64,000 nt of DNA from Nitrososphaerota archaeon (lineage in GTDB: Archaea; Thermoproteota; Nitrososphaeria; Nitrososphaerales; Nitrosopumilaceae), in assembly GCA_028867595.1 (NCBI GenBank), contig JAGWGB010000001.1:73630-137629 (forward strand). The letters are read 5' to 3'. Positions 1-64,000 of this stretch are shown in pieces. How positions within the stretch are numbered: position 1 is the first letter of the stretch; every line of letters starts with the position of its first letter. The translations under genes and the position numbers were made by a program. The notes under the pieces are model-generated. The model worked only from the letters and a program-made list of their open reading frames with translations. It had not been told where the DNA came from and did no database searches.

Positions 1-1359
1 CATCTTAAAGAAGGGACAAGGCCAGTAGCCAAGCGTGGAAAACCTGGCGCCTTTACGTTAGTGGAACTTGACGATAAAATACTTGAAAAAGAATATCTCG
101 AAGGAATCACTACCGAGATATTAGAATCTTCTCGAGTCAACCAGAGCGGAGTCATCGAGATTTCAAAATCCGGTGCATTGGTTATTCAGTTTCGAGATTA
201 TCGAGTTGTGATAACACATCGACCATTTTCGAACAGTTATGAAATTACAATAACTCATCCTTTAGTCAAGATGATGCTTGAGCAATACAATCCGTCAGAA
301 AAACTCATGCAAAGGTTGTCTGAGAGTGCAGAAGGAGTACTTGTTGCGGGTGCGCCTGGTTCAGGCAAAAGCACGTTTGCATCAAGTCTTGCAGACTTTT
401 ATTCCAAAAAGGGTAAAATTGTCAAGACATTTGAATCACCAAGAGATTTGCAAGTTGATGAAAAAATTACTCAATATACACAACTTGATGGAAGCTTCGA
501 GAATGCTGCAGACATATTACTCCTAGTACGACCAGATTATACCATATTTGATGAGGTAAGAAGGTTTCATGATTTCCGAGTCTTTTCAGACTTGAGATTA
601 GCTGGTGTTGGCATGGTAGGAGTGGTACATGCAAACGCACCGCTTGATGCAATCCAGAGATTCATAGGAAAGGTAGAGCTTGGCATGATCCCTCATATCC
701 TAGACACTGTAATATACATAAAAGCAGGTCAAATTTCTAAAGTATACGAATTAGAATTCAAGGTTAAAGTTCCCACAGGCATGACAGAACAAGATTTGTC
801 AAGACCTGTAATCGAGGTTAAGAATTTTGAGAATCACACTTTGGAATATGAGATTTACACATATGGTGAAGAAAATATTGTCATACCAATTTCAAAAGAA
901 GCAAAGAGTGGCGGAATTGAAAGGCTTGCAGAATCAAAGATAAAGGAAGTAATCAAGCGATTTGACTCTAACGCTGAGATTGAGATTCTTTCAAACAACA
1001 GCATACGAGTAAAAGTTGACAAGGATTCAATTCCTTCCCTCATAGGCAGAGGAGGATCTACAATCAACGAACTTGAAAAAAGTCTAGGAGTTCACATAGA
1101 CGTAGAGAAAAAGACATCTTCAGACAGTGTAAGTAGCGAATGGTTCGAGATGTCAGAATCTGGTAACAATTTGATTTTAGAAGTGGACGATAGCAAATCT
1201 GGAATGGATGCAGATATTTATGTAAAAGGCAAACACTTGCTGTCATCACGAGTTGGAAAGCGCGGCAGAATCATAGTAGCCAAGAGATCCAGCCCCGGAA
1301 AAAGAATAGTTAACGCTGTCATGTCAAAAGATGACATCAAGATAGTTGTGCACGATTAG
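1..1359 (+). CDS. PINA-type (PIN/VapC-ATPase-KH) ATPase, 5' partial
   Basis: Frame is open from base 1 (HLKEGTRPVAKRGKPG...). Walker A GAPGSGKST, DEVR Walker B, GVVHA motif and C-terminal KH motif LIGRGGSTI match the archaeal PINA/MJ1533 family; the PIN domain would lie upstream of the window. Confidence 0.85.
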   Translation, partial: HLKEGTRPVAKRGKPGAFTLVELDDKILEKEYLEGITTEILESSRVNQSGVIEISKSGALVIQFRDYRVVITHRPFSNSYEITITHPLVKMMLEQYNPSEKLMQRLSESAEGVLVAGAPGSGKSTFASSLADFYSKKGKIVKTFESPRDLQVDEKITQYTQLDGSFENAADILLLVRPDYTIFDEVRRFHDFRVFSDLRLAGVGMVGVVHANAPLDAIQRFIGKVELGMIPHILDTVIYIKAGQISKVYELEFKVKVPTGMTEQDLSRPVIEVKNFENHTLEYEIYTYGEENIVIPISKEAKSGGIERLAESKIKEVIKRFDSNAEIEILSNNSIRVKVDKDSIPSLIGRGGSTINELEKSLGVHIDVEKKTSSDSVSSEWFEMSESGNNLILEVDDSKSGMDADIYVKGKHLLSSRVGKRGRIIVAKRSSPGKRIVNAVMSKDDIKIVVHD

Positions 1360-1811
1360 CTGAAATCTTGCAAAATTTTTGGGTTTTCTTTTAGGAATGT
1401 AACAAACTTTCTAAGTTGCCGGATAGTTTGAGGATTCAGATGATGTTCAATTCCTTCAGCATCCTGATTTGCAATACCATGATTTATTCCAAGCATCTTG
1501 AAAAACTCAAGTAAGATTCCGTGTTTTTGCCGTATAGCATCTGCAATAGCATTACCTTTTTGAGTCAGGTTTATTCCCTTATACTTTTCATATTTCAAAT
1601 AGCCGTTTTCATCAAGCCTTTGTAGCATTTTTGTGACAGAGGGCGCACTGACATTTAGATATCGCGAAATTTCTATCGTATTAGCGTATCCCTTTAACTC
1701 CACAAGCTCTGATATGACTTCAAGGTAATCCTCCACTCTAGAATAATCAGTCTTGGAAGATTTATGGGCCTCTTTTATCGACTCTAACCGCTCTCCTCGC
1801 TTTTCCTTCAT
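1356..1811 (-). CDS. DtxR/MntR-family metal-dependent transcriptional regulator
   Basis: EDYLEVI, HTH SAPSVTKMLQRL, 'H..LLEFF' and 'DAEGIEHH' metal-site motifs. Confidence 0.92.
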   Translation of the reverse strand: MKEKRGERLESIKEAHKSSKTDYSRVEDYLEVISELVELKGYANTIEISRYLNVSAPSVTKMLQRLDENGYLKYEKYKGINLTQKGNAIADAIRQKHGILLEFFKMLGINHGIANQDAEGIEHHLNPQTIRQLRKFVTFLKENPKILQDFS

Positions 1812-1920
1812 GTACGACTCTAAGTTACCCTATAAGCGATATAACCTATCCCTTGATCAGAATTCTTTACCTTATTGTAATTGATCTTTTGCATGGATTC
1901 TTAACTACAAACCCCAAAAC

Positions 1921-2277
1921 ATGAGACATGTAATGGATGAGGGGATTAGGAAGAATATTCATAAAATTAAGAAAATGAGAGAATCTATCAAGAGGCGTGC
2001 CGAGGTATATTCTACACTTGGAGCACTAGACGACCGTGGAACTGCACGTGCTTTAGGCTCGCTTCAACGCGCTCCAGCACCAGGCAAGAAGATCCAAAAG
2101 ATAGGGTTTATCTTGCTTTTTTCACCTGAGCCGTTTACTACCGTTGCAGGCATTCCTATGATCATTGCAGGCAAGTATCTAGACAAAGTCTACAACGGTG
2201 CAACAATATCAGATATTGGACACGAAACAAAGAACTTTGCAAGCGGAATTTCAGACTTTAAAGACAAGATAAAATAG
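1921..2277 (+). CDS. hypothetical protein with one hydrophobic hairpin
   Basis: 118-aa ORF filling the intergenic space; hydrophobic stretch IGFILLFSPEPFTTVAGIPMIIAG; no family recognised. Confidence 0.6.
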   Translation: MRHVMDEGIRKNIHKIKKMRESIKRRAEVYSTLGALDDRGTARALGSLQRAPAPGKKIQKIGFILLFSPEPFTTVAGIPMIIAGKYLDKVYNGATISDIGHETKNFASGISDFKDKIK

Positions 2278-2338
2278 CATATTTTTATGCTCGGCAATTT
2301 TTCCATTAGTTTTTAATTGGAACAACCCTACGGTTTTT

Positions 2339-2833
2339 GTGGCAACAAGAGGCCAGATATTAATCCCGATAGCTATTACTGCAGTGATAATCGGCATTGT
2401 TGGAGTGCTGACAATTCCTACCGATTCAAAACTTGCCGAAGTCAAATTCCCAAGAGGCACCATAAAGGTGGACAATGTAACCTTGGATGTGCAGATAGCT
2501 GAAACTGATGCACAAAGAGCAAGAGGCCTAATGTTCCAGGACCAAATGCCATACAATCAAGGAATGATATTTGTCATGGATAATGAACAAGTGATTCCAA
2601 TATGGATGTTGAACATGCAATTCCCTCTTGACATCATTTGGTTTGACAGTAATGGAAATGTTGTTCACATTGCAAAGTATGTACAGCCGTGCAAGTCTGC
2701 TCTTGAGACGGTAACATGCACTGTCGATAACGGAGGAGGAAAACTGGCAAAATATGTTCTTGAGACCACTGCCGGCTTTGTAAGCAAATACAATGTTACT
2801 GCAAGTTCTAAATTACAAATAATATCTATTTGA
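2339..2833 (+). CDS. DUF192-domain membrane-anchored protein
   Basis: N-terminal TM helix; 'IAETDAQRARGLMF', 'GMIF', 'WMLNMQFPLDIIW', 'YVLE' DUF192 motifs. Confidence 0.9.
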   Translation: MATRGQILIPIAITAVIIGIVGVLTIPTDSKLAEVKFPRGTIKVDNVTLDVQIAETDAQRARGLMFQDQMPYNQGMIFVMDNEQVIPIWMLNMQFPLDIIWFDSNGNVVHIAKYVQPCKSALETVTCTVDNGGGKLAKYVLETTAGFVSKYNVTASSKLQIISI

Positions 2834-2834
2834 C

Positions 2835-4748
2835 CTAATTTTTTTGAATTGTATTCTGTAGTTCTGCAAATGCAGTACGTATATCATCTATTGCTGCTTC
2901 ATCTTCGAGTGTACTTATATCACCAATTTGTTCATTGCTTGCAACAGACTTTAACAATCTCCTCATTATCTTCCCGCTTCGGGTCTTTGGTAATTTTGAA
3001 ACAATGTACAAGTGGTCAGGAGTCGCAATCGGGCCTACTACATTTCGGATATGTTGGATCAATTCATCTTCCAACTGTTTGCTCTGTACAACTCCTTCTT
3101 TTAAGACCAAGAATACGATTATTGACTCGCCCTTTACTTCATGAGGTATTCCGCATACAGCTGCCTCTGCTACTGATTTGTGAGATACAAAACCACTCTC
3201 AATTTCTGCAGTACCAAGTCTGTGTCCTGCCACTTTTAGAACATCGTCGGCTCGTCCAAGCATCCAAAGATAGCCATCCTTATCCATTATTGCGTAATCT
3301 CCTGGATAGTACATTGACTTGTACTTTGACCAGTATACGGTCTTGTATTTTTCGTCGTCGTTCCATAAAGAAAGAAGCATTCCAGGCCATGGCTTTGTTA
3401 CCACAAGATAACCCTTTGTTTCAGGTGGAAGGTCATTTCCATGTTCATCAACTACAGAGACATTGATTCCAGGCAATGGCAGTGTAGCAGAACCAGGCTT
3501 TAGTGTAATGGTCTCAACTCCAGGCATTGGAGAGACAAGTGCTCCTCCAGTTTCTGTTTGCCACCACGTATCAATTATAGGACATTTTTCTTTTCCGATT
3601 GTTTTGAAATACCATTTCCACACTTGGGGGTTTATCGGCTCCCCTACAGTACCGAGTAACCGCAGGCTTGAAAGATCTTTAGAGTTTGGCAGTGAATCCC
3701 CATACTTCATGAACATACGCAATGCTGTTGGAGTGGTGTAAAGAATTGTAATCTTGTATCTTTCTACAAGATCCCAAATTCTTGCAGGAGTAGGAAAAAC
3801 TAGCGCTCCTTCAAAAATGACTTGGGTTGCACCATGCATTAGAGGCGCGTAAACAACATAGCTGTGTCCTGTAACCCATCCAATGTCAGCGGTGCAAAAG
3901 TAAATGTCAGTATCACGTATGTCAAAGATCCACTTGAACGTACTGTAAAGGTGAACAAGATAACCCCCAGTGCCATGCAGTACTCCTTTTGGTTTTCCCG
4001 TAGTGCCCGATGTATACAATATGTAAAGCGGATGAGTACTGTCAAGTTTTTCAGGTTCGCATTGTTCCAAAGCGCCATTTACCAAGCTGTTCCATGGACT
4101 GTCTTTTTTTCCCATATGGACAGGAGTTTTAGTATGTTCATACACAAGGATGTGTTCTACAAAATCAAGGTCAGAGACCGCTTCATCTATGACCTGCTTT
4201 AGTTTTACTATTTCTCCTCTTCGAAATCCACCATCTGCTGTGATTATGACCTTTGATTTAGAATCAATTACTCTATCTCGAATGGATTGGGAGCTAAAAC
4301 CAGAAAAGATTACGGTGTGAATTGCACCTATTCTTGCACATGCAAGCATGGAAACTATGAGTTCTGGAATCATTGGAAGGTATACAGTAACTCTGTCTCC
4401 TTTTTTGACTCCAAGAGACTTGAGAGTATTTGCAACTTTACATACGTAATTTAGTAGTTCTTGGTATGTGATGGAACGCCTATCACCATTTTCTCCTTCC
4501 CACAGAATGGCAACTTTTTTTCCATTCTTGTTGCATTGTACATCAAGCGCGTTGTATGAGGCATTTATCTTCCCATTTACAAACCACCGTGCAAATGGCG
4601 GATTCCAGTCTAGTACATCATTCCATTTTTCAAACCAATGGAGATTGCGTGCTTCTGCTTCCCAGAACTTGACATAATCCTGACCTGCTTTCTTTCTTGT
4701 TACAGTATCATTATTTCCAAGGCCTATGAAATACGAAGTGTCATCCAA
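2835..4748 (-). CDS. acs: acetyl-CoA synthetase (AMP-forming)
   Basis: YTSGTTGKPKGV AMP-binding loop, DTWWQTETG, GRADD, LPKTRSGKIMRR. Confidence 0.95.
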   Translation of the reverse strand: MDDTSYFIGLGNNDTVTRKKAGQDYVKFWEAEARNLHWFEKWNDVLDWNPPFARWFVNGKINASYNALDVQCNKNGKKVAILWEGENGDRRSITYQELLNYVCKVANTLKSLGVKKGDRVTVYLPMIPELIVSMLACARIGAIHTVIFSGFSSQSIRDRVIDSKSKVIITADGGFRRGEIVKLKQVIDEAVSDLDFVEHILVYEHTKTPVHMGKKDSPWNSLVNGALEQCEPEKLDSTHPLYILYTSGTTGKPKGVLHGTGGYLVHLYSTFKWIFDIRDTDIYFCTADIGWVTGHSYVVYAPLMHGATQVIFEGALVFPTPARIWDLVERYKITILYTTPTALRMFMKYGDSLPNSKDLSSLRLLGTVGEPINPQVWKWYFKTIGKEKCPIIDTWWQTETGGALVSPMPGVETITLKPGSATLPLPGINVSVVDEHGNDLPPETKGYLVVTKPWPGMLLSLWNDDEKYKTVYWSKYKSMYYPGDYAIMDKDGYLWMLGRADDVLKVAGHRLGTAEIESGFVSHKSVAEAAVCGIPHEVKGESIIVFLVLKEGVVQSKQLEDELIQHIRNVVGPIATPDHLYIVSKLPKTRSGKIMRRLLKSVASNEQIGDISTLEDEAAIDDIRTAFAELQNTIQKN

Positions 4749-4771
4749 TAAGATTGGTTTGCATTCTCATT

Positions 4772-4806
4772 AAAAAAAAGGTTCGCTCAGAAAGGAGGGG
4801 AGCGAA
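4772..4806 (-). terminator. hairpin plus T8 terminator-like element downstream of cdvA
   Basis: 7-bp stem TTCGCTC (4782-4788) / GAGCGAA (4800-4806), followed on the minus strand by eight T (A run at 4772-4779), about 20 nt after the cdvA stop. Confidence 0.5.
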
Positions 4807-4826
4807 TCTTCCCATCCCACAGACAG

Positions 4827-5654
4827 TTAAGAAGAAGAGATCCTCTTAAGCCAGTCTGAGTCTTGAGGTTCTTCCTCGCCATCGGCTCCAATAGCAACTG
4901 GTTTAGGGGTGGTCGGTATTGTTGGGGGAATATTATTACCAACTGCCACGCCAGGAGACACCGGTGCCTTGGGCTGAGGAGTGGGAGAATTTTCTACCTT
5001 ACCAAGGTAAGAAACGGCGGCTGAATGAACATCCTGTTTAGGACTTTCTGTTCGCTCCATAGTATCAACTGAAAGATCGTTGATGCGACGTTGGATGTTT
5101 ACTATCTCTGCCTTTTCATGCTCGATGTGTTCGATAATTTCCACCGTGTGAGTCTTGACTAATTCATACTTGACATCAGAAATCTCATTACTTTTGTTTT
5201 GTAATTTGGCATCAAATCTCAGCATCCTAATAGATTTCAGCTGATTGTCAAGATCTGCCAGTCTATTCTCGAGTTTTTCACGGATCTGTTTCTCGGTCTC
5301 ATCGAGAGATAGCAATTTCATCTTGTACTTCTCGTGGATCAATTCAGCATCCTCCTTCATGTCGTCATTTTCAGATACGATATCTATCAGCGCGCGAATT
5401 CGGCGCAATGTAAGACCCTTCTCTCTCAATAATCGCTGGGCATCTAATCTCCATCTAGGAATGAAGATCACGTATTGCCCTTGAACGACTAGTTGTTCGA
5501 ATGGAACCTGTTTCAGCCCTTCAGAACCACAATCAACACCTACGGTTTGTACACTTCCGTCAATATCAGTTATGGTGCCTATGACTTTACCAATAAAAGT
5601 GCCGTACATGTCCTTAACTTGCTTGCCGATAAATTCGACATCTTCTTTGCTCAT
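4827..5654 (-). CDS. cdvA: cell division protein CdvA (thaumarchaeal type)
   Basis: PRC-barrel-like N-terminus 'FIGKQVKDMYGTFIGKVIG', coiled coil, Pro-rich tail ending DSDWLKRI; start placed at ATG 5654 (MSKED) rather than the track's upstream start at 5723. Confidence 0.85.
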   Translation of the reverse strand: MSKEDVEFIGKQVKDMYGTFIGKVIGTITDIDGSVQTVGVDCGSEGLKQVPFEQLVVQGQYVIFIPRWRLDAQRLLREKGLTLRRIRALIDIVSENDDMKEDAELIHEKYKMKLLSLDETEKQIREKLENRLADLDNQLKSIRMLRFDAKLQNKSNEISDVKYELVKTHTVEIIEHIEHEKAEIVNIQRRINDLSVDTMERTESPKQDVHSAAVSYLGKVENSPTPQPKAPVSPGVAVGNNIPPTIPTTPKPVAIGADGEEEPQDSDWLKRISSS

Positions 5655-5775
5655 TGGGCATATGTTATATTTTTGGTATAACCAACAAAGTGTTAACAAG
5701 GTTTCAAATTTTTGTAAGATCATTTTAGCTAAGTCTTTGCAGATTTTATGAGAGATTTAGTAATTTTAAAATCAC

Positions 5776-6090
5776 TTGAATTGTAATGGTCCAATGATGA
5801 TTACAAAGGACGAATTGGATGAGGTCCTACACTTTGTTGCAAAACGTTGGATAGACATGAGCCGCGAGCCAAACCACAAAGCCTTTGAAAACATGCCAAC
5901 TGACTTTTGGATGAATTCCATGGGTGGCGGCGCAGGAGAAGGAAAATGGGTAACAACTTTGATGTATACAGAAGATGCTGCGGAAGCAGAAGCATTCAAG
6001 GAAGTTTTGTTACGATGGCAATCAAGACACAACGCAATGAAACCGGGATCCTTAGACTTGATTCAGATCGGGAAAAAATCGGGGCTCTAA
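5776..6090 (+). CDS. hypothetical protein
   Basis: ORF directly upstream of thyX on the same strand; likely start ATG 5794 or 5797. Confidence 0.65.
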   Translation: MNCNGPMMITKDELDEVLHFVAKRWIDMSREPNHKAFENMPTDFWMNSMGGGAGEGKWVTTLMYTEDAAEAEAFKEVLLRWQSRHNAMKPGSLDLIQIGKKSGL

Positions 6091-6112
6091 GACAGCAGAT
6101 TATTTTTTATAA

Positions 6113-7747
6113 GTGAACTACTTTCGGAACGTGTTGTCAGAGTTTTCCGAGCCTGAAAAAGAGATCCTGCTGAAACACTTTTCTAATGTAGACGATTCTG
6201 TCTTTGCGATCATAACAACACGGCAGGTAGATCGCGGTGCCCTAATGTCCAGATATAGCAGAACCGACAAAAGCATGCGCAAGGTATTTCTTGACGAGTT
6301 TCTCCAAAACGAAAACCGTGGAGAGGAGTTTTACAATAAAGTTTTACTTGAATATGGGGATGATTCGGTTGCAGAGCTTGGAGAAGCTCAGATTGCAATA
6401 GAAGGCCTTTCCAACATTGCAGTAAAGAAAATAGAAGATCGTAGAATTGGTCTGTCGTATCTTGAAAAATCTTCTCGATATGTAGCTTGGGATAAAAAAG
6501 TAAATGGAGAATACAAGTTTTTCAGAGAACATGACATTATGAATTCAAAATTTGCTGATGCATATCTTGAATCATGTAATTTGGATTTTGACGTATATTC
6601 CAGAAACATTTCCCCAATGATATCACATATTCAGGAAAGAGATCCAATTGAAAAACAGAAATTCCGAAATTCATCAGGAGAGGAGGTCTTGTTTTCAAAA
6701 CTTGGAAATGAAGATGATGTAAAATCTGCTACGCGTATATACAATGCTACAATAAAAGCAAAGGCGCTTGACATTTTGCGTGGCATACTACCTGCCTCAA
6801 CCCTTACAAACGTCGGAATTACAGGCAATGGCCGTGCCTTTGAATACCTTCTCACAATACTATACTCTTCTTCTCTGAAAGAAGAACAAGAACTAGGCTC
6901 AAAAATACACAGGGAGCTTGATGTCACAATAAAATCATTTGTTAAAAGGTCAGACGACAAGTACGGAAAACTCTTACAAGATTACCTATCTAAGCTGAAA
7001 AACACTTCATATTCATTTGGCAAAAAATATCTTAAAGGCAAGAAACAGAAAGACTTTCTTGTAGAATTAGTTGATAGTGAATCTGAAAAAAAAGCCGAAG
7101 AGAAAATAATTTCTGCGCTTTTATACGAACAGTCTGATGGAATAGCATATGGTGAAATCCTACCTCAAGTAAGAAAGATGGGTTCTGCAACAAGAAAAAA
7201 AATAATCAAATCCTTTGCAGCCTTGCGAATGAACAGAAGACAGAGACCCCCCAGAGGATTTGAAATGACAGACTATACGTTTGATCTTCAGACCAATTTT
7301 GGAATGTTTCGTGACCTTCACAGACACCGAGTGTTAACATTAGAAAGACAATTGTTGACAACAGACCATGGATTTTCCATTCCAGAAGAGATTACTGCGC
7401 TTGGAATTCGAAAAGATTTTGAGGATTGCATGTACAAGTCAAAAGAAGTTTTTGATTTGATAAGAAAGAAAAATCCAGAGCAAGCACAGTATGTCGTAAA
7501 CTTTGCATACAAATATCACTATTTTATGAAATTAAATCTTAGAGAAGCTGTGCATTTGATAGAACTTCGAACCGTTCCACAGGGTCATCAAGACTACCGC
7601 AAGGTTGCACAGGAGATGTTCAAGTCAATCAAAAAGACACATCCAAATCTTTGCCAGATAATAAAATACGTAGATCTTAAAAGTTACAAACTTGAAAGAC
7701 TAGAATCTGAAAAAAAAATAGAAGAAAAAAGAAAGCGTTTGCATTAG
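6113..7747 (+). CDS. thyX: FAD-dependent thymidylate synthase (two-domain long form)
   Basis: Two ThyX-like halves: 'YLEKSSRY' and 'RDLHRHR...ERQ', plus 'HLIELR...H'. Confidence 0.9.
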
Positions 7748-7760
7748 AATTTAGTTACAA

Positions 7761-8786
7761 TCACTTAAACCACTGTTCAAGAGTATGACTCTTCTTTTCT
7801 ATTGCCTTTTTCAACCTGTTTAGTGATGTTTCTACTCTTTCGCTTGAAAAGTTCCTCTCCTTTGTAAGATAGTTTGTAATTCCTTGATAATCAACATCCC
7901 CAAATTTCAGTTCAGTTACGTCAGCCACCTTAGGATTTAGAAATATTTCCCGTATCTGTTTGTACTCTACTTGATCTAGTTTTTCCTGAATTTGTGGAAT
8001 ATCTTCTAGTTTGCCATGCTGTTTTACAAGCTTTAGTGCCGTCTTCGGACCAATTCGCTCAAAGCCATCAGGGTTAAAGTCTGTTCCAATAAGGATTCCA
8101 ATATCTACCAACTGTGCGCGGGTTATACCAAGGTCGTCAAGCGTCTTGTTCAAGTCAATGATTTCGGGTTCCACCTCTATGGTGGTATTTCTGTTTGGCA
8201 ATTTTCTCTTTCCGCTATTTGTAAAGTTCCTTACAAGTTTTTTTGCTCCAAACAAGAGTGAATCAAAGTCTTGACTTGCCGATGCATGAGCTTGCCCCGT
8301 AATAGTTAGATGAGCTGCAGTGGCTTCGCCCTCAGAAGGTGCTTGAATAAAAGGAATTCCAAATAGGCCAAGCAGTTTCTTTGAATCCTCAACCATGTCG
8401 TCTTTTAATACAGATGTTTGTTGGGCATATTTTCTTGCTTCCTCATATTTTCCCTGACTTATAGCATTCTCATACCTGATGGTAGCTTCCTTTTTGATCT
8501 GCTTTCGTCTCTCAATCTCTGCAGACTTTAATGACGGGGGCCTGCCATCAAATACATACACGGGTTTTATTCCAAGAGACAGAAAATTGATGTTTCTATA
8601 CAATAGTCCTGTCATGTGGCTTGTGATTCTTCCGCTAAAGTCAGTAAGTGGAAGCCCATCAGGTCCGCGTATAATTGATAGAAATTGGTAGATTGCATTG
8701 TATGCGTCTATTGCAACTATTTTTGATGAGAATGATTCAAGATTTGTCTTCTCACGAATACAGAGCTGCTTGATGTCAAGACCCAT
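7761..8786 (-). CDS. fen: flap endonuclease 1
   Basis: [42 protein letters not shown]-like H3TH, C-terminal PIP-like 'TLEQWF'. Confidence 0.96.
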
Positions 8787-8821
8787 GAATTCAGTTTAGA
8801 GCAAGGCCCTTTTTGGTTTTC

Positions 8822-9004
8822 CTATTTTTTCCTAGCACCTGATTTTGACTCCCATCCTCTCTCGATTATCTCCTCGTAAATGTTTGAGAGTTTTGGGATT
8901 GCCTCTCCTTTTTCTGCGGCAATTTTGACTTTTTCTCGATAATAGATTTCTATTGCCTTTGCAGTCTTACCATCAATTGTTATTGATACACGAGTCTTTG
9001 CCAT
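8822..9004 (-). CDS. small ribbon-helix-helix-like DNA-binding protein
   Basis: N-terminal beta strand 'KTRVSITID' followed by helices; 60 aa. Confidence 0.6.
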   Translation of the reverse strand: MAKTRVSITIDGKTAKAIEIYYREKVKIAAEKGEAIPKLSNIYEEIIERGWESKSGARKK

Positions 9005-9057
9005 GTACTTTCAACTTGAGAGCCGGCACTCATCAATAATAAACTATCTACTATCAA

Positions 9058-9225
9058 TTATTTCAATATCAGGACAAAACCATCATTTTTTGATTCAAGC
9101 CTTACAGATTGGTCTTTTGGCAATCCAAGATATGTCAGTAGATCGTTGATAGTAGAATCATCCTGGAGCGCATACTTTTTTCCTTGAAACTCGACGGATA
9201 CTGTTTTCTTTGTTACTGTCTCCAT
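9058..9225 (-). CDS. small beta-grasp (ThiS/MoaD-like) protein, 55 aa
   Basis: Manual translation METVTKKTVSVEFQGKKYALQDDSTINDLLTYLGLPKDQSVRLESKNDGFVLILK; 'TINDLL..LGL' resembles ThiS-like folds; no C-terminal GG; below the ORF-track cutoff. Confidence 0.55.
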   Translation of the reverse strand: METVTKKTVSVEFQGKKYALQDDSTINDLLTYLGLPKDQSVRLESKNDGFVLILK

Positions 9226-9339
9226 CTACCTTAAGATAAATTATCTACTTTATATCCTTTATTATGTATTTGATCATATGATCATCTGATCATTTTATTC
9301 TGATTGTATTTATGTGCCTAAAACTGTGTCATGTGTGGT

Positions 9340-9435
9340 GCCAGGTTAGCCAAGCGGTACGGCGACCGCCTCGAGATCACATACAAGGTAGCGGTTGTGC
9401 GTAAGCACTCAGGGGTTCGAATCCCTTACCTGGCG
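9340..9435 (+). tRNA. tRNA-Ser(CGA) with a 14-nt intron at 37/38 (9376-9389)
   Basis: Acceptor GCCAGGT/ACCTGGC, anticodon stem ACCGC/GCGGT, anticodon CGA at 9372-9374, long variable arm, GGTTCGAATCC T-loop, discriminator G. Confidence 0.9.
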
Positions 9436-9617
9436 CCTTGAATTTTAGTAAGTCTACAATTTAACTTGCAAAAATAACTCACATAATACATGACAAACTC
9501 TGATGATTTTTGAGAATTGAGAAAAATCGTGCAAGAGAATGAATTTCAAAATCTAGAAGATTCTTGCATGGGCACTTAAGTAGAACAAAGTGAATAATAA
9601 AAACAAGTGGAGCATTT

Positions 9618-9962
9618 GTGATAGAGATTACAGAGGATACCATATGGGATGTATGGTCAAAGGGTGAGATCTTTGCCGGTAATGACCCAGTGTTATGGAG
9701 AAAAGACGTTTGTGGTGCTTGGATTTTTCGTAGTCATTATAAAAGAATTGATTCAGAATATGGATGGGTAATTGACTACATAAAGCCATTATCAGAAGGA
9801 GGTTCAAATAACATCCTAAATCTACGCCCCATGCACTGGGAAAATACTAGGCGGAGATCAGACGGGAGTATCGAATGTCATATCACATCTACCGGAATTT
9901 ACAATGGCAAACCAATAGAACATAAAATCATTGAACCATCAAGTCTGAATATTTTTTACTAA
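9618..9962 (+). CDS. HNH-endonuclease-like protein, probably catalytically degenerate
   Basis: 'GWVIDYIKPLSEGGSNNILNLRPMHWENT' follows the W-x-IDHI-x-P...GGS...NL-x-P-x-x-W-x-N-N HNH pattern, but with His replaced by Tyr. Confidence 0.75.
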   Translation: MIEITEDTIWDVWSKGEIFAGNDPVLWRKDVCGAWIFRSHYKRIDSEYGWVIDYIKPLSEGGSNNILNLRPMHWENTRRRSDGSIECHITSTGIYNGKPIEHKIIEPSSLNIFY

Positions 9963-10022
9963 AAACGTGTCATTGATGACAAATTATTTGCAGTTGTAGA
10001 GTCACATTAGGTTTACAATCAT

Positions 10023-10604
10023 CTATCGGCAATCCAGTGATTTTCCAAGTATTAGTCTAGTTTTTTCAGAGATTTCCAACGCATTTGTATAAGTTATGCT
10101 GTATTCACAACTGGAACAGACAGTCAGTCCTGGCATGAAATAAATGAATATGCACACTTTGTCACGCATTATATTGACTTGGCGCGCTTGACCTAGATCA
10201 TCATTATGAAATTTAAGCAATTCACGCAATGTTCGTAGTTCAGATGAAACCATGGTTATATGATCTCTATTTCTGAACAAAATGGTTTTGCCATCCTTCA
10301 TTTTACTGAATATGCCTATTCCTTTTTCATCTGTAATAAGCACATAACGCATATCATCATTTATTGCAAGTATTTCGTCAGATATTTTTTCATAATTGAT
10401 TGATGACGAGTATTCAAGTATCATTCCGGTATTTGCATCAATTTTTACCATCTTATTTTGTTTATTAATTAATCCAAGAGAGACATTGACATTCCAGACA
10501 TTTCCTTCTAGACTAACATCTTTGATGACTACGTCAGAGTGATGTTGTTCAAAAAATTTTGAGGCTATTCTTGACACTCTAGTAGAATCCAGTGATAACT
10601 GCAC
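10023..10604 (-). CDS. PepSY-like domain fused to a roadblock/DUF6659-like domain
   Basis: N-terminal ~65 aa resemble ORFs 26862 and 54390 (KF.EQ.H...W.V...G....VKIDA.TG.I..Y); C-terminal 'YEKISDEILAINDDMRYVLITDEKG' resembles thaumarchaeal DUF6659/roadblock proteins. Confidence 0.55.
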   Translation of the reverse strand: MQLSLDSTRVSRIASKFFEQHHSDVVIKDVSLEGNVWNVNVSLGLINKQNKMVKIDANTGMILEYSSSINYEKISDEILAINDDMRYVLITDEKGIGIFSKMKDGKTILFRNRDHITMVSSELRTLRELLKFHNDDLGQARQVNIMRDKVCIFIYFMPGLTVCSSCEYSITYTNALEISEKTRLILGKSLDCR

Positions 10605-10766
10605 ATGAATATATCTACAATTTGAGATAAAAGATCATTGTATAAATTCACTAGTGTATTTTTACATAATAATCTTCATCCTACAACCATATTTTATAGC
10701 ATAGAAATTACCAGAAGATCCTAGAAATGATATTAGCCAATTAAGTGCGTTTTATTCATCAATAAT

Positions 10767-11093
10767 TTAAACAATTTTTGGTTTTTCCAATGCATTCAGG
10801 AATGACGAGACAAGTTTTATGTATGAATACTTGCCAAGCTCCTTCCTTATCGATTCAATTATTTTTAAATGAATATCGTACTCCAAATGTGAGAGAGCCA
10901 TGTTTAGATATTCTGGATGTTTGTAGCAATCCACAATCTCACAATCATAAAGATTCATTAGTAAATCAGATATTTTTTTATGAATATTATCACCAACAGC
11001 AAAAAGCACGCTTTCAACTGCAACCGTTACTAATGCTTTGCGCGTTTGATCAAGAGTTGAATTTCCTTGATGAAACAAGACGTTTGCTGCCAA
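10767..11093 (-). CDS. NitrOD5/DUF3227-like thaumarchaeal output-domain protein
   Basis: 'ALVTVAVESVL...C...DCYKHPEYL..AL' resembles the Nitrosopumilus output-domain family. Confidence 0.55.
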   Translation of the reverse strand: MAANVLFHQGNSTLDQTRKALVTVAVESVLFAVGDNIHKKISDLLMNLYDCEIVDCYKHPEYLNMALSHLEYDIHLKIIESIRKELGKYSYIKLVSSFLNALEKPKIV

Positions 11094-11204
11094 AGTTGAC
11101 GTTGCTTGTTAGTTTTTAATTTATTTAAATTACCATGGAAGATTCTTCTATGATTTCATTCCATAAGATAACTTTTACCTCTAATGTTTTAGTGGTAAAA
11201 TCAT

Positions 11205-12038
11205 CTATGATTGAGACCAAATAAAATCAAAAAGCATTCGCATAGAGTAAATTAACGGTATTGAATCACTCCAAAATGCTACGGTATTGGATGGATAGTC
11301 GTTTGTGCTCCTGGTATAAAACAACAACTCATTATCATTTACCACGAAACATAGATTATCATGTACCTCATTAGAAGTTTTTTTAACTTGTAAATGTTTG
11401 AGTTTTTTAACAAGATCATTTGTCTTGGTTATTTGTGACACAAGTAATCGTAAGTTTTTTTCGGTTTTATCAAGTACCACGAATGCGTCAGAATGATAAA
11501 AACCCATTACTTCCTTTTCCGAGCATAACATCTGGATTTCTTTTGAGTTTTGAACCATTTCACACACTTTTGCATGAATTTGGTTGCTACCCTTCAAAAT
11601 TTGAAATCGGTCATCCTTGTCAGAAGGTTTTTCATTCATAAAATTAGGTATCATATGCCACAATCTAACCAGATTTTCTCCATTTCGTTCCAAGTTATTT
11701 ACTCGCTGTTTCTCGACATTTACCAAATTCCATATTGCCTTTTCAAGTGGTAACGCATAGAATCTCATTGGATGCTGCATGGTAGAATATACGATGCCTT
11801 TATTCATCAGTATTTTTAAGATACCATAAGCTTCAGTGCGGCGAATCTTTAATGCTTTAACTATATCAAAGGCAGTTTTAGGGCCATATTTCCCAAGATA
11901 GATATACACTTTTGACAGATTCGGAGTAAAGCCAAAAGATGAGAGCTCCTTTTGCAGGTTTGTTACTTGATCTTTGAAATTAATTGCAGTATGAGAGTCA
12001 TGATTAAACAATGTTTGCTGTATAATCTCATCCTTCAT
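11205..12038 (-). CDS. TrmB-family transcriptional regulator
   Basis: 'LSSFGFTPNLSKVYIYL', 'RTEAYGILKILMNKGIV', 'HPMRFYALP' wHTH, plus a C-terminal effector-like domain. Confidence 0.88.
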   Translation of the reverse strand: MKDEIIQQTLFNHDSHTAINFKDQVTNLQKELSSFGFTPNLSKVYIYLGKYGPKTAFDIVKALKIRRTEAYGILKILMNKGIVYSTMQHPMRFYALPLEKAIWNLVNVEKQRVNNLERNGENLVRLWHMIPNFMNEKPSDKDDRFQILKGSNQIHAKVCEMVQNSKEIQMLCSEKEVMGFYHSDAFVVLDKTEKNLRLLVSQITKTNDLVKKLKHLQVKKTSNEVHDNLCFVVNDNELLFYTRSTNDYPSNTVAFWSDSIPLIYSMRMLFDFIWSQS

Positions 12039-12390
12039 ATCAAACCGATATTGACATAGTATAAAATCATTAAGTAGGTTTTCGATGGATTAATTGACCA
12101 GTATAAGAAAAGCTTCTCGATTAGTATTTTTGTTTCAAATGATGAACTGTACATTTCCATGGGTTATGATTTCATATATGTATTTTAGATTGTATGTTAA
12201 TTCAACATAGAACATCATTACCTAATATCAATACATTTAACATGAAAAACGATCATGGCATAGCATAATGTAGACAAACAATCAGATCAATGCTGCAGTA
12301 TTGCAAATTGTCTAAGTAGATCTCAGATATAATAATTCTAGAACATTTTTTGTTTACTGATATAATCTTTGCTTAACATGACATATCAAA

Positions 12391-12504
12391 TTGCAAGTAA
12401 ACAACACAGTTTCTCACATATTCAAAATTCAGGCTAGTGTGGATGAAGAGAATGACGAATGGGGATTGGAGGAAGATGAGTGGGGATTGAATGAAGAAGT
12501 TTAA
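12391..12504 (+). CDS. possible 37-aa acidic microprotein with a tandem DEWGL repeat
   Basis: TTG start; ...SVDEENDEWGLEEDEWGLNEEV*; DNA repeat GA(C/T)GA(A/G)TGGGGATTG twice. Confidence 0.35.
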   Translation: MQVNNTVSHIFKIQASVDEENDEWGLEEDEWGLNEEV

Positions 12505-12848
12505 TCGTGACGTATAAAGATCTTGCTAATGCATTGAAAGATATTTTGCTAGTAAAAGGGTATAGAAGAATATTACGCGAGGATTAAATAAAATACCGTA
12601 CATCCCAAACTGTGAAAGTACTATTAACCCATACACATACAAGAAATACTTCAAGTGATCCAAAACAAATTAGCATTGAATTTCCAAATTTCATACGATT
12701 CATTTACACAGAAAGTCAACCAACAGATAATTTTGAAGATTCCAAACTCATTTTAACAGACGATCTGATGAACCACATAGAGTATTCCAGGAACAGGTCA
12801 AATTCTGACATTATTCTCACTCAATGTGCATCCATGCCATGTTAGAAT

Positions 12849-13154
12849 ATGCCTCAAGCGGATACCTTCTCCGAACGAAGCGTCATGGGCTGGGGAAATC
12901 GAGGCTGGGTAGAAATAGTTGAAACAATTCTAGAGATTTGTGAAAATGGCGCACTGAAAACTCACATCATGTATAGATGCAATCTTAATTCAAAACAAAT
13001 AGCTCAATATCTACACTTTCTAGAAAATCACAGACTGATAAATACAATTGCAGAACCACCTACAACAAAACGCCCCATTTTTGTAACTGCCGAGTTAGGG
13101 AAGAGATACATCAATGCGTATAGACAGCTAGAAAACATATTCAAAAAAAATTAA
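12849..13154 (+). CDS. winged helix-turn-helix protein (HTH_45/ArnR1-like)
   Basis: 'EIVETILEIC.NGALKTHIMYRCNLNSKQI..YL.FL' and 'TAELGKRY'. Confidence 0.85.
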   Translation: MPQADTFSERSVMGWGNRGWVEIVETILEICENGALKTHIMYRCNLNSKQIAQYLHFLENHRLINTIAEPPTTKRPIFVTAELGKRYINAYRQLENIFKKN

Positions 13155-13353
13155 TTTTTTATTTTTACAATATTATTCCCATCAAACATAGATCTGCATT
13201 GCAGGTTCAATAGCAACAAGCCTCGATTAAGATACATGTTGTCAAACATCATATCACATCAAAAAAGACATTTAGAGTCAGAACCATTGGAATTTATAAA
13301 AAAATAATTTGTGAAATTATGCAATTTCACTTGAGAGATTGTGGCTTGTTGTT

Positions 13354-13581
13354 TTACACATGTAGTATGAGATCATCTTCCTTTGCCACTCCTACAGTAC
13401 TAAAGCTCACAGAAGTTTCTACCTGAAGCGACTCAACATGATAGAAGCACAGATTATGAAATATTTCTTCAGTATACGAACCGCATAGTGAGCAGACCCT
13501 CTTTATCGGTTTTCTACATTCTGAACATAACGACCAATTAGTCAACATGCCTCCACATTTTCTACACATTTCATCATGCAT
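13354..13581 (-). CDS. small Cys-rich zinc-ribbon protein
   Basis: Three CxxC motifs (CRKC, CSEC, CSLC) plus HxxC. Confidence 0.65.
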   Translation of the reverse strand: MHDEMCRKCGGMLTNWSLCSECRKPIKRVCSLCGSYTEEIFHNLCFYHVESLQVETSVSFSTVGVAKEDDLILHV

Positions 13582-13646
13582 TTCATATCACTTTCATTTT
13601 ATGGTTAATAACCGACTCTCACTACTGAGGAAAGTAAAAATTCTAC

Positions 13647-13985
13647 TTACAAATCTTCTATTCGATAGATCTGCTTTACATAGAAATTTTCAATATTGAA
13701 TTTTTTGCTATAAAGCGAGCGTCCTTTCTCTGTTAAAATTAATTCTTCCTTCCCATCATCGTTAATTTCTTTTCTTATTAGATCCATCATTTCAAGCCAG
13801 TCAATATACAAACGGCATTTGTCATACCCCATGCTACAAGTAGTTGCAAGAAGAGTCTTTTTCATTCGTGCATTATTATGCAATATGCTAACAATGCGCT
13901 TTACGGTTTTCCAATCAATTCTTTTCAATTCTCGTTTATTTTTTTTTAATTGGTTCAAGACCAATTCTCCTTTAATTTGATTCAC
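13647..13985 (-). CDS. winged helix-turn-helix protein (HTH_45-like)
   Basis: 'KKTLLATTCSMGYDKC..Y..WLE.MDLI' and 'LTEKGR' wing. Confidence 0.8.
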   Translation of the reverse strand: MNQIKGELVLNQLKKNKRELKRIDWKTVKRIVSILHNNARMKKTLLATTCSMGYDKCRLYIDWLEMMDLIRKEINDDGKEELILTEKGRSLYSKKFNIENFYVKQIYRIEDL

Positions 13986-14167
13986 CTTTCAACATCGATA
14001 GGCAGAAAATGTTCCTAACGAAATAAAGTCTTGCGCATATTTCCTACTATTAATGAATTCAGAATGAGATTTCCACACACGGTTACAAAAAAGATGCCAC
14101 CATAGAAGAATCTTCTGTATCAGACGAACAAATTATTTTTATAATAAAATCGCACTAATGACGTATC

Positions 14168-14440
14168 TTGAAATATAGAAGTAGAACAGAGATAGTTGCC
14201 ATGATCCTTGATGCCGCACGCATAGGAGCCACAAAAACAAAGATCATGTACAAAGCATACTTGTCATACACACAGGTGAAGGAGTATCTCAAATTTTTAC
14301 AAGAAAATAATTTGATAAAATATGAGGATGGAACTCAGCTTTTCAGGGTTACTGAAAAGGGACGACATTTTATGCAAGCATATGAGGAAATTAGTGATTT
14401 GGTTTCATCAAAAACAAATAGAAAGACCGTTAATGTTTAG
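14168..14440 (+). CDS. winged helix-turn-helix protein (HTH_45/ArnR1-like)
   Basis: 'MKYRSRTEIVAMIL...GATKTKIMYKAYLSYTQVKEYL...VTEKG'. Confidence 0.9.
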   Translation: MKYRSRTEIVAMILDAARIGATKTKIMYKAYLSYTQVKEYLKFLQENNLIKYEDGTQLFRVTEKGRHFMQAYEEISDLVSSKTNRKTVNV

Positions 14441-14596
14441 TGTTTTAAGCAAATAACACCAGTATTTCAATTTTGAACATTACAATGGATCAAATATTAT
14501 ATTTTCCAATAATATTGTTCTAAGAGAATTTTAGGATGAAAAATTATTTAGCTATCATACAAAGAGCTTTAAAGATAGAACGTAGCCCATGCAAGC

Positions 14597-15598
14597 ATGG
14601 CATCAGAAAATAATTCTGTCAGAGTGGATGAGGACGGATGTCCAGCTTGTAAAGGAATGATTATTTCAGATATTGAGAGAGGTGAAAAAATATGTACTAA
14701 CTGTGGAATGGTAAGCGGTCCACATTATGACACGACTCATTTAGAAAACAGTGCTTTTGCTTCTGGTATAGAAAGCGATAATTGTAAAAGTCCAACTTCT
14801 TTGATTATGTACGATATAGGATTATCTACTTTTATTGATAAAAAAAACATAGATGCAAATGGAAAAATGATTCAAAGAAATTTGGAAGTTGAAAAACTTA
14901 GACGATTGAACAAATTTTCCATATCAAACGACTCAAAGACAAGAAATCTCACAAAAGCAGTAAAGGAAATTCTTCGTATAACTGAGATACTAGGTATGAG
15001 TCCATCAATAGCAGAGCGAGCAAACTACATCTATCGAAAGGCGTTAAACATGAAACTCATTAGAGGCAGATCGATTACTGGCATAGTTGCTGCTACAATA
15101 TACATTGCGTGTAAGGATGCTGGCATTCATTTTCCAATAGAGCAGATTGAAAAAGTGGTAGAAAACGGTAGCAGGAAGAATGTAATGCATTATTACAAAC
15201 TATTACTTCGATGTATGAAAATGAATGTAGTAGTACCGGAACCAGCAAAGTATCTATCCAGAATAGCGGCAAACGCTAAACTAAGCGGAAAGACTGAGAG
15301 AAGAGCATTTGAGATCTTGTCACAAATAGAAAATGAACCAGCATTATCTGGAAAAAAGCCCATCTCACTTGCAGCATCTGCCTTATACCTTGCTGCATTG
15401 CAGATAGGAGAACATACAACACAATTGAGAATTGCAATAGCATCTGAACTTACTACCATTACCATTCGTAAAAGATGTTTAGAAATTAGCCAGTTGTTAG
15501 ATGATAGTCAACATGATAATTCCACAGATAAGGTACAAGAAAATTTCGATACGAGTAAAGAGAATGATGTTATCGAGATCATTTCAGTTGGAACATAA
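14597..15598 (+). CDS. tfb: transcription initiation factor IIB (TFB) paralog
   Basis: Zn ribbon CPAC...CTNCG; two cyclin repeats with 'LIRGRSI..IVAA.IYIAC' and 'GKKPISLAASALY', 'TIRKR'. Confidence 0.92.
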   Translation: MASENNSVRVDEDGCPACKGMIISDIERGEKICTNCGMVSGPHYDTTHLENSAFASGIESDNCKSPTSLIMYDIGLSTFIDKKNIDANGKMIQRNLEVEKLRRLNKFSISNDSKTRNLTKAVKEILRITEILGMSPSIAERANYIYRKALNMKLIRGRSITGIVAATIYIACKDAGIHFPIEQIEKVVENGSRKNVMHYYKLLLRCMKMNVVVPEPAKYLSRIAANAKLSGKTERRAFEILSQIENEPALSGKKPISLAASALYLAALQIGEHTTQLRIAIASELTTITIRKRCLEISQLLDDSQHDNSTDKVQENFDTSKENDVIEIISVGT

Positions 15599-15753
15599 GG
15601 CAAAAACATGTTTTTGAAAAACGGTGTGTTAGACCTATTTAAAAAATAAAATAACTCAATATCATTAATAATTAAAACTTCGAATTTAAACCGAATCAAT
15701 CTTCTAGTATATTGTATGCATATACAGATAATCTTAGAAGGGAAATACTATAA

Positions 15754-15975
15754 GTGATGACAAATAACTCAGTTATTGATATACAAAATAGTCATTTAAA
15801 ATCAAAAGACTTGCAAGACAACACAATACAGAAAAACAGCTTTTCACCTCCAATATGTTCGGCATGTAAAGGTAAGATGCAAATTTCAGAGGGAGATGTG
15901 ATCTATGGAGACAGATGGTATCATAATTCATGTTGGAAAGAAATACAAAAACTGGCAGATATGATATCACAATAA
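15754..15975 (+). CDS. small zinc-finger protein (CxxC...HxxC)
   Basis: 'CSACKGKMQISEGDVIYGDRWYHNSCW'. Confidence 0.65.
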   Translation: MMTNNSVIDIQNSHLKSKDLQDNTIQKNSFSPPICSACKGKMQISEGDVIYGDRWYHNSCWKEIQKLADMISQ

Positions 15976-16054
15976 ATCACTACTTGAAGATACGAATAAT
16001 TTTTAAACACTTGTAAATGATTCCCTAAAACAACATATACCTTATTTTCTTATA

Positions 16055-17509
16055 TTGAACAGATACTTAGGTGAATCAATGACAAACGACACGGAGAATA
16101 GTCAACCACTTTACAGCGAAGTTAAGATTCCGAAAGAACTTTCTCAGTTCTTGAAGCGTGAAACATATTCATTACTTATCAAAGGCCATACTGGGACCGG
16201 AAAGACCACACTTGCTCTAAGCATTCTCAAAGAACTAAACATAAACAAAAACTGCCTGTATATTTCTACACGCATCTCTCCAGAACAACTCTATCAGAAC
16301 TATCCATGGGTTGAGAGTTTTTTTGTTCAAACAAAAAAAGTAGAATTGCAAGAAACATCAGATATTGAAAAAAAACATCGAGTGTTTGTTGATGCCAGAC
16401 TTGATGAATCCGGTTCACTTTTTGAACTCATTACAAATGAATTAATGGATGTAAAGGCACCAACGATTGTTATCGATACATGGGATGCGATAGGATCTCT
16501 CATGGATAGAGAAGCTTTGGTGAACAATGCCAAGGTGTTACAAACATGGACAGAACGCGCACATGCAAAATTAATCTTTGTGAGAGAAGATCCAGAAGAC
16601 AATACATTTGATTTTTTAGTAGATGGCATAGTTGAACTCAAAAAAAGACATCATAATGAACGGCTGGTAAGAGAAATTTCGCTTTTAAAATTACGAGGAA
16701 TTAAAATCGCAAGACCGTCATACACGTTTTCACTTAACTATAGTTTTTTTCATAGTTATGAACATTACAACCCATCACAATTTTTCAATTTAGAATATTT
16801 TTTCTCATCCAAACATATTGATAGAAATGCATTAAAAAACAATAGCGCTCATTTCTCCACAGGATATCACGAATTAGATGAAGTATTAGGCGGCGGATTT
16901 CCGGTAGGATGTACAGTAAGTGTAGAACTTGACACTCATGTAAATGCCAAAATTTCCCTTGCTTTTCTAAGTAAAATCATACGGGGTTTTATTTCAAGTC
17001 AAAATCTCCTCTTATTCCAACCCTTTGAGAAGACCAACATCGAAGTATTAACCAAGTACCAAAAATCTTTAGGATTGCAAAAAGACATGGTAAACATACT
17101 ACCGATTGCAGGTCAGACCATGAAATCTCCACCTCGCACTGATATGACAACGCAAACGGAACAGATCCAAGAAGAGATATCAAAAATCAAGAAGAAAAAT
17201 CGAAAAAAGATGCTTTTAAGCATATTGAATGCTGACGTATTAAGATCAGTTTCAAAAACAGAATCTAACAAAAATGATCTTGATCTCTTATCACAGATCA
17301 AGTCAAATTCCGACCTAACAATTTTTATTTCAAGACGCCCAACAGATAACAAGCATACTTTTGTTTCTGAAATGGCTGACATTCGTTTGAACATACTAGA
17401 GATTGATGGCACCATGTTTCTTCAATCAGATACACCATGGTCTCATCTTTATGCAATTGCAATTCAATCTGACAGAGGTCACGGAATTGAACTTGAACCA
17501 ATGGTATAA
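16055..17509 (+). CDS. GvpD-like RAD55/KaiC-type P-loop ATPase
   Basis: 'PKELSQF', GHTGTGKTT, 'LYISTR', 'DFLVDGIV', 'KLRG', second half 'FSTG..ELD.VLGGG' parallel haloarchaeal GvpD; likely start ATG 16079. Confidence 0.8.
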   Translation: MNRYLGESMTNDTENSQPLYSEVKIPKELSQFLKRETYSLLIKGHTGTGKTTLALSILKELNINKNCLYISTRISPEQLYQNYPWVESFFVQTKKVELQETSDIEKKHRVFVDARLDESGSLFELITNELMDVKAPTIVIDTWDAIGSLMDREALVNNAKVLQTWTERAHAKLIFVREDPEDNTFDFLVDGIVELKKRHHNERLVREISLLKLRGIKIARPSYTFSLNYSFFHSYEHYNPSQFFNLEYFFSSKHIDRNALKNNSAHFSTGYHELDEVLGGGFPVGCTVSVELDTHVNAKISLAFLSKIIRGFISSQNLLLFQPFEKTNIEVLTKYQKSLGLQKDMVNILPIAGQTMKSPPRTDMTTQTEQIQEEISKIKKKNRKKMLLSILNADVLRSVSKTESNKNDLDLLSQIKSNSDLTIFISRRPTDNKHTFVSEMADIRLNILEIDGTMFLQSDTPWSHLYAIAIQSDRGHGIELEPMV

Positions 17510-17619
17510 CTCTCGATATAAAATTAAATCGAATTTACGAACCATATTTTCTTTAAAAATCGTATAGAACATTATTCCATAGTCATTATATTTATGAATA
17601 AACGAGTTGACGTTTAGAA

Positions 17620-18459
17620 TTGATCACTGAAAATAAAATCAATGTGGATGTAAAATCTAATTACACAGAACAAATAAGACACAAAAGTACTAATTTTAAT
17701 TCAAATCTATTACGCGATTCAGATATTAACAAACAACTGATGTTGTGGCATAATATGCAAAACGAATTGGTTAACATCGCCAGCCACGAAATGAAAACAC
17801 CTATTCAATCTATACTAGCCTATTCAGAATTGTTACTCTACAAGCCTTATGAGGTTACCACAGAATATGTAGAAGCAATATACAGAAATGCTCTCCGATT
17901 ACAAAAATTATCAAATAATCTTCTTGACATAACAAGAATAGAGAATCATGCCTTTACCCTAAAAAATGAAATATTTGATCTCAATGAGCTTATCTCACGT
18001 ACCATACAAGAATTTACAAGACAAATTCAGGTAGGGGTAATAGAAAACAAAGATGTTACATTTTTGTTTTCTACAAAAGACAGTCTGTATGTTTGGGCAG
18101 ACAAAGATCGCATATCCCAAGTCATTTCAAATTTGATAGATAATGCACTCAAATTTACTCAAGAAGGAAGTATTACAATAGAAACGAAATCGCATGACAA
18201 CATGGCAATGATTTCTGTAAGAGACAGCGGAGTAGGCATAAGTTCACAAATTGCACCCAAATTATTTTCTAAATTTTCCACATCAGAATACAATGGTACT
18301 GGTTTGGGCCTATACATTTCCAAGGCCATAATTGAAAAACACGGAGGAAGAATTTGGGCTGAAAATGGTATCCATAAGGGAGCTACTTTTTTGTTTGAAA
18401 TTCCCTGCATAACCGATTTAGATTTAACACATAGTAGAAAGCACACGGTATATTTTTAA
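17620..18459 (+). CDS. cytoplasmic histidine kinase (HisKA + HATPase, no recognisable sensor)
   Basis: H-box ASHEMKTP, N-box NLIDNALKFT, DSGVG, GTGLGL, GGRIW, GATF; no TM segment. Confidence 0.92.
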   Translation: MITENKINVDVKSNYTEQIRHKSTNFNSNLLRDSDINKQLMLWHNMQNELVNIASHEMKTPIQSILAYSELLLYKPYEVTTEYVEAIYRNALRLQKLSNNLLDITRIENHAFTLKNEIFDLNELISRTIQEFTRQIQVGVIENKDVTFLFSTKDSLYVWADKDRISQVISNLIDNALKFTQEGSITIETKSHDNMAMISVRDSGVGISSQIAPKLFSKFSTSEYNGTGLGLYISKAIIEKHGGRIWAENGIHKGATFLFEIPCITDLDLTHSRKHTVYF

Positions 18460-18464
18460 ACAAA

Positions 18465-18851
18465 ATGCCTCCAGACAAAGTAATGAAAAAAATTCTAGTT
18501 GTCGATGATGAGCCAGATATTACATCTTCAATAAAAACAGGATTAGAAAAGAAAGGGTTTTTGGTTGATGTGTACAATGAGCCTTTGAAAGCTCTTTCTG
18601 AATTCAAGCCCAGCATATACGATTTGTTGTTAATTGACATAAGAATGCCAAAGATGAACGGTTTTGAACTATATCGTGAGATTAAAAAGATAAGCAATGA
18701 CGCAAAGATTTGCTTTTTCACTGCATTTGAGGTATATTATGAAGAATTCAGAAAAATGTTTCCCAATTTAGAAGTAAAGTGTTTCATACGAAAGCCCATA
18801 ACGATTAACGATTTAGTGACACACATAAATTCAGAATTGGAAAAAAAATAA
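18465..18851 (+). CDS. stand-alone response regulator receiver
   Basis: ILVVDDEPD, DIRMPKMNG (phospho-Asp), FTA, KP; no output domain. Confidence 0.95.
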   Translation: MPPDKVMKKILVVDDEPDITSSIKTGLEKKGFLVDVYNEPLKALSEFKPSIYDLLLIDIRMPKMNGFELYREIKKISNDAKICFFTAFEVYYEEFRKMFPNLEVKCFIRKPITINDLVTHINSELEKK

Positions 18852-18882
18852 TCCATCCAGAAAAACTTTGAGATCTAATAGG

Positions 18883-19680
18883 TTACTTTTCCTGCCGAAT
18901 TTTCAAACTTGCCGCTTGTTCCACCTCATTTGAAAAAAATGTCGGTAGATCTGCATATGAGTCGGCATACATATACGATATACCGATTTTCTTATCTGCA
19001 ATTTCAGACAGATTGTATTTCATTTCCTGAGAATTGTTAATGTCTCCTACAATTACACTCACTTTCCAAGGAGGATATGCCTTGTTTGAGACTATTTGAT
19101 GAGAGCTGTTGGAATCAATTTCATAGATGTTAGCAATATCAGCTTCTCCTGATGCCAAATAATCACCAACATAAGTATAGTTGTATCCCGGGTTTATGTA
19201 TACAACACCTCCTAATCTATGAACATAATCTGCATATGGTTTGAAATTGGCTAGATTATTTGTGCTTCCTTCACTGTCGAAAAAAATACCGTCTGTTGGT
19301 ACCTCGGGCCCATTCATATAATAATTTATGTTGCTAAAATTCTCCGAAGTGCTAAAAATATAACCCAGAGTCTTTACACCTTTGCTTTTTAATACAGATA
19401 TGACATTATCCCAATCTGGAGTCAACACGCTACCGCATGGCCCGCTGCATGGATTTATGATAACATATTTTATTGTTCCTGGATGTTCATCGGCCATAGC
19501 ATAGACAGTTTTCCACAAATTGCTGGTTGGAGAAAAATATGGTACAACAATTATTTGCATTGTTCCACTCAGTTTGGCATGTACATCTGTACCAAACAAG
19601 CGGTTTTGAAACACGAAAAAAGTGCTTGAAAGTGCAACGGCTAGTATCACCAAAGCAAAGACAATTTTTTTTTCCAACAT
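18883..19680 (-). CDS. Spherulin-4/GH135-like glycoside hydrolase, membrane-anchored or secreted
   Basis: N-terminal TM/signal; 'VPYF.P', 'VIINPCSGP', 'LGYI', 'GIFFD', 'INPG', 'YE' Sph4 motifs. Confidence 0.8.
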   Translation of the reverse strand: MLEKKIVFALVILAVALSSTFFVFQNRLFGTDVHAKLSGTMQIIVVPYFSPTSNLWKTVYAMADEHPGTIKYVIINPCSGPCGSVLTPDWDNVISVLKSKGVKTLGYIFSTSENFSNINYYMNGPEVPTDGIFFDSEGSTNNLANFKPYADYVHRLGGVVYINPGYNYTYVGDYLASGEADIANIYEIDSNSSHQIVSNKAYPPWKVSVIVGDINNSQEMKYNLSEIADKKIGISYMYADSYADLPTFFSNEVEQAASLKIRQEK

Positions 19681-19748
19681 TAATTCACTGTATTTCGTTC
19701 TTTAAATACAGGAATCCAACTTCACGTGTAACACATTTCATCCAACAA

Positions 19749-19789
19749 TAGAACAATCTTCTAGAACAATTCATCATAGAACTTTATAA
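19749..19789 (+). promoter_or_regulatory. gvpA promoter: palindrome TAGAAC-AAT-CTTCTA (19749-19763), further TAGAAC half-sites, TATA box TTTATAA (19783-19789)
   Basis: Read directly from sequence; the TATA box is about 32 nt before the gvpA ATG; half-sites at 19762 and 19777. Confidence 0.65.
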
Positions 19790-19820
19790 CGAACAGTTTC
19801 CTAGATGAGAAGTCTAGAAA

Positions 19821-20042
19821 ATGTCGCAACAACAAATGTACAGACCCATGTTAAACATCTACGATCTGGTAGACAGAGTATTAGACAAAGGTTTAGTTAT
19901 TGATGCAAACCTATCTGTCTCACTGGTAGGAATTGAGATTCTTGTAATAAGAGCGAGAATTGTAGTCTCTGGAATTGATACTTTTCTAAGGTATGCATCA
20001 GCATTAGGACTAGCTGCACCGCCTGGACTACCACAGAAATAA
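19821..20042 (+). CDS. gvpA: major gas vesicle structural protein GvpA
   Basis: 'DLVDRVLDKGLVIDA..SVSLVGIEIL.IRARIVVS..DTFLRYA..LGL'. Confidence 0.92.
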   Translation: MSQQQMYRPMLNIYDLVDRVLDKGLVIDANLSVSLVGIEILVIRARIVVSGIDTFLRYASALGLAAPPGLPQK

Positions 20043-20062
20043 GATAAGAGAATTGATTTGGA

Positions 20063-20314
20063 TTGGCAGTATGTCTAGTTTGTGGCAAATTCACTGACAT
20101 CGGTCTAAAAAAAGCAATGAGTTCAGGTTGGGTCTTTACAAGATGTCCAGAGTGCCAGCGTGGTACCCCTCTTGACATTGTAATGTCACACCTCTCAAAA
20201 ACAGTGGGCGAGGAATATTTGGAGGGATTTTGTGAAAGGCATTGGTTCAAAGATAGCGGCATTTGCGGATATTGTAAAATGAAACGAGAGGGACATACTG
20301 AGAATGTCATCTAG
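20063..20314 (+). CDS. unknown Cys-rich zinc-binding protein within the gvp operon
   Basis: CLVC, CPEC, CERH and CGYC motifs; stop overlaps the next gene. Confidence 0.65.
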   Translation: MAVCLVCGKFTDIGLKKAMSSGWVFTRCPECQRGTPLDIVMSHLSKTVGEEYLEGFCERHWFKDSGICGYCKMKREGHTENVI

Positions 20315-20552
20315 GCAATTAACTCAACAACAACTTACCATAGTAGATCTTGTAGATAGAATTTTAGACAAAGGCGTTGTGATAACAGGAGATATCACTA
20401 TCTCAATAGTTGGAGTGGATTTGCTTTCATTAAAGATCAATCTAGTCATAGCTTCTCTAGAGACAGCTAAACGATATGGGATAAAGCTACCTTGGGAAAA
20501 ATGGGAAAAAATACAACCCAAGAAAATAACTGCCAAGAATGCAAAGAGGTAA
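20304..20552 (+). CDS. gvpJ: gas vesicle protein, GvpJ/GvpM family
   Basis: 'VDLVDRILDKGVVITGDITISIVGVDLL.LKINLVIASLETA..YG...PW'. Confidence 0.85.
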   Translation: MSSRQLTQQQLTIVDLVDRILDKGVVITGDITISIVGVDLLSLKINLVIASLETAKRYGIKLPWEKWEKIQPKKITAKNAKR

Positions 20553-21039
20553 ATCACAATTGTTAAGTTCAGAAATACAAACAAGAAAAGATTATGCCAG
20601 TAAGACTAACCTAGATGGCGAAAAACTCCAAAAAGGTGTGGCAAAGCTTGTTCTAGTCATAGTAGAATTGCTAAGACAGATTCTAGAACGGCAAGCCGTG
20701 AGAAGGATCCAATCAGGGAGTCTATCAGAAGAAGAAGTTGAAAGACTAGGATTAGCATTTATGTTGATAAAAGAAAAGGTGGGCCACATATCAGAAGAAT
20801 TTGGTTTGCAAAAAAATGAGCTTGACGGAGCATTGAGAAGCATGCTCAAATCCACAGACTCTCGACTTGCAGGAACATCACTTGTAGATGTAGTGGACAG
20901 GTTACTTTCCAAAGGTGCAGTGATTGGAGGAAGAATAACAGTCTCAGTTGCAGACATTGATCTCATAGCTCTTGATCTTCTTGCAACGCTTTCTGCAATT
21001 ACGGAAAAAAACAATGAGGGGGAAAATCAATATGGTTAA
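20539..21039 (+). CDS. gvpK: GvpK fused to a C-terminal GvpA-family (GvpS/M-like) domain
   Basis: N-terminal 'LVLVIVELLRQILERQAVRR...SLSEEEVERLG' (GvpK); C-terminal 'SLVDVVDRLLSKGAVIGGRITVSVADIDL' (GvpA family). Confidence 0.85.
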   Translation: MQRGKSQLLSSEIQTRKDYASKTNLDGEKLQKGVAKLVLVIVELLRQILERQAVRRIQSGSLSEEEVERLGLAFMLIKEKVGHISEEFGLQKNELDGALRSMLKSTDSRLAGTSLVDVVDRLLSKGAVIGGRITVSVADIDLIALDLLATLSAITEKNNEGENQYG

Positions 21040-21763
21040 CGGCAAGTATCTCTACGGTATTGTAGACGGTGCATTTGAATTTCATTTTGTAAATACAGGG
21101 TTATTTAGTAAGAAGGCATATGCCATCCCATACAAAGACATCAGTGCAATAGTCAGTAATGTCCCTTTCAAGGAGATGCAACCAGACGCTGAAAACATCA
21201 CATTACACCAAGTAGTCATAGAGGAATCAAGAAACCAAAGCACAGTTCTTCCGGCAAGATTTGGTACAATGTTCAAGTCAGAGGATAACGTAAGACAGAT
21301 GTTGGCAAAGTCATACAAGGATCTAAAATCAAAACTGATAAAATTTAAAGGCAAAGATGAATTTGGACTGAAAATAATCATGGACGAACAAGATCTTGAA
21401 AAATTCTCTACGACTTCACAAAATGATCCAGAAATAAAGAGGATAAAAAAAGAAATCTCGTCGTCTGGAGAAGGCACAGCATATTTTCTAAAAATGAAAA
21501 TGAATGAGGCGATTAGAACCGACACATATAGAAGAATAGAACAACTTAGTAGAGAAATACACAGTGAGGTTGTAAAAACTGCAGAAGAAAACTGTACACT
21601 CAGATCAGATTTTGATCAAATAATACTAAACGCGGCATACTTGATAGATAGAGATGAGACCTCTAAATTTCATAATAAAATAGATGCACTCAAAAACAGG
21701 TACCAAACGAAGGGATTGCGGTTTCACCTTAGCGGTCCATGGGCACCATATTCATTTTGCTGA
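21032..21763 (+). CDS. GvpL/GvpF-family gas vesicle protein
   Basis: 'KYLYGIV', 'H..V......TVLPARFG', 'LNAAYLI', 'SGPWAPYSF'; ATG 21032 overlaps the gvpK stop. Confidence 0.9.
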   Translation: MVNGKYLYGIVDGAFEFHFVNTGLFSKKAYAIPYKDISAIVSNVPFKEMQPDAENITLHQVVIEESRNQSTVLPARFGTMFKSEDNVRQMLAKSYKDLKSKLIKFKGKDEFGLKIIMDEQDLEKFSTTSQNDPEIKRIKKEISSSGEGTAYFLKMKMNEAIRTDTYRRIEQLSREIHSEVVKTAEENCTLRSDFDQIILNAAYLIDRDETSKFHNKIDALKNRYQTKGLRFHLSGPWAPYSFC

Positions 21764-21771
21764 GGTAAAAG

Positions 21772-21984
21772 ATGATCATAACTTATCTAATTTTGAAACT
21801 GACCTTACAATCAATCTTAAATGAATGCAACAGACTAGCCGGAGAACAGCAATCAAAAGAACAGATTAGAAGTCTAAAATCAAGGCTTCTCAAGATCAGA
21901 CTGGAATACGAGAAAGGAACAATTAGCGATGAAGAATACAACAACATGCAGGCAGATATTCTAAAGAGTTTAGGAAGAGGATAG
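21772..21984 (+). CDS. gvpG: GvpG-like gas vesicle protein
   Basis: 'L..IRLEYEKGTISDEEY....DIL' C-terminal GvpG pattern; position after gvpF/L. Confidence 0.7.
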   Translation: MIITYLILKLTLQSILNECNRLAGEQQSKEQIRSLKSRLLKIRLEYEKGTISDEEYNNMQADILKSLGRG

Positions 21985-21985
21985 T

Positions 21986-23119
21986 ATGACGACCGTGGCA
22001 GAGGAAACAAACAGGGCAATACTTCATGCAGTACAGGTAAAAAAAATTCAAAACTACATCAGAGAACAAGTTGAAAAAGTAAAAAAAGACGCATTTATGG
22101 CCCGTGAAGAAATGATTCAACAAAGAGCAGAAAAAATAGAACAAGTAAGGGAAAGATTGAGTCAGATCACTCTTGACATACAATTAAAACATTTGATGAT
22201 AAAAGAGAGACTGAATCAAGAGTCGGTATTCAGAGAGGCAAACATCAGAGTAAACAGAGGTCTTGAGGCACTTGAGAACTTTATTCAAGTTTTAAGAGAC
22301 ACACAGATGGAAGATGAAATGATCAAAAAAGCAATTCGAGACCCAATAATATCCAGTTCTCTCAAATCAGAATCAATGAAAATTATTACATCAGAATTTT
22401 TCAAGTCAGTTCAAAAACAGTTGATAATGCAAACGGAATTCATCAACATAGCAGCACATGAGTTACGCACTCCCATCATGCCCATATTACTCAATGTAGA
22501 ACTTTTAGAAGAAGAGTTGGGAAAGGATAACCCACAAATTAAGATAATAACAAGAAATGCAAAAAGGCTACATCGTCTAACTGAAAACATACTAAGTGTA
22601 ACAAGATTAGAAAGCAAGTCGCTCGTTCTGAAAAAGGAAGTTTTTGATTTGAATGAATTAGTTTCTAACATAATCAAGGATGAGTCAAGGCAAATAGAAA
22701 ATAAAAACATAGAAATTATTTATCAGCCGCATAATAAAGAAACCCTCATCAATGCGGATAGAGACAGGCTATCTCAAGTAATTTCCAATTTGTTGCACAA
22801 TGCCATCAAGTTTTCAGATGCGGGTGAGATCGTCATATCTTCAAGACATGTCGATGATGGAATCAAAATCAGTGTAAAAGATCACGGAAAAGGAATAGAC
22901 CCACAAATAATTCCCATTTTATTTTCAAAATTTGTAACAAAGTCTGAAAAAGGAACAGGGCTTGGGCTCTACATATGCAAGGGAATTGTAGAAGCACACG
23001 CAGGTACTATTGAGGCAAAAAATAATGATGAAGAAGAGAGAGGGGCTACATTTTCTTTTACATTGCCCTTTTTAGACGAAAACACTGAAAGCAAAATAGA
23101 GCCTATCAAGTATCTCTAG
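21986..23119 (+). CDS. histidine kinase with an N-terminal coiled-coil region, last gene of the gvp operon
   Basis: AAHELRTP, NLLHNAIKFS, DHGKG, GTGLGL; starts 1 nt after the gvpG stop; no TM segment. Confidence 0.9.
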   Translation: MTTVAEETNRAILHAVQVKKIQNYIREQVEKVKKDAFMAREEMIQQRAEKIEQVRERLSQITLDIQLKHLMIKERLNQESVFREANIRVNRGLEALENFIQVLRDTQMEDEMIKKAIRDPIISSSLKSESMKIITSEFFKSVQKQLIMQTEFINIAAHELRTPIMPILLNVELLEEELGKDNPQIKIITRNAKRLHRLTENILSVTRLESKSLVLKKEVFDLNELVSNIIKDESRQIENKNIEIIYQPHNKETLINADRDRLSQVISNLLHNAIKFSDAGEIVISSRHVDDGIKISVKDHGKGIDPQIIPILFSKFVTKSEKGTGLGLYICKGIVEAHAGTIEAKNNDEEERGATFSFTLPFLDENTESKIEPIKYL

Positions 23120-25254
23120 TCATTAGTAGATGAAGTTTTAGGATTTATCGCAGCCACATTAGTTTGGTTATTTTGAGTTTTCTGAATTTCATATATGGTA
23201 AAGTTTGTCTTTTTTCCATCAAGTGTGACTTGAGATTCTCCCCATGTAGTGTCATTTTGCATATTTGATGCACGAAGAATATAATCACCCACTTTAAGGT
23301 CTGTGAAATGAGCTTCACCTCTAGAATTAACCTGAGATTCGACAATCTTGTTACCATTGTTGTCAAATACACTTACCATCAGATTACCATTTTTTGAGGA
23401 GACCAATTTCGATTGTGTATCATAGATCTTTACATCAATTGCATTATGCACTGCGGAAGGCCAAGGAGTAATTACTTTGATCTCTTGATCAAACCCCTTT
23501 ACCGTGGCAGATGCAGGATACAAAAACACAGGAGAGTAAGAAAATGAGATATGTTGGTTGATCTTTACACCGATGTCATAGTGAGTATTTACATTGGTAG
23601 GTTCTAACCAAAAACGCAACGTCTCTCCACTTGTATCTGTGGAGCTTGTTGCCCATGTTTTATTGTCTTGAGAGTTTACATCCACAGTTGCATTAAAGAT
23701 AGGAGTAACACCATCATTGTATAATACATCTACCCGCATTCCCACAGGCAAAGGCAACGACATTTTCAATTGTGCGTTGGTTTTTTCAAGATCAACATAG
23801 TCTATATCAGCGCACATTCCATTTACAAAGACCTCCACCTTATACCTATGATTAAGGGGTAAATCTCCAATATAGAAGGGATTACCAGATACAGAGTCTA
23901 TTTGCCTGTACACTGATTGGTTTGTGTCTTGATAAATCTTGAAAGATAATAGAGTGTAATCAGCCCTATCCCCATCGGGATACAACAAGTTAACCATGAC
24001 AGACCCCACATTTTGAGCCTGAGTTGTCATCATATCACGAGAGGATGCATATGGCTTCGGAACGGGCTGTAAAAGTGCGGTCTGGTTTAGTGGACTGGTT
24101 TGGTTTACTGAACTCAATAATTTAGGTCGGTTTTGCATTGTCTGATTTATTTCGTAATATGCAGTCAATGTAACATTCTGTGTTGGCACAATTGTTCTCG
24201 TATCTTTTGTTGTACCATCATCCCAATGATCAAATGTATAGTTACCAAAGTTCGTCACATCCACAGTATAATTCTGCCCCTCAACAGCACTGAAAATGAG
24301 TGGGGTAAAACCAGAACTGCTATTTGTGGCGGATTTAACAGTAGACCAAAGCCCATTGAGGGGTTTGTCATCATCAGAGTAAGTGTTTACCTTTATGTAG
24401 ACGGTACCATTTTGTCCAGCAGATTCAAGCATGCCCATCAATTTATCAATATAATTTGGTAAATCTAGGAAAGGATTGGGTAGTGTCAAATTAGTTATAT
24501 ACATGTACTGGACAAATTTTGTAGCATTGGTGATATAGGTTTTGTTTATATCATTGACATCGTATGCTACAAATGAAAAGTTTGTTTTAGTGAAATTTTC
24601 ATGCCATCCATCAAATAATGACATCGGTGGAAGATCCTTTTTGTCATGTATTACAATATTATCGACTGTACCAACATAGCTTGGTAGCGTATCAGCACCA
24701 GGATTGCCAACAGTGTATGTAAGACCTATAGATTTTGTATAATTATTTAGTTGTTTATAGAAGGTTTCATTTCCATGGACGTAAGACATTGCATCAAAGA
24801 AAATTCCGTTTACGCCGTACCAATTCTTGTACGAATCAATTTCAGATTCCACCACGGTTGTGTTTCTTGAACCATAGCCTGTATCTACATATCCCAGCAC
24901 AATTATACCAGCATTCTGGAGATTGTGTACACCTACGACATAGTTGTTGTCTTCTACTCCAGGACCATTAGCCGGATTAATTATCGCAATAATTGGTACA
25001 GAATTGTGGGAATTTTTTTCTTGTATCAATTCATCCCACATCGTACCAGGATAACTATAAAGCGGAACCATTAGTCCCGGTGGCGTCATGGCAGATGCAT
25101 TGTGAGGTTGGTACCCACCAACAATACACGCTAGTGCGAACAACGCAATAATGTAACAGGAATGTATCCTACTAGCATGAATCAAATTAAAATCATCAAT
25201 TTTACAAAATGTTCTAATACGCATAACTTGTCGTAGAAATGTTTCCACATCCAT
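23116..25254 (-). CDS. Spherulin-4/GH135-like hydrolase with C-terminal Ig-like beta-sandwich domains, secreted
   Basis: Signal-like segment; 'VPLYSYP', 'IINPANGPG', 'LGYVDT', 'GIFFD', 'VGNPG'; followed by a 'YTFDHW' Ig-like module and prealbumin-like repeats. Confidence 0.8.
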   Translation of the reverse strand: MDVETFLRQVMRIRTFCKIDDFNLIHASRIHSCYIIALFALACIVGGYQPHNASAMTPPGLMVPLYSYPGTMWDELIQEKNSHNSVPIIAIINPANGPGVEDNNYVVGVHNLQNAGIIVLGYVDTGYGSRNTTVVESEIDSYKNWYGVNGIFFDAMSYVHGNETFYKQLNNYTKSIGLTYTVGNPGADTLPSYVGTVDNIVIHDKKDLPPMSLFDGWHENFTKTNFSFVAYDVNDINKTYITNATKFVQYMYITNLTLPNPFLDLPNYIDKLMGMLESAGQNGTVYIKVNTYSDDDKPLNGLWSTVKSATNSSSGFTPLIFSAVEGQNYTVDVTNFGNYTFDHWDDGTTKDTRTIVPTQNVTLTAYYEINQTMQNRPKLLSSVNQTSPLNQTALLQPVPKPYASSRDMMTTQAQNVGSVMVNLLYPDGDRADYTLLSFKIYQDTNQSVYRQIDSVSGNPFYIGDLPLNHRYKVEVFVNGMCADIDYVDLEKTNAQLKMSLPLPVGMRVDVLYNDGVTPIFNATVDVNSQDNKTWATSSTDTSGETLRFWLEPTNVNTHYDIGVKINQHISFSYSPVFLYPASATVKGFDQEIKVITPWPSAVHNAIDVKIYDTQSKLVSSKNGNLMVSVFDNNGNKIVESQVNSRGEAHFTDLKVGDYILRASNMQNDTTWGESQVTLDGKKTNFTIYEIQKTQNNQTNVAAINPKTSSTND
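24797..24901. repeat. near-identical ~105-bp segment shared by two Sph4 genes (other copy about 26163-26268)
   Basis: AAATTCCGTTTACGCCGTACCAATTCTTGTACGAATC...TTTCTTGAACCATAGCCTGTATCTACATATCCCAGCAC occurs in both with few mismatches. Confidence 0.9.
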
Positions 25255-25369
25255 GGTTTATACTCTGACTAGTTTCTCTAATCTGACGATTATCTTCATA
25301 TCGGTAGAAAATACTAGAACAATTACAGGACTAGGATTAGAAGAATATGCTTCTCAGAGATTAGAAAAA

Positions 25370-25411
25370 TAGAACAATCTTCTAGAAAACTTATGCGTGT
25401 TGTTTTTATAA
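25370..25411 (+). promoter_or_regulatory. palindrome TAGAAC-AAT-CTTCTA (25370-25384) plus TATA box TTTATAA (25405-25411) upstream of a wHTH gene
   Basis: The 20-mer AATAGAACAATCTTCTAGAA is identical at 19747 and 25368; operator-to-TATA spacing is about 20 bp in both. Confidence 0.65.
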
Positions 25412-25432
25412 CATCATTTTTAACTATTTTTT

Positions 25433-25711
25433 ATGAAATACAGAAGCAGAGCAGAAATAGTATCCATGATATTAGATTCTGTAAGCGCAGGAGCAACAAA
25501 AACTAAGATAATGTACAAAGCGTACTTGTCGTACACACAACTAAAGGAATACCTCTCATATATGGAGGATAACGGACTTCTTGCATATGAAGAAGGTGCT
25601 CAGATATACAGAATAACTGAGAAGGGAAGAAAAGTCATGCACCTGTACGAAGAGATCGGTGACATGGTATCACAAACAAATGAAGAAAAAATTACCAAGT
25701 TGGTAGTATAA
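25433..25711 (+). CDS. winged helix-turn-helix protein (HTH_45/ArnR1-like)
   Basis: 'MKYRSRAEIVSMIL...GATKTKIMYKAYLSYTQLKEYL...ITEKG'; close paralog of 14168. Confidence 0.9.
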   Translation: MKYRSRAEIVSMILDSVSAGATKTKIMYKAYLSYTQLKEYLSYMEDNGLLAYEEGAQIYRITEKGRKVMHLYEEIGDMVSQTNEEKITKLVV

Positions 25712-25764
25712 CACCATTTCTTTCACCTTTTCATACCAAATTGTCATTAAAGAATATTAAGATT

Positions 25765-26532
25765 TTATTTAATCACAACTAGTTTGGAGGATTCCACGAT
25801 TTTGACTAGTTTGTTAAAGTATTCAGGAAGAACGGTCCATGGATTGGCGCCTTTCTGGTCTGTGACATACAAATATCCCACATGTTTCGCTAATGATTTG
25901 ATATGATCCCTGTCTATCGAATCTACACCATATGAGAGAAATGAAAAGTTATTCTTTTTGAAATTTTCATGCCATCCCTCAAATAGTTGGAGTGGAGGAA
26001 GATTCGCATTATCGTATAATACAATATTATCTACTGTACCAACATAGCTTGGCAGTGTATCAACTCCTGGATTTCCCACAGTCATAGTCATATCATGCGT
26101 TTTGACATATGTAGTAAGATTTGCATAATAATGTTCCATGCCAGGCACATTTGCCATCTCATCAAAGAAAATTCCGTTTACGCCGTACCAATTCTTGTAC
26201 GAATCGATTTCAGATTCCACCAGGGTTGCGTTTCTTGAACCATAGCCTGTATCTACATATCCCAGCACTACAATGCCACCAGACTGTAAATTTTCCACCC
26301 CCTGAACATAGTTTGAATCAATGGTTTGTCCAGGACCATTATTTGGGTTGATGATTGTAATAACTGGCATGGTGGGATGGCGATGTTTTTCCATGATTAG
26401 TTCGTCCCACGCCGAACTAGAATTATCATATAGTGGTATTATAAGCCCAGTTCGAGATTCGTGCATGTGTTCACTATGAGAAAAATGAAAAGATGACATG
26501 ACCATAAAAGTGCATAAAATTTCCATTAACAT
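25765..26532 (-). CDS. Spherulin-4/GH135-like hydrolase
   Basis: 'IIPLY', 'IINPNNGPG', 'LGYVDT', 'GIFFDEM', 'VGNPG'. Confidence 0.85.
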   Translation of the reverse strand: MLMEILCTFMVMSSFHFSHSEHMHESRTGLIIPLYDNSSSAWDELIMEKHRHPTMPVITIINPNNGPGQTIDSNYVQGVENLQSGGIVVLGYVDTGYGSRNATLVESEIDSYKNWYGVNGIFFDEMANVPGMEHYYANLTTYVKTHDMTMTVGNPGVDTLPSYVGTVDNIVLYDNANLPPLQLFEGWHENFKKNNFSFLSYGVDSIDRDHIKSLAKHVGYLYVTDQKGANPWTVLPEYFNKLVKIVESSKLVVIK

Positions 26533-26861
26533 ATCAGCAATTCCCAGGTGTGTCGAATTGTAATGATGCTAAATTCTGACCAATATGATGCACGTTCATG
26601 CACATTTTATACCTCTGCCGAGTTTTGTGATGTACCATGAATTCCAGAATCCATAACAGATGCCCACAGTTTCAACAAAAACCTATTTTCTCCAATATTT
26701 ATCACAGTATAGATTGAATATACTCTAAGAATAGTATAGAAAATCATTATTTTGTTTTTGATGGTAACCAAAAATTTGGATAATCATCTTACATGAAATT
26801 TTTACAGAATGAATTAGCTTAATGATTAAATCCTCCAGATCAGCAATGTAACTGACGAAAA

Positions 26862-27104
26862 ATGGTGAGAAATGACGAAATCATACATGGCAGACAGAGT
26901 ATAGATACAAGTAGAGCTGTAGCAATAGCAAGAAAATTTTTAGAGCAATATCACTCTCCAGTAATATTCAAGTCAACATATCTAAACAACAAAACATGGA
27001 TTGTCACCATGGAAGTCGGCTTGCTAAGAGAAGACATCATGGTAGTCAAGATAGATGCAGAAACCGGAAATATACAAGGATATGACCATGTGTTGCAATC
27101 TTAG
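26862..27104 (+). CDS. small PepSY-like protein
   Basis: 'AVAIARKFL...W.V...G....VKIDAETGNI' PepSY-like pattern. Confidence 0.6.
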   Translation: MVRNDEIIHGRQSIDTSRAVAIARKFLEQYHSPVIFKSTYLNNKTWIVTMEVGLLREDIMVVKIDAETGNIQGYDHVLQS

Positions 27105-27259
27105 GCATATTTGTTATTTCAGGTAATGTGATTTTATGTTACTCTAGTATGACAGATGGGGACATGTAACAATATGATATATGTAAAACTTACACACCAC
27201 GGTCACGTAACATAAATTTTTAGGGTTGCGTGACCTAGTCAACATACTAATTGTTGAAC

Positions 27260-29194
27260 CTATCCAGCGTTTGCGAATGCCTTTACTTCAATTGCAATAT
27301 CATCCCAGAGATCACCACCATTGCTTGCAGTCCAGCTGCAGGAGGTAGAGCTTGGTGATGGTACTACCGTTGAACTTGATGCGCTGGTAATGTTACCAGT
27401 GTCTAAATTGAGCACGTTAAGATTCCACTCTTGTGTACAAGTTGGAGAGTCTAGTGTTTTGCCACCATAGATTGATGGTAGGTCAAGCACCCAGTCGTTT
27501 GGATATGCAGTAGTAATTGAAATGGTTGGACTGCTGGCTGAAGTGTTATGTTTTATGATACTAACAGGCATTGGATTTGACTGATCTACTCCAGAAAAGG
27601 CATATGCGCCAACTACAGTAGATGTAGGTCCAGCCATTGTTACAACTATATTTGCAGTGCCATTAGGATTTTTCAGGTACCAGAACTCGGCATCGTCGTT
27701 AACAAAAGATTGCACTTTTTTTGTTAACGGTACACCGCCAAATGTAATGGATGCCACGTCATCATTATTTGCCCCTACGCCGACAACTAGCACACGATTA
27801 TTGCCAATACCAGCATTAAAGTTATCAAGTGTTATTTGGAAAGACGGTACGGACGCTGAGCCGGATGTTGATTTGATGTTGTTTAAAACAATGGCAGGTG
27901 CTGAGGCATCTGTAGTTGCAGACGATGTGTTGGATGGAGAGCTTGTTCCAGCCGAGTTTATTGAAGATACACGGTAAGTGTAAGTAGTATTTGATGACAA
28001 ACCTGTGTCAGAGTATGTTGTGTCGGTATTTCCAGTGTTGGGTACAACAGTATTCCATATAGAACTGCTATCCAGGGATCTTTCTATTTTATATCCGGTA
28101 ATTGGAGAGCCGCCATCATCCACAGGTGCAATCCATGACAGGTTTATCTGTGATGATGAGATTACTGAGGATGTAAGATTTGTCGGTGGTTGTGGTGCTG
28201 TGGGAGAGCTGACAGAGTATACATCTCCACCAAATATGTTTACAGGGCCAGAAGTTGATGCGATGATTGTGTTACTTGAATCATAGACGTTAATTGTGCC
28301 AGCAAGTGGAAAGTGATATTTGCCTATGTCAAGCACAGCATTGCCCCCCGTTACTGGTGCACTTGCAAGTATATTTCCAGACGAGTCTGTTACAGACACT
28401 GTTTTAGCATTGGATGGGTTGTCGGTCACCTGAATTGTTTCGTTTGATGTAATGTAAAAGTCTGTAAAAGTGCCATTAAGTAGTTGACCTTGATAGGAGC
28501 TTTCTGGTTCCAAATAGGCATTAAATGGAGACGGCATGCCAAGAACTAGCATGTTGTTCGAATATACCATCACTCCATCAAGGTATACCTTGAGATAGTT
28601 ATTGCCGTTTGTTATAATAGTACAGTCTCTTGTAAGCGGTTGATTTGGACTAGAATCTGTCCACAAGGTAGCAAATACTAGCGATTGAGTTGGTGCACCA
28701 TAAGTATGTACAACCTCCCAAACTGTTCCCTGATTATTTGTTACAGCTACACATGTAACATAGTTTACTGGCGCCTGGATAGTTTGTACGTACATTCCAT
28801 TTTCATATTGTTGGGTTGGTGTTGTCCTTAGAGGAGCAGATATTACAGAATGAAATAGGAGAGCGTCAGTATTGGGCGTTATTGCGTAAAATCCTGCATA
28901 GGTACCATTGGATGGTGACTGGACTCCAATGTGCAGCCCTTGTGCATCCCTGTAAAAATCATAAGGTGCATTTTCAGATATAGCATCTCCACCGTAGCGC
29001 CAGTATCCAGTGCTTGTTTGAAGTTGTTGCTGAGTCTCAGTCTCGTTGTTCAGTGGGTCAGAGGCTACCAATCCAGATTGCATACGATTAATTGATAGAA
29101 TAGTAGACGCATGCGCATTAGGAGCAACCAGATTCAGAAATAATATTAGAAAAATGGCAGACAGTATTCCTACTACAAAATAATTCTTTTTCAA
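27260..29194 (-). CDS. secreted protein: unknown domain X + fibronectin type III + unknown domain Y
   Basis: Signal peptide; FN3 'PPTNL...INLSW..P..DGGSPITGYKIER...TYTYRVS.IN.AG'; X and Y recur in other ORFs. Confidence 0.8.
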   Translation of the reverse strand: MKKNYFVVGILSAIFLILFLNLVAPNAHASTILSINRMQSGLVASDPLNNETETQQQLQTSTGYWRYGGDAISENAPYDFYRDAQGLHIGVQSPSNGTYAGFYAITPNTDALLFHSVISAPLRTTPTQQYENGMYVQTIQAPVNYVTCVAVTNNQGTVWEVVHTYGAPTQSLVFATLWTDSSPNQPLTRDCTIITNGNNYLKVYLDGVMVYSNNMLVLGMPSPFNAYLEPESSYQGQLLNGTFTDFYITSNETIQVTDNPSNAKTVSVTDSSGNILASAPVTGGNAVLDIGKYHFPLAGTINVYDSSNTIIASTSGPVNIFGGDVYSVSSPTAPQPPTNLTSSVISSSQINLSWIAPVDDGGSPITGYKIERSLDSSSIWNTVVPNTGNTDTTYSDTGLSSNTTYTYRVSSINSAGTSSPSNTSSATTDASAPAIVLNNIKSTSGSASVPSFQITLDNFNAGIGNNRVLVVGVGANNDDVASITFGGVPLTKKVQSFVNDDAEFWYLKNPNGTANIVVTMAGPTSTVVGAYAFSGVDQSNPMPVSIIKHNTSASSPTISITTAYPNDWVLDLPSIYGGKTLDSPTCTQEWNLNVLNLDTGNITSASSSTVVPSPSSTSCSWTASNGGDLWDDIAIEVKAFANAG

Positions 29195-29476
29195 TACTGC
29201 AATAATATTTTAAAACCATATTTGACTATGCTAAAAATGTTCTAGAGCATTTGTATGCAGGTGTGTATAGTCACTGCTTGATTTTTTTCCAAAAGCAGAC
29301 TAGCATTTAGTAAAAATCATCATTAATATTTACTTGATCGTGAATTAGGTTAACTCAGTGTCATCAAAGACACAATCGCAAAGCAACACGTTAAGACCAA
29401 AAGGACTTTGGTTTAGAGAGAATCGCATAGAAGAATTTTAGGCTGGTATTAAATAAAATATAAACAATATCTCACC

Positions 29477-30208
29477 ATGAATATAATGGCAATAGGGGCA
29501 CATCCAGATGATATTGAGTTAGGTTGTGGCGGACTTCTTCTAAAATCTGCAAGAGAAGGACACAACATATTCATGTATACGCTCACAAGAGGAGGCGCTT
29601 CTGGTGATCCAAAACAGCGTAGTGACGAACTTAGGCGCTCTGCACAGTTCATAGGTGCAAAACAGCTCTGGATTGACAATTTCGAGGACTCTAAACTTAG
29701 TGTAACTAATGAGCTGATAAATCACATTGAATATTTTGTAAATAAAGCAAACCCAGATCTTATTATCACTCATTCTCATGGAGACTTGCATCACGATCAC
29801 AGAGCAGTTGCAACAGCTACAGTTGAAGCTGCCAGATTTAACTCCAACATATTGTCTTATGAAATCCCCCTTACTAGGGATTTTGACCCAAAGATATTTT
29901 ATGATATATCAGATGTCATTTACGAAAAGGTTGAACTGATTGAGATATTTTGGTCTCAGCAAAGTAAGCTCTACCTTCGAGCTAATGCAATCAAGGGATT
30001 AGCAGAATACAGAGCTCTGCAAAGTAGACTCAATACTGGCATAAATTTTGTTGAAGCATATGAAGTGGTTAAACTGTGTTTTGATAGAGAGTTTAGGTTG
30101 TTGACCGTACCGTATGAAAAAATCAAAAATACAAATACAGTAAATAACCTTGACCAAGTTCTTGAATTCGTTAATCAAAAACATGAAGATGTGACCATAC
30201 GAAAATAA
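29477..30208 (+). CDS. PIG-L/LmbE-family N-acetylhexosamine deacetylase
   Basis: 'GAHPDDIELG' and 'H.DLHHDH' metal motifs. Confidence 0.92.
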   Translation: MNIMAIGAHPDDIELGCGGLLLKSAREGHNIFMYTLTRGGASGDPKQRSDELRRSAQFIGAKQLWIDNFEDSKLSVTNELINHIEYFVNKANPDLIITHSHGDLHHDHRAVATATVEAARFNSNILSYEIPLTRDFDPKIFYDISDVIYEKVELIEIFWSQQSKLYLRANAIKGLAEYRALQSRLNTGINFVEAYEVVKLCFDREFRLLTVPYEKIKNTNTVNNLDQVLEFVNQKHEDVTIRK

Positions 30209-30284
30209 CGTACAGGTGTTTTATGTACGAACACATGTTAATGCTACATTTGTCTTCTTAGATGCCCACATTGTAAGAGATGTA

Positions 30285-32321
30285 TCATGGGGAGATTGTT
30301 CTCACTTCAATTGCTGCATCGTCCCACAAATCACCACCTCCACTTGCGATCCAGTTGCAGGTGTATGCAGTAGGTGATGATACCACAGATGTGCTTGATG
30401 CGCCCGTGATTGCATTTGGCATATTGACATTCCACTCTTGTGTGCAACTTGGAGAACCAAGTGTTACACCGCCATAGATTGACGGCAAGTCAAGTACCCA
30501 ATCGTTTGGATATTTTGTCGTGATCGATATAGCGGGACTGCTAGCTGAAGTGTTGTGTTTTACAACATGAGCAGGTATAGGTTGTGTTTGGTTCACTCCA
30601 GAGAAGGCATATGCACCAATTACGGCCGATGTAGAACCTGACATTGTAACCACTACATTTCCTGTCCCAGTTGGATTCTTTAGGTACCAGAACTCTGCAT
30701 CGTTGTTGTTAAACGACGAAACCGCCTTTGTTAGTGATATTCCACCAAATGTGACAGATGCTACATTGCTATTGTCTGCACTAACACCAACCACGAGTAA
30801 GCGGTCGATACTTGTACCTACGTTAAAGTTGGACAAAGAGATTTTGTATGGCGAACCAGATATGGTGCCCGATGTTGACTGGACATTGTTTAGTACAATG
30901 CTGCTTGATGTGCTACCACCACTGCTGTTAGTTGTAGCAGATGCCGTATTTGATGGAGAGCTTGTTCCTACTGAATTTATTGCAGATACTTGATAAGTGT
31001 AAGTTGTACTAGATGACAGTCCAGTATCAGAGTATATGGTACCGGTAGTACCTGTGTTTGGTACAATGGTACTCCATGTAGAACCTCCATTAGTTGAGCG
31101 TTGAATCTCATATCCTGTTATTGCAGACCCGCCATTGTTGGATGGTGCAGTCCAGCTCAAGTTTATCTGAGATGATGATGCCGCGGTAGCTGAAAGTCCT
31201 GTTGGTGTACTTGGAACTGCGGTAGATGCTACAGGTATTGCACTTGCTTCGTTTGAATTCGATGATACACCAATGGCATTTACTGCCTTGACAGTATAGT
31301 AGTATGCTTGGCCATTTATCAGACCTGTATCAGTGTATGTAGTTGTCGTGACACCAGTGGCAATTGGAGTTGTATTTTCTCCGCCAGATGTGGTACCTCG
31401 ATATACATTGTATCCTGTGATTGCGGAACCACCGTTGGATGATGGTACAGTCCACGATAATGATATCTGTGCATTACCTGCAGCAGCTGTCAAACCAGTT
31501 GGTGCACTAGGAGATGTAGATGTTGTAGAACCAGTATCAAGGTCTGCCACCTCGGTTGAAAAGTATGAAGGTAGTACATCATATGGGTTTGAGCCGCCTG
31601 CATTTGTAATATACAGATATTCTACGTCGTTTGATGCACTAGAAAGGTAGCTTGAGCTTGGCATCGAACTTACGCTGTATGATATAAATGAAAAGTCAGA
31701 CTTGGCGTATATTCCGTTGAAGACTGAAGATAACAATAATGATAACGATGGCAGACCTGTGCTTTCATAGATTACGATGTTATCTACTGTACCCACATAG
31801 CTTGTCAGTGTAGTTGTTCCTGGGTTTCCCACAGTCATAGTCATGCCAAGGGACTTGACATAACTTGAGAGATTACTATAGTAGCTCTCGCCCCCTGGTA
31901 CATTGTTCATCTCGTCAAAAAATATGCCGTTGACATGGTACCAATTGTACCAATTGCTTGCCTCTGTCTCTACTTGCGAAACCGCACGGGAACCATATGC
32001 AGTATCATCGTAACCAAGTACTGTAATGCCAGCTGCTTTTAGATTATTAATTCCCTGAAGAAAGTTGGAATCAATAGAGGTTCCTGCACCACTACCACTG
32101 ACATCTGCTATTACGATCATTGGAACATTAGGATGAGCATTCTTTACATTGATTACAGTAGTCCATGAACTGTCAGTAGGATAAGTGTACAATGGTATCA
32201 TTATTCCCGTTTGAGATGATGACGATGCAAATGCAGCATGTGGCATTGCAACAAGCATTGGGGATGAGATTACTAGTAGTGCAATGAGCCCTGCAATTAT
32301 TCTATTCAATTGTTCTTTCAT
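30285..32321 (-). CDS. secreted Spherulin-4/GH135 hydrolase + 2x FN3 + domain Y
   Basis: Signal peptide; 'IPLYTYP', 'LGYDDT', 'GIFFDEM', 'VGNPG', 'VIYE'; two FN3 repeats; start placed at ATG 32321 (MKEQL). Confidence 0.85.
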   Translation of the reverse strand: MKEQLNRIIAGLIALLVISSPMLVAMPHAAFASSSSQTGIMIPLYTYPTDSSWTTVINVKNAHPNVPMIVIADVSGSGAGTSIDSNFLQGINNLKAAGITVLGYDDTAYGSRAVSQVETEASNWYNWYHVNGIFFDEMNNVPGGESYYSNLSSYVKSLGMTMTVGNPGTTTLTSYVGTVDNIVIYESTGLPSLSLLLSSVFNGIYAKSDFSFISYSVSSMPSSSYLSSASNDVEYLYITNAGGSNPYDVLPSYFSTEVADLDTGSTTSTSPSAPTGLTAAAGNAQISLSWTVPSSNGGSAITGYNVYRGTTSGGENTTPIATGVTTTTYTDTGLINGQAYYYTVKAVNAIGVSSNSNEASAIPVASTAVPSTPTGLSATAASSSQINLSWTAPSNNGGSAITGYEIQRSTNGGSTWSTIVPNTGTTGTIYSDTGLSSSTTYTYQVSAINSVGTSSPSNTASATTNSSGGSTSSSIVLNNVQSTSGTISGSPYKISLSNFNVGTSIDRLLVVGVSADNSNVASVTFGGISLTKAVSSFNNNDAEFWYLKNPTGTGNVVVTMSGSTSAVIGAYAFSGVNQTQPIPAHVVKHNTSASSPAISITTKYPNDWVLDLPSIYGGVTLGSPSCTQEWNVNMPNAITGASSTSVVSSPTAYTCNWIASGGGDLWDDAAIEVRTISP
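30400..31532. repeat. DNA-level duplications of domain Y and FN3 modules shared with ORF 50322-53714
   Basis: About 30400-31030 matches about 51955-52580, and about 30935-31532 matches about 51245-51843, with long identical runs (e.g. GGTACCGGTAGTACCTGTGTTTGGTACAATGGTACTCCATGTAGAACCTCCATTAGTTGAGCGTTGAATC). Confidence 0.9.
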
Positions 32322-32328
32322 TTTCTTA

Positions 32329-32343
32329 TAGAACAATATTCTA
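32329..32343. promoter_or_regulatory. palindrome TAGAAC-AAT-ATTCTA
   Basis: 8 bp upstream of the ATG at 32321, between the start and a minus-strand TTTATTTA TATA-like box (32347-32354). Confidence 0.6.
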
Positions 32344-32591
32344 GGGTAAATAAAATGCAGAGCTTGTCAAAAAAAAGACAGACAGAAATTACTACAATTT
32401 AAAAATTCAAATGATTCATCAATTAAAATCTGAAAAAATATAGTAAATCCAATTAGGAAAAGTAGCGTGGTTAAAACTATTGCTACACAGAAACAGGTAA
32501 ACAAATTTCATATTTGCCATGAAATGAAAAGACATTACATAATGCAACTACATTATTTTGTCAAATACTTGCAGTACAAACATATGAAATT

Positions 32592-32606
32592 TAGAACAAT
32601 GTTCTA
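32592..32606. promoter_or_regulatory. perfect palindrome TAGAAC-AAT-GTTCTA
   Basis: 18 bp upstream of the first ATG of ORF 32625. Confidence 0.65.
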
Positions 32607-32624
32607 GAGATTTCCTTCCAAAAT

Positions 32625-35249
32625 ATGATAAACAATAAAAATGATTCAGGCATGATGCAAAAAAAGTATCTTACATTTTTGGTTTTAGGTGTTTTATTTC
32701 TTACAATGTCTCCTTTGATTCTAGATTTGTTTGCAAGTGCTCAACTCATGCCATCTTTTGCAGACGCATCCAGTGGATCGATGAATTCAAAATGGTGTAT
32801 CCTCGGGTTGTGCTTACCAAAATTTCCAACTACATCTGCAAATACTGCTAGTGCCAATACAAAGTTGTGCATTTTATGGTGGTGCATACAAAGGCCATCC
32901 CCCGCAATTGCTACAAACACCCCTGCAAATACTGCTACAAATACGCCAACCGTGAATACGGCGGATGTCAATATGCCGTGCTTGATAAAATGCAAATTGT
33001 TTGTTATAACTCAACTAGCAACTGGAGATTCCATTCCCGGGATGTTTGTTTCCTTGATACAGAATGGCCAAGTGGTAGCAACAGGTTCTACACCAATAGC
33101 TTTTACCGTGAATAATTCGACGCAGTACAGCGTTGAAGTTGACAATTATGCAAACTATGCGTTTGATCACTGGAAAGATAAAAACATGGCATCAAATCCT
33201 CTACCTATATCCATATCACGCAACACCCAAGTTATTGCAGTTTATAATGACAATGACGTAATACTCTCACCATCAAAAGGATCCGCGGGTTCCAAGATAT
33301 CATTTTCAGGTACGACATTCTCACCTAACAGTACGATTACCATGACATGGGATGGCAATGTCCTTACCACAAATCCAAGTAACATTACTGCAAGTTCCAC
33401 AGGAGATTTCATAATTTCATTTCAAGTACCTGCTACCGCATCATATGGGCCACACATGGTTCAGGCAACAGACGGTGTAGGTAACACACATGCTGCGCAA
33501 TTTAATGTAAGTCCAAACTCTAGCATTACACTTAGTACAAATTCTGCCAATGTCGGTACTGGAATAAGAATTACAGGTAACAATTTTGAACCAAACTCAC
33601 AGATAACCATATCATATGACGGCAAAGCTATCGGGGAAGGGTTACAAGACTTTCAAGATCTTGGCACCACCATTCCATGGTATGTCGATACTGACTCTAA
33701 TGGAACCTTTAATGCAATAATTTCGGTTATACGATCTGTTACAGGGATGCATACTGTCAGTGTACAAGATTCTAGTAATGATCAAAATTCACAAAGCATT
33801 ACTGTAAAGCCTCATGTCTTTATCTATCCAACCTCAGGTCATTCAGGGTCACAGGTGCTAATACCTCCAAGCCAAGGCAATGGATTTGCAGCAAATTCGA
33901 CTATTGCAATCAAGTTTAACGGCACTACAATTACGCCGTCATCTGCAATAACAACTGATGCTGAAGGCAACTTTGGCGGAACATTTAGTGTGCCAAAGGT
34001 ACCTACTGGGACATATCAGATTCAAATCTCAGATAGTCAAGGCAATACATTTTCCATACCATATACTGTTACACCTTCTACAGCTCCAACATATAACGTT
34101 CAGAGAGTTGTGACTGGACTCAATCTTCCAGATACATTTGCTTTTATTCCAGATAATGGTCCCAACGCAGAAGGTTCAGGTGCACTCATGATTACAGAAA
34201 AAAACACTGGAAATGTACTGGTATTCAACTATACAAAGGGAAAATTTGTGAGACAAGCAATACCGTTTGTGACAATTCCAAACCTTAAGGTGGGATACGA
34301 AGACAATGGCATTCTAGGAATTGCGTTTGATCCAAACTGGGTAAGCACAAAGCTTGTTTACTTTTACGTCACAAGAAACGTAACAGGAACAATATACGGT
34401 GAAGTCATAAGATATCACGCAACAACTGACTCGTCAGGAAATATTGTGTATGACAAGACCGTGGGCGAGCAGCTTGTGCTTGGTAACATTCCTGCAAACC
34501 ATGATGGTCACAATGCTGGCCACCTAAAGTTTGATTCTAAAGGGAATCTCTACATAGCTGCAGGCGATGGCTGGATGTGGATAGGACAAGATCTTACAAC
34601 ACTTGAGGGAAAGATACTTAGGATAACGCCACTCGACCAGCCGTCTAACGGACAACTGTACTCCATTCCAATTACCAATCCATTTGCATCAAGCCCCAAT
34701 GCAACCATCAAAAAAGAGATCTGGGCCTACGGAATCAGAAACCCATTTGCATTTGACATTGATTCAAAGACTGGAAAGTTCTATGCCTCTGATGTAGGAT
34801 ACTGGACATGGGAGAGGATTGACAATCTCACTGCATCTGGTACTAATGCAGGGTGGCCAAACTATGAGGGCCCAATGTACGGGAACCCAGAACATTTGGC
34901 AAACTACGTACCACAAATATACTGGTATCCACACCAAGGTACACAACCACTGACTGGCCCAATGTTGGGAAGATCAGCTCTCACAGCTGGAGTATTTTAT
35001 CATGGAACGTACTATCCAAATCTTGACGGCGCATACTTTTTTGGGGACTTTGCAGTAGGCAACATCGTAGCATTGTTACCATCAAGCCAAGCTGCACCAC
35101 AGATAGATCCTGCATCTGGCGAACTAAAGAGTCAAGTTGTACCAATTTACTATGGACTTGCCAATGCACCAATCAATATGCAAGTCTGGAATGGAAAATT
35201 GTATTTTCTCGATTTAACTGGAAACATGGATGTATTAAACTACAATTAG
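32625..35249 (+). CDS. secreted multidomain protein: IPT/TIG-like repeats + PQQ-dependent glucose/sorbosone dehydrogenase beta-propeller
   Basis: Signal peptide; three 'I.LSP..G..G..I.I.G..F..NS.I.I' Ig repeats; 'GILGIAFDP', 'H.AGHLKF..KG.LYI..GD', 'GKILRI', 'IWAYGIRNPF', 'NAGWP..EG'. Confidence 0.85.
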   Translation: MINNKNDSGMMQKKYLTFLVLGVLFLTMSPLILDLFASAQLMPSFADASSGSMNSKWCILGLCLPKFPTTSANTASANTKLCILWWCIQRPSPAIATNTPANTATNTPTVNTADVNMPCLIKCKLFVITQLATGDSIPGMFVSLIQNGQVVATGSTPIAFTVNNSTQYSVEVDNYANYAFDHWKDKNMASNPLPISISRNTQVIAVYNDNDVILSPSKGSAGSKISFSGTTFSPNSTITMTWDGNVLTTNPSNITASSTGDFIISFQVPATASYGPHMVQATDGVGNTHAAQFNVSPNSSITLSTNSANVGTGIRITGNNFEPNSQITISYDGKAIGEGLQDFQDLGTTIPWYVDTDSNGTFNAIISVIRSVTGMHTVSVQDSSNDQNSQSITVKPHVFIYPTSGHSGSQVLIPPSQGNGFAANSTIAIKFNGTTITPSSAITTDAEGNFGGTFSVPKVPTGTYQIQISDSQGNTFSIPYTVTPSTAPTYNVQRVVTGLNLPDTFAFIPDNGPNAEGSGALMITEKNTGNVLVFNYTKGKFVRQAIPFVTIPNLKVGYEDNGILGIAFDPNWVSTKLVYFYVTRNVTGTIYGEVIRYHATTDSSGNIVYDKTVGEQLVLGNIPANHDGHNAGHLKFDSKGNLYIAAGDGWMWIGQDLTTLEGKILRITPLDQPSNGQLYSIPITNPFASSPNATIKKEIWAYGIRNPFAFDIDSKTGKFYASDVGYWTWERIDNLTASGTNAGWPNYEGPMYGNPEHLANYVPQIYWYPHQGTQPLTGPMLGRSALTAGVFYHGTYYPNLDGAYFFGDFAVGNIVALLPSSQAAPQIDPASGELKSQVVPIYYGLANAPINMQVWNGKLYFLDLTGNMDVLNYN

Positions 35250-35332
35250 ATGACAACTAACTAATTTCCTTAAAGCTAAAGCCTTTTAGAGAATTCTCCG
35301 TTTGTTTGACATGAAACATTTTTCTTAGCAGA

Positions 35333-36301
35333 TCATTGCCCTGCCATAAGAAATAGATTATCACGGGATGCTGTGACTTTACGTTTTATTGATTTTGCCG
35401 GTACTCCCCCAACTATATCATCATTTGGAACATCAGACACAACACTTGCTCCGCTTGCAACAATTACATTACTTCCAATTTTTACATGATCTTTTATGGT
35501 TGCATTAAGACCAATCCAGGTAGAATCACCTATCTCTGCGCTGCCTCCAATGACTGAGCCTGCAGTAATTTCACAGTTTTTACCAACAATCACATTGTGA
35601 GAAATGTGTACAAGTGCATCAATCTTTGTGCCATCGCATATTATGGTGTCTGAGAGCGCACCATTGGCAATATGGCTATTAGAGCATATTTCAACGTCAT
35701 TTCCTATTACCACCTTACCTAATTGTGGAAATTTGTATAGTCTTTCCTCATCTCTTTCAAATGCAAATCCATCATTGCGCAGCATTACTCCGGAATGAAT
35801 AACACACCTTTCCCCAATGATGCAATTGCGGTCAAGTGTCACCTTGTCATAAATTACTGTACCGTTTCCAATTTTGCAATTCTCTCCAATTACTGTATAA
35901 TCACCAACATAACAATCGCTTCCAATCTTGGCTGTTTGAGACACCACAGCGTTAGGTGAAATACCTACAATCCGTTTTTTTTCAATTATTTTGTTTGCAA
36001 TCTTTACAAAAACATGCCGTGGCTTGTCAAGAAAAATAATTTGAGCCCCCTCTCGCGGCTTTACAATTCCCTGCAAATCACTCTTACATAGAATTATGCC
36101 CGCATTTGATTGCGAGATAAGCTTAATGGCCTTCTCACCAACATAATAGCAAAAAGATAGATCGTCGATACCAGCGCTTGTAATAGAAGAGACGCTTTTT
36201 ATTGTCTTTTCATCATTGCCTTCAATGCTATAGATAATATTCATATCAGATAGTATTGATTTGATGTGCCATCCCGAGTAGTTTATCCTATGTTTTTGCA
36301 A
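35333..36301 (-). CDS. LpxD-like hexapeptide-repeat acyltransferase
   Basis: LpxD N-terminal domain ('DDLSF', 'DKPRHVF'), left-handed beta-helix repeats, 'DGFAF...PQLGKVVIGNDVEI', 'TKIDALVHISHNV', 'GGVPAK'. Confidence 0.85.
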   Translation of the reverse strand: MQKHRINYSGWHIKSILSDMNIIYSIEGNDEKTIKSVSSITSAGIDDLSFCYYVGEKAIKLISQSNAGIILCKSDLQGIVKPREGAQIIFLDKPRHVFVKIANKIIEKKRIVGISPNAVVSQTAKIGSDCYVGDYTVIGENCKIGNGTVIYDKVTLDRNCIIGERCVIHSGVMLRNDGFAFERDEERLYKFPQLGKVVIGNDVEICSNSHIANGALSDTIICDGTKIDALVHISHNVIVGKNCEITAGSVIGGSAEIGDSTWIGLNATIKDHVKIGSNVIVASGASVVSDVPNDDIVGGVPAKSIKRKVTASRDNLFLMAGQ

Positions 36302-36460
36302 GTTGTGTTTTGAATATTCACATCAGAAAATATTAAGAGATGGCATCCTTATTATAGAATAATCGTTGCTAACAATGTTCCTCTATGTCTATATGATGAA
36401 TTTCGGAGTACAATACAGATGACTTTATCATCCTATGCAGTCGAGTTGTCAGATTTAAGA

Positions 36461-37498
36461 ATGCGCGCTGCAATGTTTTATGGTCCAAACAATTTGGTTG
36501 TAGAGGAGAAAAAAATGACATATGACAAAAATGATGTCGTGTTAAAAGTGGATGTTTGTGCTGTTTGTGGATACGATTCACGTGTTTATCGCAATGGTCA
36601 CAAAAAAGTCAAACCCCCACTTGTTCTGGGTCATGAGATATGCGGAACTATATTGACAGAAATTAATACAGATTATGGAGTCATAAGATCTGGTACCAGA
36701 GTTGCTGTATCTCCTGTAATACCATGCCTTTCTTGCAAATTATGTTTCAAACATCAGTACAATTTGTGTAACAATCTAAGAGAGATAGGATCTACAGTTG
36801 ACGGAGGATTTGCAGAATATGTAAAAATTCCACAGCAAATAATTAAGATAGGTGGATTAGTCGAGGTTCCTGATAATTTGAAAAGTGAAGAAGCTGCTTT
36901 GCTTGAGCCATTGGCGTGCTGCCTCAATGGATTTTCCCATCTAAAAAAAGTTGGGCCAGAAAGCACAGTCTTGATCATAGGCGATGGTCCAATAGGATTG
37001 CTTCATTTACAGATATCAAAGAAATTATACCATGCAAAAACTGCGGTTGTAGGTAAAATTCCTTCCAGAATACAGAGAGCAAAAGCAATTGGTGCCGATG
37101 AGGTATTCATGTTTGATGATGGAACGGCAAGACAAGTCATGAGTTTTACCGACGGTCATGGCGCAGACCTTGTCATAGTTGCTACCAGTAGCCCCGACGC
37201 ACTAGGTTTTGCTACAAAAGTGGCAGCCAAAAATTCTAACATCAACATATTTAGTGGATTTCCAAATGACAATAGATTCTCAATTGATCCTAACTGGCTA
37301 CATTACAATCAAGTTTCAATTACTGGGAGCTTTAGTTCAACACCAGAAATGCTGCAAAAGGCAGCAAGACTTGCATCTGACGGAAAGATAGACCTCTCAA
37401 AAATAATATCTCATAGATATTCATTAGATAATATCACACAGGCAATTTTAGATACATCAGAATTTCACGGATTGCGTGTCGTCATAGATAGGTTTTGA
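36461..37498 (+). CDS. zinc-dependent polyol/sugar dehydrogenase (MDR family)
   Basis: CGYD, GHE, structural Zn CxxCxxC...C, GDGPIG Rossmann motif; start ATG 36461 (MRAAMFYGP). Confidence 0.9.
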   Translation: MRAAMFYGPNNLVVEEKKMTYDKNDVVLKVDVCAVCGYDSRVYRNGHKKVKPPLVLGHEICGTILTEINTDYGVIRSGTRVAVSPVIPCLSCKLCFKHQYNLCNNLREIGSTVDGGFAEYVKIPQQIIKIGGLVEVPDNLKSEEAALLEPLACCLNGFSHLKKVGPESTVLIIGDGPIGLLHLQISKKLYHAKTAVVGKIPSRIQRAKAIGADEVFMFDDGTARQVMSFTDGHGADLVIVATSSPDALGFATKVAAKNSNINIFSGFPNDNRFSIDPNWLHYNQVSITGSFSSTPEMLQKAARLASDGKIDLSKIISHRYSLDNITQAILDTSEFHGLRVVIDRF

Positions 37499-38316
37499 GG
37501 AGAACGAATTTGGCAAGATTCTTTGATCCGCATATCCACATGTACTCACGAACAACCGACGATTATGTGGCAATGGCAAAAGCAGGAATAGAGGTTGTAG
37601 TACAACCTTCATTCTGGCTTGGCAGCCCGAGAACGCAGGTTGGAACTTTTGAGGATTATTGGGAACATATGATAACATTTGAAACAAAGAGAGCAAAAGA
37701 TTTTGGAATAGAACATTTTGTATGTATCTCTGTCAATCCAAAGGAAGCTACTATTAGACCTCTTGCTACTGACGCCATAGAACCCATGAAGCAAAAATAT
37801 CTGGATAGGCCAAATGTTGTTGCAATTGGCGAGCTTGGTTACAATCTGATAAATGACTTGGAGGAAGAAGTTTTTCTAAAACAGATGGAGATAGCCGCAT
37901 CAAAGGACATGCTAATGATGGTTCATCTTCCCCATACCAACAAAGTGGAAGCAATGAGACGAATTGAAAAAATTTTGCAAAATCATCATTACAACCGAGA
38001 GAAGATACTCATTGATCATAACACAGAGGAGACTATCGAAAAAACTCTAAAACTTGGCCTCTGGGCAGGTCTCTCCGTATACCCTGTCACAAAACTCTCT
38101 CCTGAGAGAGCGACCAAAATTATTCAAAAACATGGTTCCGATCACATAATGATAAACAGTGCCGCAGACTGGGGAGTATCAAATCCACTTAGTGTACCAC
38201 TGACTGCACAAAAGATGAAAAGTGAAGGCGTAAGCTCAGAAGAAATAGAGAAGGCCACCTTGTACAATGCCTATGATTTCTACAAGCAGTCTCCAAGATT
38301 CACTTGGAAGCCTTGA
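37495..38316 (+). CDS. TatD-family hydrolase (EboB-like)
   Basis: 'DPHIH...RTTDDY..MA.AG', 'QPSFWLG.PR', 'AIGELG', 'DHN.EET', 'SAADWGVS.PL'. Confidence 0.88.
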   Translation: MRRTNLARFFDPHIHMYSRTTDDYVAMAKAGIEVVVQPSFWLGSPRTQVGTFEDYWEHMITFETKRAKDFGIEHFVCISVNPKEATIRPLATDAIEPMKQKYLDRPNVVAIGELGYNLINDLEEEVFLKQMEIAASKDMLMMVHLPHTNKVEAMRRIEKILQNHHYNREKILIDHNTEETIEKTLKLGLWAGLSVYPVTKLSPERATKIIQKHGSDHIMINSAADWGVSNPLSVPLTAQKMKSEGVSSEEIEKATLYNAYDFYKQSPRFTWKP

Positions 38317-38337
38317 ATTGCGTCTCAGGGTTTTGAA

Positions 38338-39171
38338 ATGAAGCTTGCTTTTAGTACCAACGCGTTCAAGGCGTATTCTCTTGAAGACTCGATAAAGGAG
38401 ATAGCAGCAATTGGATACAAAGGAGTAGAGTTACTGTGTGATGTACCTCATGCTTATCCACCACATCTTGATGACAAAAAAATACAATCCATAAAAAATC
38501 TAATAACAGATTGCAATATTCAGATATCAAATCTAAATGCATTTACTCTGTATGCCATTGATGATGTGTTCCATCCTTCTTGGATAGAAGAAAATGAAAA
38601 GTCAAGAGAATCAAGGATACAACATACCATAGATTGTATTCAGATGGCAAAAGAATTAGGGGCAAAGAACATATCCACAGAACCTGGTGGGCCGCTAGAT
38701 GGCGTAGACAGGAACAAAATTGCACATCTTGAAAAAACATTTGTCAACGGTTTATTGAAAGCATCAAAGATTGCTGAAAAAGAAGACGTAAAGATTCTTG
38801 TCGAGCCAGAGCCTTTTTTGCTGATAGAAAACTCGTCGCAATTTAAAAGCATGATGAAAAAAGTAAATTCTGAATATGTAAAACTTAATTTTGATATAGG
38901 TCACTTTTTTTGTGTAGACGAGGATCCTGCTCAACTGGTACATGAATTAGTAGATTACACTGAACACTTTCACCTAGCAGACATTAATGAAAACCGAGTG
39001 CATAACCATCTCATACCAGGCCTTGGTGCGATAAATTTTGCCCGAGTCTTCAAGGCAATAGACGATGTTGGCTACAAGGGATTTGTTACAGTGGAGCTTT
39101 ATCCGTATCAATCAAATCCCATAGAAGCGGCTCAAAAATCTTTTGACTATCTCAGAGACATTACCATATGA
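38338..39171 (+). CDS. sugar-phosphate isomerase/epimerase (xylose-isomerase-like TIM barrel)
   Basis: 'VEPEP', 'FDIGH', 'HFHLAD...HNHL.PG.G', 'VELY'. Confidence 0.88.
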   Translation: MKLAFSTNAFKAYSLEDSIKEIAAIGYKGVELLCDVPHAYPPHLDDKKIQSIKNLITDCNIQISNLNAFTLYAIDDVFHPSWIEENEKSRESRIQHTIDCIQMAKELGAKNISTEPGGPLDGVDRNKIAHLEKTFVNGLLKASKIAEKEDVKILVEPEPFLLIENSSQFKSMMKKVNSEYVKLNFDIGHFFCVDEDPAQLVHELVDYTEHFHLADINENRVHNHLIPGLGAINFARVFKAIDDVGYKGFVTVELYPYQSNPIEAAQKSFDYLRDITI

Positions 39172-39231
39172 AATTGTGTACTATTTCATTGCTGCTAATC
39201 CGTCCATACAATTTGTCGAGGCACTTTTTCT

Positions 39232-40116
39232 ATGCTTAGAAAATATTTGCAGTTGGCAAGACTGCCAAATGCATTCACTGCACCAACAAACATCATAGCT
39301 GGCTATTTCATACTAACACCGGTCACCAGTCTCAATTATCTTGACCTAGTAATGCTCATGATATCATCAGTGCTTTTCTATGTTTCAGGAGTCATATTCA
39401 ATGACTATTTCGACATAGAAATAGATAGAAAAGAGAGGCCGTCTAGACCTTTGCCATCAGGTGCAGTATCGAGGCAAAGTGCACTACGGATTGCTCTTGT
39501 GTTAATGGGTTTAGCCATGACGTTTGATTTTTTTGTTTCATGGCAAAGCTTTGCCGTAGCTGTTTTTCTTGCAGGTATGATACTTGCGTATGATTACAGG
39601 TTAAAGCGCAATAAAATTCTCAATCCAGTAACTATGGGCGGATCTAGATTTCTCAACGTAATTTTGGGAGCAAGTCCTGCAATTCAACTTCCGTTAGAAA
39701 CTAATTTCTGGCATCTCATCTTGATCGCCTGCTTTATCTTTGCATATGTTGCTGTCATTGCACTTTTTAGCAGCAAGGAATTAAGCGGAATAAAATCAAA
39801 ACGTCAAATAGCGTTGCTGTTTTCAATCGATTATGGCATTATTGCGTCCATAGGCACTGCAATCTTTCTTGGAATCCTCAAGCCATCAAGTTTCATAATA
39901 CTAGCATCTTTTGCTGTCATCATAAGCCTCATCTTTAGGCAAACTCTTTTGGGTAATGCAGTAACAGTTCAGAATACAATCAAGAATTTGGTAATCTCAA
40001 TAATAGTTCTTGATTGTGTGTTTGTAAGCGGTACTGCAGGATTTGCATATGGTTTACCCACGCTGTTGTTCTTGTTGCCATCAGTTATCTTGTCAAAAAA
40101 ATTCTATGTGACATAG
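39232..40116 (+). CDS. UbiA-family prenyltransferase (EboC-like)
   Basis: 'QLARLPNAFTA', 'NDYFD.EID..ERP.RPLPSG', 'AYD..LK', 'MG..RFLN', multiple TM helices. Confidence 0.9.
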   Translation: MLRKYLQLARLPNAFTAPTNIIAGYFILTPVTSLNYLDLVMLMISSVLFYVSGVIFNDYFDIEIDRKERPSRPLPSGAVSRQSALRIALVLMGLAMTFDFFVSWQSFAVAVFLAGMILAYDYRLKRNKILNPVTMGGSRFLNVILGASPAIQLPLETNFWHLILIACFIFAYVAVIALFSSKELSGIKSKRQIALLFSIDYGIIASIGTAIFLGILKPSSFIILASFAVIISLIFRQTLLGNAVTVQNTIKNLVISIIVLDCVFVSGTAGFAYGLPTLLFLLPSVILSKKFYVT

Positions 40117-40158
40117 GTTGAAATTGAGTAGAAGAACAATGTCAACACAAGGAGACTG

Positions 40159-41508
40159 ATAGACACGGCCTCAAAACATATTGTAGTCATCAACGTAGTA
40201 GGATTAGAACACAAGCATTTGGGTACAGACCTCATACCAAACATTTCAGCACTAGCCGAAAAGGGAGAAAGCGCGAAGATGGAACCTGTATTTCCAGCAG
40301 TAACATGCACTGTTCAGGCAAGTATACTTTCTGGAAAATATCCAAATGAACATGGAATAATATCTAACGGATTGTATGACCGAAGTAACCATTCAGTCTC
40401 ATTTTGGGAACAGGCAAGCTCACTTGTTCAAAGAGAAAGAGTTTGGGATGTTCTAAAAAAAAGATCAGCCAAGACACAATCAAACATAAAGACGGCCGTT
40501 CTTTTTTGGCAAAATACAATGTATGCGAATTCTGATGTCATTGTGACACCAAGACCATTGCACATGGGAGACGGAAGCATGATACAGTGGTGCTATTCAA
40601 AGCCAACGGGGTGGTATGAGGATACTGCAAAATCAATTGGAGAATTCAATCTTGCAACATATTGGGGTCCTATTGCATCATACAAATCAAGTGAATGGAT
40701 AGGCAAGGCAGCAGAATACACCATGGAAAAACTGCGATCAAACTTGATGTTTGTTTACATACCACATGTTGATTATTCTGCTCAAAGGTTTGGCAAAAAC
40801 AGCAATCAGGCGCGCGATGATCTGAAAAAAGCAGACAGTATTGTCGGAAGTATGGTCGAAAAAGCATCTAATCTTGGAATAGGCAGTGACACAGAGTTTC
40901 TAATTCTTTCCGAGTATTCCTTTGATGATGTTTCAGGTGCAATTCCAATAAATCTAAAGCTCAGAGAGGCTGGCTTGCTTGATACAAGAACCATTGGCGA
41001 AAAAGAATACATTGATTTCGAATATAGCAAAGCATTTGCGATGGTAGACCATCAGGTTGCTCATATTTACATCAAAGATGGTTTTATTGACAAAACAAAT
41101 CGAGTTCTCAGAGACATTTCTGGTGTAGAGAGAGTTTTGACAAAGGACGAACAAAAGAAAATGAAGATAGACAACGAAAGAAGTGGAGAACTAATAGCAG
41201 TATCTGCAAAAGACAGATGGTTTAGTTACTATTGGTGGCATGAACCTCAAAAGGCTCCTCCCTTTGCTGGAACTGTAGACATACACCGAAAGCCAGGTTA
41301 TGATCCGGTAGAATTATTTTTCGATAGAGAAAAAAATTGTATACCTCTTGATACAAATTTGATAAAAGGCTCTCATGGAAGGCCTGCAAACTTGGAAACT
41401 GGGGAAGGACTAGCAACATATGTCTCAAATCGCAAATCAGGATTGACAAAAAATTCAAGCATTATCAAATGTGTTGACATTGCAAGTCACCTAGTGAATA
41501 ACTGGTAG
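40159..41508 (+). CDS. alkaline-phosphatase-superfamily nucleotide pyrophosphatase/phosphodiesterase (EboF-like)
   Basis: 'PVFPAVTCTVQAS' catalytic Thr, 'YIPHVDY', 'DHQVAH', 'DIHRKPGYDP.ELF', 'KGSHG'. The frame extends 5' of the track's TTG 40219 to include 'HIVVINVVGL'; the start shown is a candidate ATA and is uncertain. Confidence 0.85.
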   Translation: MDTASKHIVVINVVGLEHKHLGTDLIPNISALAEKGESAKMEPVFPAVTCTVQASILSGKYPNEHGIISNGLYDRSNHSVSFWEQASSLVQRERVWDVLKKRSAKTQSNIKTAVLFWQNTMYANSDVIVTPRPLHMGDGSMIQWCYSKPTGWYEDTAKSIGEFNLATYWGPIASYKSSEWIGKAAEYTMEKLRSNLMFVYIPHVDYSAQRFGKNSNQARDDLKKADSIVGSMVEKASNLGIGSDTEFLILSEYSFDDVSGAIPINLKLREAGLLDTRTIGEKEYIDFEYSKAFAMVDHQVAHIYIKDGFIDKTNRVLRDISGVERVLTKDEQKKMKIDNERSGELIAVSAKDRWFSYYWWHEPQKAPPFAGTVDIHRKPGYDPVELFFDREKNCIPLDTNLIKGSHGRPANLETGEGLATYVSNRKSGLTKNSSIIKCVDIASHLVNNW

Positions 41509-41549
41509 TTACCATAAAGATAAAAAACGAAATCATAGTTAAGACATCA

Positions 41550-42386
41550 TTGGCATTCAAGTACTCTGTAACTCTTTCTTCCTTTAGAAGCATAGAGCCA
41601 ATAGAACAGACATTGGATAGATTGAAGAAACAAGGATTTGATGCCGCAGAGATGTATGGCGAACCAGATAAGATAAACATCAAAGATCTCAAAGAAACTC
41701 TCGATTCACATGGCTTGCCAATTTGTGGAATAACCGGCATGTGGGGAAGAAGCAGCCAAGACGGAGAGAAGAGAAAACTTCTAAGCCAAGATCCAGAACT
41801 TGTAAAACATTCTGAAAATTATGTAAAAAGATGTATTGAGATGTGTCAATATCTTGGAGGCAACGAGATTAACATCTGCCTCTTTGCGGACACCAAAAAC
41901 GATCTTGACGCAAATCACAGCGTAATTTCTGAAGAGCAAAAAAAATCTAAAATGGAAAAAACAATTCCTTTACTATTATCTTTAGCTAGATTTGCTTCAG
42001 ATCATGGCGTAAATTTAATGATTGAACCACTTAACAGGTACAGTACACCCTATTGCAACACCGCACTAGATGCTGCGTACATTGCAAGCAAAATAAATCA
42101 AGAAAATGTAGGAATATTGCTGGATACGTTCCACATGAACATTGAAGAGCCTTCTTTTGAGAAGGCAATACTTGATTCAAAGGATCTTGTACGCCACATG
42201 CATTTTGCTGACAATAACAGAACCATGCCTGGATGTGCCCATATTGACTTTGAATTGATTGTGAAAACCTTACAGAAAATTTCATACGACAAGTATGTGT
42301 CCTTTGAATCAAATTTGTCAGAAGTGAATTACAAATCTGCTACACTTGATGGATTACAGTTTGTTAAAAAGCTAGAAAATACGTAG
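41550..42386 (+). CDS. second TIM-barrel sugar isomerase/epimerase (D-tagatose-3-epimerase/Iol-like)
   Basis: 'IEPLNRY', 'LDTFHMNIEE', 'HMHFADNNR..PG'. Confidence 0.88.
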   Translation: MAFKYSVTLSSFRSIEPIEQTLDRLKKQGFDAAEMYGEPDKINIKDLKETLDSHGLPICGITGMWGRSSQDGEKRKLLSQDPELVKHSENYVKRCIEMCQYLGGNEINICLFADTKNDLDANHSVISEEQKKSKMEKTIPLLLSLARFASDHGVNLMIEPLNRYSTPYCNTALDAAYIASKINQENVGILLDTFHMNIEEPSFEKAILDSKDLVRHMHFADNNRTMPGCAHIDFELIVKTLQKISYDKYVSFESNLSEVNYKSATLDGLQFVKKLENT

Positions 42387-42397
42387 TGACGTTCTCA

Positions 42398-42802
42398 TTA
42401 TCCGACCTTCATTCGTTCCTCAACAATATTTCTATACTTTGGATAGTTTATCGACTCTATTGTTTTGTTAAAGGTCTCAAGAAATAATGTATCCTCAATT
42501 GCCATAAGTAGGTGTGCTGTATGGGCAGGGACGTGTATTATTGTAGGCACATCAATAATTTTGATTTGCTCTTGACCTGTTTTTACATTTTCTTCTCGGT
42601 ATTCTAGTTTACCAGAAATAATGATGTGATCTTGTGCGATTGTATGATAATGCCCCCCGCGAGCAAACCCTTTCTTTATCTCAACAAGGTTGACTTTTTC
42701 ATCACCGTGAGACAAGAAAAAAATCTTACCCCTTGCATCCTCGACTTCTTTTTCAATTCTCATGCTTATGTCACTTTTATTACCGTTATCACAAATAACC
42801 AA
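42398..42802 (-). CDS. cupin-domain protein (nucleotide-sugar isomerase-like)
   Basis: 'DARG.I', 'RGGHYH' and 'VP..TAH' cupin motifs. Confidence 0.75.
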   Translation of the reverse strand: MVICDNGNKSDISMRIEKEVEDARGKIFFLSHGDEKVNLVEIKKGFARGGHYHTIAQDHIIISGKLEYREENVKTGQEQIKIIDVPTIIHVPAHTAHLLMAIEDTLFLETFNKTIESINYPKYRNIVEERMKVG

Positions 42803-42922
42803 GTCTAATAGCTATAAATTTCAATATCTAAAAAAAAGATTGCATGAGTGTTATAGAACTATTTACTACGAAATTTTACTTGTAAAAACTTACCATTGTT
42901 TTAAAAAATAGACTCGATTAAT

Positions 42923-43510
42923 TTGAATAGATTGAAGATAACGACTTGCATGAATGAAGTAACAAAGGAAGGCAATTTGTGGCTTCATGCTGCAAAACTG
43001 GAAGACAACAATAATTACCATGAAGCATGCATCAATTATTTAAAAGACGCCTCAGAATGCATGAAACATAATTCATTCGTTAAAGCTGCATTAAGTTGTT
43101 CTTGTGCTGCAAACTGTCTTGCAAATCTAGGCAATCTAACAGACGCACGCCAGTTATACTTGGAAACTGCAAGGATCTACGAAGAGAATGCAGAGATGAT
43201 CATCAAAGAATCCATTAGAGAATCCCTCTGGTCGCTTCAAGAGGCTTATGAACATTATTTGCTAGGAGGAAATAATGAAAAAGCCCAGAGGATTTATGAC
43301 AAATACGTCTTTTTTGCTAGAAAAATAAATCCATTTTCTGGAATAGATGAAGTTATGAAAGATGTAAAAATGAAAAAAAGACATGCAGACACAATTATGA
43401 ACATTTCCCATGCTAACCATCAAATCTCTTCTCAGGTTGAAGAAACAATTCAAGACTTTCTGTACTTGAGAAAATCAACTCCCGTTAAACGTAAAGAGAC
43501 AGTGCACTAG
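42923..43510 (+). CDS. TPR/SNAP-like helical repeat protein, first gene of the pel-like operon
   Basis: 'A..YL..A..C......AA..C..AA.C' alpha-solenoid pattern; paralog of 49294. Confidence 0.65.
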   Translation: MNRLKITTCMNEVTKEGNLWLHAAKLEDNNNYHEACINYLKDASECMKHNSFVKAALSCSCAANCLANLGNLTDARQLYLETARIYEENAEMIIKESIRESLWSLQEAYEHYLLGGNNEKAQRIYDKYVFFARKINPFSGIDEVMKDVKMKKRHADTIMNISHANHQISSQVEETIQDFLYLRKSTPVKRKETVH

Positions 43511-43554
43511 AACATGCATCATTACTTTGGCCAGTCAAGGAGGATGACTATCTA

Positions 43555-44532
43555 ATGAAGATTTCAAAGGCGGTAGTTACAGGCGGGGCGGGATTCATAG
43601 GAAGCCACATCGTTGACGAACTTTTGCGTCGGGGGATAGAGACGTATGTAATAGACAATCTTAGTACTGGTTCTACAAGCAACCTACGCCATCATGAAGA
43701 TAACAAGCTATTGCATGTGTTCATAAACGATGCCAGGAAGATTCAGAGCCTATTATCAGATGTAAAGAACATCGATGCAGTATTTCATGAGGCAGCCATA
43801 GCAAGTGTAACTCGATCTATTCACGAGCCCATGGTTGTGCATGATGTTAATGTGAATATGTCACTTGAGATAATGAATTTTTGTGTGAAAAACGGAGTGA
43901 AAAGATTCGTATTTGCATCAACTGCTGCAGTCTATGGGCCAATAGGAAACAAGCAGGCATCAGAAGAGATGGTTTGTAGACCGTTTTCACCGTATGGGGC
44001 TTCCAAGTTATCAATAGAAAATTATCTTGACGCATATTACTCATCATATGGTTTAGAGACAGTAGTATTGAGATACTTTAACGTCTTTGGAACAAGACAG
44101 AAGAGGAACAACGAATACAGTGGAGTTATCACTATCTTTGCAAATCAGCTTTTACAGAGACAAGCAGCTACAATATATGGTGATGGACAGCAAACTAGAG
44201 ATTTTGTACATGTGGCAGACATAGTTTTGGCAAACATGTTAGCAATGGAATCTGAAAATGCAGTAGGCGAAAGGTTCAACGTAGCAACCGGTAACTCGAT
44301 AACAATTCTCAAGTTGTTAGAGACATTAAAGTCGCTAACAAATACAAAAGACGTAGATCACGAGTTTGGTCCACCGCGTCCAGGAGATATAAAATTTGGC
44401 ACTGCTTCAGTTGACAAGATAAAAAATAGACTCGGTTATGTTCCAAAGATTTCGATAGATATTGGATTGACAGAACTTGTTGACTTCTTTAGAGATACAC
44501 AGTTGTTGCAAGAAGAAAAAGTAATGAGATAA
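43555..44532 (+). CDS. UDP-Glc(NAc) 4-epimerase-like SDR (PelX/WbpP-like)
   Basis: TGGAGFIG, HEAA, 'YGASK', 'RYFNVFG', 'YSGVI', 'TRDFVHV'. Confidence 0.9.
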   Translation: MKISKAVVTGGAGFIGSHIVDELLRRGIETYVIDNLSTGSTSNLRHHEDNKLLHVFINDARKIQSLLSDVKNIDAVFHEAAIASVTRSIHEPMVVHDVNVNMSLEIMNFCVKNGVKRFVFASTAAVYGPIGNKQASEEMVCRPFSPYGASKLSIENYLDAYYSSYGLETVVLRYFNVFGTRQKRNNEYSGVITIFANQLLQRQAATIYGDGQQTRDFVHVADIVLANMLAMESENAVGERFNVATGNSITILKLLETLKSLTNTKDVDHEFGPPRPGDIKFGTASVDKIKNRLGYVPKISIDIGLTELVDFFRDTQLLQEEKVMR

Positions 44533-44533
44533 G

Positions 44534-46093
44534 ATGCTAATATCAAAAAAGAATACGAGGGAAAAAGATGCGCTAGAGACAAGGCATCCCATGAAAAAAC
44601 TGTTACTAATCGGTTGGGATGCCTATCCTCACATCACAGCCGGTGGAATACACAGATGGCAAAAGTCACTTATCGAAGGGCTTCCCAATTGGCAGTTTGT
44701 TGTGTTTAATCAACTTTCAAATCCAAATGCAAATGGAGGCTTCAAGTTACCAGAAAATGTACAAGTGATTGGAATACCAATCTTTTCTACAAATCGATAT
44801 GAAGAATACTATGATGACAAAACTTCATTCATTTCTAGAATAGTCAAAACAACAGAAAAAACAATAGACAAATTTTTGCCATTGTACGACACTCTCTTGG
44901 CTGAATTTTTCTCTGAGATATGCAATCTGGAAAAACTAGAAGAAGTTGTCTACAATGTACATTCGTTCTTTGAAGTCTACGACTATAAGAAATGTCTAGA
45001 CAATCCAAGATCATGGGAAGTTTTCATGAGAAGAATAAGACAAGACCCCATATACAAAGAGATGAACCTAAATGATGCGCTAAGAGCTTTTCAATTCATA
45101 CAGAGGTCGCTTCAGATCCTATCAGTCAAGATCCCCAGAGTAGATCTCGTCCAGTGTTCGTTGGCTTATTTTCCAGCATTGCTTGGCATGATAGCTAAAA
45201 TGAAATGGGGGTGTCCCGTAGTTGTAAGCGAGCACGGGGTAGCATTTCGAGAAGCTACTCTCAATTACAATTTAGACTATTATGACAAGTACTCTAGAAT
45301 TCTTGTAAAAACAGTTGCAGCAAATGTAGTTAGAGTGTTGCACCATATGGCAGATGTGGTAGTAGCCGCATCTCGTGCGAACACGTTTTGGCAACAGATG
45401 CTAGGTGTTCCTACAACAAAGATGAAGCTAATCTACAATGGAATTGATACAAAGAAATTCAGACCAATAGATGTAAAAAGGGAAGACAATCGTCCCACAT
45501 TAGTTTCAGTAGGCAGGTTAGAGCCATTCAAAGACATTGTATGTTTATTGCAAGCAATCAAATTTGTCAAGGAATATGAGCCAAATATCAAGTGTCTAGT
45601 GTACGGTGAATCCATAACGTTGGATTATGCAAACAGATGTGTCAAGATGTGGAAACAGTTGCAGCTTGAAGATACCGTGAAATTCATGGGGGTGACAAAC
45701 GAGCCAGAAAAAGTGTTCAATTCTGCAGATATTGTAGTGATAAGCAGTGTTACGGAAGGCCTCCCATTGACTGCATGTGAGACCATGGCATGCGGCAAAC
45801 CACTCGTAGCAGCTGATGTCGGGGGTACAAGAGAGGCAGTTCAAGGATGTGGCTTGCTAGTTAAGAGTAGAAATCCACATGCAATGTCTGAGGCAATAAT
45901 CACATTGCTCAAAGATGAAAAATTAAGAAAAGATTATGGCGAAGCCGGAATGAAAAAATCAAGAGCAGAGTTTTCAGTTGAAAAAATGGTAGACGAGTAT
46001 GCGGCATTATATGAAAGTCTTGTTAGTAAACAAAACCAAGAATCAATTCAAGATCCAAAAAAGGAGAGCGATTCAATTTTACAAGTGGAGTGA
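44534..46093 (+). CDS. pelF: PelF-like GT4 glycosyltransferase (DUF3492 + GT4)
   Basis: 'YPHITAGGIHRWQKSLIEGLP', 'VSEHG', 'YNGID', 'VGRLEPFKD', 'EGLPLTACE' match PelF architecture. Confidence 0.85.
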   Translation: MLISKKNTREKDALETRHPMKKLLLIGWDAYPHITAGGIHRWQKSLIEGLPNWQFVVFNQLSNPNANGGFKLPENVQVIGIPIFSTNRYEEYYDDKTSFISRIVKTTEKTIDKFLPLYDTLLAEFFSEICNLEKLEEVVYNVHSFFEVYDYKKCLDNPRSWEVFMRRIRQDPIYKEMNLNDALRAFQFIQRSLQILSVKIPRVDLVQCSLAYFPALLGMIAKMKWGCPVVVSEHGVAFREATLNYNLDYYDKYSRILVKTVAANVVRVLHHMADVVVAASRANTFWQQMLGVPTTKMKLIYNGIDTKKFRPIDVKREDNRPTLVSVGRLEPFKDIVCLLQAIKFVKEYEPNIKCLVYGESITLDYANRCVKMWKQLQLEDTVKFMGVTNEPEKVFNSADIVVISSVTEGLPLTACETMACGKPLVAADVGGTREAVQGCGLLVKSRNPHAMSEAIITLLKDEKLRKDYGEAGMKKSRAEFSVEKMVDEYAALYESLVSKQNQESIQDPKKESDSILQVE

Positions 46094-46104
46094 GGGTGTC
46101 ATAA

Positions 46105-47745
46105 TTGTCTAAATTTGCGTTTGAGATGGAAGATCTTCCAAGAGAGGCAAGAATTTTTGCAGAAAAGGCAGCAAGGACCATCATAGAGGCACAAGACAAC
46201 ATAGAAAGTGTTACCGACATTGCCATACTGCTTGAGGTTATGGGGATCACAAAGGATGAGCTAGAGCAAAATGGGTTTGAAAACATATACGATTTGGCAG
46301 TATACATTAATGGTTTTGTAGAATTCTTTGAAGTAAAGCAGGATGAAAAAGAAGTCATAAACTCGTTCCTAGTCAAGGTTCCAAGCAAGAAAAAAAGAAT
46401 GGTTGAAAGCGTTGCCATGATCTTTCCTTGGATGGCCTCTCTTGCATTGTTCCTAGTGTCAGGCGTATCACTATGGATGGCATCTGGATTGCCCTCTGAA
46501 GACATTACAGTACTAATGATTGGCGTATTTGCAGGCATATTCGTAACACAAGGTCCGCTTGAAGTGTTTCAAAGACTCTTTATCATGAACCATAACCAGC
46601 TAAACACATCTGCTGCAAAACGAACCATTAGGAGAAACTTTTATTTTGTATCGGTTACAGTGGGAATTACTGTTTTCTTGTTCATCCTATTTGGATATAT
46701 ATCAAACATATCACCTGATCTTGTTCTTTTGAGCGTAATGTCTCTTGTGACAGTTTCTATGCACAGAGCATCATACATGATTGTCTATGCGCTCAAAAAA
46801 CTAAAAATTTTGGTAGTGTCTTATTCTGCTGCGCTTGTCTCGCTTTTTGTAACGTACTACTTGACGTGGTACATAATTCCTGACATGCTTGAAAGATACC
46901 TTGCATCATTGGGGTTGGCATTTGCAGTATTATCCATAAGTGCATTTTATGCATATCACAAGACGTTTAACAGTTCGTCAAAACATGAAGCACATCCATC
47001 CTTTTACAAATCTCCAAAGGGAATTACTAACACCATCAATGCCAGATTCATAGTTCAGATGTGGGATTCTATACCATACTACTTTTTGGGCACGTTTCTG
47101 TTCATAATCATGTTTGGGGACAGGTTGCTCTCATGGGCCTTCAACCCAGCATTGGATTCAACCAAGACTTCGTTGCCTTTACTGTTCAATACCACATATC
47201 ATAGCGGAGCAGACCCAGCCATGCTTGTCTTTTTGGCAACATCAATTGTGCAATACATGATAATGTCTGGATTCTATGAAGAGCTGTCAAACATTACACT
47301 GATGAATAAAACTACACAGGTAAACAGTGTTGATAAATTTCTTAAGAGGCGTTACAAGAAATTAATTCTTGTTAGTTTAGCTACATCATCTCTTGTTGTA
47401 ATTGGTTTGAGTTATCTAGGCCCAGAGATGATGGTACAGCTTGGAGCGTCGGAAATTAGTTTGGACATTCTGATAGTATCATCCATAGGAAACGTGTTCA
47501 TATCCATCTTTGTTGCCAACATCATGTTTGCCACTTTTATGAACAGAGTAAAAGCACTGGCAATCATAGCCATGTTTGCAGCAGTGATTCTTGTGATCGG
47601 TGGCTTGTATTTTGCACAGACAGGTTTTGAGTACATAGTATACGCATACCTAGGAGCTGCGTTTGCCTCAGCAGTGCTATCAACTGCATATGTGATGAGA
47701 ACAATCAGAAAAGCTACCAACATATACTTTGCAAGATTTAGTTAA
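46105..47745 (+). CDS. pelG: PelG-like polysaccharide transporter with a soluble N-terminal extension
   Basis: About 12 TM helices; 'FPW...L', 'GIFVTQGPLEVFQR' and 'DRLLSW' resemble PelG motifs (GPW, TG.LQ.FFTR, DK..FW); directly after pelF. Confidence 0.7.
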   Translation: MSKFAFEMEDLPREARIFAEKAARTIIEAQDNIESVTDIAILLEVMGITKDELEQNGFENIYDLAVYINGFVEFFEVKQDEKEVINSFLVKVPSKKKRMVESVAMIFPWMASLALFLVSGVSLWMASGLPSEDITVLMIGVFAGIFVTQGPLEVFQRLFIMNHNQLNTSAAKRTIRRNFYFVSVTVGITVFLFILFGYISNISPDLVLLSVMSLVTVSMHRASYMIVYALKKLKILVVSYSAALVSLFVTYYLTWYIIPDMLERYLASLGLAFAVLSISAFYAYHKTFNSSSKHEAHPSFYKSPKGITNTINARFIVQMWDSIPYYFLGTFLFIIMFGDRLLSWAFNPALDSTKTSLPLLFNTTYHSGADPAMLVFLATSIVQYMIMSGFYEELSNITLMNKTTQVNSVDKFLKRRYKKLILVSLATSSLVVIGLSYLGPEMMVQLGASEISLDILIVSSIGNVFISIFVANIMFATFMNRVKALAIIAMFAAVILVIGGLYFAQTGFEYIVYAYLGAAFASAVLSTAYVMRTIRKATNIYFARFS

Positions 47746-47777
47746 TTGAAACTTTGTAACCTCAGAGGAATTTGTCG

Positions 47778-48044
47778 TTATAGTGATTTTTCTTGCCTGT
47801 CAGAGTCAAATTGAATATCCACTATCTTCGATTCCTTTTCTCCGGTTAATTCGGACATTATTTTAATAAGATCATCATGAAGCTTGTACACATCACTTAT
47901 TCTTTGTTTAATTTGTTCATCCGTAAACTCCTCAAATTGTAATTGGTCACCTTTCCATATTTCTAAACGAATGTTTGTTGATTTTGTTCTTAGATAATCT
48001 AAACTAGTGTCTAATCTTGCATGTGCTAATTTCTTTCGTAAGTT
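47778..48044 (-). pseudogene. open frame of about 89 codons lacking a canonical start near its 5' end (possible gene remnant)
   Basis: Manual translation ...RKKLAHARLDTSLDYLRTKSTNIRLEIWKGDQLQFEEFTDEQIKQRISDVYKLHDDLIKIMSEL...SL*. Confidence 0.3.
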
Positions 48045-48162
48045 CTAAAGTTTTACGACAACTAGCACATTCCCACGCACATAGTGGTGGTATCCCATTT
48101 TTGTTATTAATCAGTAACTTTTTCGTTAATTAAATAAAAATAAAGAGTGGGGGTCTTGAACA

Positions 48163-49137
48163 CTAGTTCTTTTCATACAACGGAAGCTCAAGCCTAAGCT
48201 TCTCGCTTAAGAAGTCAAAAGTGTTTCTTACACCTTCTTCAAAGTCAGTCGTGGGTTGCCAATTCAGTAGTTTCTTTGCCTTTGTTGCATCTCCAATGGA
48301 CCTTCGCATTTCGCCAGGTCTTGGATCTACATGCTCTGGCTTTAGCTTGCCTTTCTTTCCACTAATTTCTATGGCAAGGTTTGCTACATCAATTGCCTTT
48401 TTGTCGATTCCACTGCATAGGTGGACTGTCTCTCCAATTACTTTGTCCGAAGTGTAGCATCTGGAGATACCCTCTGCAATATCTTTGACATAGGTAAAGT
48501 CACGTGTCTGTTCACCATCACCATAGATTACAGGAGGTTTGTCTTGTAACACCCTTAGCAAGAAGCTGGGTATCATGGCCCCTTTACTTCCAGGTTTTTG
48601 TCTTGGGCCAAATGTGTTGAACCCTCTGGTTATCACGACTGGATAGTCGTATGTGAGGTAATAGGTTCTACAATATGCCTCTGACGCAAACTTGCTCACT
48701 GCATATGGTGACCTTGGCAAGTAGACTGGATAGTCTTCGTCTGCCTTGTTTGGATACTCGATGTTTCCAAGCATCTCACACGAGCTATGGAGGTGAAATC
48801 TTTCCACCCCTTCATTGCGTGCTGCATCCATGATGTTGAAGGTTCCTTCTACGTTGGTCCTCCAGAAAGGTTTTGGATCTTGTATACTATGATCCACAGA
48901 CGCCAAGGCTGCTAGATGGCTTACTATGTCGCACCCTTGCACGACTTTCTTACATACGGCAGGATCCGCTACATCTCCTCTCACAAACTCGATCTGGTTA
49001 TCCTTGAGAAGATGTTCCACGTTTTCAAGGTGGCAGCTTAGTCCAAGTACTCGAACTTCGTGTCCCTTTGCAAGAACATTCTCAACCAGGTGTGAGCCGA
49101 TGAATCCGCATCCACCAGTGATAAGAATTTTCATCAA
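48163..49137 (-). CDS. NAD-dependent epimerase/dehydratase (dTDP-glucose 4,6-dehydratase-like SDR)
   Basis: TGGCGFIG, 'SVDHSI', 'YAVSK', 'N.FGPRQ'; the usual TDE motif reads SCE. Confidence 0.85.
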   Translation of the reverse strand: MMKILITGGCGFIGSHLVENVLAKGHEVRVLGLSCHLENVEHLLKDNQIEFVRGDVADPAVCKKVVQGCDIVSHLAALASVDHSIQDPKPFWRTNVEGTFNIMDAARNEGVERFHLHSSCEMLGNIEYPNKADEDYPVYLPRSPYAVSKFASEAYCRTYYLTYDYPVVITRGFNTFGPRQKPGSKGAMIPSFLLRVLQDKPPVIYGDGEQTRDFTYVKDIAEGISRCYTSDKVIGETVHLCSGIDKKAIDVANLAIEISGKKGKLKPEHVDPRPGEMRRSIGDATKAKKLLNWQPTTDFEEGVRNTFDFLSEKLRLELPLYEKN

Positions 49138-49293
49138 GGTATTCTTCGCATGATACTTTAAGTGATTAGAGACTAATTTTTACAGTTAATTTTTGCGTAA
49201 AATTCTTCCATATCATATCTTAGTTTATTTGTAAAACATCACATTATCTAAAATTGAGATTCAGATTACAAATTTTTGTGTAGTTTTATTGTT

Positions 49294-49830
49294 TTAATGA
49301 AAGTCTTTTTGCTCCAAAAACGAGTTTACTGTATCCAGTACCTTTTTGGGCACATCCATATCTGTTCGTGTTGTAGATAGATTCTTTGCATTTGGTTTTA
49401 GGACTCTGGGTTTTATCTCCATACTTGATGGCTGAACTCGTTTTGCTAAGGATAGGTATTCATCAAGAATGGATTCAGCCATAGATGCTTCTCCGGCTAA
49501 CACAAAATTTTCATATGCCTTTTGTAATGACCACAACCATTTTCGTATCGATTTATGCATAGAAGATCTTGCTACTTCCATGTAAATAGTTGCAGCTTTG
49601 AGGTAAAGCTTTTTGGAAATAGTGTCAGACTTGAACTTTGTAATGCAATCTGCAGCACATGAACAACTCAATCCTGCTCTAACTAACGAACCTATTCTAA
49701 TGGATTCGTCGGCATCCTTCAGATACAGCATGGTTGCGTCAGCATAATTGCCTATATCTTCCAATCCGCAAGCGTTAAGCCAGTTGTTAGACTCGTTGGT
49801 AAGTCTATCGATCAGTGTCACTACAGGCAA
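49294..49830 (-). CDS. TPR/SNAP-like helical repeat protein (paralog of 42923)
   Basis: Shared 'LE...NY..A...YLKDA', 'LSCSCAA.C' and 'SIR..LWSLQ.AYE'. Confidence 0.65.
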   Translation of the reverse strand: MPVVTLIDRLTNESNNWLNACGLEDIGNYADATMLYLKDADESIRIGSLVRAGLSCSCAADCITKFKSDTISKKLYLKAATIYMEVARSSMHKSIRKWLWSLQKAYENFVLAGEASMAESILDEYLSLAKRVQPSSMEIKPRVLKPNAKNLSTTRTDMDVPKKVLDTVNSFLEQKDFH

Positions 49831-49987
49831 TACAATTCAATTCTTTCTAACTAATCTTTAAGCATAGAGTATCTTTGTACAGAAAAAATTGTATAGTAAA
49901 TTATACCGTACTGCCATTTGCAGACATTATAATTGTCCCATATATCATACGTGGTTGTCAGTTGGTCATAAAGTAATTTTTAGAAAA

Positions 49988-50266
49988 TTATGGGTGTTTT
50001 AGATGATGCAATTTTATGTACTCTAATATAATAGAAGGCGGGATATGATGTGGTGGCACGATATGTGCAGCCGTTTTAGCACTGATGTCCTTATTTGTCA
50101 TGTTTGTTGTGTCACCATGAGCTGCCAATGCATTATGCATGAAGAAACCAAATGACAGTACTAATGCCAAAACAAAACCCGACACAAGTAGATATCTACC
50201 ACTATTCCAAGTCTTTTTTTTATCTGTCACCAATGACAAGAATGCGGCAACATTGTATTTGTGCAT
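49988..50266 (-). CDS. small membrane/secreted protein with a His/Pro-rich tail
   Basis: TM helix followed by 'AHIVPPHHIPP...LHHLKHP'; start placed at ATG 50266. Confidence 0.45.
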   Translation of the reverse strand: MHKYNVAAFLSLVTDKKKTWNSGRYLLVSGFVLALVLSFGFFMHNALAAHGDTTNMTNKDISAKTAAHIVPPHHIPPSIILEYIKLHHLKHP

Positions 50267-50321
50267 ATGCAAAGATTGTTCTATACTTTTGGTCCGGATT
50301 AAATTATTAAAATGTAACACC

Positions 50322-53300
50322 CTATCCAACAGAATATACATCTCCACCAAATATGTTTACAGTACCTGACGTTGATGCAATGGCTGTATTGCTTGAATCA
50401 TATGCCTTGATTGTACCAACAAGAGGAAAGTCATACTTGCCTACATTTATCATGGCAGTACCAGATGTCACAGATGCACTTGCAAGCATATTTCCAGATG
50501 GACCAATTATGGATACGGTTTTTGTGCTGGAAGACAAGTTATTGATTTGTATATTTTCACTTGTTGTTGCATAATAGTTTGTAAATGTGCCATTTAGCAG
50601 CTGGCCTCCATAGTTTGTCTGCGGTTCAAGATATGCGTTAAAGGGTGTTGGCATCTGCAGGTTTAGCGATGTGCTGTTGTATACCATGGTACCGTCAAGG
50701 TACACCTTGAGGTAGTTATTGCCGTTTGTTATGATAGTACAGTCTCTTGTGAGCGGCTGGTTGGAGCTGGCGTTGACGTATAATGGAGTGTACTGCGTGC
50801 CCTCGGTAGCATTACCAATCTCAGAGGCAACTGCCCAGTACGTTGTAGAATTGCTTGTAAACGAGAAACACACTACATAGTTTACAGGGCCTGGCTCAAA
50901 CGTCTGTACATACATTCCATTCTCATAATACTGGCTTGGGTTGGACTGTACTTTGGAAAGAGGTGTTGACACTATAGAGTGGAACAGCATGCCAGCTGTA
51001 TTTTGTGTTACTGCGTAAAATCCAGTCCATGTATTTCCATCAGTCTTTGGAGATTGTACTCCAACATGCAATCCTTGCAAATCTCTGAAAAATGCATGTG
51101 ATGCGTTCTCACCTATTGCATCACCTCCATATGTCCAGTATCCTGAGTTTGCCTGTAATTGTTGTTGAGTTCTGGTCTCGTTATTTAGAGGATCAGACGC
51201 AAGAAGGCCAGATTGGGATAGTTTGATGGTAGGCAGTGATGTAGTTGCAGACGCTATGTTGGAAGGTGAGCTTGTCCCTACTGAATTTATTGCAGACACT
51301 TGATAGGTATAAGTTGTACTAGATGACAGCCCAGTATCAGAGTATGTGGTACCGGTAGTACCTGTGTTTGGTACAATGGTACTCCATGTAGAACCTCCAT
51401 TAGTTGAGCGTTGAATCACATATCCTGTTATTGCAGACCCGCCATTGTTTGATGGTGTAGTCCAGCTCAAGTTTATCTGAGATGATGATGCAGTAGTAGC
51501 AGTCAATCCTGTCGGTGCACTTGGGGCTGTAAGTGGCGCAACTGGGGTAGCACCCGCTTCGTTTGAGCTCGATGATACACCAATGGCATTTACTGCCTTG
51601 ACAGTATAATAGTACGTCTGCCCATTTGTCAGACCTGTATCAGTGTATGTAGTTGTTGTAGCACCAGTGGCAATTGGTGCTGTGTTTTCTCCGCCAGAGA
51701 TGGTACCTCGATACACATTGTATCCTGTAATTGCTGAACCACCGTTGGATGATGGCACAGACCATGATAATGATATCTGTGCATTACCTGCAGCAGCTGT
51801 TAAACCAGTTGGTGCACTAGGAGATGTATCTGTTGTAGAACCAGATGATGTATCTGACTTTATCTCAAGCGCTACATCATCCCAAAAATCATTATTATTT
51901 GCAGACCAGCTACAAGTATTTACACTAGGTAGTGAGACCATCAATGAACTTGATGCGCCAGTTATCTTGTTGACTAGGTTAGCATTCCACTCTTGTGTGC
52001 AACTTGGAGAACCAAGTATTACACCTCCATAGATTGACGGCAGGTCAAGTACCCAGTCGTTCGGATATGCCGTAGTAATTGAGATTGCTGGGCTGCTGGC
52101 TGAAGTGTTGTGTTTTACAACATGAGTGGGTATAGGTTGTGTCTGGTTCACTCCAGAGAAGGCATACGCACCAACTACAGCAGATGTAGAGCCTGACATT
52201 GTAACCACGACATTTCCTGTCCCAGTTGGATTCTTTAGGTACCAGAACTCGGCATCCTCATTGTTAAACGATGATACTACCTGTGTTAGAGGTACGCCGC
52301 CAAACGTGATAGACGCCACATTATTATTGTTCGCGCTCACTCCGACCACGAGTAAGCGGTCGATACTTGTACCTACGTTAAAGTTGGAAAGTGTCATTTG
52401 GTATGGCGATGATGATACGGTGCCCGATGTTGACTGGACATTGTTTAGTACAATGCTACCAGTTGTACTGCCACCGTTGCTAGTAGTTGCAGATGCCGCA
52501 TTTGATGGAGAGCTTGTCCCTACTGAATTTATTGCAGATACTTGATAAGTGTAAGTTGTACTAGATGACAGTCCTGTGTCAGAGTATGTTGTACCAACAT
52601 TTCCCGTATTGGATACAATTGTATTCCATGTAGAACCTCCATCAGTTGATCTATCAATTTTGTATCCAGTAATAGCTGAACCTCCATTAGAGGATGGTGC
52701 AGACCAGCTGAGATTTATCTGAGATGATGATGCCGCTGTAGCAGATAATCCGGTTGGTGCATCAGGCGATGTAGATGAGTTGGTTACAGAATATACGTCT
52801 CCTCCATATATGCTTGCGGGACTGGATGCAATTAGCACATTGCTTGAATCATAAATGTCAATATTTGCAGATAAGGGAAAGTTGTATGCGCCCACATTTA
52901 GCGTAGCAGTGCCAGATGTTACAGATGAACTTGCAAGAACATTTCCTGTCGAGTCTACAACTTCTACTGTTGCCACATTTGATGGATTATTTGTAACCTT
53001 GATGTTTTGAGAAGATGTTGCATAGTAGTTGCTAAAAGTTGCATAATGCATGGATGCCGATGACGACGTATCATCCTGAACAAATGTGACCAATGGTGTA
53101 GACATCCCGAGATTCATGGTACTGCTTGTGAAGACAGCTTTGTCTCCAATGTAGACTTTGAGATAGTTGCTTCCGTTTGTGATGATTGTACAGTCCTGGG
53201 TGTGAGGTAGAGCACTGGTTCCCGATATATACAAAGTTGTATATGTCTGACCTGCATTACTTGAATATTCCACCTCCCAATAATATCCAGTATCGTCTGC

Positions 53301-53714
53301 ATATGCCTCGCAACCTACATGCGGGATAAAATCAGATCCTTCCACATACAGGCCAGGATTGAATACACCATCTGCTACTGAATTTTGTGGGATGGTTATG
53401 GTGACATGATAAAGATTAGCGTTGGCTTGGGGCGGATGTGCATAGTAGTTGACCCATTGACCGCTTTGTGAAGACTGCACGCCAATATGAAGTCCCAGTG
53501 AATCTTCATAGTACTGATACAACGTTGCGCTTCCTCCTGCATTCAAGTTACCAGTGTTTCCAGTAGTAAAAGAATCAAAGGCAAGAAGACCAGAACCTGT
53601 TTTTGTAATGGAATATGCATATGCATTTGCATTACCCATCAATGATCCCATGAACCCAACCAGAATTATCAGTAGCAAAATATTTGATGAGGTGAGATAG
53701 ACTTTGGAATGCAT
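50322..53714 (-). CDS. large secreted protein: X'-FN3-Y-FN3-FN3-X
   Basis: Signal peptide, three FN3 repeats, two copies of domain X ('CTIITNG.NYLKVY'), one domain Y. Confidence 0.85.
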   Translation of the reverse strand: MHSKVYLTSSNILLLIILVGFMGSLMGNANAYAYSITKTGSGLLAFDSFTTGNTGNLNAGGSATLYQYYEDSLGLHIGVQSSQSGQWVNYYAHPPQANANLYHVTITIPQNSVADGVFNPGLYVEGSDFIPHVGCEAYADDTGYYWEVEYSSNAGQTYTTLYISGTSALPHTQDCTIITNGSNYLKVYIGDKAVFTSSTMNLGMSTPLVTFVQDDTSSSASMHYATFSNYYATSSQNIKVTNNPSNVATVEVVDSTGNVLASSSVTSGTATLNVGAYNFPLSANIDIYDSSNVLIASSPASIYGGDVYSVTNSSTSPDAPTGLSATAASSSQINLSWSAPSSNGGSAITGYKIDRSTDGGSTWNTIVSNTGNVGTTYSDTGLSSSTTYTYQVSAINSVGTSSPSNAASATTSNGGSTTGSIVLNNVQSTSGTVSSSPYQMTLSNFNVGTSIDRLLVVGVSANNNNVASITFGGVPLTQVVSSFNNEDAEFWYLKNPTGTGNVVVTMSGSTSAVVGAYAFSGVNQTQPIPTHVVKHNTSASSPAISITTAYPNDWVLDLPSIYGGVILGSPSCTQEWNANLVNKITGASSSLMVSLPSVNTCSWSANNNDFWDDVALEIKSDTSSGSTTDTSPSAPTGLTAAAGNAQISLSWSVPSSNGGSAITGYNVYRGTISGGENTAPIATGATTTTYTDTGLTNGQTYYYTVKAVNAIGVSSSSNEAGATPVAPLTAPSAPTGLTATTASSSQINLSWTTPSNNGGSAITGYVIQRSTNGGSTWSTIVPNTGTTGTTYSDTGLSSSTTYTYQVSAINSVGTSSPSNIASATTSLPTIKLSQSGLLASDPLNNETRTQQQLQANSGYWTYGGDAIGENASHAFFRDLQGLHVGVQSPKTDGNTWTGFYAVTQNTAGMLFHSIVSTPLSKVQSNPSQYYENGMYVQTFEPGPVNYVVCFSFTSNSTTYWAVASEIGNATEGTQYTPLYVNASSNQPLTRDCTIITNGNNYLKVYLDGTMVYNSTSLNLQMPTPFNAYLEPQTNYGGQLLNGTFTNYYATTSENIQINNLSSSTKTVSIIGPSGNMLASASVTSGTAMINVGKYDFPLVGTIKAYDSSNTAIASTSGTVNIFGGDVYSVG

Positions 53715-54057
53715 CTAAACCATCCATTTATCTTTGCACTATTGCTTGAAGTTCCGTCGTGATGATGTTCCCTGACACATCATTTTATCCAATGTGAACT
53801 TTATCTGAATATGCACATATTGAACTAGAAAACACCTATGCATTTTGATTCCTTATGATAACTTCATTTTTGGAAATGAGTGGATCATTCAGTAAAATAA
53901 CAAAATTACGACTGTTTTATCACAATCTACGAAATAGTATACAAAAATACACAGAGATTGCGCATTTGCTTCATAAACTGCGATCATCATAAAAATACCA
54001 ACAATCTGTAATCTAATGCCGTATCTTTTTTATAATATAATCATATATAATAATGGC

Positions 54058-54366
54058 ATGAAGTATCGCGACAGAACAGAGATAACCAGATTAATTTTAG
54101 AGATAGCAAGCCGCGGTGCAACCAAGACAAAGATAATGTATGATGCGTATTTGTCATACACTCAGCTGACTGAATACCTTTCATTTTTGACGGAAAACAA
54201 GCTGATAAAACGTCAAGAAGGATCAGAACTTTACAGGCTCACAGAAAAGGGACATAGATTCTATCAGAAATGTAGAGAGATAGATGAAATGATTGACGTA
54301 AAACATAATCATGCAGATCCTTTTGACATACAGGATTCTCGTCGTGATCATTCACACAAGACGTGA
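54058..54366 (+). CDS. winged helix-turn-helix protein (HTH_45/ArnR1-like)
   Basis: 'MKYRDRTEI...GATKTKIMYDAYLSYTQLTEYL...LTEKG'; start placed at ATG 54058. Confidence 0.9.
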   Translation: MKYRDRTEITRLILEIASRGATKTKIMYDAYLSYTQLTEYLSFLTENKLIKRQEGSELYRLTEKGHRFYQKCREIDEMIDVKHNHADPFDIQDSRRDHSHKT

Positions 54367-54389
54367 CAAATTTTCTAGGTGAAAAAAAC

Positions 54390-54587
54390 ATGTCGTTTAA
54401 AATAGATGAGGAGAGTGCAAAAGAAATTACTAGGAGATTTTTGAGTCAGTATTACAATGTTGTAGATACAAAAGCTGTGTTAAGTGATAATGAGTGGCAA
54501 GTTACAGCACATTTGGGTTTCACAAGTACCCAAACAAAGATTGTTAGAATTGACGCAGTTTCAGGAAAAATATTGGGTTACACGTAG
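54390..54587 (+). CDS. small PepSY-like protein
   Basis: 'AKEITRRFL...W.V...G....VRIDAVSGKILGY'; immediately after the wHTH gene. Confidence 0.6.
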   Translation: MSFKIDEESAKEITRRFLSQYYNVVDTKAVLSDNEWQVTAHLGFTSTQTKIVRIDAVSGKILGYT

Positions 54588-54607
54588 TCTGTCAGATTAC
54601 GTGTGTT

Positions 54608-55768
54608 TTACAACCCACCAAGTCCGAGTCCAGTGCCAAGAAGACTTATGGAATATTGGTCTCCTCCAAATATGTTGACGGCGTTCGATGTAGAAGCAAG
54701 TTGGATGCCGCCTGAGCCATACACCTTGATGTATGCTGCAAGAGGCATGTCAAACTGACCTACATTAATGGTAGCCGTACCAGACGAATCAACTGGAGCA
54801 GTTGCAACTACAGTACCGCTTCCGGATGATGATGGCACGACAATGTCTACATATGAAGAACCAATCGGAGCGTTTGTTACTTTGATGTTTTCACTCGTTG
54901 TTGCATAGTAGTTTGCGTATATACCGTTTAGCAAGGCGCCTGCATAGGAAGTTTGAGGCTCAAGATATGCCTGGAATGGCGATGGCATCTGCAGATTTAG
55001 AGTGCTGTTTTCATAGACCTTGACTCCGTCGAGATATACTTTGAGATAGTTGTTGCCATTTGTTACTATGGTACAATCCCTTGTGAGAGGTTGATTCGCA
55101 CTGGAATCAACCCAGAGTAGCTGCTCGTTAGTTGCCTGGTTTACATTACCAGTTACAGATACTACTGCCCATTCAGTACCAAATGATCCTGTAAGTGAGA
55201 AGCAGGTCACATAGTTTATGGGACCGGGTTCAAATGTCTGTATATACAGCCCATTTTCATAATACTGATCCGGTATAGCACGGACAGGTGTTGTGATGGT
55301 AGCGTGAAAGACCTGAGCTGTGGTATTTTGAGTAACGGCATAAGGCCCAACCCAGCTTCCATCAGTTATTGCTTGCACTCCAATGTGCAATCCTTGTGTA
55401 TCCTTGAAGAAGTCATACGTAGCATTCTCTGCTACTGCGTCTCCTCCATAGGTCCAGTATCCTTGATTTGCCATTAGTTGTTGTTGTGTCTCTGTCTCAT
55501 TGTTTAATGGATCAGAGGCAACAAGACCTGACTTTGTTTGTGTTATGGAATACAGTTGTACCGAAGGTAATGCCAATGAAACCGTACCCAAGTTTGGAGT
55601 GCTCGAGATGATTGTAGAGGTTGTTCCAGGTATTATAGGTGGAAGAAGGTTTGGGAGTATAGGCACAGGACCAACTTGGAGAGCAGAAGCTACTGGATTC
55701 ATGATTGATGACATTAGTAGCAACGATATCACTGCGGCACTGTAAAAAACTAGCTGTGTTTTCTTCAT
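54608..55768 (-). CDS. secreted protein consisting mainly of domain X
   Basis: Signal peptide MKKTQLVFYSAAVISLLL (ATG 55768); 'SGLVASDPLNNETETQQQL...CTIVTNGNNYLKVYLDG'. Confidence 0.8.
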   Translation of the reverse strand: MKKTQLVFYSAAVISLLLMSSIMNPVASALQVGPVPILPNLLPPIIPGTTSTIISSTPNLGTVSLALPSVQLYSITQTKSGLVASDPLNNETETQQQLMANQGYWTYGGDAVAENATYDFFKDTQGLHIGVQAITDGSWVGPYAVTQNTTAQVFHATITTPVRAIPDQYYENGLYIQTFEPGPINYVTCFSLTGSFGTEWAVVSVTGNVNQATNEQLLWVDSSANQPLTRDCTIVTNGNNYLKVYLDGVKVYENSTLNLQMPSPFQAYLEPQTSYAGALLNGIYANYYATTSENIKVTNAPIGSSYVDIVVPSSSGSGTVVATAPVDSSGTATINVGQFDMPLAAYIKVYGSGGIQLASTSNAVNIFGGDQYSISLLGTGLGLGGL

Positions 55769-56170
55769 TGCCCTACAATGCGTCTTGGTGTTTATATGAA
55801 AGCACGTTAAATCTTCTAGTAAATTATTTACTTGATTTATGATAGAAAGCCGGTACATCTTTTGAAAACATGTTTGAATAATTAGAAATGTTATAGTAGT
55901 TTCTATGCAAATCAAGATAAGAACGGAATGATAGTCGTTCACATGAGTAAATGCAATTCCCAAGAAATGAAAATGGATTCACTTTACCAAAAAAAAGATG
56001 GTTATGTATTTATAAAATTTGTAAAACCAGTCAGACTAACCAAGAAAATGTTCTACAAAGAACGCTCCATCATATTCCAGATCCCGCTTTGACTTGTTAG
56101 AAAATAGGTCCCCATCAAGTGTAATTTAGCTCGGTACAAACCTGAAAATTAACACGGGAGATACCTGTAT

Positions 56171-57031
56171 CTAAGATACAAAATGAAAGAATCTTTCAAG
56201 ATCGCTTGTTTGGTTTACTCCATACCATATGAGAATAGAATTAATACTCTGGTTCTCAAAAAGATTTATTGCAAGTACATTATCCTGTACCGAACCTCTT
56301 GTTTTTATTAATGACAACTGGACAAAGATCAAAGTATTAGATGACGTTTCTTTTATTTGCCCCACAATGTTTGAAACCGAGCTTTTCATCAATGATGGAT
56401 TCTTAAGAAGAGACTGGACTTGCATATCAATCACATCCATATGTTTTGCTGCCAATCCCCAATTCCATCCGGAATGTAACAATTCTCCATATGGTGGTGT
56501 GACGATTAATTTAGCATTACTCCCTGAATCCTTGTCATATCGTATAACTGTGTTTCTTGCCTGATCAAAAAAGCCAATCGACGTGGACTCGTTAGAAGTA
56601 AATTCTGAAGAATAATTTGTACCTTTTTCATAGTCATAAACTATAAAGTCTATCCCTTTGGGAAGCTTTGGTACAGTGTTGACCATGTCATCTATTCGAT
56701 CATAAAAAATTGCAGAATCTACATGTATACGGGAATTAAACAGGGGTTTCGATTGTTCCGTTTTTTGAAGAACTGTGACTGCGGATGATGGTCTACCGCT
56801 TATGAAAAGATAATCTCCGTCTCTGAGATTTTTTTTGAAAATTTTCAGATTGTTATAGTAGTAAGGATTAGAAACGTCAAGAAAGAATGCTAGTGATAAA
56901 TGTGGTTTTGAGACTAGTGTGGAATTTGAATTAGGTGGGGTTACTGAAGATTTGAAAAGAGGCATCTGCATAGATAATGCTATTCCAAATACTAGAACTG
57001 CGACAATACCCATTATTGTTAGGAGATGCAA
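56171..57031 (-). CDS. membrane-anchored putative TIM-barrel glycoside hydrolase
   Basis: N-terminal TM; 'IDFIVYDYE' D-x-E motif and 'DVIDMQVQ' strand; last gene of the GT2 operon. Confidence 0.45.
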   Translation of the reverse strand: MHLLTIMGIVAVLVFGIALSMQMPLFKSSVTPPNSNSTLVSKPHLSLAFFLDVSNPYYYNNLKIFKKNLRDGDYLFISGRPSSAVTVLQKTEQSKPLFNSRIHVDSAIFYDRIDDMVNTVPKLPKGIDFIVYDYEKGTNYSSEFTSNESTSIGFFDQARNTVIRYDKDSGSNAKLIVTPPYGELLHSGWNWGLAAKHMDVIDMQVQSLLKNPSLMKSSVSNIVGQIKETSSNTLIFVQLSLIKTRGSVQDNVLAINLFENQSINSILIWYGVNQTSDLERFFHFVS

Positions 57032-57063
57032 AATTGTAATCTTGTAAAAAAATGTTCTAGAAG

Positions 57064-58965
57064 CTATGTCGAACCAATTCCTTCTTTGATTTTTTTCCTT
57101 AATGCCTTAGTTAGATCTTTTGTATGTTTCGCCTTCCATTTCGAAGAAACAGAAAGAAGAATCTCAAGTGCTTCAGGTGCAATGAATACAGTATAAATGA
57201 AATCATAAAAACGCGATGCGGGAATATACTTGAGGATGTACAACTTTTTGAATTTGAAAAGAAAGTAAACATGTACAAGGGTTTGTAATCCATAGGTTAG
57301 AAATTCAATTGTTAGCAACCCGACAGGAACCCCCAATAGTATTCCAAGGTTCAGAAAGGACTCATGACCAGTTATCAGTGTGGCAATTAAAAAAGGCAGA
57401 TACAAAGCTGCAGCATAATTAGAGCCTACATCCAGTATACTTAATGCATACATTATAGATATTGGTCCGTCAGCTTCTTTGATAACATCCAGATTTGTTG
57501 CACGCGCATGATAAAAAGACATGGACCATCGGACTCGCTGTTCTCGCAGGTCTTTTAGGTTTGACGGTATATCAGAAAACACAATTGCGTGTTGTTCGTA
57601 TTGATTTCTGTATCCACATCTTGCAAGTTTTATTGTTATATCTCCATCTTCGCCCAGTATATCGTCTGCCCATCCTCCCACATTTACAAGTGCATCTCTT
57701 CGAAAAACAGAAAAAGCTCCTGGTTGAACCAGTGCAGCGTCGATTAGCTCCCACTCACGCTTATAAAATGTAAGTAGTGCGTAACGTAAAACCCAGATTT
57801 TCTGTATCCAGCTTTTTTCTTCCAGTGGAAGAATTAATCCCGATACAGAACCAACGTCAGGATCTTTAAAATGGCACATGACTCTAGTGATTGCATGTTT
57901 ATCTATTGCAGAATCAGTATCTATTCTAAATACGATATCGCCTGAAATTCTGTCAAGCCCATATTGTAAGGCATGCCCCTTTCCTGAATTTGGAATGTTG
58001 TATACTTTACCACTAGCATGCTTTAGGTTGAGTACTGCCTCTGATGCTATTTTTCTAGTGTCATCAGTTGAACCGTCATTAACTACAACAATCTCGGTAT
58101 TGCCTAGATAGTTTGCCGCTGCCTTATCTATACTTTCAATACATCGCCTAATGTGTTTTTCTTCATTATATGCAGGTAAAAGAAACGATAATGGTGTGTC
58201 ATCATAGTTTTGTCGTACAACAGTGATTTGATTGCTTTTTGCCCATTTAGGCACCTTTATCTCATAAATGAAATAAGCCAAGTAATACCTCAATAGTAAT
58301 ATCGACGACAGGTTAATTGCCAGGTACGCTGTTACTGGCGAATTACTTTGTAAATTCAAAATGTTTGTTACAAGATAAACCAATATGACAGCACCAGACA
58401 ATAAAACGCCTACAATAACATACTCGTCGAAGTGGCTGCGTTTGATTTTTGTACCAAGTTTTGCTCGTGTGGGTAGATTTATCGTTAAAAATAAAGACGC
58501 TTCGATTAGCAGACTACCTGCTATACCTGTACAGACAATGCTTGCTTGCAAAACTGCCACACTAGATGTAAAACCTGTTGCCATCATTGTAACAATGACT
58601 AAAAATTGAATTAGAACAAGCCCAATCATGCATACTGGCCAGAACAGCAATACCTTCATCCGTGTTTTTATAGCTGCCCTAGTGGAAACAGCAAGCGAAG
58701 GAAAAAAAATTAAAAAAAGTATCTGGGTTTGCATCGGTATTGAAAACTGTATAGGAGAATAGATATTTCCAACAAAGAGAATACCACCATCCAAATAAGA
58801 TGGTACATGAAAAAAATCAAATAATCCTAGCAAGATTTGATTTTCTATCGTTTGGAAGAATTGATTGTTCAGTAGGACATATGCAAAAAAAAATGCAGAT
58901 ATCATGAAACGTACTGGAAAATAAAATACTAGTTTTTTGATCTCGTGTATGTATCCTGTTGTCAT
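57064..58965 (-). CDS. processive GT2 polysaccharide synthase (PgaC/IcaA/cellulose-synthase-like) with an extra N-terminal membrane domain
   Basis: 'LPAYNEE', 'VNDGSTD', 'IDTD', 'GAFS.FR', 'GED' and 'QRVRW' motifs; about 6 N-terminal and several C-terminal TM helices. Confidence 0.9.
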   Translation of the reverse strand: MTTGYIHEIKKLVFYFPVRFMISAFFFAYVLLNNQFFQTIENQILLGLFDFFHVPSYLDGGILFVGNIYSPIQFSIPMQTQILFLIFFPSLAVSTRAAIKTRMKVLLFWPVCMIGLVLIQFLVIVTMMATGFTSSVAVLQASIVCTGIAGSLLIEASLFLTINLPTRAKLGTKIKRSHFDEYVIVGVLLSGAVILVYLVTNILNLQSNSPVTAYLAINLSSILLLRYYLAYFIYEIKVPKWAKSNQITVVRQNYDDTPLSFLLPAYNEEKHIRRCIESIDKAAANYLGNTEIVVVNDGSTDDTRKIASEAVLNLKHASGKVYNIPNSGKGHALQYGLDRISGDIVFRIDTDSAIDKHAITRVMCHFKDPDVGSVSGLILPLEEKSWIQKIWVLRYALLTFYKREWELIDAALVQPGAFSVFRRDALVNVGGWADDILGEDGDITIKLARCGYRNQYEQHAIVFSDIPSNLKDLREQRVRWSMSFYHARATNLDVIKEADGPISIMYALSILDVGSNYAAALYLPFLIATLITGHESFLNLGILLGVPVGLLTIEFLTYGLQTLVHVYFLFKFKKLYILKYIPASRFYDFIYTVFIAPEALEILLSVSSKWKAKHTKDLTKALRKKIKEGIGST

Positions 58966-61022
58966 CGTTTTCCGTCGCCATCATCAATGTTTACATGAGA
59001 TTGCGATACAATTTTTGCTCTGTCTCTTCTTTCGTTAATTTTTTCAGCACTAATGTCTTCGAAGATTTTAATTTCTTCATGTTTGAAAACATTATCATTT
59101 TGTGGCATATCCTGAAGCGATGTCATCTCAATCATTTCAAGCCTTTTTCTTCGTTTTTTGATGAAAAGTCCTATTCCTATTCCAAGAAATATCACAACAA
59201 TAACGTACGTTATTGGGATTCCGTTGTAGTACATCAGATAATATGGACCATAATCAACGTGATATGGAACCATCACTGTTTGTACAAAAGCATTTGATGT
59301 ACTTGTAGAATTTTGCGACCAGTTCATCTGGATTGTGGCGGATTGATCACCTGCCACGAATTGAGGCGCCATATCCACCAGAAAGGTCGTTACAAAGGTT
59401 TGCCCAGGCAATATTGTTCCAATATTTTCCATGTTTCCAACACTTGTGATCGTATCACTCTTTACCCCGGGAACAGAATTTCCTGATAGAAGTGTAGTAG
59501 TTATCGTTTGTGCGGCAATGGCACCTACATTCTTTAGTGTGATCCTGAACGGAACATTTGTGGCTCCAGGGTATAACTGCGAATCATCCTCTGAGACCAG
59601 TTGAAATTCTGCTTTCGGGGATACAATATAGGCAACGTTTAGTGTTGTTTGTTTCCCTCCACTTGTAATTGCCAGCGAGAGAGGATAGTTTCCTGCATGT
59701 GCCATGTTATCCACATTGACAAAAAATGATGCAGTGACTGTCTGAAACGTGCTCACCCTACCAAAGTAGGCAGATGTTGCATTTCCCCACGCAGGAGCAA
59801 GACCCGAAGGAAGATGCAGCGTTGCATATACATCATCTGCGGTAAGTCCATAATTGAATATCTGTACATCTATTTTGTCACTAGTATCACCCGGATATGA
59901 AAGCGAAGGTGCAACTGTGACATTTTCAATCTTGAATACTGGTTGGTTTCCCAGAGGAAGTTCGGTTTGGTATGTCTCGTTAAACTCGTCTTCGTTAGAA
60001 TCATACTTTACTGCTACAGGGATCTGAAGTGAAAGATTATTGTTTAATGTGTAAATTCTAAGAGGAATTGTTTTCGTGACGTGGACCCCAAGATCTCCAA
60101 CCCAGATAGGTGTGTTTGTCGATACATATCCTCCACCTGATGCTGAAACTATTTGCAAATTGTGAATGGGTTGAACACCACTATTTGTAATGTCAAAAAG
60201 TATTGGAGCCACGGAATTTGGCTGGAGTGTTGTTGGACGTGCGGTTATGGACAGTAGTCCTCCAGTGGGCTGTAAAGTACTTCCAACATTAATTCCACCC
60301 GTGATAGAGCTGGGGCCGGCGTTAGATGAGGTGAAATTGAAACGGACTACATATGCACCAGCGTCTTCGGCTCTTAGTTTCCAGTTGAACTCTAGTTTTT
60401 GGTCAGGTCCTACCATGCTGTTGTATCTAGTAACATTGTCTAACAGCTGTAAACCTGCAGGTACAAAGATCTGCGCAATTATGTTATTATCTGCTACACT
60501 TGCAGCGTTTTTCAACTCAAGTCCTACAGTAAAGTTGTCATTTGGAAATATGCTTCCCGGTATGTTCAGGCCAGTCACCACAAGACTGTGTGGAGTACCT
60601 ACGTTTACCGTGACCGAAAATGTTTCATTATCATATGGAAAGTTGGAATGTGCAGTTATGACCAATGGGTACGAACCGCTGCTCCCTGCCATTACTATCC
60701 ACGTCGCACGCATGGTGTTTCCTTCATTTGTAAAGGCAAGTTTGGCAATTACTGGGCTCATGACGCTTATGCCATCCGGAGCAGAGAGCTGTACAATCAA
60801 TGCCTCCCAGTTTACGCTCTGCGACTGGATATCGGCAGTTATCTTAAATGGCTTGTCTGGAAGTGGGTTTGGGTCAACGTATACATTTGTGAAAAGAAGG
60901 CTTGGTTGTCCCTGTATCTGAAACATTGGGGTGCTTGGATATATCCCGTACGAGGAATTTTGTACAAACATGGTCAGAACTACCAATAAGACAAATACCA
61001 ACCAGAGACGCATTATTTGCAT
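58962..61022 (-). CDS. COG1361-like S-layer/CARDB-repeat surface protein with a C-terminal TM anchor
   Basis: Signal peptide; repeated 'F.V.L.L.N.G...A..I...L..P.G' Ig repeats; TM helix followed by KKRRKR. Confidence 0.75.
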   Translation of the reverse strand: MQIMRLWLVFVLLVVLTMFVQNSSYGIYPSTPMFQIQGQPSLLFTNVYVDPNPLPDKPFKITADIQSQSVNWEALIVQLSAPDGISVMSPVIAKLAFTNEGNTMRATWIVMAGSSGSYPLVITAHSNFPYDNETFSVTVNVGTPHSLVVTGLNIPGSIFPNDNFTVGLELKNAASVADNNIIAQIFVPAGLQLLDNVTRYNSMVGPDQKLEFNWKLRAEDAGAYVVRFNFTSSNAGPSSITGGINVGSTLQPTGGLLSITARPTTLQPNSVAPILFDITNSGVQPIHNLQIVSASGGGYVSTNTPIWVGDLGVHVTKTIPLRIYTLNNNLSLQIPVAVKYDSNEDEFNETYQTELPLGNQPVFKIENVTVAPSLSYPGDTSDKIDVQIFNYGLTADDVYATLHLPSGLAPAWGNATSAYFGRVSTFQTVTASFFVNVDNMAHAGNYPLSLAITSGGKQTTLNVAYIVSPKAEFQLVSEDDSQLYPGATNVPFRITLKNVGAIAAQTITTTLLSGNSVPGVKSDTITSVGNMENIGTILPGQTFVTTFLVDMAPQFVAGDQSATIQMNWSQNSTSTSNAFVQTVMVPYHVDYGPYYLMYYNGIPITYVIVVIFLGIGIGLFIKKRRKRLEMIEMTSLQDMPQNDNVFKHEEIKIFEDISAEKINERRDRAKIVSQSHVNIDDGDGKR

Positions 61023-61025
61023 AAC

Positions 61026-62228
61026 CTAGTTTTTGCGCGGTATTGTTGGATTTACAACACTTTGTTTTATTCCATCATTCCATTTTACAACTTGTACTAT
61101 AGCGTCTTTCTTTGCAAGTATTCGGTCTTTATATTGTACCAAGTCATCCAGCATCATGCTTATTTGATCATCAATGTGTCTTGTTGCCTTAAACCCGAGT
61201 TGTTTTAGTTTTTCATGATCTGCTTTGTAATAATGTTCCTCTTTTTCGACTCTGGGATTTTCTATACTTTCGATCTCCAGATCCAATCCCTTTTTGTTTC
61301 CTACATTCTTTACATGTTCGGCAAGTTCCCGTACGTTGTATTGTTCATCAAATTGGTTTACTACTCGGTATTCTCCCACCTGGGGTGGATTGTTGATGAG
61401 TATCGACAGGCATTGAATGGAATCTTCTAGAGCAAGAAAACCACGAGTCTGTCTTCCTTTTCCGTATACTGTAAGTGGATGATCTATGACAGCTTGTGCA
61501 CAGAATCGATTTATCACAGTGCCAAAAACTTCATCAAAGTCAAACCTAGTATGCAAGGCATCATGGCTTATTTCATCTGTCCTTGTTCCATAAACTATAC
61601 CCTGCATGATATCCGTGGATGTCAGATTCCACAGTTTACACGCAAACATGATATTATTACTATCATGAACCTTGGTCCAATGATACCAGCTGCCAGCCAT
61701 TTTTGGATATGGTATTAGAGCCTTCTTGCCTCTAAATTCTATTTCCATAAATCCTTCAGTTATATCAATATCATTTCCATAGCCATACTCTCCCATCGTT
61801 CCTAATTTTACTAGGTGTGCTTTTGGAGCATGTTTTCTCATGGCATAGACTACATTTAGTGTACCAGTAACGTTATTGTTTTGAGTATAAAGACAATGCT
61901 GCTGATCAATCATGCTGTATGGTGCAGATGGTTGTTCTGCAAGATGGACGATAGCATCCGGTTTAAATTTTTTAATTATATCATTTGTAAATTGTGAGTC
62001 TACCAAATTTCCTTCGTAAAAGCTAATTTTGTCCCCATATTTTTTTCTCAAAATTTCTAGTCTTTTCGACATTGGTAGTATAGGCATGGCAGACCAAGAA
62101 CCAACTTCTTCCACACATTTCCTACGAGAATAGTTATCAATGCCACAAACTTGATTTCCAAAATTTAACTGGCTTAGTGCCAGAGACCAACCAATATATC
62201 CATCCATACCTAAAATGAGAATCTTCAT
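61026..62228 (-). CDS. agl3: UDP-sulfoquinovose synthase (Agl3/SqdB/SQD1)
   Basis: 'GMDGYIGW', 'DNYSRR', 'HLAEQPSAPYSM', 'KLGTMGEYG', 'YHWTKVHDS', 'QGIVYG', 'FGTVINRFC'; start placed at ATG 62228. Confidence 0.92.
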   Translation of the reverse strand: MKILILGMDGYIGWSLALSQLNFGNQVCGIDNYSRRKCVEEVGSWSAMPILPMSKRLEILRKKYGDKISFYEGNLVDSQFTNDIIKKFKPDAIVHLAEQPSAPYSMIDQQHCLYTQNNNVTGTLNVVYAMRKHAPKAHLVKLGTMGEYGYGNDIDITEGFMEIEFRGKKALIPYPKMAGSWYHWTKVHDSNNIMFACKLWNLTSTDIMQGIVYGTRTDEISHDALHTRFDFDEVFGTVINRFCAQAVIDHPLTVYGKGRQTRGFLALEDSIQCLSILINNPPQVGEYRVVNQFDEQYNVRELAEHVKNVGNKKGLDLEIESIENPRVEKEEHYYKADHEKLKQLGFKATRHIDDQISMMLDDLVQYKDRILAKKDAIVQVVKWNDGIKQSVVNPTIPRKN

Positions 62229-62552
62229 TTCAATTTCTTGCTCCAAAACAAATAATGGTTTGAATGAATATCTGCTTTAACCTATTGTATTCATATGTAC
62301 CCATTTTCATTATTTTTTCTCAATTAAACTATATAGCAGATAACTAAGTTTTTTACAACATACAGTTATGTTAAATTATTCTGTATTCAATTAATGTTGT
62401 CTTCACAATATTCACACATAATTCCAATCTACTAACAGAGAAAATGTTATCGGTTTTTATAACATCCATCGTTCTTTAAGTAATAAACTTAAAAATGTGA
62501 CAGACAAGTTTGAGTTAGAAATAGTTCAGTTAAGATTTAAGACCAAAAGATC

Positions 62553-62861
62553 TTATCCGGACTTGGGTCCAAGCATCTCGTCGCTTTTGACGTTCTGATC
62601 CCATCGTCCCTTTATCCCTCTGAAGATGATGTATCCACCCCCGCCCATAAGAGACAAGGCCAATGCAAGATACAGAAGTGCATCATGTTCCACTTGTGTA
62701 CAACTAACATGGACGGCTGCGCCAGTAGAGTAATCGTAGCAATCATCAAACTGAGTTGCTTGCATTGCCATCTGTTGGTATTGCGAACTTCCCACACTTG
62801 CTACATAAAAGCCAGCAAAGATGATGACAGAACCAACCATTACTAGCCTAATGTCACTCAT
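62553..62861 (-). CDS. small two-TM membrane protein
   Basis: Two hydrophobic helices flanking a C-x11-C loop; 'GRWDQNVK..EM.GP' tail. Confidence 0.7.
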   Translation of the reverse strand: MSDIRLVMVGSVIIFAGFYVASVGSSQYQQMAMQATQFDDCYDYSTGAAVHVSCTQVEHDALLYLALALSLMGGGGYIIFRGIKGRWDQNVKSDEMLGPKSG

Positions 62862-62916
62862 GTGGTGGTTTTGTCATGCATAATATTTAACGTTGTGAGA
62901 TTATACTAGTGATATC

Positions 62917-64000
62917 ATGGTCTTTGGCTTTGGAAAGAAAAAAACGATAGAGGAATCGAGCCCAGAACAACAACAAAGAGAAATTTCTTTTCAGGATATC
63001 CCTCAGATCATAAAGGAGATTGAGACCCCACGCATATCAAATATACTGCAAGGAGCACAGCAAATAAAAACAAGAATAGAGTCCAATCAAAAAAACATTC
63101 ACGAATTAATCCTGCATTTGGAATCTGACGACTTGAAGCTTGATGATGTTGACAAGAACCTGAAAACGATTGGTAAAAGAGGCAAAGATGCAGTAGTATC
63201 AACCATTAAAAAAGAGACAAGGACCAAACTGACAAACATAACAAAGTATGATGATGTAGTATATCTCAATAATGAAGTAAATCAGATACTCAAAAGAATG
63301 GGTGATGTATTGGGATTGCATACCAGAGTCATGCATGTTTTCGCAAGAAAGTATGCAGATAAGCTAAAAGATGAGATTGGGGACTTGGCCCAAAACAGAA
63401 ATGCCCTACAGAGAATGATAGGGGAACAAGAGGAATTCAAAGCTAGTTCTAATTTCATACTTGAAACTATCAAAAAAATTCAAGAGTTAGAACTAGAGAA
63501 AAAACAGAAAGCCCATAGACTAAATGAAGTTATGAGGGAGAAAAGTGAAGCCACAGATGCCATTTCAAAACTAGAACAAGAAATTATCAAACTGAAATCC
63601 AGCCCAGAATATGACCAGTTTTTAGAAGTAAAAAAGAAGATAGATTCTCTGTCTCATGAAAAATACGAAATAAGAGATGTCATAGCAGCACAGTTCTCCA
63701 AAATTTCAAGACCACTTAACAAGTATAGCTATGTTTCTTCATTTGACAAGCCAATGAAAAAACTTATGGAAGAACTGATTGCAGATCCGTATCAAGTCAT
63801 ATCAGCTGAAAATAAAGATCCCATTATAGAAATTTTACAAGCCACTACAAAATCAGTTGTGGCAGGCAATGTTTCAGTCAAAGATTCTGACAAATCAGTT
63901 GAGAGCATAGAGGAAACAATAGAGCGGTTAGATGAATTTTTAAAATTAAAATCTGCATATGCAAAGAAAATTTCAGATCTAGAATCTGGCCTGCATGTCT
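62917..64000 (+). CDS. long coiled-coil protein, 3' partial
   Basis: ATG 62917 (MVFGFGKKK...), frame appears open to the window end; heptad-rich; absent from the ORF track because it has no stop in the window. Confidence 0.8.
   Translation, partial: MVFGFGKKKTIEESSPEQQQREISFQDIPQIIKEIETPRISNILQGAQQIKTRIESNQKNIHELILHLESDDLKLDDVDKNLKTIGKRGKDAVVSTIKKETRTKLTNITKYDDVVYLNNEVNQILKRMGDVLGLHTRVMHVFARKYADKLKDEIGDLAQNRNALQRMIGEQEEFKASSNFILETIKKIQELELEKKQKAHRLNEVMREKSEATDAISKLEQEIIKLKSSPEYDQFLEVKKKIDSLSHEKYEIRDVIAAQFSKISRPLNKYSYVSSFDKPMKKLMEELIADPYQVISAENKDPIIEILQATTKSVVAGNVSVKDSDKSVESIEETIERLDEFLKLKSAYAKKISDLESGLHV

What the first reader, a model, noticed from the sequence alone, without database searches (positions are those of the whole stretch)
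36461..42802. ebo-like operon lacking EboA and any cyclase, with a Zn-dehydrogenase, second epimerase and cupin
TatD, TIM-barrel isomerase, UbiA and phosphodiesterase genes match the ebo-type cluster, which is linked to prenylated cyclitol synthesis and metabolite export in cyanobacteria. The usual cyclitol source (EboD or inositol-phosphate synthase) and EboA are not seen. An MDR dehydrogenase and a second epimerase could instead remodel inositol or a polyol. Its position next to the pel-like genes suggests a prenyl-cyclitol lipid carrier or anchor for the EPS.
Basis: partly seen in the sequence, partly recalled or inferred. Interest (0 to 1): 0.65.

Follow-up and report, generated by a model that had tools for sequence, protein, structure and literature searches.

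The report
Archaeal stripped-down ebo-type biosynthetic cluster
A soil ammonia-oxidising archaeon (Nitrosotalea) carries a six-gene accessory cluster that is a lineage-specific, cyclase-less variant of the bacterial "ebo" pathway (recently tied to the algal signal thallusin), so it probably makes a still-unknown prenylated sugar-ring-derived small molecule; it is not demonstrably part of the neighbouring exopolysaccharide genes.

Summary
Six co-directional, tightly spaced genes (36419-42386, + strand) encode a Zn-MDR dehydrogenase, a TatD hydrolase, a short TIM barrel, a UbiA prenyltransferase, an AP-family phosphodiesterase and a second TIM barrel.

TatD and the phosphodiesterase are clear EboB and EboF counterparts (42% and 39% identity, and the only hits in the genome). 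The UbiA lies in a monophyletic thaumarchaeal clade inside the EboC-like family, far from the genome's DGGGPS-like, heme O and MenA-like paralogs.

EboA, EboD and a true EboE are absent genome-wide. The "cupin" is an unconserved convergent ORF.

The block TatD-TIM-UbiA-PDE is colinear with EboA/D/E-less clusters on Bacillus cereus plasmids and on Haloferax volcanii pHV3. Those clusters carry an inositol-3-phosphate synthase and a second TIM barrel (TIMa). Here MDR + TIM2 stand in their place, and two core MIPS genes lie elsewhere.

The module is accessory: 40 of 301 genomes in the class and 6 of 41 Nitrosotalea.

The pel link fails. Nine pel-positive Nitrosotalea lack the module, the adjacency is genus-specific and rearranged, and the island's operator is missing from its promoter.

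The verdict is a new variant of a known kind, with product unknown.

The parts
36302..36418 (.). Divergent intergenic region between the hexapeptide acyltransferase gene (- strand) and the MDR gene; the presumed promoter of the cluster.
   Evidence: Sequence read. It has A/T-rich TATA-like stretches. The island operator TAGAAC-AAT-NTTCTA does not occur here at 2 or fewer mismatches. No promoter was mapped.
36419..37498 (+). Zn-dependent medium-chain dehydrogenase (MDR); the thaumarchaeal-specific partner of the cluster.
   Evidence: Pfam ADH_N + ADH_zinc_N. The best NCBIfam hit is IolM scyllo-inosose 3-dehydrogenase at 164 bits, below the cut-off of 450. The best PDB hits are 4ej6, threonine dehydrogenases and galactitol-1-P dehydrogenase. 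Both Zn sites and a GxGxxG motif are visible in the sequence. It is adjacent to the cluster in 39 of 80 related loci, usually divergently oriented.
37495..38316 (+). TatD-family metal hydrolase; EboB counterpart.
   Evidence: 42-45% identity to Nostoc, Adhaeribacter, Streptomyces and Bacillus EboB/TatD, at E about 1e-83. It is the only hit in the genome. The HxH motif is present.
38338..39171 (+). Short xylose-isomerase-like TIM barrel ('TIM1', TIMb type).
   Evidence: 53% identical to the barrel located between TatD and EboC on B. cereus plasmid p1, and 40% to Haloferax pHV3 TIMx. It scores only 37.5 bits on the EboE model and 24% identity at E 0.003 to Nostoc EboE.
39232..40116 (+). Membrane UbiA-family prenyltransferase; EboC-like in the broad sense.
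   Evidence: NF035940 EboC at 191 bits (cut-off 250); the next-best family, SCO3242, scores 115 bits. 34% identity to Nostoc EboC. It belongs to a monophyletic thaumarchaeal clade (96/96 support) within the EboC-like family. It has 8 predicted TM helices and keeps the NDxxDxxxD...ERPxRPLPSG motif, Tyr50 and Arg139.
40165..41508 (+). Alkaline-phosphatase-superfamily phosphodiesterase; EboF counterpart. The likely start is a near-cognate ACG at 40165; the first canonical start is TTG at 40219.
   Evidence: 39-42% identity to Nostoc EboF and the Bacillus PDE, at E 1e-108 to 1e-120. It is the only hit in the genome. The conserved N-terminal strand is encoded in frame upstream of the TTG. The orthologues' ATG aligns with ACG, and an AGGAG lies 10 nt upstream. 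The ACG is identical in four independent metagenomes.
41550..42386 (+). Second TIM barrel ('TIM2'), of the ketose-3-epimerase / IolO type.
   Evidence: IolO at 157 bits and psicose 3-epimerase at 129 bits. The best PDB hits are TM0416 and D-allulose/tagatose 3-epimerases. It follows the PDE in 44 of 80 related loci. It has no counterpart in the Bacillus or Haloferax clusters (17-20% identity).

Best explanation
This is an accessory biosynthetic module of terrestrial ammonia-oxidising archaea. It is an archaeal variant of the ebo pathway family.

Shown:
- Three of the four ebo 'core' enzymes are present: EboB (TatD), an EboC-like UbiA, and EboF (phosphodiesterase). They keep the colinear order TatD-TIM-UbiA-PDE that is also found in EboA/D/E-less clusters of Bacillus cereus plasmids, haloarchaeal megaplasmids and other Nitrososphaeria.
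- The gene set is kept together, or at least kept in the genome, across Nitrosotalea and Nitrososphaeraceae.
- Its distribution is patchy.

Inferred:
- A sugar- or cyclitol-phosphate precursor, most plausibly myo-inositol 3-phosphate from the core MIPS, is oxidised by the Zn-MDR dehydrogenase and epimerised or isomerised by TIM2.
- That pair replaces the TIMa barrel and the in-cluster MIPS of the sister clusters.
- TIM1, TatD and the phosphodiesterase, all predicted to be soluble and cytoplasmic, then convert the keto-cyclitol into the acceptor.
- The membrane UbiA attaches an isoprenoid chain to that acceptor, giving a membrane-associated or exported prenylated cyclitol-derived metabolite (a meroterpenoid).

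The product's identity is unknown. The module is a neighbour of the pel-like EPS genes, not a component of them.
For: Homology:
- EboB to TatD 42-45%, EboF to PDE 39-42%, EboC to UbiA 34-38%. Each is the sole hit in the genome.

Family placement of the UbiA:
- Its best family is EboC at 191 bits.
- A Planctomycetota representative (P0183) scores 202 bits on the same model. Planctomycetota is a phylum whose EboC was validated by deletion and assay in bioRxiv 10.64898/2026.05.21.724671. A sub-cut-off score therefore does not exclude EboC function.
- The careful tree puts the thaumarchaeal clade (96/96 support) inside the EboC-like family, far from the genome's own DGGGPS-like and heme O synthase paralogs. 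The MenA-like paralog was likewise distant in the 147-row tree.

Synteny:
- All 80 related loci are Nitrososphaeria, and the only recurrent neighbours are MDR, TatD, TIM1, PDE and TIM2.
- Where the cluster is split, the PDE is elsewhere in the genome in 8 of 9 cases.

Sister architectures:
- B. cereus p1: TIMa-TatD-TIMb-EboC-PDE-MIPS.
- H. volcanii pHV3: TatD-TIMx-UbiA-TIMy divergent from MIPS-PDE.
- Other Nitrososphaeria genera: TIMa-TatD-TIMb-UbiA-PDE.
- TIM1 is 53% identical to Bc_TIMb.
- No TIMa, EboE, EboA or cluster-type MIPS is found anywhere in this genome.

MDR and TIM2:
- Their best hits are enzymes of one inositol catabolic pathway, IolM and IolO/TM0416.
- Homologues of the pair are adjacent in a Metabacillus sugar/polyol locus.

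Other points:
- Accessory status: 40 of 301 genomes in the class, 14 of 67 genera, 6 of 41 Nitrosotalea.
- Catalytic motifs are intact, and only the UbiA has TM helices.
Against: - No product, transcript or enzyme activity has been observed.
- The true EboE, whose deletion abolishes thallusin in Stieleria, is absent. The chemistry may therefore differ from canonical ebo.
- The inositol origin is only permitted, not specifically supported. Both MIPS paralogs are core genes present in essentially all Nitrosotalea, whether or not they have the module. They are only 21-26% identical to the cluster-borne MIPS of Bacillus, Haloferax and Streptomyces.
- The MDR and TIM2 hits to IolM and IolO are far below equivalog cut-offs.
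- The Metabacillus pair is only about 30% identical, and in Halalkalicoccus the adjacent MDR is a different subtype.
- In this genome the PDE lacks a canonical start codon ahead of its conserved first strand, so its integrity depends on near-cognate initiation.
- The UbiA backbone phylogeny is unresolved.
Confidence: 0.62

Rival explanations
1. The cluster makes the same end product as canonical ebo clusters (saccharoquinoline/thallusin). It reaches the keto-cyclitol intermediate by a different front end, and the rest of the chemistry (condensation with L-aspartate, then farnesylation of a hydroxyquinaldate) is unchanged.
For: - EboB, EboC-like and EboF counterparts are present.
- The preprint already accepts an eboD-less inositol route in thallusin-producing Actinomycetota and an eboA-less set in Planctomycetota.
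- Tyr50 and Arg139 align with a Tyr and an Arg that are conserved across the EboC-like family. They probably correspond to the Tyr56/Arg145 that PMC9235831 proposes for acceptor binding in Ubi-297. The exact residue mapping was not checked, because the Maribacter sequence was not in hand.
Against: - Every validated producer keeps EboE, and deleting eboE abolishes thallusin. Here no EboE exists in the genome.
- The thaumarchaeal UbiA forms its own clade, at only 34% identity to canonical EboC.
- No thallusin data exist for any archaeon, Bacillus or haloarchaeon.
Confidence: 0.15
2. One reading: the module makes a prenyl-cyclitol lipid carrier or membrane anchor that serves the adjacent pel-like exopolysaccharide system.
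For: - The module lies inside the pel/GH135/GSDH island in the window, and pel genes are adjacent to it in at least four other Nitrosotalea loci (L010, L011, L014 and G133).
- All 6 Nitrosotalea genomes with the ebo-like PDE also have PelF.
Against: - Nine of 15 PelF-positive Nitrosotalea lack the module.
- Nitrososphaeraceae and other genera carry the module with no pel genes in the flanks.
- The relative order and orientation of the two modules differ between genomes.
- The island operator occurs at the GSDH promoter and, with 2 mismatches, at the pel-side promoter, but not at the ebo-like promoter.
- Bacterial Pel needs no such lipid (established knowledge of the Pel system).
Confidence: 0.06
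3. The module builds a structural archaeal membrane lipid or head-group variant (for example an ether-linked polyprenyl cyclitol) rather than a diffusible secondary metabolite.
For: - A UbiA-family enzyme sits next to cyclitol-type enzymes in an organism with isoprenoid membranes.
- All the soluble enzymes are cytoplasmic and the prenyltransferase is membrane-embedded.
Against: - The patchy, accessory distribution (6 of 41 Nitrosotalea, 14 of 67 genera) is unlike a core lipid pathway.
- The same block occurs in Bacillus cereus plasmids, where no isoprenoid membrane lipids exist.
- The genome has a separate DGGGPS-like paralog.
Confidence: 0.1
4. The genes are a sugar, inositol or polyol catabolic or salvage operon, and the UbiA gene is an unrelated passenger.
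For: The MDR, TIM1 and TIM2 resemble IolM, IolE and IolO-type catabolic enzymes. Homologues occur in ABC-transporter sugar utilisation loci.
Against: - The UbiA is the most constant member. It is flanked by TatD-TIM and PDE in archaea, Bacillus and haloarchaea.
- The archaeal loci contain no transporter or regulator.
- Ammonia-oxidising archaea are chemolithoautotrophs (established knowledge).
- TatD and the PDE are specific EboB and EboF counterparts.
Confidence: 0.03

Closest known systems
EboA/D/E-less 'two-TIM' ebo-like clusters: Bacillus cereus plasmid p1 (NZ_CP045607.2, TIMa-TatD-TIMb-EboC-PDE-MIPS) and Haloferax volcanii DS2 pHV3 (NC_013964.1, HVO_RS01025-01055: TatD-TIM-UbiA-TIM divergent from MIPS-PDE). 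Both are uncharacterised.
   Same: - The colinear TatD-TIMb-UbiA-PDE block, with identities to the Bacillus proteins of 45%, 53%, 38% and 42%.
- No EboA, EboD or EboE.
- Short (about 277 aa) TIM barrels in place of the 380-410 aa EboE.
   Different: - The window has no TIMa/TIMy barrel and no cluster-type MIPS anywhere in the genome.
- It has instead a Zn-MDR dehydrogenase and a ketose-3-epimerase-like TIM2, which those clusters lack.
- Other Nitrososphaeria genera do keep the Bacillus order TIMa-TatD-TIMb-UbiA-PDE.
Canonical eboABCDEF operon (Bacteroidota, Cyanobacteria, eustigmatophyte plastids; Yurchenko 2016, PMC5133447). It has been linked to scytonemin precursor export (PMC6282210) and to thallusin biosynthesis (bioRxiv 10.64898/2026.05.21.724671).
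   Same: - EboB and EboF orthologue-level counterparts.
- An EboC-like prenyltransferase with the family's motifs.
- A xylose-isomerase-fold barrel in the cluster.
   Different: - No EboA.
- No EboD (DEI synthase).
- No true EboE.
- Extra MDR and TIM2.
- The UbiA is below the NCBIfam EboC cut-off and sits in its own clade.
- The host is an archaeon.
Actinomycetota-type ebo cluster with inositol genes (Saccharomonospora in the preprint). The example seen here is Streptomyces sp. NBC_00028 plasmid NZ_CP108294.1: MIPS - SCO3242-family PT - TIM - EboA - EboB - EboE - EboF.
   Same: It lacks eboD and uses an inositol-phosphate-type front end with a small TIM-barrel isomerase. That barrel is 25% identical to TIM1 at E 1e-24.
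   Different: It retains EboA and EboE and carries MIPS in the cluster. Its prenyltransferase groups with the Haloferax one, not with the thaumarchaeal clade.

Membership tests
Canonical ebo operon (eboABCDEF) | EboA (PF28008 / NF035938) present | tested here: not met
   The NF035938 search of the whole genome gave no match, but the model also rang in no control genome. tblastn with Nostoc, Adhaeribacter and Streptomyces EboA gave no hit.
Canonical ebo operon (eboABCDEF) | EboB: TatD-family hydrolase orthologue | tested here: met
   42-45% identity over about 260 aa, at E about 1e-83. It is the single hit in the genome.
Canonical ebo operon (eboABCDEF) | EboC: UbiA-like prenyltransferase of the EboC family (NF035940 at 250 bits or more) | tested here: inconclusive
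   191 bits, below the cut-off of 250 but by far the best family. The protein lies inside the EboC-like superclade but in a separate thaumarchaeal clade. A representative of the Planctomycetota EboC clade also scores below the cut-off, at 202 bits.
Canonical ebo operon (eboABCDEF) | EboD: DHQS-like sugar-phosphate cyclase (DEI synthase) | tested here: not met
   No PF01761 match in the 96.5%-complete genome, while 11 of 14 control genomes ring. tblastn with Nostoc and Adhaeribacter EboD gave no hit.
Canonical ebo operon (eboABCDEF) | EboE: the 380-410 aa TIM-barrel protein (NF035939 at 250 bits or more) | tested here: not met
   TIM1 scores 37.5 bits and is 24% identical at E 0.003 to Nostoc EboE. 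Streptomyces and Deinococcus EboE have no hit in the genome.
Canonical ebo operon (eboABCDEF) | EboF: AP-superfamily phosphodiesterase orthologue | tested here: met
   39-42% identity over about 400 aa, at E 1e-100 to 1e-120. It is the single hit in the genome. Caveat: a non-canonical start codon.
Two-TIM, EboA/D/E-less ebo-like cluster (Bacillus cereus plasmid / Haloferax pHV3 type) | Colinear TatD-TIMb-UbiA-PDE block | tested here: met
   Same order and strand. TIM1 is 53% and 40% identical to the barrel in the same position in Bacillus and Haloferax.
Two-TIM, EboA/D/E-less ebo-like cluster (Bacillus cereus plasmid / Haloferax pHV3 type) | Second paralogous barrel TIMa/TIMy | tested here: not met
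   TIMa queries hit only TIM1 in this genome. TIM2 is 17-20% identical to TIMa/TIMy. TIMa is present in other Nitrososphaeria genera.
Two-TIM, EboA/D/E-less ebo-like cluster (Bacillus cereus plasmid / Haloferax pHV3 type) | Cluster-borne inositol-3-phosphate synthase | tested here: not met
   There is none in the cluster. The genome's two MIPS genes lie elsewhere, are 21-26% identical to the cluster-type MIPS, and are core genes that do not track the module.
Thallusin/saccharoquinoline producers | Production of thallusin, or farnesylation of hydroxyquinaldates by the prenyltransferase | not testable with these tools
   This needs LC-MS and enzyme assays. Only sequence-level resemblance to EboC is available.
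Housekeeping UbiA enzymes (DGGGP synthase, heme O synthase, MenA) | The UbiA groups with one of these families | tested here: not met
   The genome has separate heme O synthase-like paralogs (two), a DGGGPS-like paralog and a MenA-like paralog. The cluster UbiA is far from the DGGGPS-like and heme O synthase paralogs in both trees, and from the MenA-like paralog in the 147-row tree. The module is present in only 40 of 301 genomes in the class.
Pel-type exopolysaccharide system | Obligate co-occurrence and co-regulation with pelF/pelG | tested here: not met
   Nine of 15 PelF-positive Nitrosotalea lack the module. There is no pel adjacency outside the genus. The operator is absent from the module's promoter.

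The most novel reading that the evidence does not exclude
Soil ammonia-oxidising archaea, and by extension haloarchaea and Bacillus cereus-group plasmids, make a thallusin-like, metal-chelating prenylated quinoline or cyclitol signal through an EboE-independent route. In the Nitrosotalea/Nitrososphaeraceae version, a Zn-dehydrogenase plus a ketose-epimerase-type barrel replace the TIMa barrel and the dedicated MIPS. This would put a picomolar-active cross-kingdom morphogen or metallophore class into one of the most abundant archaeal groups in soil. It would also show that EboE is not a universal core enzyme of the pathway.
Probability: 0.18. Interest if true: 0.8.

Novelty: new variant of a known kind. 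Interest (0 to 1): 0.5.

Why it matters
- Secondary metabolism. Little secondary metabolism is attributed to ammonia-oxidising archaea (my own knowledge of the field, not checked here). A conserved, accessory, ebo-type module would give them a prenylated small-molecule product of unknown role, such as a signal, a metal chelator or a membrane-associated carrier.
- Pathway logic. The archaeal, Bacillus and haloarchaeal versions form a natural experiment. They keep EboB, EboC and EboF but dispense with EboA, EboD and EboE, which helps separate the front end (cyclitol supply) from the conserved back end.
- Experimental access. The haloarchaeal version sits in a genetically tractable model (Haloferax volcanii pHV3), and cultured Nitrosotalea carry the thaumarchaeal version, so the question can be addressed in the laboratory.

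Tried and rejected
1. 'The host is a bacterium because of LpxD.' Rejected. The hexapeptide acyltransferase hit is generic, and all relatives of the UbiA are Nitrososphaeria.
2. 'The EboC-like UbiA is the missing archaeal menaquinone prenyltransferase.' Rejected. The genome has five UbiA paralogs, including a MenA-like one with the DxxDxxxxxD-type motif, and the module's distribution is patchy.
3. 'The second MIPS paralog (C83:55886-56905) is the dedicated cyclitol source.' Rejected as a specific link, because both paralogs are core genes in essentially every Nitrosotalea.
4. 'The TDH-like MDR next to the TIMa-type clusters of other genera is a cluster member.' Probably not. Its orthologue (48% identity) sits elsewhere in this genome, on C149.
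5. RNA evidence. Two candidate runs of unknown type gave only shallow short contigs spread evenly over coding and intergenic DNA, which is uninformative.
6. Cupin confirmation. The Pfam hit is weak, the NCBIfam scan found only a chance-level unrelated match, the PDB search found nothing, and the AF2 model is at pLDDT 38, so no fold search was run.
7. The listing of cluster members on 10 representatives gave almost no names.
8. The sigma-70 promoter and intrinsic terminator scan does not apply to archaea and showed no enrichment.
9. The Bacillus PQQ-dependent sugar dehydrogenase upstream of its cluster shows no similarity to the window's GSDH-domain protein.

Full report
**What is there**

The region holds six co-directional ORFs on the + strand:
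- 36419-37498: a Zn-dependent medium-chain dehydrogenase (MDR).
- 37495-38316: a TatD-family hydrolase.
- 38338-39171: a xylose-isomerase-like TIM barrel (TIM1).
- 39232-40116: a UbiA prenyltransferase.
- 40219-41508: an alkaline-phosphatase-superfamily phosphodiesterase (PDE).
- 41550-42386: a second TIM barrel (TIM2).

Gaps between genes are -4, 21, 60, 102 and 41 nt. Only the UbiA has predicted transmembrane helices (eight). The metal and cofactor motifs of the other five enzymes are intact.

It has cupin-like RGGHYH...PAHTAH motifs. Sequence and structure methods do not confirm a cupin:
- Pfam Cupin_7 at E 0.007 only.
- No PDB hit.
- An AF2 model at pLDDT 38.

It is absent from all 80 related loci, although a 46%-identical homologue lies about 3 kb from the cluster in one marine-type relative. 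I do not count it as part of the cluster.

**Host**

The LpxD-like hit upstream is misleading. The nearest relatives of the UbiA are Nitrosotalea (about 65% identity) and Nitrososphaeraceae (about 50%). The window lies in a 1.69-Mb, 96.5%-complete genome. Earlier notes of this scan also place it in Nitrosotalea. Near-identical sequence is present in at least 20 soil and related metagenome runs from 11 studies.

**Is it ebo-related?**

I fetched a canonical locus from Nostoc punctiforme (eboD on the opposite strand, then eboA-B-C-E-F) and a partial one from Adhaeribacter.

| Ebo protein | Window counterpart | Result |
|---|---|---|
| EboB | TatD | 42-43% identity, E 1e-83 |
| EboF | PDE | 39% identity, E 1e-108 |
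| EboC | UbiA | 34% identity, E 1e-37 |
| EboE | TIM1 | 24% identity, E 0.003 (marginal) |
| EboA | none | no hit in the genome |
| EboD | none | no hit in the genome |

The EboB, EboF and EboC counterparts are each the only hit in the whole genome. Family searches agree:
- No PF01761 DHQ_synthase in the genome, although 11 of 14 control genomes ring.
- No EboA domain.
- TIM1 scores 37.5 bits on the EboE model, against a cut-off of 250.

The UbiA scores 191 bits on the EboC model (cut-off 250), and the next-best family, SCO3242, scores 115 bits.

An exhaustive representative search plus trees gave the following:
- The thaumarchaeal sequences form one clade (96/96 support) inside an EboC-like superfamily.
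- That superfamily also holds the canonical Cyanobacteria/Bacteroidota clade (364 bits), a Planctomycetota clade, and a Haloferax + Streptomyces SCO3242 clade.
- The genome's own DGGGPS-like and heme O synthase paralogs are remote in both trees. The MenA-like paralog was included only in the 147-row tree and is remote there too.

A representative of the Planctomycetota clade (P0183) scores only 202 bits. The preprint validated EboC from planctomycetes (Stieleria) by deletion and enzyme assay. The NCBIfam cut-off is therefore too strict to decide membership in EboC in the broad sense.

**Conservation**

A scan of named genomes with an alignment of the UbiA returned 224 relatives. The best 80 were kept, and all are Nitrososphaeria. 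Clustering every ORF in those loci shows that the only recurrent neighbours are these five (many loci are truncated):

| Neighbour | Loci (of 80) |
|---|---|
| TIM1 | 56 |
| TatD | 50 |
| PDE | 47 |
| TIM2 | 44 |
| MDR | 39 |

Everything else nearby is housekeeping. The usual layout is the MDR divergent from TatD-TIM1-UbiA-PDE-TIM2. In the window the MDR has been turned to the same strand and overlaps TatD by 4 nt.

Some Nitrososphaeraceae split the cluster. In 8 of 9 such genomes the PDE is encoded elsewhere, so the gene set is retained as a unit.

The module is accessory:
- A TatD orthologue occurs in 40 of 301 genomes of the class and 14 of 67 genera.
- The PDE occurs in 6 of 41 Nitrosotalea.

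**Closest architectures**

tblastn against plasmids found EboB- and EboF-like genes in several clusters:

| Source | Gene order |
|---|---|
| Streptomyces plasmid | MIPS - SCO3242-type PT - TIM - EboA - EboB - EboE - EboF |
| Deinococcus plasmid | EboD - hyp - EboB - EboE - UbiA - EboF |
| Bacillus cereus p1 | TIMa - TatD - TIMb - EboC - PDE - MIPS |
| Haloferax volcanii pHV3 | TatD - TIMx - UbiA - TIMy, divergent from MIPS - PDE |

The Bacillus and Haloferax clusters lack EboA, EboD and EboE, like the window. TIM1 is 53% identical to Bc_TIMb and 40% to Hv_TIMx, the barrels in the same position. Other Nitrososphaeria genera carry exactly the Bacillus order TIMa-TatD-TIMb-UbiA-PDE, which I verified after an earlier scan note suggested it.

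The Nitrosotalea/Nitrososphaeraceae version differs in three ways:
- It has no TIMa anywhere in the genome.
- It has no cluster-type MIPS. Its two MIPS genes are 21-26% identical to the cluster-borne ones.
- It has instead the MDR and TIM2, which have no counterpart in the sister clusters.

**What the MDR and TIM2 suggest**

Their best characterised relatives are IolM (scyllo-inosose 3-dehydrogenase) and IolO/TM0416 (5-keto-L-gluconate epimerase). To my knowledge these are two enzymes of the Thermotoga inositol catabolic pathway. Other close relatives are ketose 3-epimerases. All of these hits are far below equivalog cut-offs.

Homologues of the pair (29% and 31% identity) are adjacent on a Metabacillus plasmid. 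They sit in a locus with a LacI regulator, an ABC transporter and Gfo/Idh/MocA oxidoreductases, typical of sugar/polyol utilisation. This modestly supports a dehydrogenase-then-epimerase action on a polyol or cyclitol.

The specific inositol origin is not proven. Both MIPS paralogs are core genes present in essentially all Nitrosotalea, with or without the module.

**Pel link**

In the window and in the complete Nitrosotalea genome G133, the module is embedded in the pel/GH135/GSDH island. The pel block is on the other side and the other strand in G133, L010 and L011, and it is arranged differently again in L014.

- PelF occurs in 15 of 41 Nitrosotalea and the ebo-like PDE in 6.
- All 6 of those are pel-positive, but 9 pel-positive genomes lack the module.
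- Outside the genus the module has no pel neighbours.
- The island's 15-nt operator has perfect sites at 19749, 25370, 32329 and 32592 and a 2-mismatch site at 42854 (the pel side). It has none in 36302-36460.

The EPS-carrier idea is therefore not supported. The nested co-occurrence is best explained by co-inheritance of an accessory island.

**Literature**

Ebo clusters are known from several studies:
- Yurchenko 2016 (PMC5133447).
- A proposed role in scytonemin precursor export (PMC6282210).
- EboD is a DEI synthase, and an EDB variant repels nematodes (reviewed in PMC12904256).
- Ubi-297/EboC farnesylates hydroxyquinolines (PMC9235831).
- A 2026 preprint ties the core eboB, C, E and F genes to thallusin. 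It reports eboD-less Actinomycetota with ino genes, eboA-less Planctomycetota, and hits in 'two archaeal phyla'. The archaeal hits came from a loose MMseqs screen, and the phyla are named only in a figure.

I found no paper that describes the archaeal clusters.

**Side observation on the PDE start**

The conserved first strand (HIVVINVVGLEHKH) is encoded in frame upstream of the first canonical start, TTG 40219. No ATG, GTG or TTG follows the upstream stop. The orthologues' ATG aligns with ACG at 40165-40167 (with ATA in L027), and a conserved AGGAG lies 10 nt upstream. The ACG is identical in four independent metagenome assemblies at depth 9-24. Either the gene initiates at a near-cognate codon or this species makes an N-terminally truncated enzyme.

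**Verdict**

- The cluster is a new variant of a known kind. It is a thaumarchaeal, EboA/D/E-less ebo-type module in which MDR + TIM2 replace TIMa and the dedicated MIPS.
- The product, the transcripts and the enzyme activities are unknown.

Noticed in passing
window 40132-40221: The phosphodiesterase gene has no canonical start codon ahead of its conserved N-terminal strand. The orthologues' ATG aligns with ACG (40165-40167), and with ATA in locus L027. A conserved AGGAG lies 10 nt upstream. The ACG is identical in four independent soil metagenomes. This points to near-cognate initiation in an archaeon, or to a truncated enzyme.
   Followed up: partly
G000:C83:55886-56905 and G000:C22:9724-10791 (outside the window): There are two inositol-3-phosphate synthase paralogs, only about 32% identical to each other. 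Both are core genes in essentially all 41 Nitrosotalea genomes sampled. The role of the shorter (339 aa) paralog is unknown.
   Followed up: partly
window 42398-42802 (- strand); L097:15237-15608: A small beta-rich ORF with cupin-like RGGHYH...AH motifs. A 46%-identical homologue lies about 3 kb from the ebo-like cluster of a distant Nitrosopumilaceae genome. It is not found in the 80 closer loci, and its fold is not confirmed.
   Followed up: partly
window 42854-42868: A 2-mismatch copy (TAGAACTATTTACTA) of the island operator TAGAAC-AAT-NTTCTA lies in the intergenic region between the cupin-like ORF and the TPR/pel genes. Perfect copies flank the GSDH and GH135 genes (32329, 32592).
   Followed up: no
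L082, L083, L084, L086, L088 and similar Nitrososphaeraceae loci: There is a second, paralogous mini-cluster: a cinnamyl-alcohol-dehydrogenase-like MDR divergent from UbiA-PDE-TIM2, with no TatD or TIM1 nearby. Its UbiA is about 35% identical to the window's. Some genomes may therefore carry two ebo-like sets.
   Followed up: no
L032-L035, L042, L050, L053, L087 (Nitrososphaera loci): In these loci the UbiA is followed by a secreted right-handed beta-helix (pectate-lyase/NosD-like) protein of about 458 aa instead of PDE-TIM2. The PDE is encoded elsewhere in the genome.
   Followed up: partly
L095 (Haloferax volcanii DS2 pHV3, NC_013964.1:242688-249367): A model haloarchaeon carries an uncharacterised TatD-TIM-UbiA-TIM / MIPS-PDE cluster next to a multicopper oxidase and a very large PVC-type heme-binding protein. 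It offers a tractable system for this pathway family.
   Followed up: no
L100 (G133:C1:951630-955379): In the complete Nitrosotalea genome, the GSDH-domain and GH135 (Spherulin-4) domains that are separate genes in the window appear fused in one 1249-aa ORF adjacent to the ebo-like cluster.
   Followed up: no

What the first reader, a model, noticed from the sequence alone, without database searches (positions are those of the whole stretch)
56171..62228. Second EPS operon: UDP-sulfoquinovose synthase, COG1361 surface protein, processive GT2 and putative hydrolase
The genes are tightly coupled (3-nt gap, ATGA overlap, 32-nt gap). Agl3/SqdB is known for sulfolipids and Sulfolobus N-glycans, but here it is co-transcribed with a QxxRW processive synthase and a DxE TIM-barrel protein, the synthase-plus-hydrolase layout of cellulose/PNAG operons. 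This suggests a sulfonated anionic polysaccharide complementing the cationic Pel-like polymer.
Basis: partly seen in the sequence, partly recalled or inferred. Interest (0 to 1): 0.65.

Follow-up and report, generated by a model that had tools for sequence, protein, structure and literature searches.

The report
Strain-variable archaeal sulfo-sugar glycan synthase cassette
A soil ammonia-oxidising archaeon (Nitrosotalea) carries a self-contained, strain-variable four-gene unit that most likely makes the sulfonated sugar sulfoquinovose and puts it into a surface glycan through a hyaluronan/PNAG-synthase-like membrane enzyme; no such sulfoquinovose pathway is described in the archaeal work I could find.

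Summary
Four minus-strand genes sit at the stated coordinates, with a 3-nt gap, an ATGA overlap and a 32-nt gap.

- **SqdB:** passes the curated UDP-sulfoquinovose synthase model.
- **Surface protein:** 686 aa, NEW3/CARDB-type, with signal peptide, C-terminal anchor and cytoplasmic tail.
- **GT2:** 633 aa, all synthase motifs including QRVRW. Its confident model is closest to hyaluronan, cellulose and chitin synthases, and it carries an unassigned ~240-aa membrane domain.
- **P4:** a membrane-anchored TIM barrel of a rare new family. Its conserved D-x-E follows strand 4, and relatives are fused to carbohydrate-binding and GH135 domains.

Among 63 Nitrosotalea species genomes, sqdB and this GT2 occur in the same 8, always as the same contiguous four genes. 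Nitrososphaeraceae keep the link in a different gene order. Related GT2s instead carry aminotransferase or other sugar genes.

Metagenomes hold a cassette-less allele, with the 6.4-kb unit bounded by an 8-bp direct repeat.

A secreted sulfoquinovose polymer is the best reading (about 0.45) but is unproven. Single sulfoquinovose transfer to a lipid-linked N-glycan is a serious rival. All thaumarchaeal SqdBs have Pro where Agl3 needs Arg101.

The parts
61026..62228 (-). sqdB/agl3-type UDP-sulfoquinovose synthase (400 aa)
   Evidence: NCBIfam NF041015 equivalog, 619 bits against a 575 cut-off, full length 1-384. Matches SQD1 (1qrr) at E 4.8e-121 with T-Y-K, His, Met, Glu and Tyr conserved, but Pro replaces the Arg of EQRSAP. 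It is the only copy in the genome.
58962..61022 (-). 686-aa NEW3/CARDB-type surface protein: signal peptide, Ig-like ectodomain with 11 N-X-S/T sequons (pI 4.6), C-terminal TM helix 602-620, KKRRKR, and a 66-residue cytoplasmic tail
   Evidence: Pfam PF10633. Hydropathy, sequons and pI. The family has 58 proteins, all thaumarchaeal and unnamed. No PDB or NCBIfam match. Found next to GT2 relatives even where the sugar genes differ.
57064..58965 (-). 633-aa membrane GT2 of the synthase type
   Evidence: Pfam GT2 families, and NCBIfam PgaC_IcaA at 136.6 bits, below the 422 cut-off. AF2 pLDDT 86.6, pTM 0.87. Foldseek top hits are XlHAS1 and CvHAS (TM 0.57-0.63 over 460-530 columns), then BcsA and chitin synthases. 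Best PDB match by sequence profile is PcManGT.
58231..58965 (-). N-terminal ~245-residue polytopic domain of the GT2 (6-7 helices plus a beta-hairpin region), conserved family-wide (P17, R19, R102, E155, P165, R176)
   Evidence: Alignment A2. No Pfam or NCBIfam hit even at E 10. Helices from the model.
57496..58200 (-). GT-A catalytic domain with NDGSTD, DTD (349-351), GED (438-440) and QRVRW (476-480)
   Evidence: Invariant columns in A2 and across 24 context-labelled relatives.
56171..57031 (-). P4: membrane-anchored extracytoplasmic (beta/alpha)8 barrel of a new family, a putative glycan hydrolase
   Evidence: AF2 pLDDT 86.6, with eight strand-helix units. Invariant D127-Y-E129, E177, D196, R239, W183 and W185. 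Foldseek best TM 0.54-0.56 to Cwp19, the PgaB C-terminal GH153 domain and GH18 chitinases. No Pfam, NCBIfam or PDB sequence match. Only 70 representatives among 1.84 billion proteins. Some are fused to fn3, CHB_HEX_C, Spherulin4/GH135, CBM9, or CBM3 plus dockerin.
57045..57059 (-). TAGAACATTTTTTTA, a 2-mismatch match to the island's 15-nt operator, in the GT2-P4 spacer
Evidence: Pattern search gave 16 matches in the window against 1.26 expected.
62229..62513 (-). Upstream non-coding region of sqdB (presumed promoter), which belongs to the indel unit
   Evidence: Sequence. It lies inside the segment missing from the cassette-less allele.
56096..62513 (.). 6418-bp presence/absence unit: the whole cassette with its upstream region
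   Evidence: A contig in run X25 joins 56095 to 62514. Contigs in DNA runs X10 and X14 join about 56103 to about 62546.
56096..56103 (+). GTTAGAAA, left copy of the 8-bp direct repeat at the indel boundary
62514..62521 (+). GTTAGAAA, right copy of the 8-bp direct repeat

Best explanation
The four genes form one accessory transcription unit that builds a sulfoquinovose-containing extracellular glycan by a synthase-dependent route.

1. [quoted passage not shown] This is inferred from family membership.
2. The membrane-embedded GT2 uses that donor, alone or alternating with a housekeeping UDP-sugar as hyaluronan synthase does. It elongates and exports the chain through its own transmembrane domain. 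The fold and motifs are shown; donor choice and processivity are inferred.
3. The translationally coupled Ig-like surface protein is held in the membrane by a C-terminal helix. It acts as the extracellular partner, either a BcsB-like guide or tether, or the acceptor. This is inferred from topology and conserved pairing.
4. The anchored TIM-barrel protein trims or releases the polymer, as BcsZ, the PgaB C-terminal domain, PelA and Sph3 do. This is inferred from fold, location and domain fusions.

The unit is gained or lost as a whole between closely related strains.
For: sqdB and the GT2 are linked:
- Among 63 Nitrosotalea species genomes, sqdB is in 8 and the orthologous GT2 (46% identity or more) is in exactly the same 8. 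They are always contiguous as sqdB, surface protein, GT2, P4.
- The tight junctions persist in orthologues.
- Nitrososphaeraceae, whose GT2 is 39% identical, keep the link in other arrangements: GT2, surface protein, sqdB in one genome, and sqdB, an unassigned 206-aa gene, PIG-L, GT2 in another.
- Sister GT2 lineages carry other sugar-modifying genes in the same place: SDR plus DegT, DegT plus WbqC, or a radical-SAM enzyme. They often keep the CARDB/NEW3 protein.
- None of 78 more distant GT2 loci has sqdB.

The GT2 is of the synthase type:
- All four motifs are intact.
- The best curated family is PgaC/IcaA, matched over the GT domain and the C-terminal helices.
- The model matches hyaluronan synthases across about 500 residues, transmembrane part included.

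One sugar gene plus one glycosyltransferase, with no flippase or polymerase, fits a synthase route.

P4 is extracytoplasmic and a TIM barrel with conserved carboxylates. Its family is fused to CBMs, a dockerin and GH135.
Against: - No product, transcript or activity data exist, and no RNA runs hold the locus.
- The QxxRW motif and a cellulose-synthase-like fold also occur in non-processive enzymes. The best PDB match by sequence profile is PcManGT (E 2e-18), which from my own knowledge was assigned to N-glycan synthesis.
- In Sulfolobus, agl3 sits with a membrane glycosyltransferase that puts sulfoquinovose on the N-glycan (PMC4388408).
- No alignment column cleanly separates sqdB-linked GT2s from the others.
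- GT2 plus P4 pairs exist without an adjacent sqdB. P4 relatives also occur in genomes lacking both sqdB and the GT2.
- All 24 Nitrososphaeria SqdBs examined have Pro where the Agl3 R101A mutant is inactive.
- P4's structural matches are weak (TM about 0.55), only slightly better than generic TIM barrels.
- The co-occurrence statistics are not corrected for phylogeny.
Confidence: 0.45

Rival explanations
1. N-glycan or lipid decoration module. The GT2 is non-processive and adds one sulfoquinovose from UDP-sulfoquinovose to a dolichol-linked oligosaccharide, or to a membrane lipid. The sugar then reaches surface proteins through the host's flippase and AglB. The co-encoded sequon-rich surface protein would be a main carrier. 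The cassette would then be a strain-variable surface-glycan decoration.
For: - Sulfolobus shows the same logic, with agl3 next to the membrane glycosyltransferase agl1 for the N-glycan (PMC4388408).
- The best solved relative by sequence is the archaeal PcManGT.
- In other Nitrososphaeria, sqdB sits beside DPMS/GtrA-type GT2s or a Wzx flippase.
- The surface protein has 11 sequons.
- PIG-L deacetylases, typical of lipid-linked GlcNAc chemistry, recur near relatives.
- Whole-cassette presence/absence between strains is typical of surface-glycan variation.
Against: - The GT2 has about ten or more membrane helices.
- It matches the processive PgaC family (137 bits) more strongly than PcManGT (69 bits), and matches hyaluronan synthase through its transmembrane region.
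- This reading gives no role to the extracytoplasmic TIM barrel that accompanies the GT2, even without sqdB.
- No other N-glycosylation gene lies in or beside the unit.
Confidence: 0.3
2. The GT2 makes an ordinary GlcNAc- or glucose-based polymer (PNAG-, chitin- or cellulose-like), which P4 trims. SqdB serves a different acceptor and is only co-inherited.
For: - PgaC and NodC are the best curated matches.
- Deacetylases (PIG-L, Polysacc_deac_1) sit near several relatives.
- GT2 plus P4 pairs exist without sqdB.
- No donor-specific residue signature was found.
Against: - 8 of 8 against 0 of 55 co-occurrence, and contiguity with translational coupling.
- Linkage retained after rearrangement in another family.
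- There is no other glycosyltransferase in the unit to consume UDP-sulfoquinovose, and only one sqdB in the genome.
Confidence: 0.1
3. The thaumarchaeal SqdB-like enzyme does not make UDP-sulfoquinovose. Because Pro replaces Arg101, it releases another 6-modified glucose nucleotide, for example the 5,6-ene or a 4-keto-6-deoxy intermediate, which the GT2 then uses.
For: - Agl3 R101A is inactive (PMC4388408).
- All 24 Nitrososphaeria homologues read EQPSAP where SQD1 and Agl3 read EQRSAP.
- Sister cassettes supply other 6-deoxy-type sugars through dehydratase and aminotransferase genes.
Against: - The protein passes the curated equivalog cut-off over its full length.
- Every other residue tested in Agl3 is conserved.
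- The Pro is fixed across deeply diverged lineages, which suggests a compensated, functional enzyme.
Confidence: 0.1

Closest known systems
Synthase-dependent exopolysaccharide systems: PNAG (PgaABCD/IcaADBC), cellulose (BcsA-BcsB-BcsZ) and class I hyaluronan synthase
   Same: - One membrane GT2 with D, DxD, (G/T)ED and QxxRW motifs and its own transmembrane domain.
- An extracytoplasmic partner with a single C-terminal anchor, a topology like BcsB.
- An operon-encoded extracytoplasmic TIM-barrel enzyme, like the PgaB C-terminal GH153 domain or BcsZ.
- No flippase or Wzy polymerase.
   Different: - The GT2 is not a member of any of these families by curated cut-offs.
- It has an extra, unassigned ~240-residue membrane domain.
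- The partner is an Ig-like NEW3/CARDB protein, not BcsB.
- The barrel belongs to no known GH family.
- There is no c-di-GMP module.
- A dedicated sulfoquinovose-nucleotide synthase sits in the operon.
- The host is archaeal.
Sulfolobus acidocaldarius agl1-agl4 cluster (sulfoquinovose branch of the N-glycan)
   Same: An archaeal acidophile in which a UDP-sulfoquinovose synthase gene is clustered with a membrane-bound glycosyltransferase.
   Different: - The Sulfolobus cluster also encodes a glucokinase and a pyrophosphorylase, and feeds AglB-dependent N-glycosylation.
- Here there is a synthase-type GT2, a surface protein and a TIM barrel.
- The window's SqdB is closer to the bacterial and plant type: it passes the NCBIfam cut-off that Agl3 does not.
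PcManGT of Pyrobaculum calidifontis (PDB 6yv7)
   Same: It is the best solved relative by sequence profile, and an archaeal membrane GT2 with a cellulose-synthase-like core.
   Different: PcManGT is about 355 aa with few helices, and the match covers only residues 221-478 of the window's GT2. The window's protein has about 280 further residues of membrane domain.
Sulfolipid pathways SqdB-SqdX (GT4) and SqdB-SqdD (GT8)
   Same: The same first enzyme.
   Different: There is no GT4 or GT8 sulfolipid synthase in the cassette, and the acceptor enzyme is a polytopic GT2.

Membership tests
UDP-sulfoquinovose synthase (SQD1/SqdB/Agl3, NCBIfam NF041015) | Full-length match above the curated equivalog cut-off | tested here: met
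   619 bits against 575, model positions 1-384.
UDP-sulfoquinovose synthase (SQD1/SqdB/Agl3, NCBIfam NF041015) | SDR catalytic Thr, Tyr-x3-Lys, and Agl3-essential His95, Met145, Glu147 and Tyr148 | tested here: met
   VHLAEQ, GTMGEYG and YHWTK align with SQD1. Residue roles are from PMC4388408.
UDP-sulfoquinovose synthase (SQD1/SqdB/Agl3, NCBIfam NF041015) | Arg of the EQRSAP motif (Agl3 R101; the Ala mutant is inactive) | tested here: not met
   Pro in the window protein and in all 23 other Nitrososphaeria homologues examined.
UDP-sulfoquinovose synthase (SQD1/SqdB/Agl3, NCBIfam NF041015) | Forms UDP-sulfoquinovose from UDP-glucose and sulfite | not testable with these tools
   Needs an enzyme assay.
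Processive membrane GT2 synthases (BcsA, HAS, Chs, PgaC, NodC) | D, DxD, (G/T)ED and QxxRW motifs | tested here: met
   NDGSTD, D349-T-D351, G438-E-D440 and Q476-RVRW, invariant in the family.
Processive membrane GT2 synthases (BcsA, HAS, Chs, PgaC, NodC) | Fold similarity that extends into the transmembrane domain | tested here: met
   XlHAS1 and CvHAS at TM 0.57-0.63 (target-normalised) over 460-530 columns, E about 1e-13. The CvHAS sequence match covers 325-570.
Processive membrane GT2 synthases (BcsA, HAS, Chs, PgaC, NodC) | Membership of the PgaC/IcaA, NodC or CelA equivalogs | tested here: not met
   136.6 against 422.3, 86.7 against 550, and 37 against 699 bits.
Processive membrane GT2 synthases (BcsA, HAS, Chs, PgaC, NodC) | Processive elongation and export of a polymer | not testable with these tools
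   Needs reconstitution. PcManGT shows that the core fold alone does not prove it.
BcsB-type synthase partner | Extracytoplasmic protein with a single C-terminal TM anchor, encoded next to the synthase | tested here: met
   Signal peptide, TM 602-620, ATGA overlap with the GT2.
BcsB-type synthase partner | Sequence membership (BcsB family) | tested here: not met
   Only PF10633 NEW3 matched, with no NCBIfam or PDB hit.
Exopolysaccharide-trimming glycoside hydrolases (GH8 BcsZ, GH153 PgaB-C, GH114 PelA, GH135 Sph3) | Extracytoplasmic catalytic barrel with conserved acidic residues | tested here: met
   (beta/alpha)8 model at pLDDT 86.6. D127-x-E129 follows strand 4, with E177 and D196 also conserved. 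There is an N-terminal anchor.
Exopolysaccharide-trimming glycoside hydrolases (GH8 BcsZ, GH153 PgaB-C, GH114 PelA, GH135 Sph3) | Sequence or close structural membership of a known GH family | tested here: not met
   No Pfam, NCBIfam or PDB profile hit. hhalign against the window's GH135 gave probability 0.2%. Foldseek best TM is only 0.54-0.56.
Archaeal N-glycan sulfoquinovose branch (Sulfolobus agl1-agl4) | agl3 clustered with a membrane glycosyltransferase | tested here: met
   sqdB lies 2 kb from the polytopic GT2.
Archaeal N-glycan sulfoquinovose branch (Sulfolobus agl1-agl4) | Clustered UDP-glucose supply genes, or other N-glycosylation genes | tested here: not met
   Neighbours are fn3 and unknown surface proteins and a wHTH regulator.

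The most novel reading that the evidence does not exclude
The cassette makes a true sulfoquinovose polysaccharide, either a homopolymer or a hyaluronan-like alternating copolymer in which sulfoquinovose takes the place of glucuronate. It would be exported by a new branch of HAS/PgaC-like synthases working with an Ig-like partner. Because a sulfonate stays charged at any soil pH, the layer would give acidophilic ammonia oxidisers a permanently anionic coat. That coat could concentrate ammonium or pair with the cationic Pel/GAG-like polymer encoded 12 kb away. Its strain-by-strain presence would reflect virus or niche selection.
Probability: 0.15. Interest if true: 0.85.

Novelty: new variant of a known kind. 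Interest (0 to 1): 0.6.

Why it matters
The literature I searched reports sulfoquinovose in sulfolipids and in the N-glycans of thermoacidophilic archaea. It turned up no sulfoquinovose polysaccharide and nothing on Nitrosotalea.

A compact, portable cassette that couples its synthesis to a synthase-type GT2 gives a concrete, testable candidate for a sulfonated surface polymer. The host group, acid-soil ammonia oxidisers, is globally relevant and its cell surface is almost unstudied.

The cassette also defines three uncharacterised protein families: the GT2's N-terminal domain, the NEW3 partner and the P4 barrel. The natural presence/absence polymorphism could be used for comparative experiments. 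Lastly, it flags a conserved Arg-to-Pro change in all thaumarchaeal SqdBs that needs biochemical checking before these genes are annotated by homology.

Tried and rejected
- **Exosortase idea for the GT2's N-terminal domain.** A CTGIAGS stretch suggested an exosortase/archaeosortase-like domain. I rejected this because the Cys is not conserved and there is no Pfam or NCBIfam hit even at E 10.
- **P4 as a diverged GH135/Spherulin-4** like the window's four paralogues. hhalign probability was 0.2%. The profile against PDB sequences gave only noise.
- **Donor-specificity residues in the GT2.** No column cleanly separates sqdB-linked from other GT2s. Only weak leads emerged (R339, D434, R585, W610).
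- **Genome contigs pattern scan with the GT2 alignment.** Generic GT2s saturated it and it gave only two true relatives. The 78 other loci did serve as a negative control for sqdB linkage.
- **Bacterial-type promoter and terminator scan.** No enrichment over shuffles, as expected for an archaeon.
- **Transcript evidence.** No RNA runs hold the locus. The one run returned under 'rna' is of unknown kind and shows only thin contig coverage.
- **Composition.** The cassette's G+C (0.37-0.41) matches the window, so there is no sign of recent foreign origin.

Full report
**Observation**

The window is contig C83 of a 1.69-Mb, 96.5%-complete MAG. Earlier notes of this scan place it in the genus Nitrosotalea.

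Four co-directional minus-strand ORFs occupy 62228..56171.
- TAG-GTT-ATG between sqdB and the surface protein, a 3-nt gap.
- ATGA between the surface protein and the GT2.
- 32 nt to a TTG start of the fourth gene, or 50 nt to the ATG form held in the database.

The TTG form completes a 19-residue anchor helix that aligns with homologues. G+C is like the rest of the window.

**Gene 1, sqdB**

It passes the curated NCBIfam equivalog for UDP-sulfoquinovose synthase: 619 bits against a 575 cut-off, over the full length. It is the only copy in the genome.

It aligns with Arabidopsis SQD1 at E 4.8e-121. Conserved residues include the SDR Thr, Tyr-x3-Lys, and the His, Met, Glu and Tyr that were mutated in Sulfolobus Agl3 (PMC4388408).

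There is one exception. The Arg of EQRSAP is Pro here, and in all 23 other Nitrososphaeria homologues I extracted. In Agl3 the R101A mutant is inactive. The name therefore rests on strong homology, with one conserved, unexplained departure.

**Gene 2, the surface protein**

It has 686 residues: a signal peptide, an acidic ectodomain (pI 4.6) with 11 N-X-S/T sequons and NEW3/NPCBM_assoc (Ig-like) repeats, one TM helix (602-620), KKRRKR, and a 66-residue cytoplasmic tail.

Its family has 58 members, all thaumarchaeal and unnamed. It has no NCBIfam or PDB match.

**Gene 3, the GT2**

It has 633 residues. The Pfam GT2 families match, and the best curated family is PgaC/IcaA. That match scores 136.6 bits over residues 230-592, far below the 422 cut-off.

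NDGSTD, DTD, GED and QRVRW are invariant in the family.

The AlphaFold model is confident (pLDDT 86.6, pTM 0.87). Its best PDB neighbours are class I hyaluronan synthases, with TM 0.57-0.63 over 460-530 columns. Cellulose and chitin synthases follow.

By sequence profile, the best solved relative is the small archaeal PcManGT (E 2e-18, residues 221-478). BcsA and CvHAS come next, the latter through the membrane helices.

The first ~245 residues form a conserved polytopic domain with no detectable family. More than 740 full-length relatives exist, nearly all unnamed or named only generically.

**Gene 4, P4**

It is an N-terminally anchored protein whose model is a clean eight-fold beta/alpha barrel (pLDDT 86.6). 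Invariant D127-Y-E129 follows strand 4. Further invariant residues include E177, D196, R239, W183, W185 and Y264.

No Pfam, NCBIfam or PDB profile matches it, and it is unrelated by hhalign to the window's GH135 paralogues.

Foldseek gives only moderate matches. The highest query-normalised TM scores (0.54-0.56) go to glycan-cleaving barrels: Cwp19, the PgaB C-terminal GH153 domain, and GH18 chitinases. Metabolic barrels score 0.41-0.50.

The family is rare, with 70 representatives among 1.84 billion proteins. Some members are fused to fn3 repeats, a chitobiase C-terminal domain, Spherulin4/GH135, CBM9, or CBM3 plus dockerin. That points to a secreted carbohydrate-active enzyme. Hydrolase activity itself remains an inference.

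**Is the unit real and functionally linked?**

- *Within the genus.* Among 63 Nitrosotalea species genomes, sqdB occurs in 8 and the orthologous GT2 (46-66% identity) in the same 8. P4 lies beside it in all 8. Every case is the contiguous array sqdB, surface protein, GT2, P4, with junctions of a few bases or overlaps. Metagenomic contigs add further copies.
- *In Nitrososphaeraceae.* The GT2 is 39% identical there, and the link survives rearrangement: GT2, surface protein, sqdB in one genome; sqdB, an unassigned 206-aa gene, PIG-L, GT2 in another; and 10 kb apart in a third.
- *In sister GT2 lineages.* Other genes replace sqdB: SDR plus DegT, DegT plus WbqC, a radical-SAM/SPASM enzyme, or an ADP-forming acyl-CoA synthetase with a phosphodiesterase. 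Several keep the CARDB/NEW3 partner.
- *On a GT2 tree.* The variants without sqdB nest inside sqdB-linked clades.
- *Negative control.* None of 78 more distant GT2 loci carries sqdB.

This swap pattern is the best available evidence that the adjacent sugar gene feeds the GT2. It is still indirect. No residue signature tracks the sqdB link.

**Other contexts of sqdB in the order**

Across 251 sampled genomes, sqdB occurs in 26. Elsewhere it neighbours DPMS/GtrA-type GT2s, a Wzx flippase with DegT, or a polysaccharide deacetylase with a 467-aa chitin-synthase-like GT2. So thaumarchaea probably use sulfoquinovose in more than one way, including a second synthase-like arrangement.

**Population genetics**

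The cassette is found near-identically in at least 20 soil, rhizosphere and mine-drainage metagenome runs.

One contig in run X25 joins 56095 directly to 62514, removing 6418 bp. GTTAGAAA is present at both boundaries. Contigs in two DNA runs from other studies show an equivalent joint.

The missing piece is exactly the four genes plus the 285-nt region upstream of sqdB. Closely related strains therefore differ by the whole unit. No mobility gene lies inside it.

**Relation to the Pel-like cluster**

A pelF-like gene occurs in 24 of 63 genus genomes, including all 8 with the cassette. The hypergeometric chance of that is about 2e-4, without phylogenetic correction. In the window, and in one relative, the two lie on the same contig.

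**Mechanism and odds**

- *Best reading (0.45).* A synthase-dependent route to a sulfoquinovose-containing extracellular glycan, with the surface protein as extracellular partner and P4 as trimming enzyme.
- *Main rival (0.30).* Single sulfoquinovose transfer to a lipid-linked N-glycan or a lipid, as in the Sulfolobus agl cluster. The affinity to PcManGT and the sequon-rich neighbour support this. The large membrane domain, the stronger PgaC match and the conserved barrel count against it.
- *Minor rivals (0.10 each).* An ordinary GlcNAc or glucose polymer with sqdB merely co-inherited, or a non-sulfoquinovose product caused by the Arg-to-Pro change.

**Literature**

Searches found nothing on sulfoquinovose in Nitrosotalea. 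One thaumarchaeal genomics paper mentions the synthase only as a sulfolipid gene. A study of Sulfolobus exopolysaccharide mentions sulfoquinovose only as part of the N-glycan.

Unchecked notes from this scan describe a bacterial trio of sqdB, a BcsB-like protein and a processive GT2. That is a parallel lead, not evidence.

**Verdict**

This is a new variant of synthase-type glycan systems, with three uncharacterised protein families and a testable sulfo-sugar hypothesis.

Noticed in passing
window 56096-62513; repeats at 56096-56103 and 62514-62521: Metagenome contigs from three studies carry an allele that lacks the whole cassette. In one, the joint falls exactly between two copies of GTTAGAAA. 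No integrase or transposase lies inside the unit.
   Followed up: partly
window 61930-61920 (SqdB residues EQPSAP); L008, L090, L094-L117: All 24 Nitrososphaeria SqdB homologues examined have Pro where SQD1 and Agl3 have the Arg of EQRSAP. The Agl3 R101A mutant is reported inactive.
   Followed up: partly
window 57045-57059: A 2-mismatch copy of the island's 15-nt operator (TAGAAC-AAT-NTTCTA) lies in the GT2-P4 spacer. This hints that P4 has its own regulated start.
   Followed up: no
L103, L104, L105 (Nitrososphaeraceae genomes G143, G233, G094): A second recurrent trio: sqdB, a 246-aa Polysacc_deac_1 deacetylase, and a 467-aa chitin-synthase-like GT2. It resembles an Ica-like synthase-plus-deacetylase layout with a sulfo-sugar gene.
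   Followed up: partly
window 54608-55963 and 50322-53714: The 451-aa ORF next to the cassette shares a ~320-residue domain with the 1130-aa fn3 protein. Identity is 58% to that protein's C-terminal copy and 37% to its N-terminal copy. No Pfam family matches this domain, and both genes are conserved beside the cassette in relatives.
   Followed up: partly
genus genome G307 (contigs C8, C18, C19, C29, C55): One Nitrosotalea genome has five P4-family genes, several in 480-940-aa open frames, but neither sqdB nor the GT2. The barrel family therefore also works outside this cassette.
   Followed up: no
L118 (G262) and L119/L096 (G286): A paralogous GT2 plus P4 pair without sqdB or the surface protein occurs only in genomes that also hold the full cassette.
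   Followed up: no
L120 (G253) and L098: Another GT2 sublineage is flanked by an ADP-forming acyl-CoA synthetase-like protein (about 720 aa) and PF01663 phosphodiesterases. This suggests an acylated or phospho-modified product.
   Followed up: no
cassette orthologues: Within the cassette the genes diverge at very different rates. SqdB is 75-77% identical and the surface protein 58-74%, but the GT2 is only 46-66% and P4 41-58%. This pattern would fit diversifying pressure on glycan structure.
   Followed up: no
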